Both the position numbers and the translations under genes were made by a program. A DNA stretch of 64,000 bases from Alphaproteobacteria bacterium (lineage in GTDB: Bacteria > Pseudomonadota > Alphaproteobacteria > RF32 > CAG-239). The notes under the pieces are model-generated. The model saw nothing but the letters and a program-made list of their open reading frames with translations. It ran no database searches and was not told the DNA's origin. Location of the stretch: NCBI GenBank assembly GCA_017457005.1, contig JAFTII010000031.1, positions 746 through 64,745 of the forward strand. The letters run 5' to 3'. This document shows, one piece after another, positions 1 to 64,000 of this stretch (the stretch's first letter is position 1; each line of letters opens with the position of its first letter).

Positions 1-788
1 GCTACACCAATTATGTTTCCCTTATCATCTATAATTAATCCGTTAGAATCTACTTTGCCGATAACATTACCATTAGTGTCACGAACAAACCCGTCTTCAT
101 CTATGTCACCTATAACTTTTCCGTCCGGTCCTATTGCCTTACGAACATTATGGCTGATTTTTTTGGTAGGAGCTGAAGCAGAAGTATCCTCACAAATAGT
201 ACAATCTTCTTTAGTCACAGCAGATCCGGTTACCGGTACTTTTGCAGATTTAACATTTGCTTGCCCCAAGCTAAGCTCGTACCACGAAACAATAAAATTA
301 TTTTGAACATTGCCGGCAATAACAGGCGCCCAATTCATTGTAATATGGCAAGTTTGGTTTCCACTCAAAGTTTTATCATTACAGCTATTATTAAATGTAA
401 AACCATCTGCCGGCGGTTCTGCTAATTCAACATTGACTATCTTTACAGCAACCTTGCCGTTAGTACCCAACGTAAGCACATTTTTGGCATCTGTCCCCAA
501 AACAACCTCTCCCATGGGAACAGGATTAGGCGTGGTTGTGAGAGGTATTTCGCCTTCAATGGTAGAAAATTCAATATTTTGTGCAAGTGGTGAAGCAGGA
601 TCTATATTTAACACATCTGCATTGTCATTAAAAACCGGAGCTACATACTCATTATCTGGTCTTTTACTTTTGATAAGCAAAAAAATACCAAAAATAAAAA
701 TCATTAATGAAACAAGACCAATCGTCAAAATAATACGATTAGTCTTTTTTACATATTGTTCAGAATGTGTTATATTTTCTTTTGCCAT
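1..788 (-). CDS. Bitopic membrane protein, 3' end beyond the window (ATG at 788, frame open to position 1). Positional candidate for VirB10/TrbI-like T4SS component: short cytoplasmic N-terminus, one TM helix, Pro-containing linker.
   Basis: I found this by reverse-complement translation; it is absent from the ORF track because it lacks a stop in the window. It begins MAKENITHSEQYVKKTNRIILTIGLVSLMIFIFGIFLLI and starts 10 nt after the VirB9-like gene. Assignment is by operon position and topology only. Confidence 0.35.
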   Translation of the reverse strand, partial: MAKENITHSEQYVKKTNRIILTIGLVSLMIFIFGIFLLIKSKRPDNEYVAPVFNDNADVLNIDPASPLAQNIEFSTIEGEIPLTTTPNPVPMGEVVLGTDAKNVLTLGTNGKVAVKIVNVELAEPPADGFTFNNSCNDKTLSGNQTCHITMNWAPVIAGNVQNNFIVSWYELSLGQANVKSAKVPVTGSAVTKEDCTICEDTSASAPTKKISHNVRKAIGPDGKVIGDIDEDGFVRDTNGNVIGKVDSNGLIIDDKGNIIGV

Positions 789-797
789 AGCTGTTTA

Positions 798-2408
798 TCA
801 CTGAGTTCTAACCACACTGCAAAATACACCATTACGCCCTAAAGTACCACAAACTTTATCTCCCTCAGACAACGAATCTAATTTACCGACACGTAAGTGG
901 AACAACTCTTTCCCTTGTCCGTCAGCAGGGGCATCTACAGAAAAGAACGGCTCATATTTGCCCAATTCATCAGGGTACTGAACTGTCAGCTTATCCCACA
1001 ACTTTTCAAGATTAGCAACATTATCATCTGTGCCCAGCTCAATTGAAATGTTAGAAGTATCTTCATCCGTAAAACCTGCACCATAGCCATATTCCGTCAG
1101 ATACGCCCTAGACGAAGGAGTTGCTGAATTCTTATTGGTTATCCTTTGCATTTTAGAGTAGTCAAAATTGGGGATACCGCCATTACGTCCAACTCCACTT
1201 GTTGCATATTGCGGAACAATAACTTCTCCCCCACCAACAGAGAATTCTTTTTCGCCAACAACTTGCGGGTATCCGGCAAAGGAATTAGCTTTAGCACTTA
1301 CCAGTGGTGTTTGCCCACCACCGGCATTTCCTTTTTGCATATCAGGATACGGAGGGGGAACATCCCAACTTGGAGGCAAGAAGTCTCTTGAATCAATTCC
1401 GTATTCTAATCCGGCATCATCAGCACGACGCAGTTTTATGCAAATAATGCGTTTACCGTTACGTAAAACCAAATCGCCGACACCTTCAACAATAATCAGA
1501 CGATTATCAGGTCCTTTGGTGCGGAAACCGACAGGCACTTCCACTCGCTCAACGATCATGGAGACAACAGGACGCTGCATCATGTTTAATGACTTCTTTC
1601 CTAAATCAATATATGTAAAGATATCATCTCTCCATACACGTTCAGGAGCTATAACCACATCATCAGGGTTTGGAACATAAACCTCTAAGTCAAATCTAAA
1701 CTTAGAAGGGTCTAAGGGGATACTCTTCAACCAATCGCTTTGTTGAAAACGACGTGTGTAATTAGCATCAACAGACTTTCCGCCAGAATTTACCCCTCCG
1801 GTATGAGCGCCCAATACCCCTCCGGATGCAGATCCGAAGTTTCCGTTTGCTCGCCCCTCATCATCTTTTATAACATCAATATCAATAATGGAGTTTGTCA
1901 AACGTTCGGTATTTACAGCTTCACTCTTAACATAAAATACATAACGATTTCCGGAACGTCCGAATACGATAATATTTGTATCTACCCCGACATTAGCGCC
2001 TTTACGAGGATACAACATTAATGAGTTAGGACTGGATATCTGTCCGTCAAAAGTAGCATTATCACCGATAAAAATATCTTCTACCATTTCCCATTCAGGA
2101 AAATTAAGTAAAGTGATCATTCCTTCGCGAACACGAATCGGCAAAACCAGATCCGGCGCCCAATAATAACGAGAATAAGCCGGTTTACTCTGCCCCTCAC
2201 CAAGGTTTTGCATAGGATCCAGCCACGCCTCCTGCGTCATTCCAAGAGAATTGAATCCCATATACCCCATATTCATCGGAGTATAATTTCCTTGAGCTTG
2301 ATCAGCACTGGCGTCCATCACCTGTCTGTTTACCTGTGCGGTAGCAACCGAAGAAAACAAACAACAACTCAACAATAATGATATTTTTATATTTTTAAGA
2401 AACAACAC
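798..2408 (-). CDS. Secreted 536-aa protein; positional candidate for VirB9-like outer-membrane core component of the T4SS
   Basis: N-terminal signal peptide (MLFLKNIKISLLLSCCLFSSVATAQ). Lies directly downstream of the VirB8/VirB7/VirB8 block and upstream of the VirB10-like candidate. Size exceeds typical VirB9; no motif verification was possible. Confidence 0.4.
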   Translation of the reverse strand: MLFLKNIKISLLLSCCLFSSVATAQVNRQVMDASADQAQGNYTPMNMGYMGFNSLGMTQEAWLDPMQNLGEGQSKPAYSRYYWAPDLVLPIRVREGMITLLNFPEWEMVEDIFIGDNATFDGQISSPNSLMLYPRKGANVGVDTNIIVFGRSGNRYVFYVKSEAVNTERLTNSIIDIDVIKDDEGRANGNFGSASGGVLGAHTGGVNSGGKSVDANYTRRFQQSDWLKSIPLDPSKFRFDLEVYVPNPDDVVIAPERVWRDDIFTYIDLGKKSLNMMQRPVVSMIVERVEVPVGFRTKGPDNRLIIVEGVGDLVLRNGKRIICIKLRRADDAGLEYGIDSRDFLPPSWDVPPPYPDMQKGNAGGGQTPLVSAKANSFAGYPQVVGEKEFSVGGGEVIVPQYATSGVGRNGGIPNFDYSKMQRITNKNSATPSSRAYLTEYGYGAGFTDEDTSNISIELGTDDNVANLEKLWDKLTVQYPDELGKYEPFFSVDAPADGQGKELFHLRVGKLDSLSEGDKVCGTLGRNGVFCSVVRTQ

Positions 2409-2412
2409 CTAA

Positions 2413-3135
2413 CTACTCCACCTTATTATAGGTCAATGAATATTTATCAACCGTGAATCCGACAGGATTTTTCAGCCTATCACCAAACTTAACTACTTTT
2501 CTCCGGTAACGAACACTTATAGCCGCCGTCCAATAATTAACTTCAGGCCGAACGGATTCAGGATACATATCTCTGGTTTCATACTCAACTTGCCAAATAC
2601 CATTGGCCAATTCATTAACCGAAAGTATCTTAACATCTCTGGTTAATCCGCGACTTTTAATAATATCAAGTGCTTTTTTAGCAGTATTGCGAACAAAATC
2701 ATCATAAATTCGCGGAGAAGACATTTCTTTAATCGGCCCGTCAGTACCCCAACGAGATTCCATTTCCGGAATATCGCGACTAAAAGTACTGCGCAACAAG
2801 ACATATTCCCGAACAAAGACCTCGGTTATCGCTTTTTGGCTCCGCAAACTTCCAACGATAGGGCGGATATGATAAACTTGCTCCGAACGATTTTGAAACG
2901 TCAGCAAAAACGGCTCCACACGATATAACGGCATTACCTGAAAAATAGCCAATATCAGAACTATATTGCAACATATACTAAGCGCTGTAATAATGGCAAA
3001 AGCACGTGCAGTCCACAAATAGCGTTTTTCTCCGGCATTTGCAACAAACAAATCCGAAGATGACGTATCAGGGCGCAAATTACCTCGCCCTTCTAAAAGC
3101 TTTTGTTTTCCATTCGTTCCGATTTGACTGACCAT
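2413..3135 (-). CDS. VirB8-family bitopic inner-membrane protein (T4SS), paralog 1
   Basis: 240 aa with a cytoplasmic N-terminus, one TM helix (FAIITALSICCNIVLILAIF) and a periplasmic domain ending in an NPxG motif (NPVGFTV), which is a VirB8 hallmark. Paralogous to 3442-4191 (shared VEPFLL, RNTF, RYWTA, NPxGFTV blocks). Confidence 0.6.
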   Translation of the reverse strand: MVSQIGTNGKQKLLEGRGNLRPDTSSSDLFVANAGEKRYLWTARAFAIITALSICCNIVLILAIFQVMPLYRVEPFLLTFQNRSEQVYHIRPIVGSLRSQKAITEVFVREYVLLRSTFSRDIPEMESRWGTDGPIKEMSSPRIYDDFVRNTAKKALDIIKSRGLTRDVKILSVNELANGIWQVEYETRDMYPESVRPEVNYWTAAISVRYRRKVVKFGDRLKNPVGFTVDKYSLTYNKVE

Positions 3136-3150
3136 ATACCGTTTCCTATG

Positions 3151-3339
3151 CTATATTGTTGCAACAAACCAGTCCGGAAGATTTTTAGGTAACTCAACCT
3201 CCATACAAGCACACGGAGAGAGTTTCAGCTCATTACTACCCCTACCAATACCAACCGGTTCCGGCTCATAATATGTACCAAAGCAACCGGACAATGCGAA
3301 TATAGCTATTAAAGCCAACAATTTGTAACTCATTCTCAT
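3151..3339 (-). CDS. Small lipoprotein (62 aa), VirB7-like by size and position
   Basis: Lipobox LSGC after a signal peptide. Lies between the two VirB8 paralogs, as rvhB7 does in Rickettsiales. Confidence 0.4.
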   Translation of the reverse strand: MRMSYKLLALIAIFALSGCFGTYYEPEPVGIGRGSNELKLSPCACMEVELPKNLPDWFVATI

Positions 3340-3441
3340 AATAAAATACTTTCTCTCAAGGTATCAATACTCTTATAGATATTATGAGGTTATACTCTTT
3401 TATTTTAAATGTCTAACAGCTTAATTATACTTATCAACAAA

Positions 3442-4191
3442 TTAGAAAATTTCTACTTCGGTTTGTGAGTATCTTACAACAGTAAAACCTAACGGATTAA
3501 GAAGTCTTCTAACCATAAACATTCGTTCTTTTATAAAATAAGCCGTAACTGACGCGGTCCAATAACGAACTCTTAATTCGGTCCTTTTTACTTCTGCATC
3601 GTAGTTGTTTACTAACTCATAAGTCTTAAAATCAACTTTCCAAATAGCACTTTTTTCTCCGCCTTGTTTCTTTAAACTGATTATTTCTACTTCTTTTGAA
3701 GTGGGGTCTTGAAACATATCTTGCCAACCGGCAGCAACTTTTTTGTAAAAAGCGTCGTAAACAGTAAATGCAGACAAATAATGGACAATTCCTCCGGGGA
3801 GCCAACGTGAGCGCATTTCCATCGCATCATTAATGAATGTATTGCGCAAAATAACATATTGACGAATAAAGGTTTCCATTAATTGCACTTTAGACGGCAT
3901 ATCAGATATAATCGGCTCGCTTCTGACAACCTCTGAAGAACTATCTTGGTTGATTATCAAAAAAGGCTCAACCGTTACCATCGGAGCTAAACGGAACAAT
4001 GCCAGAGATAAACTTATCAAAAACATTATGGAAACCGTAGCTGTCAAAACATAAAAACGAGACAACCACATATAGTATTTGTGTTTAAGGGTTTCCTTCT
4101 CTTTATCAAGTTTATTTAAAAACTCCGGAGCAGTTACGTTTCCAGTAATAACTTTTGTTTGAACGCCACTTTCTATTTGTTTATCTGCCAT
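3442..4191 (-). CDS. VirB8-family bitopic inner-membrane protein (T4SS), paralog 2
   Basis: 249 aa, single TM (VLTATVSIMFLISLSLALF), C-terminal NPLGFTVVRY (NPxG motif). Duplicated VirB8 is typical of Rickettsiales rvh systems. Confidence 0.6.
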   Translation of the reverse strand: MADKQIESGVQTKVITGNVTAPEFLNKLDKEKETLKHKYYMWLSRFYVLTATVSIMFLISLSLALFRLAPMVTVEPFLIINQDSSSEVVRSEPIISDMPSKVQLMETFIRQYVILRNTFINDAMEMRSRWLPGGIVHYLSAFTVYDAFYKKVAAGWQDMFQDPTSKEVEIISLKKQGGEKSAIWKVDFKTYELVNNYDAEVKRTELRVRYWTASVTAYFIKERMFMVRRLLNPLGFTVVRYSQTEVEIF

Positions 4192-4204
4192 TGTTTATTC
4201 CATA

Positions 4205-7200
4205 TTAATAGTTAGAACAGTATGGAGCTTCTACAATTTCTGAACCGCTCACACTTTCCCATGCGTTTTCATGTGTATCTGCGGTATCTTTGTTGGCTTT
4301 TGCAGATTTGATACGCGCATCCAAATCTTCTTTACTGCCAACATCATCTCCGATATTTACCATTTCATTTTTGTCTTGCTTAAGTCGGGCAATAACATTT
4401 TTTAGAGTATCAACTCGCTCTTTTACCACTTTATTATCTGAGCTTATGTTTATATTTGCCTGCAAATTCTCTGCTGCAACAATAAGCTCAGACTTAATAT
4501 CATCCAAGCTTGAACGAATACCTTCATAGATCTCTTCATCTGACAGATCTACATCTTCAGGCTTTTTACCTTCTGCCAACTCATAACCGTAATTAGTCAT
4601 AATATCAAACAATTCCGTTATCTTTCCCTTATAACTTTCTTCGGTTTCTTCTTTTTGCTCTTTCATTGTATGTTCATTTTCTTTGTAGAACAAATAATTT
4701 CCTATTTGGTTTTTGGATAAAGGCGCCAACTCAACAGAAGCTAAATCTTTTTTATGATTTTTACTGTCCTTTTTGTTGTTTTCTTCAGCCCATAAAGTAT
4801 AAAAAGCATCATATACTTCATCTTTGAACATCAGCTTGCCGTCATCAACCGTCAGTAACACTCCTAATTCACTGTATTTGCAGTTAGATGTGGCTGTTTT
4901 TTCTCCAGTTCTGACATTAACATCCAAAGCACCATGATAGAGTTTGCTTTTTTTGATGGTGATACCTGCACATTTATACAAATTCTTATCATTACCGATA
5001 GTAGCATACTCTCCTTTATTGTTAATATCTACCGCCGTATCATAGCCTACCTTACATGGTAATGTACCCTGACGGAAAAATGTTTCTCGTTCACATCCGA
5101 TAGATAATATATCTTTTAATGATATTTTGGTCTCAACAAAGGCATAATCCCTCAAAAGATACTTCCAAACTTTTGGAAGCTCACCTCCGTAGTTCAAAAA
5201 ATCTTTTGCTTTTATCGGAGTATTTTTCTTGTTTCGGCGTTTTGTAATAGGCTTAACATTTTGAAAATCAGTGCTATCAAAATGTACAACTTCTCGCACA
5301 TTGGGCAAATGTTGCTCAAACATCGCCATCGGAGCTTTCATATCTCTGGACTTTGCAGGACTTCCGACAAAATAATCCTCTGATTCAGGAGCAGAATCTG
5401 ATCCGGCAACTTTAGCAAACATGGCAATATTATTTACCGCAGGTAATATACCGCCACTGATATTTATAACCAGTCCCCCGATTTCTGTCAGCATTTGCTG
5501 ATGGATATCAACTATTCTTGAATGATTCTTAGGATTATATAGAGCATCGCCCATATTTAAGATACGCTGCAAAGCCTTATCAATAATAGCATTCATCTGC
5601 GCATAAGAATCGCTTAATGCCGTATTGGCAACTTTTTCAAGTGATACATATACCAGTTCGGGAGTAAGCATCGGATTGGGATTTTCCTCCAAAGCCGTGG
5701 CTATGATAGCCAATAATCTGTTTTTTGATTGTTTTTTGGCACTGATTTCTGCGGCACTTAGAGTATCAGCAACTTTATCAAACAAAGCTTGTTTTTTATT
5801 ATTAATCTCTGTCATTGTTGCAGAATCGGCATCTTGCATATTTAACTTATATTCACGAATATCATCATCAATATTGTTTAATTTTTCATCCAATTGCGTA
5901 ATCTCGGCTCGTAAATTATCAGCTTTTTGATTTAAGTTCTCAACTCCCAACTCAGCCTTATTTGATTGTGATTGAGAGGTAAATTGAGAAGAAAGAGTTG
6001 CAGTTGAAGATACCCCTACAATAGGAGAACTTTGCGGAGTGGGAGCATCTATATCTGTTGGGAAAGGCTCTACATAATTAACATTATCAAGCATTGATTG
6101 TCCGGCATCTTCTTGTGCTTTATCTCTGGCTACAGACAACTCATTCAAGACATCTTTTAGTTCCGCATTTAGATTTTCAAGTTTTTGGGCAATGCCTTCA
6201 CGCTTGGCCATCAACTCTTGCAAGCCGCTATCTGTGGCCGATGAAGTAATTAACTCTTCCAGATCCGCCTCCAGTTGAGACATTAAATTTGCACGTTTTT
6301 TCTGATATGGTGTGTCAGACAAACCTATAGGGTTCCCTTCAAAATGACTTGCCATAACATTCAAAACATCGGCAATAGTAAAAGTTTTTAAATACTCTTT
6401 TATATTTTCATATTTTTTAGTCAAATATTGCTTATAAAAATTTTTTTCGTCATTCCAAACCAGTCTATCTGTACTTTTGGCATTGTTTCCCCATTTTGAA
6501 GGCTCTGCAGCCAGCATTTTAGATGCCTCTGCACCGACTTGCCAAGCAAGCATTTCTGCTCGCCGAGATTCTTCAACTTGCTTTTCTGAATTACTGGTAG
6601 TGTTTACATTTGCTTCTTCTTTACTCAGGATTTCATTTGCAACTTTATTATCAGAATCATAGACATCAGAATTTTCTGACGCGGTTTCATAATCAATATC
6701 CGGAGATTGAACATCTTCGGTATCGATTGAAGATGTTTCGGCAGCTTTTGCCGCTTCATGATATTGTATTGCCCAACCGAGTATTCCGCTTTCGCCATCT
6801 TCTCCAAAGCAAATATTTTTACATTCTTGCGCAGTAGGATTATTAAAATAACTGCAAATATAATTTGAAGTACATTGTTCAGATAATCGTAGTGCTTCTA
6901 TTGCGGCTTGATGACGAAGCCTTGTATCTCTGACACTTTCTGCAGCATGTTTATAAGCACTTAAGCCATTTATGAGGTTATGCACTTCTCTTGCACCACT
7001 GACTTTTTCTTCCAAAGGGGCTATCTTATTAAGCTCTTCCATTTGATCTTCTACACTTACGTAAGCATGTTCTGACGGAGAATCTTTGGCAACGACAAAT
7101 CCGATTACTCCATCCGGTATCTCTATTTCTTCGGTGTCATCCGCTTGTGCTGCAGCTTTTTCTTTTTCAGCGGCCAACTCTTCTTGCAAAGCCTCCTCCG

Positions 7201-8068
7201 TTGAAGTATCATCTTGTGAAACTTGGGCAAAAGATATTTCTTCTTGGTGAGAAATTACCGTAGCAAGTTCAAATTCATTATTTTTGTTCAAAAAGGCTTG
7301 TTTATCAGATGTTTTTACATAATTTAACGGCCTGATATCACGCAAAGATTTTACAGCAATATATTGTGCTTTAAGTGCGGTAACTTTTAATAGCAACTCA
7401 TATAATTGGTCAACAGCTTCAAATGCTTTACCAACAACAAATGCCGCATCATTACTGGCATCAGGAGAACCAATACCGCATGTGTTTGCATCTCCGGTAA
7501 TACAGGCAATGGTTTCATCAAGCTTGGGTCCTATATCATTGGCCATTTCTGTCTCTAGTTCTCTTATGGTCGTATATATTTCCAACAAATTATCTACATA
7601 AAAATTTTCACGGCGTGTATCATAAGATTGCATATCCACAATAGAATTAGACGGATAGCGAAGCAATAATAACTGAATTAAATCAAAAACATCTTCTGAA
7701 GAGGTATTTTTATATTCTTTTCCTAAATATACACAATTTTCTAATCCTCTCTCACCAGCAGTTTCTCCTCCGCCTTCGTTATTGCCGCCACCTCCGGACT
7801 TGCCTGCAAATGATATTATCTTATTAATATTACCGGAAAACATACTTTTCGTTGAAGCAAAAAGATTATTTGCATCAGAAATAACCTGATTACCAAAACT
7901 TTGGACTTGCGTTCCTAAATCCGTAATATTGGTAAAAATAGAGCCAACCTGATCCAAAGGGTCCATCATCGGACAGAAATCCATCGGAGGACAATACGGC
8001 ATTGCCTTTACTGCAGAACTAAAAAGCATTATTATAATTGCCGGTATTATAAGAAGATGTTTTTTCAT
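4205..8068 (-). CDS. Very large (about 1287 aa) secreted protein, acidic and coiled-coil rich with Cys-containing N- and C-terminal modules; unknown function, T4SS-operon encoded
   Basis: Start probably the ATG at 8068 (MKKHLLIIPAIIIMLFSSAVKA signal peptide), preceded by GGGGAGG and overlapping the upstream stop (TAATG). No TM helices beyond the signal peptide. Cys motifs include CPPMDFCPMM and CTSNYICSYFNNPTAQECKNIC. Confidence 0.55.
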   Translation of the reverse strand: MKKHLLIIPAIIIMLFSSAVKAMPYCPPMDFCPMMDPLDQVGSIFTNITDLGTQVQSFGNQVISDANNLFASTKSMFSGNINKIISFAGKSGGGGNNEGGGETAGERGLENCVYLGKEYKNTSSEDVFDLIQLLLLRYPSNSIVDMQSYDTRRENFYVDNLLEIYTTIRELETEMANDIGPKLDETIACITGDANTCGIGSPDASNDAAFVVGKAFEAVDQLYELLLKVTALKAQYIAVKSLRDIRPLNYVKTSDKQAFLNKNNEFELATVISHQEEISFAQVSQDDTSTEEALQEELAAEKEKAAAQADDTEEIEIPDGVIGFVVAKDSPSEHAYVSVEDQMEELNKIAPLEEKVSGAREVHNLINGLSAYKHAAESVRDTRLRHQAAIEALRLSEQCTSNYICSYFNNPTAQECKNICFGEDGESGILGWAIQYHEAAKAAETSSIDTEDVQSPDIDYETASENSDVYDSDNKVANEILSKEEANVNTTSNSEKQVEESRRAEMLAWQVGAEASKMLAAEPSKWGNNAKSTDRLVWNDEKNFYKQYLTKKYENIKEYLKTFTIADVLNVMASHFEGNPIGLSDTPYQKKRANLMSQLEADLEELITSSATDSGLQELMAKREGIAQKLENLNAELKDVLNELSVARDKAQEDAGQSMLDNVNYVEPFPTDIDAPTPQSSPIVGVSSTATLSSQFTSQSQSNKAELGVENLNQKADNLRAEITQLDEKLNNIDDDIREYKLNMQDADSATMTEINNKKQALFDKVADTLSAAEISAKKQSKNRLLAIIATALEENPNPMLTPELVYVSLEKVANTALSDSYAQMNAIIDKALQRILNMGDALYNPKNHSRIVDIHQQMLTEIGGLVINISGGILPAVNNIAMFAKVAGSDSAPESEDYFVGSPAKSRDMKAPMAMFEQHLPNVREVVHFDSTDFQNVKPITKRRNKKNTPIKAKDFLNYGGELPKVWKYLLRDYAFVETKISLKDILSIGCERETFFRQGTLPCKVGYDTAVDINNKGEYATIGNDKNLYKCAGITIKKSKLYHGALDVNVRTGEKTATSNCKYSELGVLLTVDDGKLMFKDEVYDAFYTLWAEENNKKDSKNHKKDLASVELAPLSKNQIGNYLFYKENEHTMKEQKEETEESYKGKITELFDIMTNYGYELAEGKKPEDVDLSDEEIYEGIRSSLDDIKSELIVAAENLQANINISSDNKVVKERVDTLKNVIARLKQDKNEMVNIGDDVGSKEDLDARIKSAKANKDTADTHENAWESVSGSEIVEAPYCSNY

Positions 8069-9315
8069 TATAACATACCTCCCCATCCACTGTCTTCATC
8101 GCTATCATCTGTAGAATCATTGTCGGTATTTGTAGTACCGGTTTCTGTTTCGTTATTACCGTTTTTTTTATTACTGTTGTAGCCCACTTTTTCCGGGTCA
8201 GCATAATCACACAAATTAAATTTACCAGTAACCTCTTTTAGAGCAATCCCATTAATATTGTTTACATCTTGGGCGGTTTGTGTTTTCAGATCCTCAATAA
8301 GGACATCTACCAAATTGCGTATTACTCTTATTTGATTGGCTAGCGTTTCTCCAAGCGCATTTGAAGCCTCCGACTCACCGGGATATGTTGCTGCAACATC
8401 GGCGTTTGCATCAATATTATCTTTATCTACAACCATGCTGTTGCGAAGTTTTGCCATTTTTACCAATGCCTGACCGGAACTTTCTTGCATTTGCTTAATT
8501 CTTGCTTTTTTAATCTGAAGTTCTTCTTTAATGGATACTGCGTGAGTTTTAGCAGATATTTTATCAAGAGTATCTTTTATTGCTTCATCTGCACTTTTCT
8601 TTACTTTAGAAAGTCCTTTGTCAGCAAGATCTTTAGCAATTGCGGCAGCTATGGCAGCCAGTTCGGTAGCAAGAGCTTTGACCTCTGTATCTAAAGCGGT
8701 AATTTTGCTCTTATGCTCTTCATTTAATGCAACCAATTTATTATTTTGCACTTCAACATCTTGGTTAAGTTGGTTTTCTATTTGTGTGATTTGGTTGTGT
8801 ATGCTTTCAACCCCTGCAGTATCACCTCTTGTTTCCAGTACACCGATATTTTTACGTAAAGATTCTATATCAGCATCAGCTTCGGTTTTTAAGATTTCTA
8901 TTTCTTCTTCTATAGCCTTAACATCAGCCTGATTTTGTTCCTGAGCTTTTGACTTTTGTACTTCTAATTTTGCTATTTTAGTTGAGATTATAGCTGATTG
9001 CCCGACCGGACTTTGGACTACATTTTGAACCTTACCATATATATTATTTATTTTCTCTTTCATTCCGCTAATAAAACCTTTAGCTTCTTTTGCCTTTTCA
9101 ATACCTTTTCCTACAAATTTTCCAAATTGAGAATTTTGAATACCATCTAAAATTTCTTCTGCTTTTGTTTTGATATTTTGAATAGCATTAGTAAGTTTAG
9201 ATGGAGTTTTGCCCAAATCAAATTTAACAAAAAATGCAGAAGCATCTGATGCCGAATATGTAATTGCTATAAATAAGACCAAACAGAAACTGATATATCT
9301 AAGGAGTTTGTTCAT
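8068..9315 (-). CDS. Secreted all-helical coiled-coil protein (about 415 aa); possible elongated VirB5-like or pilus-associated protein
   Basis: Likely start MNKLLRYISFCLVLFIAITYSASDASA (ATG at 9315 after GAGGAGG), overlapping the stop of the upstream gene. Long heptad-like helical sequence with an acidic C-terminal tail. Confidence 0.5.
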   Translation of the reverse strand: MNKLLRYISFCLVLFIAITYSASDASAFFVKFDLGKTPSKLTNAIQNIKTKAEEILDGIQNSQFGKFVGKGIEKAKEAKGFISGMKEKINNIYGKVQNVVQSPVGQSAIISTKIAKLEVQKSKAQEQNQADVKAIEEEIEILKTEADADIESLRKNIGVLETRGDTAGVESIHNQITQIENQLNQDVEVQNNKLVALNEEHKSKITALDTEVKALATELAAIAAAIAKDLADKGLSKVKKSADEAIKDTLDKISAKTHAVSIKEELQIKKARIKQMQESSGQALVKMAKLRNSMVVDKDNIDANADVAATYPGESEASNALGETLANQIRVIRNLVDVLIEDLKTQTAQDVNNINGIALKEVTGKFNLCDYADPEKVGYNSNKKNGNNETETGTTNTDNDSTDDSDEDSGWGGML

Positions 9316-9316
9316 A

Positions 9317-9871
9317 TTATTCGTCCTCCTCACTAATGGGGGCAAAACTGGTATTAAAGGCTCTGAGAGCTAAAAAACCTTTAAGATTAGCTATTTCCGC
9401 TTCTAAATTTGCAATTTGTTTTAGTCGTAAAGCAATGTTTTTGTTATAATCTTTAACTTCGTTTTGCAAAATAGAGGTATTGTCTTGCGATATAGATGAA
9501 AACTTTTGCAAAATTGATTTGGCACCCTCCATTATTGCACCGGCTTGTCCGGGGAGATTTACTCCATCTAGTATAGTAGTATCACTTTCCGGTGATGATG
9601 ATCCCATCATATTAGCTCTGGTAGAAATAGCATCTGCATATAATTGCGTTGCATATTGTCGCAACATTTCATTGCTTTTCTGCTCCCACGCTTCCGCATC
9701 TTCTGAACTTTTAACTATCGGAGTATTTTCTTTAACGATAATTTCAATATTACCAGAAATATCTTGCGGATCTTCTATATACGCAGGTATGTCTAAAGCC
9801 TTAGTTTCACTTATAAGGCTAAAGAACATAAGTATTACCAATAAATTTATAGGATAACAAATTTTTATCAT
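9317..9871 (-). CDS. Secreted 184-aa helical protein, T4SS operon member (VirB5-like size class)
   Basis: Signal peptide, then helical sequence ending in a coiled coil (LKQIANLEAEIANLKGFLALRA). Has a 4-nt ATGA overlap with the upstream gene. Confidence 0.45.
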   Translation of the reverse strand: MIKICYPINLLVILMFFSLISETKALDIPAYIEDPQDISGNIEIIVKENTPIVKSSEDAEAWEQKSNEMLRQYATQLYADAISTRANMMGSSSPESDTTILDGVNLPGQAGAIMEGAKSILQKFSSISQDNTSILQNEVKDYNKNIALRLKQIANLEAEIANLKGFLALRAFNTSFAPISEEDE

Positions 9872-10377
9872 GGCAATACTCCTTCAAGTGTCGGGGCTTG
9901 TAAACCCTCTACCTTGTCTTTAACGTTTTCTACATTTTCTTTAACATCTTCTACTTTGTCTTTAAAATCATCTACTTTATCTTTAATCTCTTGCCCTTTA
10001 TCTTTAACTTGATCCATAGAGCTTTTAACCGATGTCTTGAGCATATTTATTCTAGCCTGTTCCCTCTTTATAGTCTCCTCAAGTCTGGCTTTTAATCTTT
10101 TACGATGTTCGTCCATCTCTGCCTTACGCTCTTTGAAAGCTTGTAGTTTTTGTTTTATTTTGGCGCCTTTATTACCATCTCCTAATTTACCGACTTTGTT
10201 ACTGACAAATTGTTGAGCTTTTGTGGTGAATTGTTCATATTTTTCAGTAACATTTTTTAAGATGCCATTTGCGGTATCCAAAACGTTAACAATCCAATCC
10301 GTAGAGGCATAACAATTTTTGCCGCTGAACATCAGCAACATCGCTACTGCAACAAATATGGCCCCTTTCTTTAACAT
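9868..10377 (-). CDS. Secreted 169-aa coiled-coil protein carrying the same DKVEDVK heptad repeat as the 927-aa neighbour
   Basis: Signal peptide MLKKGAIFVAVAMLLMFSG. Contains repeats KDKVDDFKDKVEDVKENVENVKDKVE, encoded by 21-nt DNA tandem repeats. Confidence 0.5.
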   Translation of the reverse strand: MLKKGAIFVAVAMLLMFSGKNCYASTDWIVNVLDTANGILKNVTEKYEQFTTKAQQFVSNKVGKLGDGNKGAKIKQKLQAFKERKAEMDEHRKRLKARLEETIKREQARINMLKTSVKSSMDQVKDKGQEIKDKVDDFKDKVEDVKENVENVKDKVEGLQAPTLEGVLP

Positions 10378-10390
10378 TTATAGTCTCCGG

Positions 10391-13117
10391 TTAGATGTTA
10401 ACATTTTTCCGATTATTAATATCCGTAGAATAAAAATTATGTATTTCGGATATGTTAATCATACTTGATAATATCTCTATCAAACGTATAGAGTTTTTAG
10501 CTGTTTGAGCAGACAATTTAATTAATTCACTTTGAAGTTTATTGATATCAGATCCTTCCGCACCTTCAGATGATGCGGGGCTTCCGCTTGCGCCACCGAA
10601 TTTTGCAGTCAAAACATCTTTTTGAACATCCTCAAAGTCTCCGGCTTCAGATTTTAACTTAAATGCGGTTTCTAAGTAATGTTTATTAATTTCATGCAAA
10701 ATTTGATCTCTTACCAAAACAAAGCCATCTTCCTCTTTTAAATTTGCAAGATAGTTTTTACATTCTTCCAATTTTGCAGAATCTTGAGCTGTTTCACTGT
10801 CTAATCCGCAAACCAAAGCCATTGTCGGAGGAATAATAAAAGTATCATCCGATGATGTTCCGTTATCTTTACCTCTATTGCCGGAAATTTTAATTTTTTT
10901 CAGTTCTTCTTCGCTATAATTTCTAAAAACAAAATTTTGATAATTAAAAATATTTGTCATTGCCAACTGCGAACTATATATTTTCAGTAATGAATTTATT
11001 TGCATATCTATACCTTTAGCTAATTCTACAATATTAGCATAGGCATCACTTTTGTGGGAATCAGCCGCATACAAAACCGGTTCAACATGTTTTTCTTCAA
11101 AAGCATCAGCATCATTTATAAGTTTGAACGCATCTGCAATAACTGCCGCGGCATAACGTGCCAAAACATCCATATAGAATTTCGGCGCTTCCGAAATTGA
11201 ATCGGTTTGCGCTTTTAGTCGCTCCTCATTATATTTAACTAAACATGCATTTATGACACCTTTTTCCAGAGCATCATTTGAGCTAATATTTCCACAAGAC
11301 ATTCCCATATTTTGAGGGATAATAAACGTACCATTTACGTCTGTACCGCCATCAGGAAGGCTTAGCGCCATCGCAAAAGCCATATTATCTTGATGATGTA
11401 TATTTGCGGCAATTGTTATACTATCTTTTTCCAACATGGACTTTTGAAAAGGTTTTAACGATTGTTTCTTATCGTCAATGACCCCTTGCATTGTTTTAAT
11501 TGAAGAAAGTGTCTCATCTTTCATCGGAATTTCAGCACTGACATCTAAGTCTTTATCTATTGTTAGGACCTTTGGCGCTTCTTCTGTTGTTTCTGTGGTA
11601 TCTTCAGCTTCTGTTTCTTCAGAAGCTGAAGCTTCTTCCGTCTCACTATCCGGAGTTTGGAACGGACTACGCAAACCTGTGCTACCTTCTTCAACATCTG
11701 CCGGAAGAGGGACAGAAAAACCTAACTCGTCATCCGAGGTCTCATCTTCCGTGTCTTCTATTTCTTCTTCTGATTTGATATCTTCCGGTATTACAAGCTC
11801 ATTCGTTATTGGCGGTAATACTCCTAAGTTTGCATTTGGCATATTTAAAGTATTCATCGGAGCATTGCCATAAGGCATCGGTGTGTTTATGCTTCCGGTG
11901 GTAGAATTTCTAAACCCTCTGCGACTAGTTGGCACTCTGTTATTGTTGGTTGTTCTTGGTTTGTTAAGTGTAGTACCGGATGTATTTGTTGAAGTTTGGG
12001 GAGTGATTGAAGATGATGTATCTTCTGTGACGGTACTTTCTTCCGTTTCTTCAGAAGTAGGATCTTCTCCTTTCGTTTCACTATCCGGAGTTTGGAACGG
12101 ACTGCGTAAACCTATAGTCTTTCCTTCAACATCTGTTGGAAGAGGAACAGAAAAACCTAACTCATCATCAGCTGTATCATCTTCATCATCAGTATCTTCA
12201 TCATCCGGAAGAGGTGTCTCATTTATTGGCGGCAACATTTCTTCCCCCTCAACAATAGGCAAGCCTAAAGTGTTTGTCGGAGTATCACCATAAGGTAATG
12301 GTGTGCTTATTTCTCCGCCGGAAGGAGTTATGAAACTATTGCGACTGGGGGTTATGGGCTTAGAGCTACCGCTTGAGCCTGAATTGCTAGGCATCATGGG
12401 CGGAGTTGCTTCGGAGGTTTCCGGCGAAACCTCAGGAACAGTCGTTTGTGGGGTGGGTTCTAATACAGGTTCTTCTTCCTCGCCTAAGGCTCCTTTTGCC
12501 ATATCGGCGTAATCTTCAACCTTATCCTTAATATCTTTTGCTTGCTCTATATAGCCTTCAGCTTGAGATTTAACATCTTCTACCTTGTCTTTGATATCTT
12601 CTACTTTGTCTTTTACGTCTTCTACTTTATCTTTGACATTTTGTACAGTTGATTTAGCCTGCTCCACATAGCCTTCAGCTTGAGATTTTATGTCTTCTAC
12701 CTTATTTTTGACATCTTCTACTTTGTCTTTGACCTCATCAACCTTATCTTTAACATCTTGTACTTTTTCTTCTATTTGACTTTTATATTTATCAAATTCT
12801 TTTTTGTAGTTTTCAGCTTTTTCTTTATAGTCATTAACTTTTTTAATTGCGGCGTCTATCTTTTTCTTATTCTCTACGACATATTCTTGCACTGTTGCTT
12901 TTGCGGTTCCAATTGCAGCAGAAGTTTTTTGCACGGTTTTCATCGCGTTGATTACTGTTTGAGACTGCTGAATTTGGGTAAACCATTGCTTGATGGTTTT
13001 AATAAAGCTCATTGAATCCAAGGCAGGCAATTGAGCATAAGCACCAGAAGGAAAACTAATACACATAAAACCAGCTAAAAACATTCCGATGATGTATGTT
13101 TTTGTTTTATTTTTCAT
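10391..13117 (-). CDS. Secreted repeat protein (about 908 aa) with four parts: coiled-coil heptad repeats, a duplicated acidic Pro-rich block, a Ser/Thr/Pro-rich linker and a duplicated Cys-containing C-terminal module; unknown function
   Basis: Start ATG at 13117 (MKNKTKTYIIGMFLAGFMCISFPSGAYAQ) after GGGAGGGTGAA. Repeats VEDVKDKVEDIK; duplicated DDELGFSVPLPxDVE...GLRSPFQTPDSET; C-terminal duplicated FIIPQNMGMSCG / FIIPPTMALVCG modules. No TM helices. Confidence 0.55.
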   Translation of the reverse strand: MKNKTKTYIIGMFLAGFMCISFPSGAYAQLPALDSMSFIKTIKQWFTQIQQSQTVINAMKTVQKTSAAIGTAKATVQEYVVENKKKIDAAIKKVNDYKEKAENYKKEFDKYKSQIEEKVQDVKDKVDEVKDKVEDVKNKVEDIKSQAEGYVEQAKSTVQNVKDKVEDVKDKVEDIKDKVEDVKSQAEGYIEQAKDIKDKVEDYADMAKGALGEEEEPVLEPTPQTTVPEVSPETSEATPPMMPSNSGSSGSSKPITPSRNSFITPSGGEISTPLPYGDTPTNTLGLPIVEGEEMLPPINETPLPDDEDTDDEDDTADDELGFSVPLPTDVEGKTIGLRSPFQTPDSETKGEDPTSEETEESTVTEDTSSSITPQTSTNTSGTTLNKPRTTNNNRVPTSRRGFRNSTTGSINTPMPYGNAPMNTLNMPNANLGVLPPITNELVIPEDIKSEEEIEDTEDETSDDELGFSVPLPADVEEGSTGLRSPFQTPDSETEEASASEETEAEDTTETTEEAPKVLTIDKDLDVSAEIPMKDETLSSIKTMQGVIDDKKQSLKPFQKSMLEKDSITIAANIHHQDNMAFAMALSLPDGGTDVNGTFIIPQNMGMSCGNISSNDALEKGVINACLVKYNEERLKAQTDSISEAPKFYMDVLARYAAAVIADAFKLINDADAFEEKHVEPVLYAADSHKSDAYANIVELAKGIDMQINSLLKIYSSQLAMTNIFNYQNFVFRNYSEEELKKIKISGNRGKDNGTSSDDTFIIPPTMALVCGLDSETAQDSAKLEECKNYLANLKEEDGFVLVRDQILHEINKHYLETAFKLKSEAGDFEDVQKDVLTAKFGGASGSPASSEGAEGSDINKLQSELIKLSAQTAKNSIRLIEILSSMINISEIHNFYSTDINNRKNVNI

Positions 13118-13192
13118 TTCACCCTCCCGCAAGACTTGATAGTTTAGTATATCATAGTCCACTATTTTAACCAAGAAAATAACTTCATTTTG

Positions 13193-15622
13193 CTAAATAT
13201 TTAAATATTTTGTAACAAAGTTATCTTCTCCATATTCTTTAATAAGTTCTTCAACCAGCAAAACATTTTTGCGGCCGGAATTATACAAGCGCAAATAAGG
13301 TCCTAAGCCGCTCAAATCCACATCAAGTATTACTGACTCTCCGGTTGCCGGACGAGATAATAAAATAGCATAAGGAAAATCACGATAACTTTTACCGAAA
13401 ATAAAATCTATTTCTGAGCCAGTTAAATTCCAGTTTTCGTAGTCTTCTACCGTTGCCTGAGGATTACGGAAAAAGATAACGGTTTGACATTGTCCGCGAA
13501 TAACTTCTCCAACGCCCAAACGGTCAATAATATTCGGCTGCTGGAATGCACACAAATATGCCTGACGTTTTTTACGACCTTCTTGCAAACCAATTACAAA
13601 ATAATCTCTAAACATCGGGTGCTTAAGCATTGGAGCCGTTTCATCAATCATGATAAGCGACGGAACACCGGTTTCTCCGGTTTCTGATTGGATACGGTGC
13701 ATAATATAGCTGATAACAGCAGGAGCTAACGTTTCATCCTCAAAAATATGAGTAAAATCAAATGCCATAAACCGTTTTGCTTTAAGGTCCAAACTATCAG
13801 TATCGCCGTTAAAAATTTTTCCGTATTGATCAGGATTAACCCACTTAAACAACTCCCTACGCATATTACCGGTAGGCGAAAAACAACTTTTATATAAGTT
13901 TGTCATCAGGCGTTCACTGGGACGTAAATAATCAAAAGCGGTTGTAACCGCACGAGCTATTTCTTTCTCAGAAATGGCGTCATCAACTAATGTGATAGCT
14001 CGCATCCATCTTCTTAAAAAAGCGCGGTTATTAGCATTATTTTCACAGTCAAACGGATTAAGCGAAACATTTTTTTCATCGCCCTCAAAACCAATGTATG
14101 CGCCCCCGATAGAACGAGTAAATATTTCTGCACCGCGGTGTCTGTCAAAGAAGAATACCTTTAAGTCATGATGGCGCATGGCCTGACCTGCCAAAAAGGT
14201 AAGCAACGTTGTCTTACCTTGACCGGTAGGACCGATAATACAACAGTGGGCAACAGCAGAATCATCGCCGGAAACATGGAACTGAAACCGGTATGCTGAT
14301 CCTGATGTTGTACGAAATACTGTAATAGCTCCCTTACCCCAGTCACTTTTAGCGAATCCTTCTGACGGTTTATCAAAACAAATTGCTGCTGCTACTACGC
14401 GGGACAAATAACGATAGGTCCGAGGCAGTACTTCATAAGTCGGAAACTGATTAAAAAACGTGGCTTGAGCAACCCAACCTTCTCTAACCGGGGTAACACC
14501 GAATAATCGGCAAATTCGTTGAACTTCACTTTCGGCAAATTCAATATCATCTTTGGTATCGCCTTGTAAAAGTATTGCCATTGCATATTCGGTCAGTGAT
14601 TGGTGATTGGCATCGCTATCTTCTATTGCTCCCAAAACTTCACTATATTGGTTGATTACATCTGAAGAAAAACTGGTCATTAAAGCCATACGTTGTTGTT
14701 GCATAAGCAACGCACGAGCTTGCGGCTTGAATATCGGACGAATATTGTGCAACAATACCAGCTCACTATCTATAGAGAGCAAGGAAGTTATCATGCTTTC
14801 ATCCATATAATCTCCGGATGAACGAATCCCCATTGCTGCCGCATATTTTTCCTTATCGCCGCTAAAAAAGCGGATAAGACCGTTTTCTCCGGTAAAATGA
14901 ATATGATCAGATGTCAAAAGCTCATTAAGATGATAGCCTTCCGCACTACCGATTTTTGGTTGAGGGCGGGTTATCGGACTACATATTTTTGCGTAAACAG
15001 AAAGAGGACCATCTTCTGCAGGACTTCCTTCAGCTTCAAAAAGTGTGGTTACACCATAATCATTAAGAGTGGCTATCAATGATTGAGAGGCATAATTTAA
15101 ATCTTTGAGATTATCATCTCTATCCACTACCGAAAGAACTATATAGTGAGAATTACTATATACACGGCTAAGATTAGAACTCCATGTATTGTCAATGTTC
15201 TCCAACAAAGCATTGTCAAAGTCTTTTTTATTTTCTTCCAGTGCCACACGTTCACGCAAAGTTATAATTCGGCAAGTTATTTGTAAGTCAGACATTCCGT
15301 CAATCCATGCTTTTCGGGCTTCCATCATGGATATAACTTTTTCATCAGTGACAAAGGCCAAATCAACTCCCGTTACTTTAAAAACACGCGCTAACGAACC
15401 GTTATAGCAACGGATAGTCATGCCATCGGACAACAACTTATTAAAAGGCAAAAAGTCCGAAACACGAGACTCTCTGGGATGTGGCAACACATAGTGCCCA
15501 AACTTGGTTGCCCAAAAACCGGCAAATGCCGCAGCAGAGACGAATCCTATTGCAGCAACAATAACTTCTAACGAACTTAAGCCTTGCACGAAAGTGCTAA
15601 AAAAATCAAAATCAGGGTGCAA
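13193..15622 (-). CDS. virB4: VirB4/TrbE/CagE-family T4SS ATPase
   Basis: 809 aa with N-terminal hydrophobic segments. Walker A GPTGQGKTT, DEAW-like box IMIDETAPML, and C-terminal RKKRQAYLCAFQQPNIIDRL (the RKxN...TQS..D motif). Overlaps virB3 by 11 nt. Confidence 0.85.
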   Translation of the reverse strand: MHPDFDFFSTFVQGLSSLEVIVAAIGFVSAAAFAGFWATKFGHYVLPHPRESRVSDFLPFNKLLSDGMTIRCYNGSLARVFKVTGVDLAFVTDEKVISMMEARKAWIDGMSDLQITCRIITLRERVALEENKKDFDNALLENIDNTWSSNLSRVYSNSHYIVLSVVDRDDNLKDLNYASQSLIATLNDYGVTTLFEAEGSPAEDGPLSVYAKICSPITRPQPKIGSAEGYHLNELLTSDHIHFTGENGLIRFFSGDKEKYAAAMGIRSSGDYMDESMITSLLSIDSELVLLHNIRPIFKPQARALLMQQQRMALMTSFSSDVINQYSEVLGAIEDSDANHQSLTEYAMAILLQGDTKDDIEFAESEVQRICRLFGVTPVREGWVAQATFFNQFPTYEVLPRTYRYLSRVVAAAICFDKPSEGFAKSDWGKGAITVFRTTSGSAYRFQFHVSGDDSAVAHCCIIGPTGQGKTTLLTFLAGQAMRHHDLKVFFFDRHRGAEIFTRSIGGAYIGFEGDEKNVSLNPFDCENNANNRAFLRRWMRAITLVDDAISEKEIARAVTTAFDYLRPSERLMTNLYKSCFSPTGNMRRELFKWVNPDQYGKIFNGDTDSLDLKAKRFMAFDFTHIFEDETLAPAVISYIMHRIQSETGETGVPSLIMIDETAPMLKHPMFRDYFVIGLQEGRKKRQAYLCAFQQPNIIDRLGVGEVIRGQCQTVIFFRNPQATVEDYENWNLTGSEIDFIFGKSYRDFPYAILLSRPATGESVILDVDLSGLGPYLRLYNSGRKNVLLVEELIKEYGEDNFVTKYLNI

Positions 15623-15902
15623 ATTTATTCCCCTTTTCTTTATATAGGTTATTAGATGTTTTGGCAGACTGACCGTAAGCCTGAATCATTGCGGAAACAT
15701 GAGGCTCTTTAGCCCCGATAGCTATGCAAACCAGATGCCCGATAACCAGTGAGCCCATAAACCACAGTGGGTTAGCATTAATTGTTCCGACACACATAAA
15801 CATTATCGGAAACTGGATACCCATATTAAGCAGAACCGGTAAAAACGGCCCCCACATAATTTTAGGCGGATTAGCTACGGCTTTGAGAATAATTTCACGC
15901 AT
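15612..15902 (-). CDS. virB3: VirB3/TrbD-like small membrane protein
   Basis: 96 aa with two hydrophobic helices, immediately upstream of and overlapping virB4. Size and position are typical of VirB3. Confidence 0.6.
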   Translation of the reverse strand: MREIILKAVANPPKIMWGPFLPVLLNMGIQFPIMFMCVGTINANPLWFMGSLVIGHLVCIAIGAKEPHVSAMIQAYGQSAKTSNNLYKEKGNKFAP

Positions 15903-16067
15903 GCTTACAATTCCGACACCAGAAGGTTAATACAACATTATGATACTATTATGTTTTTTTTATGCAACACCTACGATATTTTTATCCATCTGTTTTTGAT
16001 TGCGACAAAACACAAAAGTTTCTTGTTATATGATAGCTTTTTTTTATGAATAATGAGTTAATATTTC

Positions 16068-16100
16068 GGGTGCCGGAAATGATTTATCTTTCCGGCACCC
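16068..16100. promoter_or_regulatory. Perfect 12-bp GC-rich inverted repeat (GGGTGCCGGAAA n9 TTTCCGGCACCC) between the VirB2-fusion gene and virB3
   Basis: Seen directly in sequence. Not followed by a T-run on either strand, so it is not a canonical intrinsic terminator; possibly an RNA processing/attenuation element or a protein-binding site. Confidence 0.3.
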
Positions 16101-16121
16101 AAACAGCAAACCGCTTAGTGC

Positions 16122-18389
16122 TTAAAACAATACATTAACTAATCCGCCTAAAGTATTAAGCGCGTTATCAATTCCGTTCTTAATATTACCCATTGAATTG
16201 ATAGCTTTTTCAATACCGGCTTTGGTTTTGGTTGTTTCTTCACCATATTCGCCTTCAATGCCCCAAGTATTAGCTATCTGTTGATCTGCACTTGCTGTTC
16301 TATCCGCAATACCTTTAAGAGACTGCATTGCTTGATCTATATTAGAGCTAATCTGTCCTAATGAAGTCATCATAGCTTTGGGCTTGAGCGGATTTAAATT
16401 TTTGATTAATGACATAATGTTATTAACATTAGTAACAATACCTTCTCCAGCCGCCCCTATACCAACAGCGGTTTGTTTTACTGTGTTAATAGTATCTGTG
16501 GCATTTTTGATAACATTCATAATATCGTTTACGCAATCCATAATTTTACCACTCTTGCAGAAACCGCTTTTTTCATCAACCGGAACTTCTTCTTCCGGTA
16601 CTTCTTCTATATTAGGCAAGACTTCAGCCTTAGGCGGAGTTGGTTCATATATGGCGACAGGTTCAACGTATTCGTAATCGGCATCCGACAATACTTTTTT
16701 GATAGAATGTTTTTCCGTTTTATCGCCAAAAGAATCCAATGGTTTTGCAATAATTTCTTGCTTATCTTCAGCATTCGGATAAACCATATATTCTATCAGA
16801 CGTCCCATATTGGCGACCAAAAACAAACCGATAGAGATGTTAGCAAACCATTTCCAACTGATTTTATTAAAAACAGCAGCATAAGCAAACCCGACAAGAC
16901 CAAAGGCCGCCAGCAAATATGCTACAGGACGTAATCCGGCCAAAATTCTGGCTGCACGACGAGTAACAGAAGTAAAGACATCGTTATTTTTTGCATATAC
17001 AGTTTCATCAAGCTCTCCTTCTGATGCCATAAAATAATAGCCTTTTTCTTCATCGCTCAGCTTAGCAAATTCTGCGTCATACGCCTCTTTGGCAGCTTCA
17101 AGATCTTTATTAGCTTGATCAAGCCTATCTTTTAGTGTATCAGCCAAAGCGCAGAATTCTTCTCCGGTCATCATTGTGCCATCAGGGGTTCTATAGTATT
17201 TACTTTTATCCGCAGCTGCTTTACAGTTTGCAACAGCTTGGTCATACTGATTTTGCAGATTATTTACCTGAGAAGTCAGACTTTCATAATTACTTTTCTT
17301 TCCCTTCATATCTGCGGTCGGATTTTCCAGTAGAAAGGCATTTAGCTCTTCATCTGCCTTAAGTTTTTTGGCATAAGCTTCATCAGCTTTTGCTTTAAGC
17401 TCTGCTAATTTCTCTTTACTTTCTTCCATAGCAGCGCAAGCTTCTTTTTGTCCATGCGCACAAAGGAATGCAGCATCATAATAATCACTCTCGGTCTTTT
17501 GATAATCCTGCACAGCTTTGTTATAATCGTTATTTGCTTTGTCTGCGGCACTTTGTTTTTTTGCATATTCTTTAGCTATTTCTTCAGCACTTTTTTTTGG
17601 CTTATCAGAAGTTTCATCTTCATTAGAAGTGTCGGAATCTGAAGATCCTGATGATGTATCTTTAGGCTTTTCATCAGGATATTTGGAATAATAGTCATTT
17701 AGGCGATTTTGAGCCTCTTTGATATCATTTTCTGCCTTTGTCATTTTTTCTTTAGCATTTTCACACTTTTGCTTATCATAGCCACTACCGCTACATTTTT
17801 TAGCGATATTTTCTTTTGCTTTTTCCAAATCTTCTTGTGCGTTTTTTAAATCTTTTTCAGCATCTGCTTTAAAATCTTTAACATTATCAGCTGCCTTATT
17901 ATATGCTTTTTGCGCTTTATTTTTAGTGCTTTCTGCCTCTTTAAGAGCTTGTTTTAACTCATCTGTCTTATTGGCGGTCTCTAGATTTTTTCTTCCTGTT
18001 TCTGCAGCTTTATTTACCGCGTCAATCATAGCTTGCTTTTCTCCTTGAAGCTTAGCTAATTTTGCATGTTTCTCTGCACAACTTTCTTTACAGTTATCAA
18101 CTTCTTTTTGGGCATTTGCTATATCTTGATCATACTTCTGATTAGCCTTCGCCATTCCCTCTTGCTTAAATTTCTCAACCTGCTCATCTATGGCTTTTTC
18201 CACTTTATCCAAGGCCGCTTTTTTTTCATTATAATTTTGCTCTGCCTTGTCTAAGTCTGTTTTGGCAGAATTAAGTGCCGTTTCAACATCATCCATTGTC
18301 TCTTTTGCCGCCAAAGCACTTCCTGTAGGAACAGCAAGAAATACTAAAGCCAGTAATGTAATAAGGCTAAATGTTTTGATGTTTTTCAT
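16122..18389 (-). CDS. Fusion protein (about 755 aa): signal peptide, ~450-aa Lys/Glu-rich coiled coil, central VirB2-like two-helix pilin domain, ~220-aa C-terminal domain
   Basis: Start ATG at 18389 (MKNIKTFSLITLLALVFLAVPTGSALA) after AGGAGAA. Central segment LLAAFGLVGFAYAAVFNKISWKWFANISIGLFLVANMG matches the FGLVGVAFGAIFGKINWKWF motif of the two downstream VirB2-like genes. Confidence 0.5.
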   Translation of the reverse strand: MKNIKTFSLITLLALVFLAVPTGSALAAKETMDDVETALNSAKTDLDKAEQNYNEKKAALDKVEKAIDEQVEKFKQEGMAKANQKYDQDIANAQKEVDNCKESCAEKHAKLAKLQGEKQAMIDAVNKAAETGRKNLETANKTDELKQALKEAESTKNKAQKAYNKAADNVKDFKADAEKDLKNAQEDLEKAKENIAKKCSGSGYDKQKCENAKEKMTKAENDIKEAQNRLNDYYSKYPDEKPKDTSSGSSDSDTSNEDETSDKPKKSAEEIAKEYAKKQSAADKANNDYNKAVQDYQKTESDYYDAAFLCAHGQKEACAAMEESKEKLAELKAKADEAYAKKLKADEELNAFLLENPTADMKGKKSNYESLTSQVNNLQNQYDQAVANCKAAADKSKYYRTPDGTMMTGEEFCALADTLKDRLDQANKDLEAAKEAYDAEFAKLSDEEKGYYFMASEGELDETVYAKNNDVFTSVTRRAARILAGLRPVAYLLAAFGLVGFAYAAVFNKISWKWFANISIGLFLVANMGRLIEYMVYPNAEDKQEIIAKPLDSFGDKTEKHSIKKVLSDADYEYVEPVAIYEPTPPKAEVLPNIEEVPEEEVPVDEKSGFCKSGKIMDCVNDIMNVIKNATDTINTVKQTAVGIGAAGEGIVTNVNNIMSLIKNLNPLKPKAMMTSLGQISSNIDQAMQSLKGIADRTASADQQIANTWGIEGEYGEETTKTKAGIEKAINSMGNIKNGIDNALNTLGGLVNVLF

Positions 18390-18544
18390 CGCTGTTCTCC
18401 TGTAGTACAAGGCTCTATAAAATAGAGCATACGAATCCCTTTTGATTTATTATAACACATAAATTACTTATAAAGTGTTACAGTTTTTTGATTTTTTTGA
18501 AGGAATTTTCTAAAACTAAGGCAACTGAATTTATATTAGACTGC

Positions 18545-19306
18545 CTATTCTGCCGGTACTGCCGGTGTTTCTTGATCAACCGTAACACGCCTTGTTTCAC
18601 CCAGACCCGTTTCAAAAGTATCACCATAGAAAATTGTCGTTGTATCACCGGTAATATAAGTTACAATACCTCCGGCTGCCGCCAAAGCTGCCAACCCGAC
18701 AACAAGAGCTGCAAACCATTTCCAATTAATTTTGCCAAAGATAGCTCCAAAAGCCACACCAACAAGACCAAAACCGCCAACAATAAAGATAACAATCTTT
18801 AAATCTTTAAAAGTCTTAATTCCCTTATATAAAGCTAAGGTCAGAAGGGATGTTGTTGACTCTGCAAATGTTACAAAATTGGAACTGTCTGTATTCAGAG
18901 TATCTGTAATCATATTTTGGGTAAAGCCTTTGCAGCCGATAATCATATCAACAAGTTCTCCGGTACTGGCAATAACCACCAAAGAAATAACTATCGCTCC
19001 AAGCCACTTCCAGTTTAAGTTACCAAAGAATCCTCCGACAGCAACTCCGAGGATACCAAAGCCGGCAACAATATAGATTAAATCTCTAAGACCATTATAA
19101 ATTTTTATTCCGGTACCAACCAAACCCTCAAACAAGCCGCTTGAAGTGATACAACCGGTCATGGAAGTGTCTTGAGAGTTGCCTCCGGAATTTGTACCAC
19201 CGGATGCCGGTGGGGGAGTATCCTCAGCAAACACGGGGGCAACATAAGCACCAAAAGCAAAAGACAATGCGATAAGCATATATAGATATCTTAACCCTTT
19301 CATCAT
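18545..19306 (-). CDS. Tandem-duplicated VirB2/TrbC-like pilin (two pilin units in one polypeptide)
   Basis: Likely start MMKGLRY at 19306 after GGAGG. Signal peptide, then two repeats of the hydrophobic helix, K/N-x-NWKW(F/L) loop, hydrophobic helix pattern (GFGILGVAVGGFFGNLNWKWLGAIVISLVVIA and GGFGLVGVAFGAIFGKINWKWFAALVVGLAALA). Confidence 0.5.
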   Translation of the reverse strand: MMKGLRYLYMLIALSFAFGAYVAPVFAEDTPPPASGGTNSGGNSQDTSMTGCITSSGLFEGLVGTGIKIYNGLRDLIYIVAGFGILGVAVGGFFGNLNWKWLGAIVISLVVIASTGELVDMIIGCKGFTQNMITDTLNTDSSNFVTFAESTTSLLTLALYKGIKTFKDLKIVIFIVGGFGLVGVAFGAIFGKINWKWFAALVVGLAALAAAGGIVTYITGDTTTIFYGDTFETGLGETRRVTVDQETPAVPAE

Positions 19307-19434
19307 TGCCTCCGTATTATATGTTTGTGAAATTATGTTATTAAATTTCAACCAATTTTAATTGATTGAGGTTTAATAACACCAAATTAGAAAGTAATCC
19401 GGAGAGCCGGCAAGCTCTCCGGATCTTTATAATA

Positions 19435-19854
19435 CTATTCTCCTTCTCCGCCTTCAGTGTCTCCACCAGAATCAGCGGTAACGCCAATAGCGGCACCGGA
19501 ACTAGCACCAAAAGTATCGCCATAACGACCGGTTGTTGCATCACCGGTTGCGTAAGTTACGATAGCACCGGCAGCTGCCAAGATTGCCAAACCTACGGCA
19601 AGACCGGCAAACCATTTCCAGTTAATCTTACCAAAGATAGCTCCGAAAGCCACACCGACAAGACCAAAACCACCAACAATAAAGATAATGGTTCTTACGG
19701 CTCTAAAGGTATTAACACCCTTAGATGCAGCCAAAGACATTATTGAAGTATTTGAGTTGGCAGTGCCTTGAGCTAAAGCATCGCCGGACATTCCGAGCAG
19801 AGCAAAAACTGCTACCATAAAAAATGTCCAAAAATTGTTTTTAATAAATCGCAT
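19435..19854 (-). CDS. virB2: VirB2/TrbC-like T4SS pilin (single unit, 139 aa)
   Basis: Signal peptide ending ALAQG, then two Gly-rich hydrophobic helices separated by KINWKWF, resembling the ISWMFG loop of Agrobacterium VirB2. AGGAGAA Shine-Dalgarno. First gene of the minus-strand operon. Confidence 0.55.
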   Translation of the reverse strand: MRFIKNNFWTFFMVAVFALLGMSGDALAQGTANSNTSIMSLAASKGVNTFRAVRTIIFIVGGFGLVGVAFGAIFGKINWKWFAGLAVGLAILAAAGAIVTYATGDATTGRYGDTFGASSGAAIGVTADSGGDTEGGEGE

Positions 19855-20151
19855 AATCGTTCTCCTTTAAATTAATACAAAACTCTTTATACTCTTTTAG
19901 GATAAACCATTTCAATGGTAAAATCCAGTAAATTTGTTTATAAGCCAAAATAGTTAACATATTGTTTACGCTAACAAAAAATTACCGTAACAAAAAATTC
20001 ACACATCTTAAACTTTGGTTAACACGATTTGGCAGAAGTTTATCCGTAGCTTTTTTGCCACAAAAAAATCAACAAGGTTGTGCATATTTTTTGGGGACTC
20101 TTGCCAAGAGTCGCATTTTGATTTATCAAGTGTTTAGAGGGGTTTTGTTTT

Positions 20152-21690
20152 ATGCAAAAAACGGCTTTAAAAACTTTTGTTTATAGTTTTTCGGTGTCTT
20201 TGTTTGCGATTTTTGTTGCAAACGGAGCATATTGGCATGTTCGCCCCTCGGAAAGCAAGATCAAAATCCCTAATAAAAACATTACCTTATTTCTTAAATC
20301 TTCTCCTGCCGGCACTGCGGCTCCGGTCAAAAAAATTGCTCTTAATGTGTTACCGGAAATTGCCGTTTTGCCACAAGAAATGCCCGATGAAGAAATTATA
20401 ATGGCAGATACAGATTTGCCTTTAATTCCTTTTGAAGATAATATTTTGATACCGGAGGAAAATAATACCCCTCAAATATTACCTGAAAAGCCGAAAAAGA
20501 TAAAAACTGCGGCTTTAATACCGCCTCCTTTAGTCAAAAACAGCGAAGAAACCTCTCCACCGGCAATTTTTGCTCCGGAATCAAACGAAAAAATCGCCAT
20601 CCCCTTGGAAGCGCCAAAATCTACAATAAGCAAATTAAACATTGCAAAAAAAGAAAAGCCGGTAAAGGAACCTGCTCCTCAACCGTCAATTGCCGTTAAA
20701 ACTCCGGAACCTTTACTACCCTTAGAAAGAAACCCCAACCTGATGTATTTGGCTGACAGTACAGTCAAAATCGGAAATCCGGAAACATTAAGCCATGTAG
20801 CAACAACCGAAGTTAATATTCCGGTCAACAGTATCAGCGCAGAAACCGCAAACACCCCTAAAGAACCCGAAAAACAAAGAAACTGGCAACAGATGTCAGA
20901 AAAACAAAAAAGCTCCGATTCACCATGGTTGGTTGCTAAAGCAAGCGGTGCAGTGCAAAATCTGAAGCTTAAAGAGGAAAGTTTCCAAAAGCCCATTGAC
21001 GTTGCTCAAAATCAACCGGAGGGTATTAAAGTGGCTACTAACACTGTCCAAAACTTGTTAATCCCCATACCGGATGACATCATGGAAGAAGAAAACCTTG
21101 TTCCTAAGCTATCTATTGATGATGACAAAAAAAATACCGAAAAAAAAGAAAATGTTACGGCATTACCGGCAGAAGAATCGAAAAAGGAAGTTGCAACAAC
21201 CGAAAAGCCTAAAAAGGGGAATATTTTATCCTCTCTGTCTTCTATATTTGACAAAGGCAACAATAAAAATAAAGAAAAAGGCTCGGATAAAAAGCCCAAT
21301 ATCATAAATTCCATCAAGAAAAAGTTGTCAGAATCATCTGCCGGAAAAATAATGCCAAAAGAAATGCGGTTATCTTTCCAACCTAATCGTGCAGAAATAT
21401 CAGGACAAACCCTTCGTTGGGTACAGGCCTTTGCAACCAATGTGGCAAAAAGCTCTTCAACACAGTTGGAAATACGCATTGACGGAACAACAACCACAAA
21501 CTTGCAACAAAAGCGGCTAAACCTTCTCTATAATATATTGCGTAATAAAGGTGTTGAAGAACATAAAATAGACACAGTATTCACGCAAAGAGAAGCAAAT
21601 TCTTTTATTTTGAGATTAGCCCCCATAAAAAAAGAGGAAATCGTAAACGGATATAATAAAATCACAGCAACAAAGTACAAGCAATGGTAA
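20152..21690 (+). CDS. Pro/Lys-rich exported protein (512 aa), first gene of the pilus-side operon; unknown function
   Basis: N-terminal hydrophobic segment, long PEPL/PKKP low-complexity region, structured C-terminal ~130 aa. No family recognised. Confidence 0.45.
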   Translation: MQKTALKTFVYSFSVSLFAIFVANGAYWHVRPSESKIKIPNKNITLFLKSSPAGTAAPVKKIALNVLPEIAVLPQEMPDEEIIMADTDLPLIPFEDNILIPEENNTPQILPEKPKKIKTAALIPPPLVKNSEETSPPAIFAPESNEKIAIPLEAPKSTISKLNIAKKEKPVKEPAPQPSIAVKTPEPLLPLERNPNLMYLADSTVKIGNPETLSHVATTEVNIPVNSISAETANTPKEPEKQRNWQQMSEKQKSSDSPWLVAKASGAVQNLKLKEESFQKPIDVAQNQPEGIKVATNTVQNLLIPIPDDIMEEENLVPKLSIDDDKKNTEKKENVTALPAEESKKEVATTEKPKKGNILSSLSSIFDKGNNKNKEKGSDKKPNIINSIKKKLSESSAGKIMPKEMRLSFQPNRAEISGQTLRWVQAFATNVAKSSSTQLEIRIDGTTTTNLQQKRLNLLYNILRNKGVEEHKIDTVFTQREANSFILRLAPIKKEEIVNGYNKITATKYKQW

Positions 21691-21731
21691 TAAGTCTTTG
21701 GAGAAGCTTGATTATTTAAAATTCAGTATGT

Positions 21732-22460
21732 ATGATAGGAACAAAAATGATAAATTACAAACAAGGAACTGCCAAAATGAAAACTAAAATATTACAAAAC
21801 ATATCACTCTCAGCGCTTCTGCTCCTAGCCGGATGTGCATATAATGATATATTTGGCGCAAGCAATACTTATGTTGAGCAAGCTCCTGATGTGGCCATTG
21901 TTGTGCCGCCACAAACATCAGGACATACAAAATCGCCAATGTTGGCAGACAATAACCCTATTAACTACCGTCAGGTTGCAGCAGATTATAGAGAATTCGG
22001 CGAAAGAACTCCATCTGACCAAACCATTGTTACCAGCGGATTTGGAAGTAATTTATCAGCTTCTATCCCTCCAACAATTGAAGAAGAAGTAAGCGACTAC
22101 GAAAATGAAATTAATGCCGCTATCGCAGAAGCAGAAACGGAAGCAGAAGAAGCCTTGACCGCCGAAGCTAAACAATCTGCAACCGATGATCCGGTTGAAG
22201 ACTGGTTAGCCGAAGAAGGAACAACTTTGAAAGGGTTGTTAACAGATTGGAGCGAACGCGCCGGTTGGAGATTGATTTGGAATACAAATCGTAATTATAC
22301 ACTTTCTGCCGGAGCTATGTTTAGAGGCAGATTTGCAGATGTAAGCTCTGCATTAATAAGAACTTTTGCAAGAGCAAGGCCTGCTCCCATAGCAACATTC
22401 TATAAAGGTAATAGAGTTTTGGTTGTTGAAACCATGGAGGACGAGAATGCATACAATTAA
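21732..22460 (+). CDS. Lipoprotein with TcpQ/PilL-like C-terminal domain (secretin-associated pilotin-like protein of type IVb pili)
   Basis: Lipobox LLLLAGCA. C-terminus GTTLKGLLTDWSERAGWRLIWNTNRNYTLSAGAMFRGRFADVSSALIRTF resembles the TcpQ/PilL2 domain (GW.L.W....Y.L pattern). Directly precedes the secretin gene and overlaps it. Confidence 0.5.
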   Translation: MIGTKMINYKQGTAKMKTKILQNISLSALLLLAGCAYNDIFGASNTYVEQAPDVAIVVPPQTSGHTKSPMLADNNPINYRQVAADYREFGERTPSDQTIVTSGFGSNLSASIPPTIEEEVSDYENEINAAIAEAETEAEEALTAEAKQSATDDPVEDWLAEEGTTLKGLLTDWSERAGWRLIWNTNRNYTLSAGAMFRGRFADVSSALIRTFARARPAPIATFYKGNRVLVVETMEDENAYN

Positions 22461-24048
22461 TTGGAAAAAATTCAGTTTAGGATTATTAGCTGCAGTAATG
22501 GCGGCTTCCTGTTCTATTTCAACAAAAATGGATGCCACAATTGAACGTGAAGTTGAGGCAGCTTCAAAACTCAAAGAAACAGCTAAAGTTCCAACCGCTT
22601 TGGCCAACCAAGACCTTATAAAAGTAAAAGATGATATTTGGCTTGGCGATACCAGCGAGATAGAATATGAAGGAGAGCCTTTACCTGCTTATTTGGATGG
22701 CAAAAACGGCATCACTTTGGTTAGCAACCGACCGATTACTCTCTTTGAAATCGGAGATATGATTAATAAAACAACCTCCCTCGGTGTTCGTTATGCTCCG
22801 CAATTGGAATCTGACGTTAAAAGTAAAGGCGCTGCCAATAAGCCTACAGCAGAGGCCGTAAATTCTGATTGGGCCGAACCAGATAAAATGCTGGTTTCTT
22901 ATCAGGGACCTTTGAGCGGATTGTTAGATGAGATATCTTCTCGCTTCGGAATTTGGTGGAAATATGAAAATAAAGAAATTTATTTTTATAAGTTTATTAC
23001 CAAAACATTTGTAATTTACAGTTTGCCAACCAAACCGAATATGTCTGTTAATGTAGGCGGAAGCCAAAGCGGCGGTGGCGGCAGTTCTTCCGTTAACTTG
23101 AGTTCATCCGTAGAAGTGGAAATGTGGAGCAATATTGAAAAAAGCATAAACGCCATTATCGGAGAAGGATCTAAGTTAACAACATCTCCGGCGGACGGAA
23201 CCATAACTTTAACAGCAACTCCAAGCGATATTAAAAAGGTGGCAAAGTTTGTAAACGAACAAAATATTCGTTTATCAAGACAAGTTGCAATCAGCGTTAA
23301 AGTTTTGCAAGTATCCGTTACCGACACCAACAACTATGGTTTGGACTTAAAAGCAACATTTAATGACGGAGTTACGGCATTTAATGTGGCTGGTTCAACA
23401 AGTGTTGCGTCTTCAGGCGGATTAACCAACGGCTTGTCACTCGGCATCTTGAAAAAGAATTGGACTGCGGATGCAGCCATAAAAGCTCTTTCACAACGCA
23501 ATAGCACAGCCTTAGTTACCAGCGGTACGGTTACAACACTTAATAACAAACCGGCACCGATTCAAGTTACGCAAAAGCAAAATTATATTGCCGAAATGAC
23601 CAAAACAAATAGCGGTACAGACGGAAATAACTATGATATATCAGTTACTACAGAAGAAATAGAAACCGGATTTACGTTAGATGTATTGCCCCGCATTTTG
23701 GAACATGGTCGGATGTTAATTATGTTTAACATGACTTTGTCTGATTTGGTTGCTTTGGAAAAAGTTGAATTCGGCTCATCTGATGAAAACCAATATATTC
23801 AAAACCCAAAAGTGGAATCCAGAGCATTCTCACAAGAAGTTGCTTTGTTATCAGGAGAATCCTTAATTTTGACCGGATTTGAAAAAGTTGATAACTCTAC
23901 TTCTAAAGAAGGAACTGGCTCTGCGGATAATTCTTTGTTAGGCGGTTTTGCTAATGCAGAAAAAGATCGCAGTATCTTGGTTATTATCTTAACACCGGTG
24001 GTATTGGAATCGCCTTTGACACCTGAAACCAGAATGAATATGAACTAG
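22447..24048 (+). CDS. Lipoprotein secretin (type IVb pilus secretin, PilN/TcpC/BfpB-like)
   Basis: ATG at 22447 after GGAGG. Lipobox AASCS. C-terminal secretin domain ending RSILVIILTPVV (the canonical secretin C-terminal block); Gly/Ser-rich linker mid-protein. Confidence 0.75.
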   Translation: MHTINWKKFSLGLLAAVMAASCSISTKMDATIEREVEAASKLKETAKVPTALANQDLIKVKDDIWLGDTSEIEYEGEPLPAYLDGKNGITLVSNRPITLFEIGDMINKTTSLGVRYAPQLESDVKSKGAANKPTAEAVNSDWAEPDKMLVSYQGPLSGLLDEISSRFGIWWKYENKEIYFYKFITKTFVIYSLPTKPNMSVNVGGSQSGGGGSSSVNLSSSVEVEMWSNIEKSINAIIGEGSKLTTSPADGTITLTATPSDIKKVAKFVNEQNIRLSRQVAISVKVLQVSVTDTNNYGLDLKATFNDGVTAFNVAGSTSVASSGGLTNGLSLGILKKNWTADAAIKALSQRNSTALVTSGTVTTLNNKPAPIQVTQKQNYIAEMTKTNSGTDGNNYDISVTTEEIETGFTLDVLPRILEHGRMLIMFNMTLSDLVALEKVEFGSSDENQYIQNPKVESRAFSQEVALLSGESLILTGFEKVDNSTSKEGTGSADNSLLGGFANAEKDRSILVIILTPVVLESPLTPETRMNMN

Positions 24049-24067
24049 AAGCAAAAGGAGAACCCCT

Positions 24068-25348
24068 GTGCTTGAAGATGCCAAACTATTAGATGATGAT
24101 ATTGACGGCGCAACAGCTCAGCGCTCTTGGGGTACGTCAATTACAGTTGATGGTGTTCAATATGCCACCAGTCTGTTTTGGCAGCCGTTACAAAACGCAA
24201 GCGACCCGTTTCAGGAAGTGGAAGAAGCTTCTGCCGGTGTATTGGAAGGCGCAGACTTATTTTGTATTAAAGGCGGAAAAGCTCCTCAATTCGGTATATG
24301 TGTATCTCAGGAAGGGTATAAAAGCGGAGAAAATGTTGCCGCAGTCGCATTAGCAACCGCATTATCTAATGTAGGCTCATTTATCGCCGTATTTAAGACC
24401 AATGAAGGTTGGTGGTACACTTGTATTCGTAATGATATTATTCTTTCTGACGGTGATATGCTGTTCTTAACAGAAGAAGAAGCTAAAGAACAGTTTATGT
24501 CTATGTTGGCAGTTCCGGATTGGGGCAAAAAAATTGCACCCAAAGAATGGGGATTTGAAGACACTGAAGATGTTGATTTGGCCGAAATTTTAATTAGAGG
24601 TGCAAAATCAAGATTACAGAAGATTAAAGCGTTAAGAGGTACAAAGCTTTTATTAGTAGTGGCAATATCTGCCGTTGTCGGAATCTGGTTAATATCAAGC
24701 TTGGTTGATAAATTGTTTTTAACCCCAACCGTGAGACCTGTAGTGGTACCAATAAAACCTAAAGTGGCGCCTAAAGCAGCTCCGGTGGTTGAAGAACCAA
24801 AACCGTGGGAGAAAGTAGCTGACCCCAAAACAATTATGGAAAATTGCTATCAAGGAATAACTGATTTGAATCAGATTCTTCCGCCGGGTTGGAATATCGG
24901 AAATATTGCTTGCTCAGGGACAGCTGTGGCTACAAGTTGGGTTAGAAGTATCGGGCGAGTTTCTTGGGCGAAAAAAGCTCTTGATAAATCGGGACTAAAT
25001 TTTTCAGGATATACTTTTTCTTCCAATGGCGGAAATTTATCGGCCACATTACCGATATCTAAAGCTGAAGAAAAAATGTCTCCTCCTAAATATACTCTTG
25101 TAGATCTGCAAAATGAGCTTAACGACAAGTTTCAGGCAATAGGGGTTGCAATATCTTTATCTTCAGATACAGAAAAAACACCGGCCGGAAAAATGTACAG
25201 AAGACTGAATTTTTCTTTAAAGTCTGAATATAACCCACTAACTTGGATTGAAATGTTAACAAAATATTCAGGACTTCGGATTAAAATGATAACCTATTAT
25301 CCTAACGACAAAACTTGGCAATATGAGGGAGCTATCTATGTTTTGTAA
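24068..25348 (+). CDS. Bitopic inner-membrane pilus assembly protein (R64 PilO / BfpC-like architecture)
   Basis: 426 aa with a ~190-aa cytoplasmic domain, single TM (LLLVVAISAVVGIWLISSLV) and a periplasmic domain. Position matches pilO in R64/PAPI-1 pil operons, and the size is similar to the ~430 aa I recall for R64 PilO. Confidence 0.45.
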   Translation: MLEDAKLLDDDIDGATAQRSWGTSITVDGVQYATSLFWQPLQNASDPFQEVEEASAGVLEGADLFCIKGGKAPQFGICVSQEGYKSGENVAAVALATALSNVGSFIAVFKTNEGWWYTCIRNDIILSDGDMLFLTEEEAKEQFMSMLAVPDWGKKIAPKEWGFEDTEDVDLAEILIRGAKSRLQKIKALRGTKLLLVVAISAVVGIWLISSLVDKLFLTPTVRPVVVPIKPKVAPKAAPVVEEPKPWEKVADPKTIMENCYQGITDLNQILPPGWNIGNIACSGTAVATSWVRSIGRVSWAKKALDKSGLNFSGYTFSSNGGNLSATLPISKAEEKMSPPKYTLVDLQNELNDKFQAIGVAISLSSDTEKTPAGKMYRRLNFSLKSEYNPLTWIEMLTKYSGLRIKMITYYPNDKTWQYEGAIYVL

Positions 25349-26684
25349 AATTAAGAACTTTGTTACCGTATCAGCTTTAGCTTTAATAGTTTCTGCTACT
25401 AATTACGCAAATGCACAAGGATTGGTCACTCTTTCTGAAGAAGCTATGTTTGATGAAACTGAAGCTCCAAAAGAAAAAGAAACTCCTAAACCGGAGCTTA
25501 ACTCCGATGGTGGAGATGATGCACTAGGCAATATCGCTCCCAAAGCCGCCACTCCGGCTCCGATTGCAGAAAAAACAACACCGGAAGTTCCGGTTCAATC
25601 CCTCAAACAAGATACTAAAGAATCGACTAAATACCCGTCAGTTAACCCTGAAGCAATCCCTTCTTTTGAAGATATTGCAACAGAAGAAGAGAATCTTGTT
25701 GATAGTGAAGTTTTTCAAAAAATGTCTGATATTGAAAAACAAACAGCATTGTTAAATTTGGAATTGCGAAAAGAACGAGTAAGAAATGAAATTGAGGCTC
25801 TAAAAAATCAACGCCGACAAGCTGAACAGCAAGAAAAAGATGCCGAAGAAGAAAAAATTCGCAAACAAAAAGAATGGGAAAAAGAGCAAGAACGTAAAAT
25901 TTTGGAAGAACAACAGAAATTACGTGAATTAGATATCCAATTTGAAAAATATCGTCAGGAAAGACTGCTTAATTCCTATAAGAATGAAATGCTTAAAGCA
26001 AATCAGGAATGGATTGCGCATGAAAGCGGTTTATATAAGCAAATCAATGATTTGAAAGCTGAAAAACAGGCTTTGCTTAATGAAATGAAGAATAAATTGC
26101 AAAAAATAAAAAGCAACGCTTCTTCAATCCCTGCAAAAGCTAAAGAGTTGGTTGATGCATATAAAAAAGAACTGGAAAATAAAGATGTTCAAATATCTGT
26201 GTTGAGAGCTAGAAATGAAGCTCAAGAGAGAGAATTAGAAAAGAAGAATCCGTTTGCAGAAGGTGCATCCGAAGCAACCACAACTACCGGCTCACAAGCA
26301 ACTACTCCGGCAGAAGTAGAAGTTGAAGAATTAAAATTAATTAATTTGTATGCGGTAATGGAAATAAGAGGACAAAACGGAGAACTGATTGCCAAATTAA
26401 TTAATAAAGACGGAATGCCTTTTTATGTGAAAAAAGGTACAATGTTGCAGAGCGGGCATACTATCTCGGAAATTACATCTACATACGTAAAAGCCGAAAA
26501 AGATGGTACTGCTGACTATTTATACTTTGCAGCAGGTGGAATATTGCCTAAAGAGCAACCGTCAAATACTATTAAACAAAAGATATCCGAAGAGAACAAA
26601 GACGACAATTCTTCAGGAGGAACAACATCTTTTGTTGCCAGTACGGGGGTTCCCGGCATGGGTAAATCTATGATGGCCAGGTAA
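25323..26684 (+). CDS. Secreted protein with an acidic coiled coil and a PilP/GspC-HR-like C-terminal beta domain
   Basis: Signal peptide ending ANAQG. Lys/Glu-rich coiled coil. C-terminus LINLYAVMEIRGQNGELIAKLINKDGMPFYVKKGTMLQSGHTISEI resembles PilP secretin-binding domains. Confidence 0.45.
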   Translation: MRELSMFCKIKNFVTVSALALIVSATNYANAQGLVTLSEEAMFDETEAPKEKETPKPELNSDGGDDALGNIAPKAATPAPIAEKTTPEVPVQSLKQDTKESTKYPSVNPEAIPSFEDIATEEENLVDSEVFQKMSDIEKQTALLNLELRKERVRNEIEALKNQRRQAEQQEKDAEEEKIRKQKEWEKEQERKILEEQQKLRELDIQFEKYRQERLLNSYKNEMLKANQEWIAHESGLYKQINDLKAEKQALLNEMKNKLQKIKSNASSIPAKAKELVDAYKKELENKDVQISVLRARNEAQERELEKKNPFAEGASEATTTTGSQATTPAEVEVEELKLINLYAVMEIRGQNGELIAKLINKDGMPFYVKKGTMLQSGHTISEITSTYVKAEKDGTADYLYFAAGGILPKEQPSNTIKQKISEENKDDNSSGGTTSFVASTGVPGMGKSMMAR

Positions 26685-26691
26685 ATAAACA

Positions 26692-28383
26692 ATGGCAATA
26701 GATTCTGAAGAAGAAAATAATGATGTTTTAGAAAATCCGGCATCAGAAGATATTTCTGATGCCGCCGGCAATTCTTCAGAAGAAAAAAAATCCAACCCCG
26801 AACAAGAACATAAAGTATCTATTGTTGATAATTATTTTTCTAACGGAAATAAATTATTAACCTTGCCAGGTTCGTCTTTAGTTATAAATGATGATACACG
26901 TCGTTTATTGGCCTTGTTTTCGGATGGTCGTTTTTTAGTATCAGAAAATCATAAATTTGACGGACGCGTTCTCAGTTTTGAAGTTCTTGCTCGTAAAAAG
27001 AAACTGGCAATACTAAAGCCAACCTATGTTTCTCAAAATGAAATAAATGCAATTTACAGTATTGGTGAGCGAGCTCAAGCTTCCGTAGATGCCAGTGAAG
27101 ATACAGAGCTTGACCAACTGCAAATGCAAAAGGACTTTGTTAACGTTATTGCCAGGGCTGCAAGTCAAAAAGTTTCTGACGTACACGTTATTGTTGCAGA
27201 CAGCACGCAAATTATGTTCCGTGTAAACGGCATGATGACAACCGAAATGGAATATAATAAAGACTGGGGAGAAGCATTTGTTCGTGCAGCGTTTGCTTCT
27301 GCAGATGTGTCTGACTCAAACTATGCACAGAATGAATTTCAGGCTGCTCAAAAACTGGGAGCAACCCCCTTGCGTGGATCTAAAGGTAAATTAATGTTGC
27401 CTCACAATGTGTTGGCTATTCGTTTACAATTTAACCCTATTGCTTTCGGGTCTCAATATTTGGTAATGCGTTTATTATACGCAGATGATAATCCGGACGG
27501 TTCCGGTGACCTTGCCAGTTTAGGTTTTGGGGAATACGAAGAAAATTTATTTTATCGTTTGCGAGCAGTACCTGTCGGGTTAAGTGTAATTGCCGGCCCT
27601 ACCGGTTCAGGAAAATCAACAACATTGCAACGTAATATGATTAAGTTGTTGCAAGAAAAAAACTATGAAATCAACCTTATTACCGTGGAAGATCCTCCTG
27701 AATATCCTATCCCCGGAGCAAGACAAATGCCGGTGACAAATGCAAACACCGAAGAAGAAAAAGATGAACAATTTACAAAAGCTCTATCTGCAGCGTTACG
27801 TTCTGACCCTGATGTTATGATGGTTGGTGAGGTACGCTCTTTATCGGCTGCGCAGTTGACATTCAAAGGCGCATTATCAGGACATGGTGTTTGGACAACT
27901 TTGCATGCCAACTCTGCGCCTGCAATATTAATGCGTTTACGCGATATGGGAGTAGAAACATTTAAATTGCTTGACCCGGAATTGGTTAAAGGACTTATTT
28001 CTCAGCGTTTGTTCAGAAAATTGTGTCCACATTGCAGAATATCAGTAAAAGAACGATTAAACGAGCTTTCCGTGCAACGTCTAAAAACCGCTTTAGGTGA
28101 TTTTGGAATAGAAAATACCTATGTCAGAGGGCCGGGGTGTAAATTTTGCAACAATACCGGTATTAAAGGCCGAATGAGTGTTCCGGAAATTATTTTACCG
28201 GATGCAATTTTCTTGGAATTAATGATTAAGGGAGAAACTAGAAAAGCTATTGACTATTGGACCAGTGATTTAAATGGCAGAACCCTTAAAGAAGCGGCTA
28301 TAGAACGAATGCTAAAAGGTTTGATAGACTTAGATGAAGTAGAGCGTTGGTGCGGATTATTAGATCAACGTCCGGTTTATTAG
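26692..28383 (+). CDS. GspE/PilB-family pilus assembly ATPase (R64 PilQ / TcpT / BfpD-like)
   Basis: Walker A AGPTGSGKSTTL, Walker B/Asp box DPDVMMVGEVRS, His box TTLHANSA, and a C-terminal tetracysteine CPHC...CKFC zinc motif typical of extension ATPases. Confidence 0.85.
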   Translation: MAIDSEEENNDVLENPASEDISDAAGNSSEEKKSNPEQEHKVSIVDNYFSNGNKLLTLPGSSLVINDDTRRLLALFSDGRFLVSENHKFDGRVLSFEVLARKKKLAILKPTYVSQNEINAIYSIGERAQASVDASEDTELDQLQMQKDFVNVIARAASQKVSDVHVIVADSTQIMFRVNGMMTTEMEYNKDWGEAFVRAAFASADVSDSNYAQNEFQAAQKLGATPLRGSKGKLMLPHNVLAIRLQFNPIAFGSQYLVMRLLYADDNPDGSGDLASLGFGEYEENLFYRLRAVPVGLSVIAGPTGSGKSTTLQRNMIKLLQEKNYEINLITVEDPPEYPIPGARQMPVTNANTEEEKDEQFTKALSAALRSDPDVMMVGEVRSLSAAQLTFKGALSGHGVWTTLHANSAPAILMRLRDMGVETFKLLDPELVKGLISQRLFRKLCPHCRISVKERLNELSVQRLKTALGDFGIENTYVRGPGCKFCNNTGIKGRMSVPEIILPDAIFLELMIKGETRKAIDYWTSDLNGRTLKEAAIERMLKGLIDLDEVERWCGLLDQRPVY

Positions 28384-28393
28384 GAGATAAAAA

Positions 28394-29527
28394 ATGGCTG
28401 ATGAAAAAATAAAAAAGAAAGCAAAAGCTAAATCTATGCAACGAGCAATGATGAAGCTTAATGCTATTGAAGAATATTATGCCAAAATGATTATTGTTTT
28501 CTCCAATAAAGTACGCTTAAAATTATACAGAAAGATAGCATCTTTAATGAAGAATCGTTTTTCATTGATGGATGCTTTGGATATGTTATATGATGGTGCC
28601 AGTAACGGCGGAAAGAATCCGGGTGAGCCATTGGCAATTGCTATTGCAGCTTGGGGTAAAGCTCTTAATAACGGTAAAACTTTTTCTGATGCCTTAAAAG
28701 GTTGGGCGCCAAACCGTGAACGTCTAATGCTTTCTGTCGGCGATGTATCTGACTTAGAGAGCGCCTTACTGAATCTTATTAAAGTGACAGAAGGTTCTAC
28801 AAAAATGGTACGTCCGATTATCGGTGCAATTGCCTACCCGAGCTTTTTGACAATGATGTCGGTACTTATTATTTATGCAATCGGTGTTTATATGGTGCCT
28901 CCGATGATTGATGCAGCCCCCAACGTTGTTTGGCGCGGAATGGCCAAAGACTTGGTGGATTTATCTTATTGGATTAAAAACAACTGGTTTATTGCGTTTG
29001 CGACACTGCCGATTATTATGGCGGTTATCTATTTTACTATTGGAATTTGGACAGGACGTGTCAGAGCTGCTTTTGATAATATTCCACCTTGGTCTTTATA
29101 TAAAGTATTTACCGGTATCAGTTGGCTATTGGCTTTATCCGCTTTGGTTAAGGGCGGAACCCCTGTTTCTACGGCAATGCGTGCATTACGTAGAGATTCC
29201 AGCCGATACTTGAAAGAACGTATTGATAAGACTATGGTTTTTATTAACAATGGTGATAACTTAGGACAAGCTTTAGCAAAAACCAAACTTAATTTTCCTG
29301 ATACGGAAATTATAAGTGACTTAAAAATTTATTCAGAACTTGATAACTTTGAAGAGGCCTTGGATAACTTAGCAAACGAATGGTTAGAAGAATCTGTTTA
29401 TTTGATTGAGGAAAAAGCCGGAATTTTAAATATGCTGGCATTGTTGTCTATCGGTGCAGTAATTGCATGGGCCGTTATGGGAACATTTGAAATGCAAGAT
29501 CAGATTACCAGTGGAATGGGAGGATAA
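28394..29527 (+). CDS. GspF/PilC-family inner-membrane platform protein
   Basis: 377 aa with three hydrophobic segments in the spacing typical of T2SSF-domain platform proteins. Follows the ATPase gene. Confidence 0.7.
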   Translation: MADEKIKKKAKAKSMQRAMMKLNAIEEYYAKMIIVFSNKVRLKLYRKIASLMKNRFSLMDALDMLYDGASNGGKNPGEPLAIAIAAWGKALNNGKTFSDALKGWAPNRERLMLSVGDVSDLESALLNLIKVTEGSTKMVRPIIGAIAYPSFLTMMSVLIIYAIGVYMVPPMIDAAPNVVWRGMAKDLVDLSYWIKNNWFIAFATLPIIMAVIYFTIGIWTGRVRAAFDNIPPWSLYKVFTGISWLLALSALVKGGTPVSTAMRALRRDSSRYLKERIDKTMVFINNGDNLGQALAKTKLNFPDTEIISDLKIYSELDNFEEALDNLANEWLEESVYLIEEKAGILNMLALLSIGAVIAWAVMGTFEMQDQITSGMGG

Positions 29528-29529
29528 AA

Positions 29530-30144
29530 ATGAACAAAATAAAAGCTTTTATAAGAGGATTTATAAAGTTATCAACCATATTAATAAAAAAAATATGGGA
29601 AATATTCAGACGTTATCCTAAAAAAATACAAATTGCAATTTTAGCTGGATTAGCTCTTGTAATATTAGGGATTTCTTGGTTTTCTGCTCCATTGCCGATA
29701 GGAAAAGCAGTTAAAGAAATGGAGGCTTTAGCCGGTAATATCAGGCGATTATACCAAAACAGACCGGATTATTGGGGGCTAAATACGCAGTTGGTACTTG
29801 ACAAAAAAATATACCCTAATAAAATGGGAGAAAACAATAAGCTGACCAGTCTTTTGGGTAATAATGTCTTGGTTGGAGACGGACATTTAGGTAAAGTTCT
29901 CATGCCCGGTTCTCGTAACTTCGATATCACATATAGTGAACTAACCAGAAAACAATGTATTCAACTGGCTACTCACGATTTTGACAGCTCTTTTTGGTTA
30001 GTGGTAATGGGTGTTACCATTGTAAACAATGAAGAACAACAGCTGTTTTCTTGGGAAGACAAAGAATATAAGCTACCGATTAGCATGGCTCACGCTAAAA
30101 AGTTGTGCAAAGACGGAAGCGCTATTGTTTGGCATAATGACTAA
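29530..30144 (+). CDS. Bitopic protein with basic N-terminus, single TM and periplasmic domain carrying a C-terminal Cys pair (pilin-like accessory protein?)
   Basis: 204 aa. Lacks the G / x4-E prepilin signature, so it is not called a pilin. Cys residues in TRKQCIQLA and KKLCKDGS suggest a disulfide-bonded domain. Confidence 0.35.
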   Translation: MNKIKAFIRGFIKLSTILIKKIWEIFRRYPKKIQIAILAGLALVILGISWFSAPLPIGKAVKEMEALAGNIRRLYQNRPDYWGLNTQLVLDKKIYPNKMGENNKLTSLLGNNVLVGDGHLGKVLMPGSRNFDITYSELTRKQCIQLATHDFDSSFWLVVMGVTIVNNEEQQLFSWEDKEYKLPISMAHAKKLCKDGSAIVWHND

Positions 30145-30262
30145 GGGATTATAACTTTGGCAATAAAAAAACTAATAAATTATACTTTCGGTCAAGTATT
30201 TTATGACTAAGGATAAGATTGTTCATAATTTATTAATCTGTTATAGTTAAACTATACACAAA

Positions 30263-30928
30263 ATGGATTTTAGGAGAGATACTATGTATAATATGTATAA
30301 AAATGAGCAATCAGGACGTTCCATGGTGGAAATGCTTGGCGTGCTTGCAATTATCGGAGTGCTTTCGATAGGTGGTATCTCCGGTTATTCAAAAGCGATG
30401 GCAAAATATCGCGTTAATAAAACATTAGATCAGATATCTATGTTGGTTATGAATATCCGTTCTTTGTTCTCTGCCAGTGTAGATTATACAGGTTTATCTG
30501 ATCAGACTGCTATTCAGATGGGTATTATTCCGAGAGATATGTTACCACCAAACACAACCGAAGCAACAGCAACAAAAATCATGAATGCTTACCAAGGCGG
30601 TGTATTCTTATCTACAGGTAACAGTGGCGGAACCGGGCGTTCATTTATTGTACAATATTCCGGTCTTACTCGTGAAGCTTGCGTAGCAATTGCAACCGCA
30701 GATTGGGGTTCTCAAGCTGGTTCAGGTTTGGTCGGCATATCTATTAAAGCCGGTACAGGTACCGATAAAACAGCAAAGGTTGCTATGCCTACAATTACAG
30801 TTGGTACAGACCAAACTGCAAACGGAGTTTTCGGAATGGATCAAATGCCGATTACTTTAGCAGAAGCTGCTACTCACTGTGCTGCAACTACCGATGTAGG
30901 TAATGCTGTACAATGGGAATATTACTAA
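30263..30928 (+). CDS. Type IVb prepilin (major pilin candidate)
   Basis: 18-aa basic leader MDFRRDTMYNMYKNEQSG, then RSMVEMLGVLAIIGVLSIGGI. Gly at -1, Glu at +5, a hydrophobic alpha1 helix, and a C-terminal Cys pair (REACVAIA ... THCAATT) forming a D-region. Confidence 0.7.
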   Translation: MDFRRDTMYNMYKNEQSGRSMVEMLGVLAIIGVLSIGGISGYSKAMAKYRVNKTLDQISMLVMNIRSLFSASVDYTGLSDQTAIQMGIIPRDMLPPNTTEATATKIMNAYQGGVFLSTGNSGGTGRSFIVQYSGLTREACVAIATADWGSQAGSGLVGISIKAGTGTDKTAKVAMPTITVGTDQTANGVFGMDQMPITLAEAATHCAATTDVGNAVQWEYY

Positions 30929-30953
30929 GCTAGTAATCATAAAAAGTTTGAAA

Positions 30954-30978
30954 GGAGCTTGTATAAGCTCCTTTTTTT
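30954..30978 (+). terminator. Rho-independent terminator after the pilin gene
   Basis: GGAGCTT-GTATA-AGCTCC hairpin followed by TTTTTTT. Confidence 0.5.
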
Positions 30979-31000
30979 ATAAACAAATCAAGACAATAAT

Positions 31001-31032
31001 AAAAAAGAGGGGATTATAATCCCCTCAAAAAA
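31001..31032. terminator. Bidirectional hairpin terminator between the pilin operon and convergent gpsA
   Basis: GAGGGGATT-ATA-AATCCCCTC perfect stem flanked by an A-run upstream and an A/T-run downstream, so a T-run follows the hairpin on either strand. Confidence 0.45.
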
Positions 31033-31052
31033 TATTAGCAAACAAGATTATA

Positions 31053-32015
31053 TTAAAATTCTTGTTTTAATTGACGTTCAAACATACTGCGAATGGTGCT
31101 TTTTATATCAGCATTTTCATAAATAACCCGATACAAAGCTTGACAAATAGGCATATCAATATTTCGCTCATCAGCAATATGTTTTACAGCCTTTAAGGTA
31201 GCAACACCTTCTGCAAGTTTACCAAAATTTTCTCCGCGAGCAAAATTTTCGCCATAAGTACGATTATGACTATGTTTAGAGAATAGCGTAGCCTCATAAT
31301 CACCAAGATGTGATAATCCGTATGCGGTTCTGGAATCACCACCGAGAGCGGCAATAAAGCGTCCAACTTCAACCGGAGCCCTCGCCATCAAGGCGCCTTT
31401 TAATCCGTACCACTCCAGACCGTCTAAAATTCCGGCAGCAATACCGATAACGTTTTTAAGCGCTGCGCCGACTTGATTACCGATAAGATCTGCCCCATAA
31501 TAAAAACGAATTAAATCACTGGAAAGAGCTTTAATTAAAAGGTCTTTTGTAGCTTCCTCATCGCTATCTATTACCGCACAAGAGGGAACTTTTTTCATAT
31601 AGTCCTGAACGTGTCCAGGGCCGCCTAAAGTACCGATATGAATATCTTGTTTAATTTCTTGGCGCATAATATCAAGCATTGTAGAAGCATTGGGATATTC
31701 AAGCCCTTTCATTGCCAAAAGGAATGTCTTGCCGTTTAAGTCATAAGCAGACAATTCTTTACACAAACCACGAAAATACTGACACCCGATGGAAATTATA
31801 ATCATGTCATTATTCAGCACCGCTGCCAAATTATCATGTAAATACATATTGTCAGATAAACTTAAATATGGATTTTTGCGAGTATCACGCAGTTCTATAA
31901 AATTAGGAGATGTCGGTATATCATACATATCAACATCAAAACCACAATAGTTCGCAGCGTACCAGCCTAAAAAAGTACCCCAGCGCCCACATCCGATAAG
32001 AGAAATATTACTCAT
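31053..32015 (-). CDS. gpsA: NAD(P)H-dependent glycerol-3-phosphate dehydrogenase
   Basis: N-terminal Rossmann motif ISLIGCGRWGT; the ~320-aa length and overall sequence pattern are typical of GpsA. Confidence 0.75.
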   Translation of the reverse strand: MSNISLIGCGRWGTFLGWYAANYCGFDVDMYDIPTSPNFIELRDTRKNPYLSLSDNMYLHDNLAAVLNNDMIIISIGCQYFRGLCKELSAYDLNGKTFLLAMKGLEYPNASTMLDIMRQEIKQDIHIGTLGGPGHVQDYMKKVPSCAVIDSDEEATKDLLIKALSSDLIRFYYGADLIGNQVGAALKNVIGIAAGILDGLEWYGLKGALMARAPVEVGRFIAALGGDSRTAYGLSHLGDYEATLFSKHSHNRTYGENFARGENFGKLAEGVATLKAVKHIADERNIDMPICQALYRVIYENADIKSTIRSMFERQLKQEF

Positions 32016-32113
32016 AATAAGTTTCCTTTTGTTATAATTAATATATATTTAGTAGCCCATATAAAGAACTTTTGCAACAAAGATATTGCAAAAGCACACG
32101 GATATTATTAAAA

Positions 32114-32554
32114 CTAAAGAGAACTTTTTTTACTTCTTTGACGAGTAACTATTGCGCCAATATGGTCAAATTCCGTAAAAGAATGATATGCATAATCCAA
32201 GCTTTTTTTATCACAATCGTAAAACACTTGATTAGCTAAAGATTGAATAGCACTGTCTATACGCTTAAAGGCATTATTATAGTCGGAATTGTAATTATTT
32301 TTTTGTTTTTTTTGAACGATGAAATGATAAGCGGCGATTACTTTTGCGGTTTCTTCCGCTGAATTTGCATAACCTTTTTCTTCAAAGTCACGCATGATTC
32401 GTGCTGTTGTCTGATAAAAGCACTTATTAGTTAAAATACTCTTTTGCTTTTTATTATTACTATCAATTATCATCGCCTGATACCTATAGTTTAAGAGGTT
32501 ATGTAACACAAAATATAATAATTGGCAAGAGTTTTTACTAGGTTTAGGGTACAT
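32114..32554 (-). CDS. Hypothetical protein (146 aa)
   Basis: ORF only. Contains a T7-G-T8 homopolymer tract (32288-32304) in the coding region. Confidence 0.3.
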   Translation of the reverse strand: MYPKPSKNSCQLLYFVLHNLLNYRYQAMIIDSNNKKQKSILTNKCFYQTTARIMRDFEEKGYANSAEETAKVIAAYHFIVQKKQKNNYNSDYNNAFKRIDSAIQSLANQVFYDCDKKSLDYAYHSFTEFDHIGAIVTRQRSKKSSL

Positions 32555-32654
32555 TATTTAGTTTAAGAATCTGTTAATTTCAGTAAAAATTCTAAAGACA
32601 TAAAAAATTTGTTGCAAAATACAATCTTATCGGTTAGTTTAAGCTTTGTTTTGC

Positions 32655-32745
32655 GGATAGATGGCCGAGTGGTCGAAGGCGCACGATTGGAAATCGTGTG
32701 TACCTCCAAAGGGTACCGTGGGTTCGAATCCCACTCTATCCGCCA
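32655..32745 (+). tRNA. tRNA-Ser (anticodon GGA)
   Basis: Acceptor stem GGATAGA/TCTATCC, anticodon loop TTGGAAA, long variable arm, T-loop GGTTCGAATCC, 3' CCA encoded. Confidence 0.85.
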
Positions 32746-33030
32746 TTTACAAACCCACCTTTTGGTGGGTTTTATTAATAAAAATATCTCTTACACAACA
32801 AGAAGAATTGAAAAATGATATAAAAAATAAGGTGCGTGTATGTGAAATTCTTAAAAAATATGGAATCACTAAACCGACTTATTACAGATATAAAGAGAAT
32901 TTTGGGTTGTAATTATAAAGGGCGGATTTATTCCGCCTTTTGTTTCATAGTTTGTAATAGAACATATTTTATTGATTTTTAATTAGTCATATCTTAATCT
33001 ACATATAAATTTATTAAAAAGGAGTGTAAT

Positions 33031-33402
33031 ATGAGCAAATTTTTATGTTTTTGTCTTGGTGTAATATGCGGAATGATTGCGTTCCCCTTAATAGTGGGCA
33101 ATGTTAGTGATTATGACAATCCTTACGGAATAAAAGGATTAAGAATGTTAGAAAAAAAAGGTAGTTGTATAACTAATAAAAATCTTGAAATATTTCAAAA
33201 TCACGCAGAAGGTATAGCATTAGCACATCCAGTAAATGATTTTGAAACACTCGTATTACTTATTGATGAAAGCGGTAGATTGTTTTATGATGGAGAAACG
33301 GTTAAAAATCCATCAAAAAAATGTGCCAAACAAATTGGTGTCTACCAATATGAAACTAATGCAGGACCAATTAAAACTGTCCCTGCTGTAATAATTGAAT
33401 AA
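33031..33402 (+). CDS. Hypothetical membrane-anchored/exported protein (123 aa)
   Basis: N-terminal hydrophobic segment; no family recognised. Confidence 0.35.
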   Translation: MSKFLCFCLGVICGMIAFPLIVGNVSDYDNPYGIKGLRMLEKKGSCITNKNLEIFQNHAEGIALAHPVNDFETLVLLIDESGRLFYDGETVKNPSKKCAKQIGVYQYETNAGPIKTVPAVIIE

Positions 33403-33570
33403 TATGAGGGTATAATATGAAAAAAGTTTTTTTATTGTTTGCAATAGTTTTATTATCTGGATGCAATAGTTTTAGATGTGAATTTACTCATCCAAATAAT
33501 ATGACACCCGCAATGTTAGAATATTGTAAAGCAGCAGCAAGTTCGTCTGATGTATATGTAGCACGTTAAT

Positions 33571-34296
33571 ATGTCTGAATTGCTTGGTGTTATACTAATT
33601 TTCTTTTTAATTGGTTATGTCTTATATAAGAAAGCCAAAAGGGATGTTATACGAGAGCAATTACAACGACAAGAGAACATTGATTTAATTAGCAGTGTAA
33701 CACCTATATTTAGAGGAACATCTACTGAAAGATTCTTAATTTTAACTTTATTAAAACACGGTATAAATTCAAGAACTATATTTCACGACCTATACATATT
33801 TAAACCAGATGGGAAAACATCTCAAATTGACCTTGTTGTCGCCACAAGTGTTGGTATAATTGTTTTTGAAGTAAAAGATTATAGTGGTTGGATATATGGA
33901 AAAGGGAATCAACAAAAATGGACACAGGTATTATCTTATGGTAGAGAAAAACACCGCTTTTATAATCCTATATTACAAAATAAGTCTCATATATCTCAAT
34001 TACAAAGAATTTTGAAAGAAAAAGTCCCTTTTTATTCTGTTATTGTCTTTTATGGTAATTGTAGATTAGAAGATATTAGTTTTATCCCTCAAAACACATT
34101 TATTACTAAATCTTATAGAGTTCTTGATGTTGTAGAAAGTATATTACAAAATAATCCTATTGCTAATTATAAAGATAAACATAATGTTGTAAATCTTTTG
34201 AAAAAAGCTGTTACGAATGGGAGTAAAGATAATATTGAAGAAAAACATATTGATAATATCAAAGATATGTTAGGAGATGATAGAATTTTCAAATAA
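33571..34296 (+). CDS. NERD (nuclease-related domain) protein with N-terminal TM helix
   Basis: Central block DLVVATSVGIIVFEVKDYSGWIYGKGNQQKWTQ...RFYNPILQNKSHISQL resembles NERD-domain proteins. Confidence 0.45.
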   Translation: MSELLGVILIFFLIGYVLYKKAKRDVIREQLQRQENIDLISSVTPIFRGTSTERFLILTLLKHGINSRTIFHDLYIFKPDGKTSQIDLVVATSVGIIVFEVKDYSGWIYGKGNQQKWTQVLSYGREKHRFYNPILQNKSHISQLQRILKEKVPFYSVIVFYGNCRLEDISFIPQNTFITKSYRVLDVVESILQNNPIANYKDKHNVVNLLKKAVTNGSKDNIEEKHIDNIKDMLGDDRIFK

Positions 34297-34725
34297 ATTC
34301 CTACATCTCAACCACCGAATATTGCCCATTACAATACTTCACAATAGCAAAGTTTCTTCTATTAAGGGCCTGGAATACTACAATCCAAGCCCAACCATTA
34401 TTAAAAACAATTTGTCCGTCTTTCATTATGTAGGTGTATTTCTTATTAAATGTCATCAATTTATGATATGCGGTGGTTAATTCCATTTATTGACCTTTAC
34501 AAATATGATAATATTCTTTTGGTAATAATGCGTTGCCCTTTATCTATTAAATAATAAAGATTGCGATTTATTGCTTCTTTGTTATCAAATTCCTCATAAA
34601 GAAAATATAACTCATTTAGATTATGTAATAGATTGTTTATGGCATTGATTGCAGGTTTTCGTGATTCACATATTATTATTGAACTTTTTCTAATAGTTGT
34701 TCGTTTTTAAATACAGGTGTAAAAA

Positions 34726-35061
34726 ATGAAAGGAAAAACTATGAAAAAGTTTATGTTATCTTTATTGGCGATTACTCTAATATCTTCTCCGGTTACGGCA
34801 AAACCGATCAGACATCATCACAGACCTGCTCCGGCAAAGATCATTCATCATCACAAATCTCATCATAATGAACCTTTAGCTTTTGTTGCGGCAGGGGTAT
34901 TAGGGTTTACTTTAGGCAATATTATTTCTTATTCTTCCGGACAAACTAATTATACTGTAACAACTAACGATAAAGAATGTTTTTTGGTAGTTAGCAAATC
35001 AAGCGGTAATGTTACACAAAGATGTGTTGACGGCGATAACCAAGTACTTTATGTGGATTAA
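34726..35061 (+). CDS. Small secreted His-rich protein (111 aa)
   Basis: Signal peptide, then RHHHRPAPAKIIHHHKSHHNEP. Possible metal-binding periplasmic protein. Confidence 0.4.
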   Translation: MKGKTMKKFMLSLLAITLISSPVTAKPIRHHHRPAPAKIIHHHKSHHNEPLAFVAAGVLGFTLGNIISYSSGQTNYTVTTNDKECFLVVSKSSGNVTQRCVDGDNQVLYVD

Positions 35062-35064
35062 AAT

Positions 35065-35144
35065 TGGCGTCCCCGAGAGGACTTGAACCTCCTACCCACA
35101 GTTTAGGAAACTGTTGCTCTATCCTGATGAGCTACGGGGACACC
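35065..35144 (-). tRNA. tRNA-Arg (anticodon CCT)
   Basis: Reverse complement GGTGTCCCCGTAGCTCATCAGGATAGAGCAACAGTTTCCTAAACTGTGGGTAGGAGGTTCAAGTCCTCTCGGGGACGCCA; anticodon loop TTCCTAA. Confidence 0.85.
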
Positions 35145-35191
35145 TTAGTTTTTGATTATATTCAAACTAAATAAAAAGCAAGTAATTTTTA

Positions 35192-36385
35192 TTATTCTGC
35201 ATTATTTTTTCGCAGGGTTATATTCTTAAAAAAAGATCCTACTTTTTGATAAATCTTTTGCGACTGTTGAGGCAGTAGTTTTTCTAAAAATTTAATTTGA
35301 ATATCAGCTATTTGCAACACGGAATTAATATCCACAAATTCGCCGTCGGCATGCATTCCGTCACCACTACCGGAGTGCATTATAACCGTTGATCCTCTTA
35401 CAGCAAAAGCTCGGGAATCGGTTGCTCCTCCTTCGTATTCAAAGCTGAGAGGGAAACCTAAAACTTCTTCAGCTAAAGATTTATAAGCTAAAATATACTC
35501 ATTATCTTCACTCATAACAACCGGTGTTGAAGAAGATACTATTTGATATTCAACACCTGAAACCAATGAAGCCTTTAAATTTTCTTCCAACTGTTTTAGC
35601 GATGATGTTTCTATCAAACGTATATCACACAAAGCCTCACAATAATCGCTGATAACATTTGACACTTCTCCGCCTTTTATCTTGGCCACGTGCATGGTAT
35701 CAATCCATTTTTGGTCAGGAGTTATCCCATTCTTAGAATAATAAGGATATATTTGCCGTAAGTTAGCAATTGACTGCATTAACAGTTCATTTGCATCAAT
35801 TCCGTCCCAAGGGCGTGAGCCATGGGCAGCTTCGCCTTTGGCCGTTAATTTTACAAAAACGGGATTTTTACATTTAACTATCAGCTTACTGATATCACCA
35901 CCTACATCATTATCCAATACAATCTTGGATTTTAATCCGGTATGTGCCGCTAAAAATGCCTCTGTACCGTGACTGCCTTTTTCTTCATCAGAAGATAAGA
36001 TAACGCCAAATTTTATAGGCAAATTATGCTCTAAGACATATTCCATAGAGTTTAATGCAACTGCTGCAAAAGACTTCATGTCTAACGAGCCTCGTCCGTA
36101 CATTTTGTTACCATCTATTTTGGGTATATACATTTCTTCTTGTGCTGCAACAACATCTATATGACCTAATACAAGAACATCATAATCTTGAGAATCGCTA
36201 TTACTTATGAATAAAACCGGTGCTGAAGGGACTTGTTCAAATAACTCTATTTTTGCGCTACTATCAGCAAATAATGATTTAATATATGAAAAAACTTTAT
36301 TTATTTCTGATACATTTCCGGTTTCAGAACGAAAACGCATTAAATCTTGCGCAACTTTTATGATGTCCATATTTTTTCCTTTCAA
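35192..36385 (-). CDS. M20-family metallopeptidase (ArgE/DapE-like deacylase)
   Basis: 397 aa with the overall pattern of the ArgE/DapE M20 family (HIDVV metal-ligand region, Glu-rich catalytic region). Confidence 0.65.
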   Translation of the reverse strand: MKGKNMDIIKVAQDLMRFRSETGNVSEINKVFSYIKSLFADSSAKIELFEQVPSAPVLFISNSDSQDYDVLVLGHIDVVAAQEEMYIPKIDGNKMYGRGSLDMKSFAAVALNSMEYVLEHNLPIKFGVILSSDEEKGSHGTEAFLAAHTGLKSKIVLDNDVGGDISKLIVKCKNPVFVKLTAKGEAAHGSRPWDGIDANELLMQSIANLRQIYPYYSKNGITPDQKWIDTMHVAKIKGGEVSNVISDYCEALCDIRLIETSSLKQLEENLKASLVSGVEYQIVSSSTPVVMSEDNEYILAYKSLAEEVLGFPLSFEYEGGATDSRAFAVRGSTVIMHSGSGDGMHADGEFVDINSVLQIADIQIKFLEKLLPQQSQKIYQKVGSFFKNITLRKNNAE

Positions 36386-36464
36386 TAATATTTTTTTACA
36401 ATTTATTCACTTAATGTATTCATAATAAAATTAAATTGATAAAAAACTTTTAAAAGAGGATAAA

Positions 36465-36971
36465 ATGAAAACGATTTTTACTATTGTAGCAACTTTTTTA
36501 TTATCCGTCAGTAGTGTGTTCGCACAAGAAGCTCCTTCTTCCGGAGAAAGCGGACTTAAAATTCCTCGCTTTGTGTCCTTGCGCTCTAACCATATCAATA
36601 CCCGTTCAGGGCCGGGTTCCAGATACCCAATAGAATGGGTATATTTACAAAGTTCTGCACCGGTGGAAGTTATTGCGGAATTTGAGCTATGGAGAAAGAT
36701 TAAAGATTGGCAAGGATCTGAAAGTTGGGTTCATAAATCTATGCTTAGCGGAAAACGTGCAGTAAAAGTAATTGCGCCGGGTGAAAATAACTTATTTGCA
36801 AAAGATGATTACCAGTCTAAGGTTATTGCAAAAGTGGAAGATGAAGTTATCGGCGAAATAAAAAAATGTCCGGCAAACAATAATTTCTGCCTAATTCAAT
36901 TTGATTCCATCAGCGGATGGCTGCCCAGACATAGTTTATACGGCATATATCCTGATGAAATTATTGATTAG
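36465..36971 (+). CDS. Exported protein with bacterial SH3-like domain
   Basis: Signal peptide; low-complexity beta-rich domain. Weak call. Confidence 0.4.
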   Translation: MKTIFTIVATFLLSVSSVFAQEAPSSGESGLKIPRFVSLRSNHINTRSGPGSRYPIEWVYLQSSAPVEVIAEFELWRKIKDWQGSESWVHKSMLSGKRAVKVIAPGENNLFAKDDYQSKVIAKVEDEVIGEIKKCPANNNFCLIQFDSISGWLPRHSLYGIYPDEIID

Positions 36972-37563
36972 ATAATATTTTTGCCGTCCAACAATCGTCA
37001 TCATATATTATTTGGTATAAAGCAGTATTCGCCATTCGGTGCGGTAAGATTCCAAATTTCATCAGCAGATACCGGATAGAACTTCCATGTGAACAAACCC
37101 CTATTGTTTGCTCCGGTGTTTGAAGTAAGTCATGAAAAACGGCAAACATTCGGTCTTGCATTTGTTGCTTACTCTCTCCGTGCGGAAAAGCTATACTCAT
37201 ATCATTATCAGGAGAATACCATGCTTGGAAAATATCCGGATATGCATTTTCTACTTCTTGAGCTAATAATCCCTCTGCTTTTCCAAGATTGCCTTCTCGC
37301 AAATCCGGTATTATCTGAATCGGAACATCAAGCTTGGTTGCAACTATTGTAGAAGTTTGAAGTGCTCTCTTAAGAGCGCTGGAATATATGATTTCCAAAC
37401 CATTATTTTGCAATTTTTCTGCTAATTGAGCTGCCTGACGTTGTCCATTGAGATTCAACAGACTGTCTATACTGCACCCTTGCCAACGTTTTTCAAGATT
37501 ATACGAAGTCTCGCCATGACGAAATAAGTAAAAAATTTTAGCCATTTTTTTTAGTCTCTTCAA
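36961..37563 (-). CDS. Histidine phosphatase (phosphoglycerate mutase-like) family protein
   Basis: N-terminal RHGETSYN catalytic His motif. Confidence 0.7.
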   Translation of the reverse strand: MKRLKKMAKIFYLFRHGETSYNLEKRWQGCSIDSLLNLNGQRQAAQLAEKLQNNGLEIIYSSALKRALQTSTIVATKLDVPIQIIPDLREGNLGKAEGLLAQEVENAYPDIFQAWYSPDNDMSIAFPHGESKQQMQDRMFAVFHDLLQTPEQTIGVCSHGSSIRYLLMKFGILPHRMANTALYQIIYDDDCWTAKILSNQ

Positions 37564-38329
37564 TAGGGATATCCGGAAATAATTTATTGGCTACATTTTG
37601 ATAATGCTCATTCCATTTGCTGACTAAAAATCTATAAGACCTCTCGCGACTTAAAGTAATATCTATCTCAATATGGCGATCCAGATAATTTGCCAGCTTT
37701 GCGCCCATAAATTCATCTTGAGAAACAACCTCAACATCCGGCAATTCTTGACGAAAATAGTTCTTTAATAACGGATAGTGGGTGCAGCCTAAAATTAAAG
37801 AATCAACATCCGTAAAATTTGGCGCATAACTTTTGACTAATTGTTCGGCTCTACAAAAATCATCTTTTTCAATTGCTTGCACAAATTCAGGTGTTGCGAC
37901 CTCTTTTACTTCTAAATCAGGATTTATTTTTAATAATTCCTGCTTATATATATGAGAACGAATCGTGGCTCCGGTTGCGACAACACCGACTTTTTTGGCT
38001 CCCGATAACAATGCTGTTTCTACCGTTGGAATAACAACTCCGAGAACTTTAATATCCGGCGCAAACTCAGGAATAAACCTCTGTTGTATGTATCTTAAGG
38101 CTATAGAAGTTGCTGTATTGCATGCTATTATTATTAAACCGCATTTTTGGGAAATTAAAAACTTAACAGCGTCTATCGTATAACTTAGAATTTGAGCAGA
38201 GCTTTTTTCTCCGTAAGGCAGATTAGCTGTATCTCCATAATAAACATAGTCATATTCCGGAAGAGTTTCTATAAAAGATTTGGTTATAACCAATCCTCCC
38301 AAACCGGAATCAAAAACACCTATTCTCAT
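37538..38329 (-). CDS. murI: Glutamate racemase
   Basis: MRIGVFDSGLGGL N-terminus and a CNTAT-like block; 263 aa. Confidence 0.8.
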   Translation of the reverse strand: MRIGVFDSGLGGLVITKSFIETLPEYDYVYYGDTANLPYGEKSSAQILSYTIDAVKFLISQKCGLIIIACNTATSIALRYIQQRFIPEFAPDIKVLGVVIPTVETALLSGAKKVGVVATGATIRSHIYKQELLKINPDLEVKEVATPEFVQAIEKDDFCRAEQLVKSYAPNFTDVDSLILGCTHYPLLKNYFRQELPDVEVVSQDEFMGAKLANYLDRHIEIDITLSRERSYRFLVSKWNEHYQNVANKLFPDIPIEETKKNG

Positions 38330-38370
38330 GCTTGTTCTTTAAGATGAAAAATCGCATATACGAGTTATAA

Positions 38371-38446
38371 TGGTGGGTGTGGCTGGGATCGAACCAGCGA
38401 CCCCTACGATGTCAACGTAGTGCTCATACCACTGAGCTACACACCC
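38371..38446 (-). tRNA. tRNA-Val (anticodon GAC)
   Basis: Reverse complement GGGTGTGTAGCTCAGTGGTATGAGCACTACGTTGACATCGTAGGGGTCGCTGGTTCGATCCCAGCCACACCCACCA; anticodon loop TTGACAT. Confidence 0.85.
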
Positions 38447-38569
38447 TGTTATGACATTGCTTTTACTATAGAGATTTTGCTTTGGCAAGTGTTTTTATAA
38501 GTAAGTTAGTGAATATTTAAGCTTTTATTGGTATAATTTTGTTGTTTATTCCAATAAATCCGGTGGTGT

Positions 38570-39460
38570 ATGGTGAGTGATAAAAAATTAGACTTTAAAA
38601 TTGATTATCGTAACTTGAAAATTTTTGAAGAGTTTAATTCTCGTGATCCAAAGTTTCCGATTGTGTTGTCATCTCCTCACAGTGGGACTCTGTTTCCTGC
38701 CGAATTTTTAGAAAATGTGGCGATATCTAAAGATGAGCTGAGGTCGTCCGAAGACAGTTTTGTATCTGAAATCATTATGAATGCGTCAAACGCCGGGATC
38801 CCTCTGATAAGCATGAATATTCCTCGTACTTTTATTGATGTAAACAGGGACAAAATAGAGCTGGACGAATCGATGTTCAGTAATCCTCCTACAGACAACG
38901 GGACATCAACTTGCCGCAGATGTCGTGTCGGATTAGGTATTTTTCATAGAGTTGTGTATCCTAACAAAAATATATATGACGGACTTCTTTCTTATGAAGA
39001 AGGAATGGAACGGATTAAAAACGTATATGACCCTTATCATAAAAGATTAAAACAATTAGTTGATAAATGTACACGCAAATTCGGATTTTGTTTATTAATT
39101 GACTGCCACTCAATGCCATCTATGATTTGTAATATCATGAATGAAGAAAAAGCTTTAGATTTTTGTTTATGCACTTTATTTGATGAAAGTTGTCCTACTC
39201 AAATGTCTGAATTTTTAAGCAAATCCTTAGAAAAATATAAATACCGGGTAGATTTTAATCGCCCTTATGCCGGTGCGTACATAACATTTAATTACTGTCA
39301 GCCGAGAAAAAACATATACACCTTACAATTAGAAATTAATCGCGGCTTATATATGAATGAAAACAACTTTACAAAAAAAGAGGTTTTTCAAAGCGTTAGC
39401 AATAATATATGCCAAAGCATTTTAGATTTGGGAAAATTTTTGCTGGATTTTAAAAAATAA
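38570..39460 (+). CDS. N-formylglutamate amidohydrolase (FGase) family protein
   Basis: IVLSSPHSGTLFP matches the FGase S-x-PH-x-G N-terminal motif. Confidence 0.5.
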   Translation: MVSDKKLDFKIDYRNLKIFEEFNSRDPKFPIVLSSPHSGTLFPAEFLENVAISKDELRSSEDSFVSEIIMNASNAGIPLISMNIPRTFIDVNRDKIELDESMFSNPPTDNGTSTCRRCRVGLGIFHRVVYPNKNIYDGLLSYEEGMERIKNVYDPYHKRLKQLVDKCTRKFGFCLLIDCHSMPSMICNIMNEEKALDFCLCTLFDESCPTQMSEFLSKSLEKYKYRVDFNRPYAGAYITFNYCQPRKNIYTLQLEINRGLYMNENNFTKKEVFQSVSNNICQSILDLGKFLLDFKK

Positions 39461-39657
39461 TTGTGTTATAAGCCCATCTTGTTTTGAATTTATTTGTTAA
39501 TATTTATAACAAATAATGGGGTTTTGTTCGGCTTTATGCTCCACAAAATCTATGGATAACCAACCTTAGACTATTTTTTGTTTTGCCGCGTAGCAAGTTG
39601 AAATTGGCACATTTATTGCATCGGGATACTTGTTGGCTGGTCTAAGGGAGCAGAGGG

Positions 39658-40401
39658 ATGCGACTTATCGTATCATTAAATTTAATGTTTTTGTTAATAT
39701 TGCTGATGTTTATTCAGCCAGTACAAGCTCGGGCTTACACAGAATTTAGGGATGATGCTCTGGTTTGTATGAAAGCAACACAAAAATTTGAAGAAAAATA
39801 TCAAATAAAAGAACACTTACTTAGCACTATTGCAAATGTTGAAACAGGACGTTGGAATGAAAAACACCAACAAAAGCTTGCTTGGCCTTGGACAATTAAT
39901 GCTCAAGGCAAAGGAAAGTTTTTTAAAACTAAAGCTGAAGCCGTTCGTGAAATTAAACGTTTGCAAAAGGCCGGCGTGAAAAGTATAGATGTCGGTTGTA
40001 TGCAAATAAATTTAGCATACCACCCTAAAGCTTTTAAAAGCATAGAAGATGCTTTGGATCCGCATAAAAATGTTGAATACGGGGCCAGATTCTTGAAATC
40101 ATTGTATAAAAGAAAAGGCAACAATTGGATAAAAGCTGCTACTGCTTATCACTCCAGTGTTCCTAAAAAAGCAAAAGTATATAAGAAAAAACTGGTAAAT
40201 ACATACGCAAGTATAAAACAGGCTCTAAACAATTCTCGCAATACTTTCAGAAAAACAGAGCAAAAAACTGTCAAAACACTTGCAACCAAACATGCCTATG
40301 ATAAAAACAAACTAATAATTGAGCAAAAAATTGCAACAAAGGCAAATGCTTGGCGACAATCTAAACTTCAAGAATATCGCAATAGCAAGGTCTCTAATTA
40401 G
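39658..40401 (+). CDS. SLT-domain lytic transglycosylase (VirB1 / R64 PilT-like peptidoglycan hydrolase)
   Basis: Signal peptide; catalytic ANVETG (ES motif), GCMQIN and AYHS motifs of lysozyme-like SLT domains. Confidence 0.6.
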   Translation: MRLIVSLNLMFLLILLMFIQPVQARAYTEFRDDALVCMKATQKFEEKYQIKEHLLSTIANVETGRWNEKHQQKLAWPWTINAQGKGKFFKTKAEAVREIKRLQKAGVKSIDVGCMQINLAYHPKAFKSIEDALDPHKNVEYGARFLKSLYKRKGNNWIKAATAYHSSVPKKAKVYKKKLVNTYASIKQALNNSRNTFRKTEQKTVKTLATKHAYDKNKLIIEQKIATKANAWRQSKLQEYRNSKVSN

Positions 40402-40413
40402 TTAAGAGGTATT

Positions 40414-41925
40414 ATGGCTGATTTTTTATCTGAAGATGGTCTATATTGGCGTCCTTTGGGAGGCAACAATATAGACCAAATCAGCGGGCATTGTTACCAA
40501 TATACAGATACAAAATGCACATCTTCCGGATTTGTTACATCAACGATAATTGTAGATATCGGTAAATTTGACAACCACCAAGCTCTCGGAATCAAAAATT
40601 CTGTCGCAGCAGTTCCAGATATTAGAGAATTGTTGGCGTTGTTTAGTCCGTTAGGAATATTTTTAACTCACTCTCATCCTGATCACATAAACGGGATTGT
40701 TCATTATATCAATGCCGGATATAGATTTCCGCCATTATACGGCGGGCTATACACCAAACTGGTGTTGGAAGAATTATATAAAGAATTTGGAATATCTGAA
40801 GAAAAGCAGCCTCAATTTATTGTAATCAAAGAAGGCGACATCATAAACTGCGGCAGCTTAAAAGTAGAAATAATTCCATCCTCACATACCTGCCTTGATT
40901 CTTTCGGTTTATTAATAACCAATCATCAAAACATTTGTGTTTACCATACCGGAGATATGAAAACCGATAACAGTACTTATTTCAGACAACCGACGAATTT
41001 AAAACGCTTAAAAGAACTGAAAAATAAGGTTAATTTTGTGGTCGCTGACTTTTATGGCGCAAATAATGACGGTTTGGCGGTCAGAGAGGTTGAGACGTTT
41101 AAAAAACTTTCATTAATTATTTCCCAAAAAGCTCCGAACAAAGTATTTATTCCGGTATATCCTACACACGCTGAAATGTTTATTATCGCATTTTTGGCGG
41201 CTCTAAAGAATAAAAAAAATGTAATATTTTATGGAAACCAAGACTTTTACAGCTACATAAATCTGATTAAACTCAGAGGCATTGATTTTGAGCAAATTGC
41301 CAGAAACAGGATAAAAGTGAGTGTCGGTATTCCTCAGGATATTAGTGAATTTGACAATAATTTTGCGGTTATCGGTACTTTTAACAATATAGGAAATACT
41401 TTTAAAGAAACCCCTACGGATAGTTTGGGTATTATTACCTCTGGAACATTTTTTAATCCCTTGCGCGGTCAGCTTAATGCTCGCAACATACCTTTTACCG
41501 GTGTTGAAGAACACTCTGATTTACAAGGTTGCGGACATAGCTCTTGGGGAGATCTGGAAAAGATAAATACCATTTTAGAAAAGCCTGTATTTATTCCCAC
41601 GCACTGCCCGATATACTTGATAGAAGATTGTAGGCAATTGGCTAAAGAATCGGAACTAAACATTGCCGAACCAACGGCACATAACAATCATTTGTATAAA
41701 TTAAACGAATCGTCTTATAATGAAATATCTTGCAATCCGGCAAGCTGGCTAGTGGTAAATTATATTGCAGGTAAAGCTTTTTTTACGGAAGTTTGGCAAA
41801 GACCGACCTCCGGTTGCGGTTTTTTAAAAAGAACTTTCAGCAAACGCAGATCTTGTAATAATTTTAAAACCATGCTTTATAAAAGAAAAAAGAAGAGAAA
41901 CAGTCATGATAAAAAAATATGTTAA
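40414..41925 (+). CDS. Metallo-beta-lactamase-fold hydrolase (possibly RNase J-like)
   Basis: HSHPDH motif (LTHSHPDHINGI); 503 aa. Confidence 0.5.
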   Translation: MADFLSEDGLYWRPLGGNNIDQISGHCYQYTDTKCTSSGFVTSTIIVDIGKFDNHQALGIKNSVAAVPDIRELLALFSPLGIFLTHSHPDHINGIVHYINAGYRFPPLYGGLYTKLVLEELYKEFGISEEKQPQFIVIKEGDIINCGSLKVEIIPSSHTCLDSFGLLITNHQNICVYHTGDMKTDNSTYFRQPTNLKRLKELKNKVNFVVADFYGANNDGLAVREVETFKKLSLIISQKAPNKVFIPVYPTHAEMFIIAFLAALKNKKNVIFYGNQDFYSYINLIKLRGIDFEQIARNRIKVSVGIPQDISEFDNNFAVIGTFNNIGNTFKETPTDSLGIITSGTFFNPLRGQLNARNIPFTGVEEHSDLQGCGHSSWGDLEKINTILEKPVFIPTHCPIYLIEDCRQLAKESELNIAEPTAHNNHLYKLNESSYNEISCNPASWLVVNYIAGKAFFTEVWQRPTSGCGFLKRTFSKRRSCNNFKTMLYKRKKKRNSHDKKIC

Positions 41926-42640
41926 TGAATATGATATTCGCACTTATGAATGTGATAGGAATAACAATTTACGAATCCTTACCTTACTAAACATATTTCA
42001 AGATATGGCGGATAATCATGCCAAAACAATGGGGTTAGGAATAGATTACGTATTATCCAAAGGCTTGGCTTGGGTCGGCTCAAACTATGTTTTAGATATT
42101 GAGCGCTTGCCGAAAGTTCACGAAAAAATAAAAATTGAAACTTGGCCGGCAGAAGAAAAGAGAGTTGGCGCAATAAGAGATTTTGAAGTTTTTGGAGAAG
42201 ACGGAAAAAGTATTATTCAAGCATCAAGTCAATGGATATTGGTTGACTTCAGAAAAAAACGACCGGTCGGGTTACGGGAAAACCTTCCGGAATATATTAC
42301 CTTGCCAGAAAGAGCATTAAAAACTGATTTTGCAAAAATTCCCGAAGTAGAAAGAATTGATGAAGAAACAAAATTCAGAGTCCGTTTTGATGATATTGAT
42401 ATGAACAAACATGTCAACAATGCCGTATATGCACTATGGGCTTGTGAAGCGGTTGATCCGCTATTCAGATTGGAGCATGATCCCAAACATATTGAAATAG
42501 CTTTCAAAAAAGAAGGACTTATGGGAGAAAAGATCAAAGTATCCACGCAATGCGAAGGATTGCATACTTTTCACAGTATATGCACTTATGATAGTGATAA
42601 CAACCGCGAATTGGCAAGGGCTTATATAGAATGGAAATGA
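41906..42640 (+). CDS. Acyl-ACP thioesterase family (hotdog fold) protein
   Basis: Overall similarity in pattern to FatA-like acyl-ACP thioesterases (N-terminal hotdog with a YECD-type block, second hotdog with a NxHVNN block). Confidence 0.5.
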   Translation: MIKKYVNEYDIRTYECDRNNNLRILTLLNIFQDMADNHAKTMGLGIDYVLSKGLAWVGSNYVLDIERLPKVHEKIKIETWPAEEKRVGAIRDFEVFGEDGKSIIQASSQWILVDFRKKRPVGLRENLPEYITLPERALKTDFAKIPEVERIDEETKFRVRFDDIDMNKHVNNAVYALWACEAVDPLFRLEHDPKHIEIAFKKEGLMGEKIKVSTQCEGLHTFHSICTYDSDNNRELARAYIEWK

Positions 42641-42667
42641 AAAAAGACGGCAGAAAGCCGTCTTTAA

Positions 42668-43165
42668 TTAAAACTTACTTGCAACTTCACGATAAAGCTC
42701 CCAAAGATTCTCCTCCGGATGCTCGGCAATGTATTTGTCCAGCTCATCTAAAATAATTTTACAGCTTTCCGAATCTAAGTAATCCAGAAATGCACCTTGA
42801 TCCGATGAGTATGCAGAGACAAGCCACTCAACAATTTCTCTCGGAGACTTAAGGCCATGCCGTTTTACTAATATTACATGGTGCCGATACTCAAGCACAT
42901 TAACCAATAAGATTAATGTGAAAATGAGTATAACTATCACGCTTCCGTAGAATGCCTCATTGGCTCCGACAAAGAAGCTCACTTCTGCAAAAATGAAGCT
43001 GAGAATAATCAGCACAAGCAACATTACTTTAACTTTTTTGTAAAGTTTCACATCTGTTTTCATAATAATTAGTTTATAGATTAATAATTTAAGAATATTA
43101 ATTGGTAATGCTAAAATAACGTATTTTATAAAAATAGCAAGAACTTTAAAACCAAAGGTGTTCAA
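42668..43165 (-). CDS. Hypothetical membrane protein
   Basis: Multiple hydrophobic segments; no family recognised. Confidence 0.35.
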   Translation of the reverse strand: MNTFGFKVLAIFIKYVILALPINILKLLIYKLIIMKTDVKLYKKVKVMLLVLIILSFIFAEVSFFVGANEAFYGSVIVILIFTLILLVNVLEYRHHVILVKRHGLKSPREIVEWLVSAYSSDQGAFLDYLDSESCKIILDELDKYIAEHPEENLWELYREVASKF

Positions 43166-43709
43166 TTAAAATTTTGCATCCTAACAAAATAAGAATAATA
43201 CCGGCAGTTATCTCCAATAACCGAAATGGTATGTTCTTAAAGATATAACAAAGATTAAACCCTATTATTGACGACAAAAATGCAACAATTCCTATTATTG
43301 CCGATGAATCGTATATTGCCGTATCAGTAAAGAATAACATTGTTCCGCTTACAAAAGCATCTATTGATGTTGCCAACCCGATAAGAATCAAATGTTTCAA
43401 TTTAAGTTCTCGGTACAACTTATCATGTCCGTTTTCTGAACTTAAAGCATCTTGTATAATTTTTATTCCTAACGCAAGGAACACCAAAAAAGCAATCCAG
43501 TGATCTATTTGTTCTATGTATCGGTATATATTTTCTGTCCCGAACCAACCTAAAATAGGCAAAAGGAATTGCCCTAAACCAACAGATAAAGCTATTTTTA
43601 GAGATGTTTTACACCTGTTTTTTGATACCACCAACCCATAAGAAAAAGAAACGATAAAAGCATCAACCGCTAATGCGAGGGCCAGAATAATAACTTCAGC
43701 AAACGTCAT
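43146..43709 (-). CDS. mntP: Manganese efflux pump MntP family
   Basis: 187 aa. Duplicated DAF-containing TM repeats (LALAVDAFIVSF ... ATSIDAFVSG) as in MntP/DUF204. Confidence 0.65.
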   Translation of the reverse strand: MTFAEVIILALALAVDAFIVSFSYGLVVSKNRCKTSLKIALSVGLGQFLLPILGWFGTENIYRYIEQIDHWIAFLVFLALGIKIIQDALSSENGHDKLYRELKLKHLILIGLATSIDAFVSGTMLFFTDTAIYDSSAIIGIVAFLSSIIGFNLCYIFKNIPFRLLEITAGIILILLGCKILIEHLWF

Positions 43710-43775
43710 AAACGTTCTCCTTTATTGTATTTTTTATTTTTATGTTATAATATCCTAATCTGAAAAGAGGTATTT

Positions 43776-44504
43776 ATGACAGATTATAGCGAAGATTATT
43801 TATTAGACAAGCGGATTAAAATGTTTCAACCGCAGGACGGATATCGTGCCTCAAGTGATGCAGTACTTTTAGCGGCTGCCGCGCATAGAATATCTGCCCA
43901 AGATAAAATTTTGGATGTCGGATCCGGTACGGGGGCAATAAGCTTATGTATTGCCGAGCGTTTCAAACATCTTTCGCCCCAAATAACCGGAATTGAACTC
44001 CAATCAGAGTTGGCAAATTTAGCAAATTTAAGCGCTCATGCAAACGGATTTAAAAACTTAAATTATATAAATGCTGATATTTTTAATTCCGGATTGGATT
44101 TCTGTTCTTTTAATCATGTGTTTTCTAATCCTCCTTATTTTACACCCAATATGCCGACCTCACCGCTTAAAGGTAAAGCAACCGCCCATACATTTACATC
44201 CTCAAACATTGAAGATTGGATTACCCTTTGTATAAAAATGCTTTGTCCACACGGTTACTTTTATATGATTAACCGTGCAGAAGCCTTAAAAGATATTATA
44301 AAAGTCACAGAAAATCGTTTGGGTGAAATTTGTATTTTTCCGGTGTATTCTAAGAAAGAACAAAATGCCAAAAGAATTATTATCAGAGCAAGAAAAGATT
44401 CTAAAGCGCCTTTGCAAATTATGCCTCCTTTACAGATTCATGATGACAATGGCGAATATACCGCAAAAGCACAAGAAATATTACGTAAAGGTTTGGCAAT
44501 CTAA
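43776..44504 (+). CDS. SAM-dependent methyltransferase of the tRNA1(Val) m6A37 (TrmN6/YfiC) type
   Basis: GSGTGAISL SAM-binding motif and NPPYF catalytic motif. Confidence 0.55.
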   Translation: MTDYSEDYLLDKRIKMFQPQDGYRASSDAVLLAAAAHRISAQDKILDVGSGTGAISLCIAERFKHLSPQITGIELQSELANLANLSAHANGFKNLNYINADIFNSGLDFCSFNHVFSNPPYFTPNMPTSPLKGKATAHTFTSSNIEDWITLCIKMLCPHGYFYMINRAEALKDIIKVTENRLGEICIFPVYSKKEQNAKRIIIRARKDSKAPLQIMPPLQIHDDNGEYTAKAQEILRKGLAI

Positions 44505-44609
44505 ATTTTTGTTGACAGTTTCAGAATAAAACTTTATAAACAGGTTTGTCCGAGGACCTTAGTCTTTTAGCTAAGGCTTTAAATAACAATAATTAACCGG
44601 AGAAAAATA

Positions 44610-44744
44610 ATGAAACGTACCTATCAACCAAGTAAACTGGTTAGAGCTCGTCGTCATGGTTTCCGTACTCGTATGGCAACCGCAGGCGGTCGTAAAGTTT
44701 TGGCTGCCCGTAGAGCAAGAGGCCGTAAAAAAATCTCGGCCTAA
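44610..44744 (+). CDS. rpmH: 50S ribosomal protein L34
   Basis: 44-aa [47 protein letters not shown]. It is below the ORF-track size cutoff, so I found it by eye. Immediately upstream of rnpA. Confidence 0.9.
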
Positions 44745-44747
44745 GAG

Positions 44748-45119
44748 ATGAAAATTTTTATCTTAAAAAAAAGAAAAGATTTTATTAGAGCCGCTCAAGG
44801 AGTTAAGTCGGTCCAGTCCAGCTTAATTTTGCAAGCGGCTCCAAGTTTATCCGCACCCAAAAAAATTGTCTGCGATGATACCTGTTATGTAGGATATACG
44901 GCAACAAAGAAACTAGGCAAAGCACATGTAAGGAATCGGGTTAAACGTCGTTTACGAGCCGCCGTAGCATGTGTATTTTCGTCTCAAGCTTGCGAAAAAA
45001 TTGATTATGTTCTTATCGGAAGATTCAAAACGGCATCAGCTCCTTTTGCAAAAATTATTGAAGACTTACAGAATGCCTTAAATGAAGTAAAGTCACAACT
45101 GACCGAAAAAAATGAGTAA
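44748..45119 (+). CDS. rnpA: RNase P protein component
   Basis: 123 aa basic protein in the conserved rpmH-rnpA-yidD-yidC context, with the RNR-like basic motif KRRLR. Confidence 0.8.
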
Positions 45120-45124
45120 CGAAC

Positions 45125-45352
45125 ATGAAAAGACTGATGATTGCACTTATCAGATTTTATCAATATTGTATATCACCGATATTACCTAATGTCTGCCGTT
45201 ACAAACCAAGCTGTTCGGAATATTTTATTCAAGCTCTGCAAATCCATGGCGTATGCAAAGGATTTGTTTTAGGGGTTAAACGCTTACTACGCTGTCATCC
45301 GTGGGGAGGTTCAGGATATGATCCGGTTCCTACTAAAAACAATAAAAAATAA
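45125..45352 (+). CDS. yidD: Membrane protein insertion efficiency factor YidD
   Basis: 75 aa, conserved YQ..ISP...C...PSCS.Y block. Confidence 0.8.
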
Positions 45353-45418
45353 TTTATGTGCTTGCTTTGACTGATAATATGTTTTAAACATAAACAAGTT
45401 ATATTTTGATTTTGGAGA

Positions 45419-47089
45419 TTGCATTTTATGAAAGAAGAAATGAAAGGCTTATACGCCGCTATATTAGCTTCATTAGTCGTTATCTTGCTTGCTAATTGGT
45501 TGTTTCCTAGAAACAATTCGGCAAATCAACAGCAAATACCTGCAGAATCTGTTTCCGTAGAAGTAAAGCCTGAAACCGGTGTTAATAATGAAGAGATATT
45601 AACCGTTGATGAAGCTCTTAATCAAAACGCCAGAATCAAAATATCTAACGACATGTTAAAAGGGTCTTTACGAATTAAAGGCGCCCGTTTTGATGAATTG
45701 TATTTGAAAAAATATAAAGAGAACCTTAATCCTGATAGTCAGGATGTAGAATTGCTGGCGCCTGAGCAAACAGCTAACCCTTATTATTTTGAATTTGGGT
45801 GGGTTTCTGCAAAAGAAGATTTAAAGCTACCTAATGCCGATACAAACTGGAAACACCGCGGAGGAAATTTAACTCCCCAAACCCCGTTAACTTTAGAGTG
45901 GAATAATAACCAAGGGCTAAAATTTATACGTAAAATAACTTTAGATGATAACTATATGTTTAAAATTGAACAAGTTGTTGAAAACAACACTAATCAAAAC
46001 ATATCCCTATACCCTTACGGCTTAATAAACTTAAAACCTCATCACAATGAAAATTCAACAAAAGTTGTTCACGAAGGTTTTGTCGGTGTAATTGACTCTA
46101 CTTTGAAAGAAATAAAACTTCCTAATTTGAAAAAAGATAAAAAACAAGAATTTAAAACTACCGGCGGTTGGATAGGTTTTTCCGATCATTATTGGTTGGG
46201 CGCTTTGATCCTTGATAACAACGTTGAAACCGCTGTTAAGTTTGCTCAAACAGGCGACAATACTTTTCAGGCAGATTTTGTCGGCCAACCTATAGACGTA
46301 GCTGCGGGCAGTGTTGCCACATATAGCACTAATTTCTTTGCCGGAGCAAAAGAAATACGCCTGTTAGACGCTTATACTAAAAAGCTGAATATTGATAAAT
46401 TTGATTTGGCTGTTGATTTTGGCTGGTATTATTTTCTTACTAAGCCGTTCTTTTATATTTTAGATTTTCTATACAGATTTATAGGCAATATGGGATGGGC
46501 AATTTTATTATTTGCAGCTTTATTACGATTAGCAATGTTCCCCATTGCCAACAAATCTTTTGAAAGCATGTCAAAAATGAAAAAAATACAGCCTAAAATC
46601 AAAGAGCTGCAAGAAAAGTTTCAAAATGACAAAGTAAAACTGCAAACAGAAATGATGAATCTTTATAAAAAAGAAAAAATTAATCCTGCTTCAGGATGTC
46701 TGCCTATGCTTATTCAAATTCCTGTATTCTTTTCTTTATATAAAGTTCTGAATATTGCTATTGAGATAAGACATGCTCCATTTATCGGATGGATAAAAGA
46801 TTTATCCGCACCGGATCCGATGACAATATCAAAACTTACACATCTTCCGTTGCCGGCATTTTTGGATATTGGTATTTGGCCTATCTTGATGGGATTAACA
46901 ATGTATATTCAACAAAAATTAAATCCTGCACCGGCAAATAAGGATCAAGCAAGAATGTTTGCATTGATGCCATTGTTGTTTATGTTTATGTTAGGACATT
47001 TTGCGTCCGGTTTGGTTATTTATTGGACACTAAGCAATATCCTTTCAATAATCCAACAACGTGTTATTATGAAAAAAATAGGAGTTTAA
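45419..47089 (+). CDS. yidC: Membrane protein insertase YidC
   Basis: 556 aa. N-terminal TM, large periplasmic domain, C-terminal five-TM core with the conserved block LLFAALLRLAMFPIANKSFESMSKMKKIQPKIKELQEKF. Confidence 0.9.
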   Translation: MHFMKEEMKGLYAAILASLVVILLANWLFPRNNSANQQQIPAESVSVEVKPETGVNNEEILTVDEALNQNARIKISNDMLKGSLRIKGARFDELYLKKYKENLNPDSQDVELLAPEQTANPYYFEFGWVSAKEDLKLPNADTNWKHRGGNLTPQTPLTLEWNNNQGLKFIRKITLDDNYMFKIEQVVENNTNQNISLYPYGLINLKPHHNENSTKVVHEGFVGVIDSTLKEIKLPNLKKDKKQEFKTTGGWIGFSDHYWLGALILDNNVETAVKFAQTGDNTFQADFVGQPIDVAAGSVATYSTNFFAGAKEIRLLDAYTKKLNIDKFDLAVDFGWYYFLTKPFFYILDFLYRFIGNMGWAILLFAALLRLAMFPIANKSFESMSKMKKIQPKIKELQEKFQNDKVKLQTEMMNLYKKEKINPASGCLPMLIQIPVFFSLYKVLNIAIEIRHAPFIGWIKDLSAPDPMTISKLTHLPLPAFLDIGIWPILMGLTMYIQQKLNPAPANKDQARMFALMPLLFMFMLGHFASGLVIYWTLSNILSIIQQRVIMKKIGV

Positions 47090-47090
47090 A

Positions 47091-47732
47091 ATGGATTTTT
47101 TGCCACCTGAATTTTCAGAACAGCAAATCATACTGGCAAACTCTTTATTTGCCGGAAGTTGTGAATTTGTATTGGGGGTTGCAAAATTAGAACAATTGCC
47201 TTTAACAGAAATGCCGGAAGTTGCTTTAGCCGGTAGGTCTAATGTCGGAAAATCAAGTTTAATAAATGCGATAACCAATAAACGTGGACTGGCAAAAACA
47301 TCTAATACTCCGGGAAGAACTCAACAATTAAATTATTTTAATTTAGCAGATAAGATACATATTGTTGATTTGCCGGGATATGGATATGCGCAAGCTCCCG
47401 AACATTTGGTAAAACAGTGGCAAAAGGTTATTTTTGCTTATTTACAAGGCAGGGTTAACCTTAAACGGGTATTGCTATTGATAGATTCTCGCCATGGAAT
47501 TAAGAAAACCGATAAAGAAGTAATGGAAATGCTGGACAAAGCCGCTGTTACTTATCAAATTGTTTTAACAAAAACAGATAAAATTACAAAAGCCGATTTG
47601 GAAAAAGTAAAATCCAGTATTGAAGAAGAAATTACCAAACATGCTGCTGCATATTCTCGTGTTTTGCTGACAAGTTCCGAAAAAAAGACCGGAATTGAAA
47701 TGGTCAGAGCAGAAATAGCTTCACTGATTTAA
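47091..47732 (+). CDS. engB: Ribosome biogenesis GTP-binding protein YihA/EngB
   Basis: G1 motif GRSNVGKSS, G3 DLPGYG, G4 TKTDK. The yidC-engB linkage is typical of Alphaproteobacteria. Confidence 0.85.
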   Translation: MDFLPPEFSEQQIILANSLFAGSCEFVLGVAKLEQLPLTEMPEVALAGRSNVGKSSLINAITNKRGLAKTSNTPGRTQQLNYFNLADKIHIVDLPGYGYAQAPEHLVKQWQKVIFAYLQGRVNLKRVLLLIDSRHGIKKTDKEVMEMLDKAAVTYQIVLTKTDKITKADLEKVKSSIEEEITKHAAAYSRVLLTSSEKKTGIEMVRAEIASLI

Positions 47733-48286
47733 CATATATCTTCCAATATACAACTAAAACTTCTTTTTTGTGGGGAGCATGCGTATGCTCCTATTTTTAT
47801 ACTATCTTCAGCTTGCGGAAAATAAAATATTCTTACACGCTCAAAAGTACTTCCATCTAAAGAAAAAGACAGTGCAAAATCTTGCCCCTTTCTAACTAAT
47901 CTGAACCATAATTCGTTTGGAAGATAATTTAAGGGATAAGTCGCCCAATCAGAATATCCTCCATCTGTAACAATGCTTCCTATTTGCAATTTACGCATAT
48001 CCGTACTAAGCAAGCTTATTTTGGCCCAATTACGATTATCAATACGCATCATCAATCCACATTGGTCGGAAGCAATCATATCTGAAAAACGCCATTTTAC
48101 CGTAGTAACAAAATCACCTTGCTTAGTATTATAAAAAAAATGTCCGTTATCTCTATGTAAATTATATGCGGCGTTTTGCCAAAAATCAGTTTCAGGAACA
48201 GTGTTAATTAACATTCCGTTTTCAACAAAACGAACATTAAGAGGTTCATTATACCAGCAAAAATCCTTTAGTGCATCTAATAACAT
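47729..48286 (-). CDS. DUF1349-like (concanavalin-type beta-sandwich) protein
   Basis: Weak family impression only. Confidence 0.35.
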   Translation of the reverse strand: MLLDALKDFCWYNEPLNVRFVENGMLINTVPETDFWQNAAYNLHRDNGHFFYNTKQGDFVTTVKWRFSDMIASDQCGLMMRIDNRNWAKISLLSTDMRKLQIGSIVTDGGYSDWATYPLNYLPNELWFRLVRKGQDFALSFSLDGSTFERVRIFYFPQAEDSIKIGAYACSPQKRSFSCILEDIC

Positions 48287-49191
48287 CAGAAATTTCTAAC
48301 CTTTTCATCCGGTGAATTGCGCAAGACTTCTTCAAGCTTTTTATCGGGTTTGTCAGGAGAAACTATATTTAAAATAATTATTTGATCTCCACCTTTAATT
48401 CCTTTACCTTTTAGACGGAGTTTTTCTTGACTTGAGGCGTATGCCGGTATGTTTACCGCCACCTTTCCACTTATGGTGGGAACAGTTACCTTTGCACCTA
48501 AAACAGCTTCTTTTATAGTTATCGGCAACTCAATCACAATATTATTGCCATCTCTGATAAAATACGGGTGCTTATCAATATTTAGGGTTATCAGTACGTC
48601 TCCGGCGCTTCCTCCGTTAATACTAGGATGTCCAAGACCTTTGAGACGCAGAGTTTGTCCGTCCGTTGTTCCTTCCGGAATTTTGACATTTATATTCTTC
48701 CCGTTAATGTTAACGTTTTTCTCATCTCCGCGTGCCGCAGATAAGAAATCTATTCGCATAGAATAGTTTATATCTTCTCCTTTACGAGGTCTTCTTGGCG
48801 ATGATGAAAATCCACCTCCTTGAAACCCACCTCTGCCACCGGTAAATTGAGAAAAAATATCGCTGCCAAAGATGGATGAAAAATCAAAATCTCCTCCTCC
48901 GGTACTATAATATCCGCCGCCCTGTCCGAAAGGATTAGATCCAAAACCTGCGCCAAAACCGGTAGGCTTACCATCTGAATCTATTTCATTATTATCATAT
49001 TTTTGGCGTTTTTCTTTATCTCCTAAAATATCATAAGCAGAAGAAATTTCTTTAAACTTTTCAGCGGCTTCCGGATTGTCTTTATTTAAGTCCGGATGAT
49101 ATTTACGAGCCAACTTACGATAAGCAGATTTAATTTCCGCTTCACTTGAGCTTTTAGATACACCAAGAATATGATATAAATTTTTATTCAT
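48286..49191 (-). CDS. cbpA: DnaJ-domain co-chaperone (CbpA-like: J domain, Gly-rich region, DnaJ C-terminal domain, no zinc finger)
   Basis: J domain with HPD ([13 protein letters not shown]), G/F-rich region, C-terminal substrate-binding domain. Confidence 0.7.
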
Positions 49192-49252
49192 TTTTACTTC
49201 CTCTCTTATACGCTATATAGGAAGAAAAAAAACTTATTGCAAGCCATAGGTA

Positions 49253-49555
49253 CTAAAATTCAGGTAATTTTTGACAAACAAATGTTACTCGGCGGTAATT
49301 ATCCGGACGCAGTATTATTTCGTATAAAGAAGCTTGCTTTCCCCCTTTATCTTGGCAATATAAAGCTGCTACAGGGGCGATTTCATCTACACGAATATCT
49401 TTATATTCATAAACAACATGTGAAGGAGATTTATCTACAACTCTGGCATGAGCCGCAATATAATTATAATCAGGTTCTTCCCAAATAGCATATTCACTTT
49501 CTGATGCACAAGAAACCAATACAAACAACGCAAAAAGAATTACAATTTTTTTCAT
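49253..49555 (-). CDS. Hypothetical lipoprotein (100 aa)
   Basis: Signal peptide with LVSCA lipobox. Confidence 0.3.
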   Translation of the reverse strand: MKKIVILFALFVLVSCASESEYAIWEEPDYNYIAAHARVVDKSPSHVVYEYKDIRVDEIAPVAALYCQDKGGKQASLYEIILRPDNYRRVTFVCQKLPEF

Positions 49556-49773
49556 TAATTTATCTCCTGTGTCTTTTGCTGTTTTCCTTTTTGCTGATCC
49601 GAATTTGATTTTAGTTCTAATGGGGTCAAGCCTTCAACACTCTCTCCACCTTTTTGAATAATTACTTTAAGGCGCAAGTTGCTAATTCTCTTGGTTGCTT
49701 CCGTATAGTTATATTCCATGCGAGCCTCCTTGGTTATTTGCCATTATATTATCACTTTTTGGTTAACCAATGT

Positions 49774-50091
49774 TTAATCTAACAGATTGTATATATCTTT
49801 GCCTGCTTGCAATAAAATATTATATACTTTTTTGTTCGTAGAATTCTTATTACGAGTATTTTGAAGCTCATTCAACATATTTTGCAGATGACGATTAAAA
49901 CGTTCGTTTTGCCTTAATTTTTCAATATCACTTATATTCTCTTCGTCATCAATTTTATAGTTAACAACTGCTTTGAGGGTTGCTATGTACATCGCTTCTT
50001 TTTGAGATGTGTATTGTGCAGATGTTGTATCAATACCTACCAAAACTAACAAAAAGCTTAATATTAACAAGCGCATTGTGAGCTTCTCCAT
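49774..50091 (-). CDS. Hypothetical secreted protein (105 aa)
   Basis: Signal peptide; helical. Confidence 0.3.
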   Translation of the reverse strand: MEKLTMRLLILSFLLVLVGIDTTSAQYTSQKEAMYIATLKAVVNYKIDDEENISDIEKLRQNERFNRHLQNMLNELQNTRNKNSTNKKVYNILLQAGKDIYNLLD

Positions 50092-50174
50092 AAAAATGTT
50101 GTTTTTCGTAAAATTTATAAATATACTACTATTATTATATTTCTTTGACTATTGCTTTTTGAAAGTTATTAAAC

Positions 50175-51149
50175 ATGAAAAAAACTTTATGGGCTTTATT
50201 GGATGACCGTGTCGGTAGTGTCGGACAAGCCAGAGGTGTTTTGCAAGTTCTTGAGAAGCACTTAGACATTACAGAAAAACAACTGGTATATACTAAATGG
50301 GCTAAATTACCTAATTTTATAAAAGGTCGTTCATTAATCGGCATTGATACTCAAAACAGTGCTGAAATAAACGCTCCATTTCCGGATATAGTTTTATCTA
50401 CCAGCAGGCGAACAACCCCCGTTGCTCGTTTGATAAAAAAACAATCAAAAGGAAAGACTAAAATAGTTCAGTTAATGTTCCCTGGTAATACGGGTATTCG
50501 TGACATAGACTTGATAATTGTACCTGAACACGATACTATCAAACATAAAAACGAAAAGTTTTTTACGGTTACCGGTTGCCCACATCGTGTAACATCACAA
50601 AAACTAAAAGAAGCCGAAGATAAATGGGCGGATGTTTTTGCCGATCTTCCAAGACCTTTTACCAGTGTTATCATCGGCGGCTCAATAAAAGGAAAGCCAT
50701 TCAGCAAACAAAATGCTGAAGATTTAGCTATGCAAATTAAGCAGCTCCACAATAAACTCGGAGGCTCTCTGCTGATTACAACCTCACGCCGAACCGGAGA
50801 GGAAGCTCAAAATATAATTATGAATAAACTTACGGGTATCCCAATGCATACGTTTTTGTGGGGTGAAAAAAAAGAAAACCCCTATATGGGATATTTAGCT
50901 TGTGCCGATAAAATACTGATTACAGGAGATTCTGTCTCAATGTGTTCTGAGGCTTGCGGGACAGGAAAACCAATATTGATCTTTGAAGGACATAATTGGC
51001 TGACACCTAAACACTTACGCTTTACAAAATCATTATTCAGCGGAGGTTTTGCTACCCCCGTTTATGCAGATAATGCCCTAGACTTTGAACCGTCAAAAAC
51101 TCTAAATACGGCAGAACTGATAGCCGGCAAGATATTAGAAATCAGGTAG
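50175..51149 (+). CDS. ELM1/DUF1022-family (mitochondrial fission ELM1-like, glycosyltransferase-like) protein
   Basis: N-terminus LWALLDDRVGSVGQARGV is typical of bacterial ELM1-like proteins, which are common in Rickettsiales-type Alphaproteobacteria. Confidence 0.55.
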   Translation: MKKTLWALLDDRVGSVGQARGVLQVLEKHLDITEKQLVYTKWAKLPNFIKGRSLIGIDTQNSAEINAPFPDIVLSTSRRTTPVARLIKKQSKGKTKIVQLMFPGNTGIRDIDLIIVPEHDTIKHKNEKFFTVTGCPHRVTSQKLKEAEDKWADVFADLPRPFTSVIIGGSIKGKPFSKQNAEDLAMQIKQLHNKLGGSLLITTSRRTGEEAQNIIMNKLTGIPMHTFLWGEKKENPYMGYLACADKILITGDSVSMCSEACGTGKPILIFEGHNWLTPKHLRFTKSLFSGGFATPVYADNALDFEPSKTLNTAELIAGKILEIR

Positions 51150-51878
51150 GGAATTATTTTCTGCTTGAAAAGAATCTGCTTCTATCGCCTGCTCTATCGG
51201 GCTACTCTTTTTGGTTGCAACCAATCGTTGGAACATACCGCCAAAATAGGTGCTTTTTCTCCATAAAAAATTAGGACGATTTTGGGCGTAGTTTTCTATA
51301 CCTCTATCCCAAAGTTTTTCCGCAAACGGATGATACAAACGATTATACATACGAACCCAATAACGTAACGGATGCCAAGCACAAGGATTGTGATAATCTA
51401 TAAAAATTACTTTGCCTCCGGGCTTTGCCGCACGGAGAGCATTGTTAATTATTTTTGATTTGGTAGCAGACGGAACTTCTTGTAAAAGCATAAAACAAAG
51501 AACCACATCATATTTATTCTCAAACTTCATTGTGGCCGCATCTTCTCTGAAAATGTTAAGGCACGGATAAATATGCCCGTACTTTTCTTGATTTCTTGCA
51601 ACTTGAAAAGGATTTATATCTATAAGATCATATTGCCCATACGCACCAATCAATTGTGCAACTTCGTCTATTTGATAACCAAAGACCTGCCCTAATTGTA
51701 AAACAGTTTGATTTTGAGATATACCATGAAGCGCTGATGAAACTAATCTTCCGTATTGAAAAAAAGAACGCAAATTAGCAGAAAACCTCGTATCAAGCTC
51801 TGAGCTTCGTTCAATACTATTATATATATCTCCATATACCTTAGTCGTATATGCCGGAAGTTTTTTGTTATTCTTCAT
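51135..51878 (-). CDS. Class I SAM-dependent methyltransferase (UbiE/RquA-like)
   Basis: Methyltransferase fold blocks (VLQLGQVFGYQIDEV... DVVLCFMLLQEV... GGKVIFIDY). Confidence 0.45.
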   Translation of the reverse strand: MKNNKKLPAYTTKVYGDIYNSIERSSELDTRFSANLRSFFQYGRLVSSALHGISQNQTVLQLGQVFGYQIDEVAQLIGAYGQYDLIDINPFQVARNQEKYGHIYPCLNIFREDAATMKFENKYDVVLCFMLLQEVPSATKSKIINNALRAAKPGGKVIFIDYHNPCAWHPLRYWVRMYNRLYHPFAEKLWDRGIENYAQNRPNFLWRKSTYFGGMFQRLVATKKSSPIEQAIEADSFQAENNSLPDF

Positions 51879-52224
51879 TTTCTTGCTCCATCATCAATAA
51901 ATATTGTTTTACGGCGGTTATCTGTTCGGTATAACATTCACGACATTCATTTATAAGCTGTATTGCTTTTTCTGTTCGGCAATTAATGATACAATCTTCT
52001 GCACGCTGACAAAGAGTTGAAAATTTATCCATCCCAAAAATCTTACTACCTGAACGCCAATTATGAAAAACATATCTTTTTTTGGCAAATTCAATATTAT
52101 CCATATTTTGCCAATTTTCTGCCGAACAATTAAGAAACTCATTCCAAAGACCACAAAACTTATCTTTTCCAAAAACAGATAAGTAACGCTCTATTTCTTC
52201 GTAATTTATTTCTTTTTTAATCAT
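51868..52224 (-). CDS. Hpt-domain histidine phosphotransfer protein
   Basis: HNWRSGSKIFG resembles the Hpt H-x-x-KG-s phosphoacceptor motif. Adjacent and overlapping the response regulator gene. Confidence 0.45.
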   Translation of the reverse strand: MIKKEINYEEIERYLSVFGKDKFCGLWNEFLNCSAENWQNMDNIEFAKKRYVFHNWRSGSKIFGMDKFSTLCQRAEDCIINCRTEKAIQLINECRECYTEQITAVKQYLLMMEQENEE

Positions 52225-52885
52225 GAATTAATCCTAATTTTGTTGCCTCTACGACAGCTCCCGTACGGTTATAAACATTAAGAAGTTTTAATATTGCCGT
52301 AACGTGTAATTTTACAGTTCCTTCTGTAAGTCCGAGTTCATAGGCTATTTGCTTATTAGATTTTCCCTTAGAAATTAAACGAATAACATCAATTTGCCGA
52401 GGAGATAAAATTTTCAAATTATCTTCAACATTTTTTGCAACAGGTAATTTTTCAACTTGCTTGAGCAGATCAAACTCATTTTGATCTGTATGATGTAACA
52501 GCTCCGGCGGAATATATACCCCACCTGACACCACTAAATTTATGGCACTTATAATAATAGCATTAGATGAGGTTTTAGGAATATAGCCGGCAGCTCCGAT
52601 TTCTATAGTTTTTTGCACCACTTCTTTATCAAAAACCGCAGATAAAATGATAATCGGGGTTTCCGGAAGGCTTTCGTGAATACTGGTTATTGCATCAAGC
52701 CATCGTGAACCGGGCATAGCCAAGTCGGTAAGTACCAATCCGAAATCATTATCTCTTTTTAAGATAGAAAAAATCTCTGTATAGCTTTTGGCCGATACTA
52801 TCTCCCATTCAGGATTATAGTCTTTTAAGACCATTTCTAAGCCTTTAAGAAATAACTCGTGATCATCTGCAATAAGTATTTTCAT
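52217..52885 (-). CDS. NarL/FixJ-family response regulator (REC + LuxR-type HTH)
   Basis: N-terminal MKILIADDHELF receiver with phosphoacceptor Asp (LVLTDLAMPG), C-terminal LuxR HTH (LSPRQIDVIRLISKGKSNKQIAYELGLTEGTVKLHV). Confidence 0.8.
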   Translation of the reverse strand: MKILIADDHELFLKGLEMVLKDYNPEWEIVSAKSYTEIFSILKRDNDFGLVLTDLAMPGSRWLDAITSIHESLPETPIIILSAVFDKEVVQKTIEIGAAGYIPKTSSNAIIISAINLVVSGGVYIPPELLHHTDQNEFDLLKQVEKLPVAKNVEDNLKILSPRQIDVIRLISKGKSNKQIAYELGLTEGTVKLHVTAILKLLNVYNRTGAVVEATKLGLIHD

Positions 52886-52895
52886 TGTATTCTCC

Positions 52896-53630
52896 TTACT
52901 TCCAATCTCCTGACAGAGCTTGCCATACTGATAGTGCTGCCGTTGCAGCTGTTTCTGCTCGCAAAATACGCGGACCTAAAGAAACCGCAGTTACAAACGG
53001 CAAATTATAAAGCATTTCCGCTTCAGAATCAGAGAATCCTCCTTCAGGACCTATAAGCAATGCGGTTTTACTTGCCGACTTATCAGAAAAAGCATCTGCA
53101 CAAGTACGCCCTTTGCCTCTTTCATCAAAAAAGAATATTCTCCGAGATGTATCCCATTGCTTTAGCAATTCTTCTATTTTTGCTACAGGCCTTAAAACCG
53201 GAGTGTCCAGCCTCTCACATTGCTCTGCTGCTTCTCTCATTTGTGTTTGAATACGATCTTGCCTCAGTTTATCAGTTATTCCATATTGTGTGATAACCGG
53301 CTGTAAAACAGAAACCCCCAGTTCAACGCTTTTTTCAACCAAAAAATCCATACAGTCTTTCTTTAATGGAGAAAAAACAAGCCAAACATCAGGAGACTTC
53401 ACTGCTTCACGTATCTTTGCATTTAAGTTTATTGATGTTTGTTTTTTATGAATTGTGCCGATAATAGCTGAAAATTCTCCGCATTTTTCATTGAAACAAC
53501 TTATTTTACTACCACTTTTAAGGCGCATAACATTACACAAATAATGTGACTGCATCTCGTTCAAAACTAAAGGGATGCCTTCTTTCAGCTCATCTTCAAC
53601 ATAAAGACGTATTTTAGAATTACTACTCAT
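52896..53630 (-). CDS. rsmE: 16S rRNA (uracil1498-N3)-methyltransferase
   Basis: LLIGPEGGFS and LGPRILRAETAA blocks match RsmE. Confidence 0.75.
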   Translation of the reverse strand: MSSNSKIRLYVEDELKEGIPLVLNEMQSHYLCNVMRLKSGSKISCFNEKCGEFSAIIGTIHKKQTSINLNAKIREAVKSPDVWLVFSPLKKDCMDFLVEKSVELGVSVLQPVITQYGITDKLRQDRIQTQMREAAEQCERLDTPVLRPVAKIEELLKQWDTSRRIFFFDERGKGRTCADAFSDKSASKTALLIGPEGGFSDSEAEMLYNLPFVTAVSLGPRILRAETAATAALSVWQALSGDWK

Positions 53631-54181
53631 TTTTTTGCTCTTATGTTAAATCTGATAATTTTGCTTTGCGAAACTTCCGGTTCTCCATTTTCGCTGACAT
53701 GCTTGTCTAAAAAAACCTTATAAACACCTGTTTGCAGTGCTTTGAACTCAAATGTTCTGATATTTCCCGACACGTAAGAAGCGACCATTTCTATAGCCTC
53801 TTGCGGAAAATCACACTTCCAAACACCTTTATCCGCAACAGGTAAATCAACTTTAACCGTCTGATCTACTTTCATTTTGATTTTCAGTCCATCAATCTCT
53901 CGCATATCAACATTCGGAAACGGTTGAGGTTCAACCAAAATTTTATTGGCAATTTTCAGATAATCTATTTCTATCGTTTTCGCCGGCAATGCTCTCTTCT
54001 TTTTCACGCTCGGACTTTGGTATGAACCTCCGGTTGATCTGGCTATATTTCTATAAGAAAAGGCACTGCCGGAATCTTGAACTACATAGGCATTAACCGG
54101 ATATACAAAGCACATGCTTAACAAAATTATACATAATTTAACTATTGTTTTCATTCTAATGTCTTTCATTTTTCTGGGCAT
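53627..54181 (-). CDS. Hypothetical exported protein (184 aa)
   Basis: Signal peptide; beta-rich. Confidence 0.35.
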   Translation of the reverse strand: MPRKMKDIRMKTIVKLCIILLSMCFVYPVNAYVVQDSGSAFSYRNIARSTGGSYQSPSVKKKRALPAKTIEIDYLKIANKILVEPQPFPNVDMREIDGLKIKMKVDQTVKVDLPVADKGVWKCDFPQEAIEMVASYVSGNIRTFEFKALQTGVYKVFLDKHVSENGEPEVSQSKIIRFNIRAKK

Positions 54182-54277
54182 AAGGAATAATTAAGCTTTT
54201 TTATACATTATTTGTGAGTTATCTTAACTCAAGAAAGTAAAATTTTTATTACACACTAAATCTTAACGGATTGAAAA

Positions 54278-54949
54278 ATGATTATAACCATAGACGGTCC
54301 GGCATCTGCCGGCAAAGGAACTTTGGCACAAAGCCTCTCTCAAAAATATCAAATGGCTTACTTTGATACCGGTATGGTATATCGGGCAGTCGGCTTAAAA
54401 TTAGTCTTAAAAGGCATATCCCCCGATAACGAATCGGAAGCGGAAAAAGCTGCATTGTCTTTAGATTTCCCTCAAATGATCAACCTGTCAAAGGAAGCGG
54501 ATTTTCGGTCAGATGTGGGAGGAAGAGCGGCCTCTATTGTAGCGGCTAATCCGGCGGTAAGAACAGCTTTGCTTAAAATGCAACAAGATTTTGCAAACAA
54601 TCCGGTGTTTGGTGATGGGACACCGGCCAAAGGTGCTATTTATGACGGCAGAGATACCGGAACCGTCGTATGCCCGAATGCCGATATAAAACTATATGTT
54701 ACAGCTTCTCCAGAGGTTAGAGCGGAACGAAGACATAAAGAATTTCTAGCCAAAGGAATCAATAAAACTTTTGAAGAAGTATTGGCTCAAATTAAAGAAC
54801 GAGATGAAAGAGATCAGCAACGTGCGGCTGCACCGCTAAAACCGGCAGATGATGCCATAATTATTGACACATCAATATATGATGCAAAACAGGTTTTTAA
54901 TAAAGTTTGCGAAATAATTGATTCTTTTCAAAAAAAGCTTGAAAAATAA
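54278..54949 (+). CDS. cmk: Cytidylate kinase
   Basis: IITIDGPASAGKGT P-loop; the cmk-rpsA linkage is conserved. Confidence 0.85.
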   Translation: MIITIDGPASAGKGTLAQSLSQKYQMAYFDTGMVYRAVGLKLVLKGISPDNESEAEKAALSLDFPQMINLSKEADFRSDVGGRAASIVAANPAVRTALLKMQQDFANNPVFGDGTPAKGAIYDGRDTGTVVCPNADIKLYVTASPEVRAERRHKEFLAKGINKTFEEVLAQIKERDERDQQRAAAPLKPADDAIIIDTSIYDAKQVFNKVCEIIDSFQKKLEK

Positions 54950-55043
54950 ATATTTAAGTGTATAAACAAAACACCCTATGCAAAAGGGTGCGCTTTTGTT
55001 TGGGAATGTTTAACTTCGCACAAGACCTCCTCATTATATAAAT

Positions 55044-56759
55044 TTGAGGAATGGCATTTTGAAATTTATGAAATATATGATTAATACAGATATTAAAATT
55101 CCGGAAACAAATGAAAACTTTGAAGCCTTGCTGAATGAACAATTCGGCGACAAAGGCATTACCGGATCTGTTGTTAAAGGTACAGTTATTAAACTTACTT
55201 CTGATTTTGCAACTGTTGATGTAGGCCTGAAATCTGAAGGCCGTATTCCGATGAGAGAATTCGGTCAAAACGCAGAGCTTAAAATCGGCGATGTTATTGA
55301 AGTTTATGTTGATCGTTATGAAGATAAAGACGGCAACATTGTTCTTTCTCGTGAAAAAGCTCGCCGCGAAGAAGCTTGGTTGGATTTGGAAAAATGTCTC
55401 AATTCAGGCGAAAGAGTTAACGGCGTTATCTTTGGCCGTGTTAAAGGTGGATTTACCGTTGATTTGAACGGTGCAATTGCTTTCTTGCCCGGCTCTCAAA
55501 TTGATATTCGTCCTATTCGCGATATTACTCCGTTAATGGGTATTACTCAACCTTTCCAAATCTTGAAGATGGATAAAGTCAGAGGAAATATCGTTGTTTC
55601 TCGTCGTGTTGTTTTGGAAGAAACTCGCGCAGAAGCTCGCGCAGAATTAATTGATACCCTCAAAGAAGGCTCTGTTTTGGATGGTGTTGTTAAAAACATT
55701 ACAGATTACGGTGCATTTATTGATTTGGGCGGTGTTGACGGATTATTACATGTTACGGATATCTCTTGGAAAAGAATTAATCATCCGGCAGAACTCCTTT
55801 CTGTTGGTCAAACCGTAAAAGTTCAAGTTATTAAATTTAACGAAGATAATCAAAGAATATCTTTGGGTATGAAACAACTTGAATCTGATCCATGGCAATC
55901 TGTTGCCAATAAGTACCAAGTCGGCGAAATCTATAACGGTAAAGTTACCAATATTACCGATTATGGTGCTTTTGTTGAATTGGAAGACGGTATTGAAGGT
56001 TTAGTTCACGTTTCTGAAATGAGCTGGACACGCAAAAACGTTCATCCGGGTAAGATTGTTTCTACCTCTCAAGAAGTACAAGTTAAAGTTTTGGAAGTTG
56101 ATGCTGACAAACGTCGCATTTCTTTAGGTATTAAACAATGTACTCCGAATCCTTGGGCTGCTTATATTGAAGAACATGCTGTCGGATCTGTTATTGAAGG
56201 AAAAATCAAAAACATTACCGAATTTGGTTTGTTTATCGGTTTATCTGATGAAATTGACGGCATGATTCATTTATCTGATATCTCTTGGGAAAAATCAGGT
56301 GAAGAAGCTGTTAAAGACTATGTAAAAGGTCAAGATATCCAAGCTAAAATTATTGACGTTGATGTAGATAAAGAACGTATCAGCCTCGGTATCAAACAAT
56401 TAACAGAAGACACAAACGGCGCTGCTCTTGCAGCCTTCAAAAAAGGTGACGTTGTAAAAGCAACCGTTAAAGGTATTGACGACAAAGGCGTTATTGCTGA
56501 AGTTAACGGTGCCGCAGCTTACATCAAAAAAGCTGACCTCTCTAAAGAGAAATCAGCTCAAAGCCCTGAAAATTATAAAGAAGGGGATGTTTTAGAAGCT
56601 AAAATTACTTCTGTTGATAAGAAAAACGGAAAATTAAACCTCTCTGTTAAGGCTTTAGAGATTGAAGAAGAGAAAAAAGCATTGGAAGAATATGCTTCAT
56701 CTACCGGAAACTCTGCTTTAGGAGATGCTTTAGGCGAAGCTCTTAAAAAGAATGCCTAA
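55044..56759 (+). CDS. rpsA: 30S ribosomal protein S1 (six S1 domains)
   Basis: Repeated S1-domain blocks (G.V..i.d.GaFv.l..g..Gl.H.S.....). Exact start uncertain: the ORF track uses TTG at 55044; ATG at 55068 or 55077 is also possible. Confidence 0.9.
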   Translation: MRNGILKFMKYMINTDIKIPETNENFEALLNEQFGDKGITGSVVKGTVIKLTSDFATVDVGLKSEGRIPMREFGQNAELKIGDVIEVYVDRYEDKDGNIVLSREKARREEAWLDLEKCLNSGERVNGVIFGRVKGGFTVDLNGAIAFLPGSQIDIRPIRDITPLMGITQPFQILKMDKVRGNIVVSRRVVLEETRAEARAELIDTLKEGSVLDGVVKNITDYGAFIDLGGVDGLLHVTDISWKRINHPAELLSVGQTVKVQVIKFNEDNQRISLGMKQLESDPWQSVANKYQVGEIYNGKVTNITDYGAFVELEDGIEGLVHVSEMSWTRKNVHPGKIVSTSQEVQVKVLEVDADKRRISLGIKQCTPNPWAAYIEEHAVGSVIEGKIKNITEFGLFIGLSDEIDGMIHLSDISWEKSGEEAVKDYVKGQDIQAKIIDVDVDKERISLGIKQLTEDTNGAALAAFKKGDVVKATVKGIDDKGVIAEVNGAAAYIKKADLSKEKSAQSPENYKEGDVLEAKITSVDKKNGKLNLSVKALEIEEEKKALEEYASSTGNSALGDALGEALKKNA

Positions 56760-56781
56760 GTAGGTTGATTTATATAAGAAA

Positions 56782-56812
56782 AGCAGGCTTTTCAGCCTGC
56801 TTTTCTTATTTG
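56782..56812 (+). terminator. Rho-independent terminator after rpsA
   Basis: AGCAGGCT-TTTC-AGCCTGCT hairpin followed by TTTCTTATTT. Confidence 0.5.
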
Positions 56813-56876
56813 CGTTTTTTTAATATATTTGTGACATAATATAATAAAACTAATTTTAATTCTTAGGAAACACGTT

Positions 56877-57842
56877 ATGGCAAATATAACCGATACATCT
56901 TTTTCAGATATTTATATTACTCCGGATAAAAAAGCATATATCCCTGATTTACAAACCATGAATGCTTTAAAATTATATGAACCAGAAGATTTTGAGATAT
57001 TTTTTGAACAAATTGCTAATTCTTGGGATGGGAAAAACCCCAGCTATTCTGTAGTATATAACGGAATATATTACAGAATAGAGAGAACGGTTACTTTAGA
57101 CGGTGTACAGTATTGTGCAAGGAAAATGCCGGAAGAAGTACCGTCTTTTATGTCTTTGGGCTACCCTCGCCAATTAGAAAAATATATGTTGTCTTTAAAA
57201 AATGCTTCAGGATTAATACTTTGGAGCGGACCAACCGGTTCAGGAAAAACAACTTCAATCTCAAGCTTGCTAAAAGAATACCTTATGAATGAAGGTGGTT
57301 TTGCATACACTATTGAAGATCCAAATGAACAACCTCTTGATGGAATATATAATGCAGTTAACGGCGGTTTAGGTTTATGCAAACAAACTATGCCGGCAAA
57401 CGGGAATTGGGGAGAATCTTTAAAATCGGCTCTTCGTTCTCACCCCAGATATATAATGGTTGGAGAAATAAGAACACCGGATACGGCATCTGAAGTTTTG
57501 CGTGCGGCAACCTCAGGTCACTTAGTATTATCTACAATTCACGCTAACAACCTGACTGATGCAATTAACTCTGTTGTAAAATATGCCTCATCCAGCGGTA
57601 TGAGTGAAGAGTTGGCTTATGACTTGTTTTCAAGAGGAATGCTAGCGGTTTTGCACCAAACTCTGGTAGGCACATCCGTAAAAAGAGCATCTGTTTCTTG
57701 TTTGTTTGCAAATGCAGATACAACCAAAGGCGACCAAGTACGAGGCATTATTAAATCAGGCAAGCTAAATTTAGCAACATCCATTGAAACTCAAATGACC
57801 AGAATGGCTCGCGGGCTTCCTTTGTTTTCAGATATTTCTTAA
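56877..57842 (+). CDS. Stand-alone PilT/VirB11-superfamily secretion ATPase (321 aa)
   Basis: Walker A GPTGSGKTTSI, Asp box/Walker B region IMVGEIRT, His box VLSTIHANN. Small size and lack of an N1 extension or tetracysteine fit a retraction-type or VirB11-like ATPase rather than GspE. Confidence 0.6.
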   Translation: MANITDTSFSDIYITPDKKAYIPDLQTMNALKLYEPEDFEIFFEQIANSWDGKNPSYSVVYNGIYYRIERTVTLDGVQYCARKMPEEVPSFMSLGYPRQLEKYMLSLKNASGLILWSGPTGSGKTTSISSLLKEYLMNEGGFAYTIEDPNEQPLDGIYNAVNGGLGLCKQTMPANGNWGESLKSALRSHPRYIMVGEIRTPDTASEVLRAATSGHLVLSTIHANNLTDAINSVVKYASSSGMSEELAYDLFSRGMLAVLHQTLVGTSVKRASVSCLFANADTTKGDQVRGIIKSGKLNLATSIETQMTRMARGLPLFSDIS

Positions 57843-58270
57843 TCCCAAGGAAAGACGACCCATTTATCGGGTAGAGATATTGTTTGAAAATCAGCAATTT
57901 CTCTTCCTTGCGGTTTGGCATATACACAAGCAAAGCTTGCTGACGGGTACAAGTTTTTCAGCATTTTAACGGTTCTACCGCTATCTGCCAAGTCATCAAC
58001 TATTAAAGTTTCTGCCCCATAGTTCATTGACTTACTGATAATTTCAACATCTTTATCAGAACGTTGCTTACTATCATCATAACTTGAAACATTAATTAAT
58101 TCACAATTTCTTATATTTAATTCATAAGATAAAATACCGGCAGGAAGCAAGCCTCCTCGGCTAACTGCAACTATTTGCTTAAAATCTTTTGTTGATGACT
58201 TTATTTGCTCGGCTAATAACTTAACGTGCTGATGAAAATCTGACCAACTTATATATATTTTTTCAGTCAT
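57839..58270 (-). CDS. gpt: Xanthine-guanine phosphoribosyltransferase
   Basis: 143 aa; the PRPP-binding block LIVDDLADSGRT and the overall pattern are typical of Gpt. Confidence 0.75.
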   Translation of the reverse strand: MTEKIYISWSDFHQHVKLLAEQIKSSTKDFKQIVAVSRGGLLPAGILSYELNIRNCELINVSSYDDSKQRSDKDVEIISKSMNYGAETLIVDDLADSGRTVKMLKNLYPSASFACVYAKPQGREIADFQTISLPDKWVVFPWD

Positions 58271-58275
58271 TTAAC

Positions 58276-58800
58276 TTATCCTTGTTGAGCCTTTAATTTA
58301 TAAATATATTCAACGACATCATCATCATCCCAATCTACCGTACCGCTAATACGACCGATTTCTTCGCCTGATTTATTAATTAAGACAGTGTGAGGATATG
58401 AAAAAACACCAAAATCTCCGGCTAATGTTCCTTTTTTATCAATATAATATTTTACATCTGTAGCTCCATATTTTTGAAGCAATTGGCGTTGTTCCCATAT
58501 TCCTGTCCATTCCTCACTGTTAGAAACCAGTAAAACCTTTATACCGTTATTTTGGGTTTTATTGACAAATGTATTAATCTCATCAAGTTCTTTTATACAT
58601 GGTGCGCAATATCGTGACCAAAACATAACCAATACAAAATCACCCCGAAGATCATTTAAGCGCAAAGATATGCCCTCCGGAGAATATATCGGAGATTGCG
58701 GAGCCGGACGAGAATAGGCAAAAATATTGATTCCGCTTTTTGCCATTACTAAATTTGCACAGACACAAAATAAAACTATAAGCAATATTTTTTTTATCAT
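58276..58800 (-). CDS. TlpA/ResA-like periplasmic thiol:disulfide oxidoreductase (thioredoxin fold)
   Basis: Signal peptide; WSRYCAPC CxxC active site. Confidence 0.65.
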   Translation of the reverse strand: MIKKILLIVLFCVCANLVMAKSGINIFAYSRPAPQSPIYSPEGISLRLNDLRGDFVLVMFWSRYCAPCIKELDEINTFVNKTQNNGIKVLLVSNSEEWTGIWEQRQLLQKYGATDVKYYIDKKGTLAGDFGVFSYPHTVLINKSGEEIGRISGTVDWDDDDVVEYIYKLKAQQG

Positions 58801-59021
58801 CGTTTTCTCTGCATAACTTAATTTTTGCTTAACTCTTATCAGCTATATATTTATATTATACCCATAACAAGTAAAGGAATGGTTATGAAAAAATATTTAT
58901 CTTTGATATTTTTATTTACAATTTTTTGCATGGTGGCCGCTTGTGGTAAAATATCTAATCCGGAAGCTGTACCTAATAGCGGATATCCGCATACTTACCC
59001 ATACAGATAAGGAGATTTATA

Positions 59022-59705
59022 ATGGCCGAAAACTCTTTTGAAAACGAGCTTATTCCTTATGTTGAATTTGCCGATAATGCAAATGAACGCACTCCTTGTG
59101 TATTGGTTTTGGATTGTTCCGGTTCAATGCGAGGAGAACCCATCAAGCAATTAAATGCGGGGTTAAAAGCCTTAGAAAAAGAATTAAAAGAAGATATTGA
59201 TGCCAGCTCAAGAGTACAACTTCTGATTATTAAAGCTTTCGGTAAAGATGAAGCTATTATTGCTTCTGATTGGATTGATGCTATGAATTTTGAAGCTCCT
59301 ACAATGGAAGCCGGCGGGCTGACCCCTCTCGGAAAAGCAATGGAATTGGCTCTACAAAAAATAGAAGAACAAAAATGTCTTTATGACAGTTGCGGAATAA
59401 CATCTAAAAGACCTTGGGTATTTTTGATAAGTGACGGTGAGCCGACTGATTATGACTGGGAAATAATTGCTAAAAAATGTCGCTATGCTCAAGATAATAA
59501 AAAAGTCGTTGTTCATGCCGTTGGCACACAGGGTGCAAACTTAGAAAAACTCGCAAAATTTTCAACAATGTCTCCCAAGCGACTTACCGGATTAAAATTT
59601 ACAGAATTTTTCTTATGGCTCAGCAGAAGTGTATCTTGCATTTCCAGAGCTGCTCCCAATACCCCTGACCTGCTAGAAGATACCGGAGAATGGGATGAAG
59701 AATAA
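59022..59705 (+). CDS. vWA-domain protein (TerY-like)
   Basis: MIDAS motif VLDCSGSM, then LISDGEPTD. First gene of a vWA-PP2C-kinase triad. Confidence 0.65.
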   Translation: MAENSFENELIPYVEFADNANERTPCVLVLDCSGSMRGEPIKQLNAGLKALEKELKEDIDASSRVQLLIIKAFGKDEAIIASDWIDAMNFEAPTMEAGGLTPLGKAMELALQKIEEQKCLYDSCGITSKRPWVFLISDGEPTDYDWEIIAKKCRYAQDNKKVVVHAVGTQGANLEKLAKFSTMSPKRLTGLKFTEFFLWLSRSVSCISRAAPNTPDLLEDTGEWDEE

Positions 59706-60432
59706 ACCCCGAATCGTTGCAGCCAGTGTGAGAGGTTCTCTCCATTCCATGTATCAATTGCCTTGCCAAGATTATAACCGCCATGCAATCGGGAAAAATT
59801 TGGTGGCAGTCGTGTCTGATGGAGCAGGATCTGCCAAATTCGGAAAAACAGGGGCAAAAATCATTTGTGATACGATATGTAATATCTTGAAAAATGCCAA
59901 ATTCAAAAATATAAAAAAAGATATAATATCCGCAATACATCTTTCCAGAGAAAAATTAATCTTACATCGTAAAAACAACAGCAAGTCTGAAATCGGCATA
60001 AGTGATTTTGCAGCAACATTAGTCGGGGTTGTTTATCATAAAAACAATGGTATTTTTTTTCATATCGGAGATGGCGCAGCCATTGCCTTAAAAAACGGAC
60101 ATAATGAGGCAATAATTTCAAAACCGGAAAATGGGGATTTCAGTTGTGAAACTTATTTTTATACTCAACAAGAATGGAGAGAAAATCTGCGTTTTACATC
60201 ATTTGATAATGTAAATTCTATTTTTTTGATGAGTGATGGAGTAACTACATTTTCGCTCAGTTCTGATTTTCATAATATAAAAAATAATTTTATTACCCCT
60301 ATAGATACTTTTCTGCGTGAAACTCAAAACAAAATCAAAGCCGTAAAAGCCCTTGCAAATACATTAAATACGCCCAAAGCACAAAAAATCAACACCGATG
60401 ATAAAACGTTGGTTTGGATAAAGGTAAACTAA
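59695..60432 (+). CDS. PP2C-family serine/threonine phosphatase
   Basis: VSDGAGSAKFG and LMSDGV metal-binding Asp motifs. Overlaps the vWA gene by 11 nt. Confidence 0.6.
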   Translation: MKNKPRIVAASVRGSLHSMYQLPCQDYNRHAIGKNLVAVVSDGAGSAKFGKTGAKIICDTICNILKNAKFKNIKKDIISAIHLSREKLILHRKNNSKSEIGISDFAATLVGVVYHKNNGIFFHIGDGAAIALKNGHNEAIISKPENGDFSCETYFYTQQEWRENLRFTSFDNVNSIFLMSDGVTTFSLSSDFHNIKNNFITPIDTFLRETQNKIKAVKALANTLNTPKAQKINTDDKTLVWIKVN

Positions 60433-60433
60433 A

Positions 60434-61894
60434 ATGCAAAAAACACCTCATTCTATATTCAATGCCGTATATGCAGATGGAAATTTTGAAAAAATAACTC
60501 TCGGAAAAATATTAAATCGGGGAGGCGCTTCCGGAAAAATTTATGAGGTTGAAAATCATCCGCAATTAGTAGCTAAAATTTTTCATAACACAAAAAACAG
60601 TCCTACCAATCGCAAAAAATTAGAAGCAATGCTGTTAAATAAACCAAGTTTCCCGCCGGTAGTGGAGACAGATGGCGTAGAATATACTCAAATTGCTTGG
60701 CCGGAAGCTTTGTTAGAAAACGAACAAGGATTTTGTGTCGGCTACTTAATGCCTCTCATTAACATGACTGAAGCAGTTTCTTTAGATCATCTTATGCAAA
60801 AAGCTGTCCGAAAGAAACTCGGACTTCCGGAAAAATATGCTTATCGTATATTTGCAGCATATAATGTTGCCTCAATGATTACATCTTTACACAAATGCGG
60901 GCATTATATGGTTGATTTAAAGCCATCTAATGTTTCTGTTTATAAAAGTAATATGTTAGTCGCAATGGTGGATTGTGACGGTTTTTCCATTAAAGGCGAA
61001 AATGACAGATATCCTGCTGAATTTGTGAGCGAAGAGTATATATATCCGGAAGGAATGACACTATCTTGTCAAGAGATGGGAGAAGAACAAGATAAATTTG
61101 CTTTAGCCGTTATTATATTCCGTTTACTAAACAACGGAATCCATCCTTTCTCCGGCACGCCCAGAAAAAATGATGCAGAAATGTTAACCATTCAAAACCG
61201 AATAGAAAAATATCATTATGCTTACGGATTATGGCCGGATAAATATCAAGCCCCTCACCCTTACAGTCTTCATGAATATTTTGATAAAACGACTTTAGAA
61301 ATGTTTGAAAGGGCTTTTGTAAAAGGCGAAAACCGACCTACAGCCTATGAATGGCAAGAACATTTATGGAAAATAATGCATAATCTGAAACAATGTAAAA
61401 ACAATCCAAATCATGTGTATTTTACATCTAAAGGCTGTGGACTGTGTATGAATGAAGATAAATTTTATCATGAAATCAGCAAAATAAAACAACAAAAACA
61501 AACCCCACCTAAAATACGAGGTATTAAAGTTGATGATTTGGCAAATGAAAAAATAACCATAAATAATACAATTAAAAAAGCTCTTGAATCCAAAATGCAC
61601 CGTATTGTGTTGGGAATTATTGTTTGCTATATGTTATTTTTCGGTATGCTATATAAAATATTAGCTCCGCTTAAAGAGTTGTTGGACAATGTCGGAATCG
61701 GCGTGCAGGCAATCTTAACAACATTTTTGCTTTTAGGAATTAACAAGCTTATTTCAAAATATCAAACGTTGTTCCCTTTATTAAAAAATAAAGCTTTAAC
61801 AGATATGTTGCAAGTATATGCGCTAATTTGCATAATTATTGCGCTTGTATCTGTTAATGATATTCCTAATAATTTACTTGAATTAGATTTTTAA
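60434..61894 (+). CDS. Ser/Thr protein kinase with C-terminal membrane helices
   Basis: Gly-rich loop GGASGKIYEV, catalytic loop HYMVDLKPSNVSV, DCDGFS (DFG-equivalent), C-terminal hydrophobic segments (IVLGIIVCYMLFFGMLYKIL ...). Confidence 0.65.
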   Translation: MQKTPHSIFNAVYADGNFEKITLGKILNRGGASGKIYEVENHPQLVAKIFHNTKNSPTNRKKLEAMLLNKPSFPPVVETDGVEYTQIAWPEALLENEQGFCVGYLMPLINMTEAVSLDHLMQKAVRKKLGLPEKYAYRIFAAYNVASMITSLHKCGHYMVDLKPSNVSVYKSNMLVAMVDCDGFSIKGENDRYPAEFVSEEYIYPEGMTLSCQEMGEEQDKFALAVIIFRLLNNGIHPFSGTPRKNDAEMLTIQNRIEKYHYAYGLWPDKYQAPHPYSLHEYFDKTTLEMFERAFVKGENRPTAYEWQEHLWKIMHNLKQCKNNPNHVYFTSKGCGLCMNEDKFYHEISKIKQQKQTPPKIRGIKVDDLANEKITINNTIKKALESKMHRIVLGIIVCYMLFFGMLYKILAPLKELLDNVGIGVQAILTTFLLLGINKLISKYQTLFPLLKNKALTDMLQVYALICIIIALVSVNDIPNNLLELDF

Positions 61895-61940
61895 AAAAAT
61901 TATATTGCTAGGGTAAATATTTACTTTTAAGGAAAAAACA

Positions 61941-63329
61941 TTGAAAAATCTTAATCCGATTATGATTTCCGGAAAGGAAGTTCTTCCTTTAATAGAAGGA
62001 GGAAAGGGTATCAACGCCAGTGATGGTCGCTCGTCCGGAGCGTGGGCTCATGAAAATTGTGTAGGTACATTTTCCGGTGTCAGTCCTGATTACTATGATG
62101 AAAACGGAAAAGTCATTCCAGAACATTATTTAACAAAAAACAGATTAACCAGACATGTCGAAATGGTTGAGCAATCAATAAAAGGTTGTTTGGCTCAAGC
62201 GAAAATTGCTCATGAAATATCCGGCGGAAACGGTCGTATTCACATGAATATGTTATGGGAACTTGCAGGTTCTCAACAAATTTTGACCGGTGTGCTGGAA
62301 AAAGCAAAAGGCTTAATAAACGGCGTAACTTGTGGTGCAGGATTACCCTATAATTTAGGAGAAATTGCCTCCAAATTCGGAGTTTATTACTATCCGATTA
62401 TCTCATCAGCTCGTGCTTTTCAAGTTCTATGGAAAAGAGCTTATAATCGCTTTATGGAGTATTTGGGCGGGGTTGTTTATGAGGATCCTTGGTTGGCCGG
62501 TGGCCATAACGGGTTATCAAATGCAGAAGATCCGCAGACTCCACAAACACCTTATGAACGTCTTGTAGAGTTGCGAAAAACCATGAATAGCGTGGGTTTA
62601 CATGAAAAACCGATAATTTTAGCCGGCGGTGTATGGGCTTTAGAAGATTGGCAAGACTATATTGATAACCCTGATATAGGAAAAATCGCATTTCAGTTTG
62701 GAACACGTCCAATGATAACAAAAGAAAGTCCGATTAGTGATGCTTGGAAGAAATTGATGTTGCAAGTAAAAAAAGGCGATGTGATTTTACAAAAATTCAG
62801 TCCTACCGGTTTCTTTTCCTCTGCTATAAAAAACACTTTCTTATCGCGTTTGATGGAACGTAAACAAGGAGAAATAACCTTCCAAAAAGAAGCTTCCGAT
62901 GAATATTCTTATCCTTTAGAAATAAGCGAAACAAAAAAGATTTTTATTAAACCGGAAGATGCAGAAAAAGCAAATAAGCAAATTGCAGCAGGGTACTCCG
63001 AAATAAAAGAAACTCCCGATGATACGGTTGTATTTTTATCTGCTGATGAATGGGTGCAAATGAAAGAAGATCGGAAGAATTGTGTCGGTTGCTTATCGCA
63101 ATGCCAATTCTCAGCTTGGTCTCAAGCAAAAGGGAACTCCGGAAGGCTTCCTGACCCAAGATCTTACTGCATACACAAAACTTTATATGATGTAAGCCAT
63201 AACGGCAGTATTGTAGATAATCTGCTTTTTGCCGGACATCAGGTTTATCGTTTTGCAACAGATCCTTTATACAGAAACGGAATACCGTCTGTAAAAGAAC
63301 TGATAGAAAGGATAAAAACCGGAAAATAA
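61941..63329 (+). CDS. Nitronate monooxygenase (NMO)/FabK-like FMN-dependent TIM-barrel oxidoreductase with Cys-rich C-terminal extension
   Basis: LAGGHNG and ILAGGVW blocks resemble the NMO EAGGH and AAGGI motifs; C-terminal CVGCLSQC. Moderate-to-weak call. Confidence 0.4.
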   Translation: MKNLNPIMISGKEVLPLIEGGKGINASDGRSSGAWAHENCVGTFSGVSPDYYDENGKVIPEHYLTKNRLTRHVEMVEQSIKGCLAQAKIAHEISGGNGRIHMNMLWELAGSQQILTGVLEKAKGLINGVTCGAGLPYNLGEIASKFGVYYYPIISSARAFQVLWKRAYNRFMEYLGGVVYEDPWLAGGHNGLSNAEDPQTPQTPYERLVELRKTMNSVGLHEKPIILAGGVWALEDWQDYIDNPDIGKIAFQFGTRPMITKESPISDAWKKLMLQVKKGDVILQKFSPTGFFSSAIKNTFLSRLMERKQGEITFQKEASDEYSYPLEISETKKIFIKPEDAEKANKQIAAGYSEIKETPDDTVVFLSADEWVQMKEDRKNCVGCLSQCQFSAWSQAKGNSGRLPDPRSYCIHKTLYDVSHNGSIVDNLLFAGHQVYRFATDPLYRNGIPSVKELIERIKTGK

Positions 63330-63437
63330 AATTTTACCCCTTGTTATTCAAACAAGGGGTTTTTTATATTAACCAATATTAAACCTGTAATAATTATACT
63401 ATAGTGAACAACAACATTAACTTTATCGGTATATTAC

Positions 63438-64000
63438 ATGTTAAGTTTAAAGCATTTATCCATAAGTTCATTTAATGAAAACATTGCTTATATTCATAAG
63501 GACTGCAATGCGTATAAAGTAGATGATGTTTCTTCTCTCACAAAAGTAGAAATTCATGGCGGGATGAAACCCATCTATGCTTTTTTGCAAATTGTAGATG
63601 ATGAAGATATTGTTCAGCCTACAGAAATCGGTTTAAATAATGAAGCGTTTGAAAAAATCAACATTCCCGAAGGTGCTAATGTATCTATGACTATAGCTCC
63701 TTCAGCTCCAAGCTTGGTTTCCATAAAAAGGAAAATAAACGGAAACATATTAAACGCCGGAGAATACTCGTCTATAATCAATGACATAACATCTCATCGT
63801 TATTCAAATATGGATATTGCTTCTTTTTTAGTGGCTTCCGGTTCATTTATGATTGCTCCGGAAGTGCTTGCTTTAACAGAATCACTTATCGGAGAAAATA
63901 CATTTCACTGGGATAATGAGAATATTGTTGTTGATTTTCATTGTTTGGGCGGTGTTCCGGGTAATAAGACAGATATTATAATTGCAGCGATTGTTGCGGC
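63438..64000 (+). CDS. Thymidine phosphorylase-family protein (glycosyltransferase family 3), 5' part only; ORF continues beyond the window
   Basis: VDFHCLGGVPGNKTDIIIAAIVA aligns with the DKHSTGGVGD...GPMVAA phosphate-binding motif of DeoA-type enzymes. N-terminal ~100-aa extension as in putative thymidine phosphorylases. Absent from the ORF track because it has no stop in the window. Confidence 0.55.
   Translation, partial: MLSLKHLSISSFNENIAYIHKDCNAYKVDDVSSLTKVEIHGGMKPIYAFLQIVDDEDIVQPTEIGLNNEAFEKINIPEGANVSMTIAPSAPSLVSIKRKINGNILNAGEYSSIINDITSHRYSNMDIASFLVASGSFMIAPEVLALTESLIGENTFHWDNENIVVDFHCLGGVPGNKTDIIIAAIVA

Follow-up and report, generated by a model that had tools for sequence, protein, structure and literature searches.

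A vWA-PP2C-kinase operon of the TerY-P/YegL-PphC-YegI type at a fixed chromosomal site in a gut alphaproteobacterial lineage

Do adjoining genes for a vWA protein, a PP2C phosphatase and a Ser/Thr kinase in a gut alphaproteobacterium form a signalling module, and does that module serve phage defence, stress sensing or the ordinary life of the cell? In the window (the whole stretch of 64,000 nucleotides that was analysed), positions 59022-61894 of the + strand are a genuine three-gene operon encoding a vWA/MIDAS protein, a PP2C_2 phosphatase and a Hanks-type kinase, a type of triad already described as TerY-P and as E. coli YegL-PphC-YegI. Open reading frames are present at 59022-59705, 59695-60432, 60434-61894 and 61941-63329, with products of 227, 245, 486 and 462 aa; the last, an NMO-like protein, is counted from a TTG. 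The close linkage reported in a preliminary description could be read directly from the junctions: counted from its ATG, the PP2C gene overlaps the end of the vWA gene by 11 nt, and 1 nt separates the PP2C TAA from the kinase ATG. The features of the locus are:

58885..59010, + strand, micro-lipoprotein gene, 41 aa (called on an identical metagenome contig)
59022..59705, + strand, YegL/TerY-type vWA protein (Pfam VWA, YegL homology, AlphaFold2 fold)
59695..60432, + strand, PP2C-family Ser/Thr phosphatase, PphC/YegK homologue (PP2C_2, PphC homology)
60434..61378, + strand, kinase catalytic domain, aa 1-315 (Pkinase, AlphaFold2, invariant columns)
61379..61468, + strand, kinase zinc knuckle/ribbon, aa 316-345 (four invariant ligands)
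61469..61894, + strand, kinase linker and predicted membrane tail, aa 346-486 (Kyte-Doolittle peaks, modelled helices)
61941..63329, + strand, NMO-family FMN protein (Pfam NMO, FabX match)
63336..63360, no strand assigned, bidirectional hairpin terminator (10-bp stem with 5 G-C pairs, then a T run)

Going downstream from the start of the operon, the hairpin at 63336..63360 is the first terminator-like site outside a gene.

All four proteins match Pfam families above the gathering scores. The vWA protein (VWA, 1.1e-6; 29.4 bits against a cut-off of 23.8) is cytoplasmic and has a complete MIDAS (D31-x-S33-x-S35, T101, D138) that is invariant in triads from four phyla; its C-terminus is a conserved W-L-S-x-S-x4-S helix and tail. 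Its fold was confirmed with AlphaFold2 and Foldseek, and ArnB (PDB 8s05) was among the structural matches of the model. The sequence is 42% identical to E. coli YegL (2e-49) and ∼33% identical to TerY of ter plasmids. A notable feature is its very strong conservation: mean pairwise identity across 48 genomes is 0.90, against 0.61 for the phosphatase and 0.71 for the kinase, and dN is 0.03-0.06 with synonymous sites saturated. This degree of conservation suggests a central place in the triad for the vWA protein, as its most constrained member.

The phosphatase (PP2C_2, 1.4e-37) retains the metal-binding aspartates D42, D126, D181 and D235/D236, all of them invariant. It shares 26% identity with E. 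coli PphC (E 7e-21) and 28% with the PP2C of ter plasmids (1e-15); dN is 0.19-0.30, again with saturated synonymous sites. D42 aligns with D46 of PphC, a residue mutated in published work (bioRxiv 10.1101/303594).

The kinase (Pkinase, 4.5e-12) is 29% identical to E. coli YegI (2e-32) and 25% identical to the ter-plasmid kinase (1e-8). A family alignment of 30 sequences shows no variation at K48, D161, D180 and D182 and almost none at K163, P164 and N166; in a second alignment, of 33 sequences, all seven are invariant. The catalytic loop reads D161-L-K-P-S-N166, P205-E206 is present, and D180-C-D182-G-F stands where the DFG of kinases is expected. The AlphaFold2 model (pLDDT 89) has PknB, PknA and AMPK as its top Foldseek matches. 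The catalytic domain is followed by a zinc knuckle, C321-x5-H327-x7-C335-x2-C338, modelled with a confidence of ∼89-98, whose ligands are invariant in the 30 and in the 33 aligned sequences, E. coli YegI among them. Across 150 representatives of the family the conserved match stops at this knuckle, at about aa 339-345. Beyond it lie three hydrophobic segments, 391-409, 422-440 and 454-472 (Kyte-Doolittle peaks 2.23, 1.72 and 2.23), modelled as helices by AlphaFold2 with short intervening loops and no extracytoplasmic domain. The membrane tail, for which the preliminary description had proposed TM helices, would consist of two or three predicted helices. Conservation is lowest in this tail (0.60-0.62 versus 0.84 for the kinase domain), which differs across the family in the 30-sequence alignment; dN for the kinase is 0.10-0.16, with synonymous sites saturated. 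The MIDAS, PP2C and DLKPSN motifs of the preliminary description are thus genuine and conserved in family alignments, and the observation as a whole is confirmed, far beyond what chance would give.

The triad occupies one and the same chromosomal place in 79 of the 79 testable species of a gut alphaproteobacterial lineage known from metagenome-assembled genomes only, and in total at least 80 species carry it at this locus. The expectation that such modules would be rare in reduced, AT-rich Alphaproteobacteria is therefore not borne out. The three genes are co-conserved in 79/79 loci, all with a vWA/PP2C overlap (8-20 nt), and the PP2C-to-kinase gap varies from -4 to +17 nt. The flanking genes (Trx-like, phosphoribosyltransferase, PilT-like) are common to most of the 80 species, the GC content is ordinary, and no tRNA, flanking repeats or mobile-element genes were found around the triad. 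Across the genes of the locus dN is 0.03-0.30 with saturated synonymous sites, indicating purifying selection. The order vWA, PP2C, kinase is repeated in E. coli, Azospirillum, Deinococcus and Sinorhizobium, and also in Granulicella, a JGI metagenome contig and Raoultella. We consider it probable (roughly 0.8) that the triad, chromosomal and inherited vertically, is a Ser/Thr phospho-signalling operon belonging to the YegL-PphC-YegI branch of the TerY-P family. In this lineage it acts like a housekeeping gene set, not a mobile defence island.

The architecture is the one that had led to the suggestion of a defence module: a TerY-type vWA protein, a PP2C phosphatase and a Ser/Thr kinase with a zinc ribbon, in the same order and translationally coupled. 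If the triad were a TerY-P-type anti-phage system, the switch would detect infection and set off growth arrest or some other effector. Its three-domain architecture is identical to that of the TerY-P system, which is reported, as summarised in PMC7699616 and PMC11090510, to protect against T7-like phages; homologous triads occur on plasmids beside DNA methyltransferases, a GIY-YIG nuclease and transposases, and the kinase weakly matches PD-T4-6 kinase models. Against this, the PADLOC models TerY, PP2C and STK_OB are unmatched (E 0.026 for the vWA protein, zero hits for the phosphatase and kinase), and the kinase carries no OB fold but a zinc knuckle plus membrane tail. No restriction or nuclease genes flank the triad, and no other effector gene adjoins it. 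A locus that keeps one position between housekeeping genes in at least 80 species, under very strong purifying selection, is unlike the patchy, fast-moving spread of defence islands. No relatives were found in IMG/VR. The sole 'phage' record proved to be a mislabelled bacterial contig. A role in phage defence is accordingly improbable.

A function in stress signalling is possible for the triad. A metal or tellurite stress sensor, as first proposed for the Ter system, in which the TerY-like MIDAS senses a metal and the kinase and phosphatase relay the signal, is very unlikely. This reading draws on the ∼33% identity of the vWA protein to genuine TerY paralogues, on the shared vWA-PP2C-kinase arrangement of the ter cluster and on the published hypothesis of a 'metal-sensing phosphorylation-dependent signalling switch', as quoted in PMC11090510. 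Within ∼10 kb on each side, however, terZABCDE, terW, terX and the TerY_C domain are absent, and the triad is closer to the YegL/PphC/YegI branch (42%, 26%, 29%) than to the ter branch (33%, 28%, 25%). The metal of a MIDAS also normally serves protein-ligand binding and not the sensing of metal concentration, which counts against this explanation.

The fourth gene had been proposed as a linked effector or sensor. Its likeness to FMN oxidoreductases and its Cys-rich tail hold: the protein matches Pfam NMO (7.1e-9), and H189 and the four cysteines of C381-x2-C384-x3-C388...C410 are invariant in 66/66 orthologues. Gene callers place an alternative start at ATG 61962 (455 aa) on an identical metagenome contig. 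Among solved structures, H. pylori FabX (7e1q, 8.8e-22 over aa 4-308) is the closest; the NMO-like protein shares with it the FMN TIM barrel of the NMO family, the G-G-H catalytic His and a C-terminal four-Cys cluster. The cysteine spacing is C-x2-C-x3-C-x21-C against C300/C304/C308/C320 in FabX, and an insert of ∼85 aa that FabX lacks precedes the cluster. To judge from sequence, the four-Cys motif is probably a [4Fe-4S] site and the protein looks like a FabX-type FMN/[4Fe-4S] metabolic enzyme; its identity to FabX is well under the 50% mark that the FabX authors set for homologues (PMC8626469), and a FabX-like role is putative.

The enzyme, and perhaps the micro-lipoprotein, could be functional partners in a larger system of four or five genes, with the kinase regulating a redox or lipid-modifying enzyme upon an envelope signal. 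The kinase-NMO gap was searched for terminator-like sites and none was found, the first hairpin lying after the NMO-like gene; this gene adjoins the triad in 65/80 relatives and in an outgroup contig (L092), and a lipoprotein gene lies upstream in 74/80 loci. Yet the NMO-like gene is a cistron of its own: the gap measures 45-134 nt in related loci and holds an RBS and promoter-like matches of its own. The NMO-like gene is missing or displaced in ∼15/80 loci, having been replaced, relocated or cut off by an oppositely oriented gene in some, while some loci end before its expected position. It adjoins none of the seven triads examined outside the lineage (0/7), which likewise lack such a lipoprotein gene, and adjacency within the lineage is expected from shared ancestry alone. 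We thus regard the larger system as unlikely. The NMO-like gene is most likely a separate housekeeping gene outside the conserved triad, here possibly co-transcribed with it. In sum, the preliminary description stands in its architecture, homology and co-conservation and is not supported on rarity, the NMO link and defence.

The conserved 41-aa lipoprotein gene directly upstream of the triad is notable in itself. It ends 11 nt ahead of the vWA start, has an RBS-like AAAGGAA 6 nt upstream, and encodes a signal peptide with a lipobox and a mature peptide of ∼22 aa, CGKISNPEAVPNSGYPHTYPYR. In the 74 related loci the vWA gene is preceded, at a distance of ∼0-32 nt, by a lipobox ORF with the mature consensus CGK.S.P.P..GSGYPH.YP... 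Matches to LptM were sub-threshold only. The gene is probably the first cistron of the triad transcription unit.

How might the phospho-signalling operon work? E. coli YegI is an active, autophosphorylating inner-membrane kinase without an extracytoplasmic sensor, and is dephosphorylated by PphC (Rajagopalan & Dworkin; bioRxiv 10.1101/819920, 10.1101/303594). By analogy, the kinase would be anchored in the inner membrane, its catalytic domain and zinc knuckle lying on the cytoplasmic side, would activate itself by autophosphorylation and then phosphorylate its targets, and the phosphatase would reset both kinase and targets. The vWA protein is most likely, judging by its conservation and the published TerY-P hypothesis, a MIDAS-dependent docking partner and/or phospho-substrate of the kinase, with S201, S203 and S208 in its last helix and disordered tail as candidate acceptors. 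Through it, the balance between kinase and phosphatase may decide whether a protein complex assembles or is released. We found no phosphorylated vWA member in the literature. E. coli yegL-pphC-yegI has no known substrate, signal or phenotype and is barely expressed, so that the biochemical analogy informs on enzymology but not on physiology.

Among known systems, a likeness in principle is offered by archaeal ArnA/ArnB, where a cytoplasmic vWA protein enters a complex with a zinc-ribbon-containing partner under the control of Ser/Thr kinases and a phosphatase. There the partner bears an FHA domain and the system regulates archaellum expression; ArnB resembles our vWA protein in fold only, without a sequence-level relationship. 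The TerY-P triad of ter (tellurite resistance) clusters, such as those on Raoultella/Klebsiella plasmids (Anantharaman, Iyer & Aravind 2012, cited after PMC11090510 and PMC4978471), has the same order of TerY-type vWA, PP2C_2 and kinase genes and is homologous throughout. It differs in having several TerY paralogues, one with a TerY_C domain, a 320-aa N-terminal extension on its PP2C and a setting among ter genes. The TerY-P anti-phage system of Gao et al. 2020 follows the same three-component logic in a defence-island context; its kinase ends in an OB fold, according to PMC11090510, and not in a zinc ribbon as here. Closer in this respect are the TerY-P modules of Type II/III-A CoCoNuT (McrBC-like) systems, which combine a TerY-like vWA protein, a PP2C and a kinase with a C-terminal zinc ribbon (PMC11090510). 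These lie in restriction-type operons with CnuH/CnuE helicase-nuclease genes, which are absent here.

The nearest counterpart is E. coli YegL-PphC (YegK)-YegI, homologous in all three proteins and sharing their gene order, with genes overlapping or abutting; yegD (Hsp70-like), which neighbours the E. coli locus, has no counterpart here. The catalytic Asp D46 of PphC is kept as D42. Both kinases have their catalytic domain in the cytoplasm, carry a C-x5-H...C-x2-C knuckle and are anchored in the membrane with no extracytoplasmic sensor, but YegI, of 648 aa, crosses the membrane twice and has a large C-terminal region in the cytoplasm, whereas the kinase here, of 486 aa, ends in two or three predicted helices. 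In YegI the catalytic loop is degenerate (VGDVNQNS) and a DSD loop is present, where our kinase has the family consensus D-L-K-P-x-N and DCDGF. The Ser inside the DSD loop is essential for YegI autophosphorylation; it is Cys here, and details of activation may therefore differ. Expression of the E. coli locus is poor, and in K-12 yegJ interrupts it; the operon described here is intact and strongly constrained.

All four open reading frames proposed in the preliminary description are present exactly at the positions it gave. Their translated products match the expected domains (VWA, PP2C, protein kinase and NMO) in Pfam, in every case with scores exceeding the gathering cut-offs. The first three form a triad at 59022-61894, and the region around them contains the following features (Pfam E-values in brackets).

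56774-56809: perfect 16-bp inverted repeat with a 4-nt loop, just 3' of the rpsA stop
56877-57842, + strand: orphan PilT/ComGA/DotB-like secretion ATPase (T2SSE, 3.6e-30), directly 3' of rpsA
58276-58800, - strand: TlpA/AhpC-like thioredoxin-fold protein with an N-terminal hydrophobic signal, divergent from the lipoprotein-triad operon
58885-59010, + strand: 41-aa lipoprotein, its stop 11 nt 5' of the vWA start
59022-59705, + strand: vWA protein, 227 aa (VWA, 1.1e-6)
59695-60432, + strand: PP2C_2 phosphatase, 245 aa (PP2C_2, 1.4e-37)
60434-61894, + strand: protein kinase, 486 aa (Pkinase, 4.5e-12)
61941-63329, + strand: NMO-family protein (NMO, 7.1e-9)
63336-63360: strong bidirectional hairpin directly 3' of the NMO-like gene

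The PP2C start codon lies 11 nt within the vWA gene, and a single base separates the PP2C stop from the kinase ATG. The gap between the kinase and NMO-like genes contains no terminator-like hairpin, and the NMO-like gene is possibly on the same transcript as the triad. The inverted repeat downstream of rpsA is probably the terminator of that gene.

The vWA protein carries a complete MIDAS site (D31-x-S33-x-S35, T101, D138) whose residues are invariant. It has no hydrophobic segment and is therefore cytoplasmic. Its AlphaFold2 model (pLDDT 79) adopts a vWA fold, and the nearest solved structures are the vWA domains of anthrax-toxin receptors, integrin I domains, TFIIH p44 and archaeal ArnB. Four residues on the last helix and the disordered tail, W199, S201, S203 and S208, are invariant in triads from four phyla, and the vWA protein is the most conserved member of every distant triad compared. 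Its close homologues are named 'uncharacterized protein YegL' by JGI. In the phosphatase, the metal-binding and catalytic aspartates are all kept and invariant; D42 occupies the alignment position of D46 in E. coli PphC, mutation of which inactivates the E. coli enzyme (bioRxiv 10.1101/303594).

The kinase keeps K48, the catalytic loop D161-L-K-P-S-N166 and P205-E206, with D180-C-D182-G-F replacing DFG; all catalytic residues checked are present, activity itself being known for the E. coli homologue only. Its model (pLDDT 89) has a Hanks fold that matches PknB, PknA and AMPK. Directly after the kinase domain, C321, H327, C335 and C338 are invariant in every aligned family member and appear to make up a zinc knuckle or ribbon. 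Family-wide conservation stops at this knuckle, and the tails beyond it vary widely: there are 672 family representatives with E<1e-30, and lengths among the matches listed span ~200-1145 aa, with fragments at the short end. In the window kinase the tail comprises a linker and three predicted hydrophobic helices joined by loops of ~12 residues, and is therefore read as an anchor, not a sensor.

To describe the genomic context we used the loci of the best 80 of 430 relatives, all from one lineage, and drew on plasmid records and a small number of metagenome contigs for wider contexts. The best 80 of 430 are 64-86% identical to the window kinase and stem from ~80 uncultured alphaproteobacterial species of the gut, for example 'Proteobacteria bacterium CAG:495' and Candidatus Scatocola; human-gut metagenome contigs carry an identical kinase. 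The genes are co-conserved: the vWA and PP2C genes lie directly 5' of the kinase gene in 79 of the best 80 of 430 relatives, and the remaining contig begins inside the kinase gene. The vWA and PP2C genes overlap by 8-20 nt in 79/79 of these loci, where the PP2C-to-kinase gap ranges from -4 to +17 nt. The flanks are also shared, with the thioredoxin-like gene kept in 77, the phosphoribosyltransferase in 62 and the PilT-like ATPase in 53 (74% mean identity) of the best 80 of 430 relatives. Near the triad we found no tRNA, Rfam match, meaningful flanking repeat or mobile-element gene, and no marked deviation in GC content. The shared locus and flanks, free of mobile signatures, indicate that the triad is old and vertically inherited in the lineage. 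This contradicts the earlier expectation that such modules are rare there: in the gut lineage the triad shows core-genome behaviour.

Conservation differs widely between the genes of the locus. Across 48 genomes, mean pairwise identity is 0.90 for the vWA protein, 0.80 for the NMO-like protein, 0.74 for the PilT-like ATPase, 0.71 for the kinase, 0.61 for PP2C, 0.58 for the phosphoribosyltransferase and 0.51 for the thioredoxin-like protein. In the eight loci among the best 80 of 430 that include rpsA, ribosomal protein S1 shares 86-95% identity with the window copy, so that the conservation of the vWA protein is about that of S1. Saturation of synonymous sites, present even in comparisons of the closest species, leaves only dN values informative; they amount to 0.03-0.06 for vWA and 0.19-0.30 for PP2C. 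Judged from these comparisons, the constraint on the vWA protein is exceptional. A conservation comparable to that of S1 points to the vWA protein as the key player.

The lipoprotein gene lies directly 5' of the vWA gene in 74 of the best 80 of 430 relatives. The mature peptide, of ~22 residues, is strongly conserved (CGK.S.P.P..GSGYPH.YP..); family searches gave no assignment, the matches to LptM being sub-threshold and driven by the signal peptide. On its other side, the thioredoxin-fold neighbour adjoins the triad operon in 77 of the best 80 of 430 relatives, yet is only 51% conserved. Within ~10 kb of the PilT-like ATPase no other pilus or secretion genes were found. The genes within ~10 kb of the triad are housekeeping ones: cmk, rpsA, the phosphoribosyltransferase, thioredoxin-like, NMO-like and thymidine-phosphorylase-like genes, and Hsp70. 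The Hsp70 gene of this genome, of 634 aa, lies ~3.6 kb downstream, and E. coli has the Hsp70-like yegD beside yegI. We regard this likeness as a coincidence: the protein is DnaK-sized, 98% conserved and only 24% identical to YegD, and its gene is near the triad in only 1 of the best 80 of 430 relatives.

The NMO-like gene had been put forward as a possible linked effector or sensor. It follows the kinase gene in 65 of the best 80 of 430 relatives, with a gap of 45-134 nt; in the others of these 80 it is missing, split off by an oppositely oriented gene, or relocated. No such gene stands beside any of the triads examined outside the lineage. The effector proposal is not borne out; the likeliest view is that of a metabolic housekeeping gene sharing a neighbourhood with the triad. 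The closest solved relative of its product is H. pylori FabX (7e1q, 8.8e-22), a dehydrogenase/isomerase that works in the synthesis of unsaturated fatty acids with FMN and a [4Fe-4S] cluster, the latter in a C-terminal subdomain where four cysteines hold it (PMC8626469). The NMO barrel and the catalytic H189 align with FabX, and H189, C381, C384, C388 and C410 are invariant in 66/66 orthologues. The two proteins differ in the spacing of the cysteines and in an insert of ~85 aa that precedes the Cys cluster of the NMO-like protein, and their identity is low. A FabK identity was rejected, as the NCBIfam FabK model gives 22.5 bits against a cut-off of 453. If the protein were a FabX-type desaturating enzyme, the gut lineage would use the H. 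pylori route to unsaturated fatty acids.

The preliminary description had also considered a role in defence. PADLOC carries models of the validated TerY-P anti-phage system of Gao et al. 2020 (TerY, PP2C and STK_OB), whose kinase ends in an OB fold. The window vWA protein reached only E 0.026 (12 bits) with the TerY model, and the PP2C and STK_OB models gave no match to the window PP2C or kinase; the E. coli triad proteins likewise did not match these TerY-P models. With the models unmatched and no OB fold seen in the kinase model, we rejected membership in that system. A broader defence annotation was also set aside, as PADLOC returned nothing for vWA and PP2C and only weak generic matches for the kinase (PD-T4-6, MkoA, PglW). 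Nor does the locus read as a genomic island, given the lack of a tRNA, Rfam match, meaningful repeat or marked GC deviation near the triad. Distant plasmid-borne triads sit among methyltransferases, a nuclease and transposases; taken together, the family is therefore mobile, and its members may often belong to conflict systems. The window instance is without those hallmarks. Not all vWA-PP2C-kinase triads, then, should be read as anti-phage systems.

A scan of IMG/VR found no relatives. The single match in a phage collection is an 11.7-kb record (L095, MT836238.1, 'UNVERIFIED: Bacteriophage sp.') that carries PilT-like, Trx-like, vWA, PP2C, kinase and NMO-like genes in bacterial synteny. Phage carriage was rejected on both results; the record is almost certainly bacterial, a contig from the gut lineage under a wrong label.

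By analogy with the E. coli homologues, we infer that the membrane-anchored kinase and the PP2C would together control how far the kinase itself and partner proteins are phosphorylated. The vWA protein, whose role in the triad we infer from conservation only, would be a MIDAS-dependent docking partner, a substrate, or both. Fixation of the triad at one chromosomal site in the best 80 of 430 relatives, under very strong purifying selection, suggests that such a triad can have a housekeeping role. We give a chance of roughly one in five to a more specific reading, in which a TerY-P/YegLKI cassette, elsewhere mobile and often associated with defence, has been domesticated here as an envelope-linked signalling module of the core genome, possibly an essential one. 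The near-invariant vWA protein would then be a hub docking onto conserved cellular machinery, and the dedicated 22-residue lipoprotein would serve the membrane kinase, which lacks a sensor, as its periplasmic cue or partner. The MIDAS site, serines 201/203/208 and the putative zinc knuckle offer concrete targets for experiments. The points worth keeping are the core-genome behaviour of the cassette, the exceptional constraint on the vWA protein and the conserved upstream micro-lipoprotein gene; apart from the possible housekeeping role and the pointer to the vWA protein, the triad is an unexceptional case of an architecture already known.

That architecture was correctly detected in the preliminary description. 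As presented in the passages of PMC11090510 and PMC4978471 that cite Anantharaman et al. 2012, a TerY-P triad consists of a TerY-like vWA protein, a PP2C and a kinase that carries a zinc ribbon fused at its C-terminus, and the hypothesis related in PMC11090510 is a metal-dependent phosphorylation switch. The window has a TerY-like vWA protein with a MIDAS site, an adjoining PP2C_2 and a kinase with a putative C-terminal zinc ribbon, and has homologues in plasmids bearing ter (tellurite-resistance) clusters. Downstream of their TerY genes, these plasmids encode a PP2C_2 protein and a kinase whose similarity to the window proteins is weak but significant; the TerY paralogues are ~33% identical to the window vWA protein. 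No ter genes or DNA-processing/restriction modules occur within ~10 kb of the window triad; such an association is frequent for TerY-P triads and lies outside their definition. Plasmids of Azospirillum, Deinococcus, Sinorhizobium and Granulicella, and one JGI metagenome contig, also show the vWA-PP2C-kinase order with overlapping genes. On a Sinorhizobium meliloti plasmid (L090, 2405-8905), the triad lies directly 3' of the His-Xaa-Ser radical-SAM system hxsB-hxsC-hxsA and 5' of an SH3-domain gene, an adjacency that may represent a functional association.

The closest comparison is with E. coli. In BLASTP the window vWA protein is 42% identical to YegL (2e-49), the PP2C 26% to PphC/YegK (7e-21) and the kinase 29% to YegI (2e-32), and the E. 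coli gene order, yegL-pphC-(yegJ)-yegI, is that of the window. Homology of all three proteins and the common order place the window triad in the YegL/PphC/YegI branch of the TerY-P family. YegI is active as a Ser/Thr kinase; it prefers Mn2+, autophosphorylates and is dephosphorylated by PphC, and the yegL-pphC-yegI locus is barely expressed, almost silent (bioRxiv 10.1101/303594, 10.1101/819920). Reporter fusions in the E. coli YegI study gave two passes through the inner membrane, and YegI has no extracytoplasmic domain; three hydrophobic helices are predicted in the window kinase. YegI is atypical in its own family, with VGDVNQNS and DSD in place of D-L-K-P-x-N and DCDGF. In an alignment of 30 kinase-family sequences (A1, columns of window residues 159-184), nearly all relatives and the window kinase keep the latter motifs, and YegI, published as 'lacking conserved motifs', is an outlier of its own family. 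With DCDGF prevailing where YegI has DSD, the Ser that is autophosphorylated in the DSD loop of YegI is not a feature of the family.
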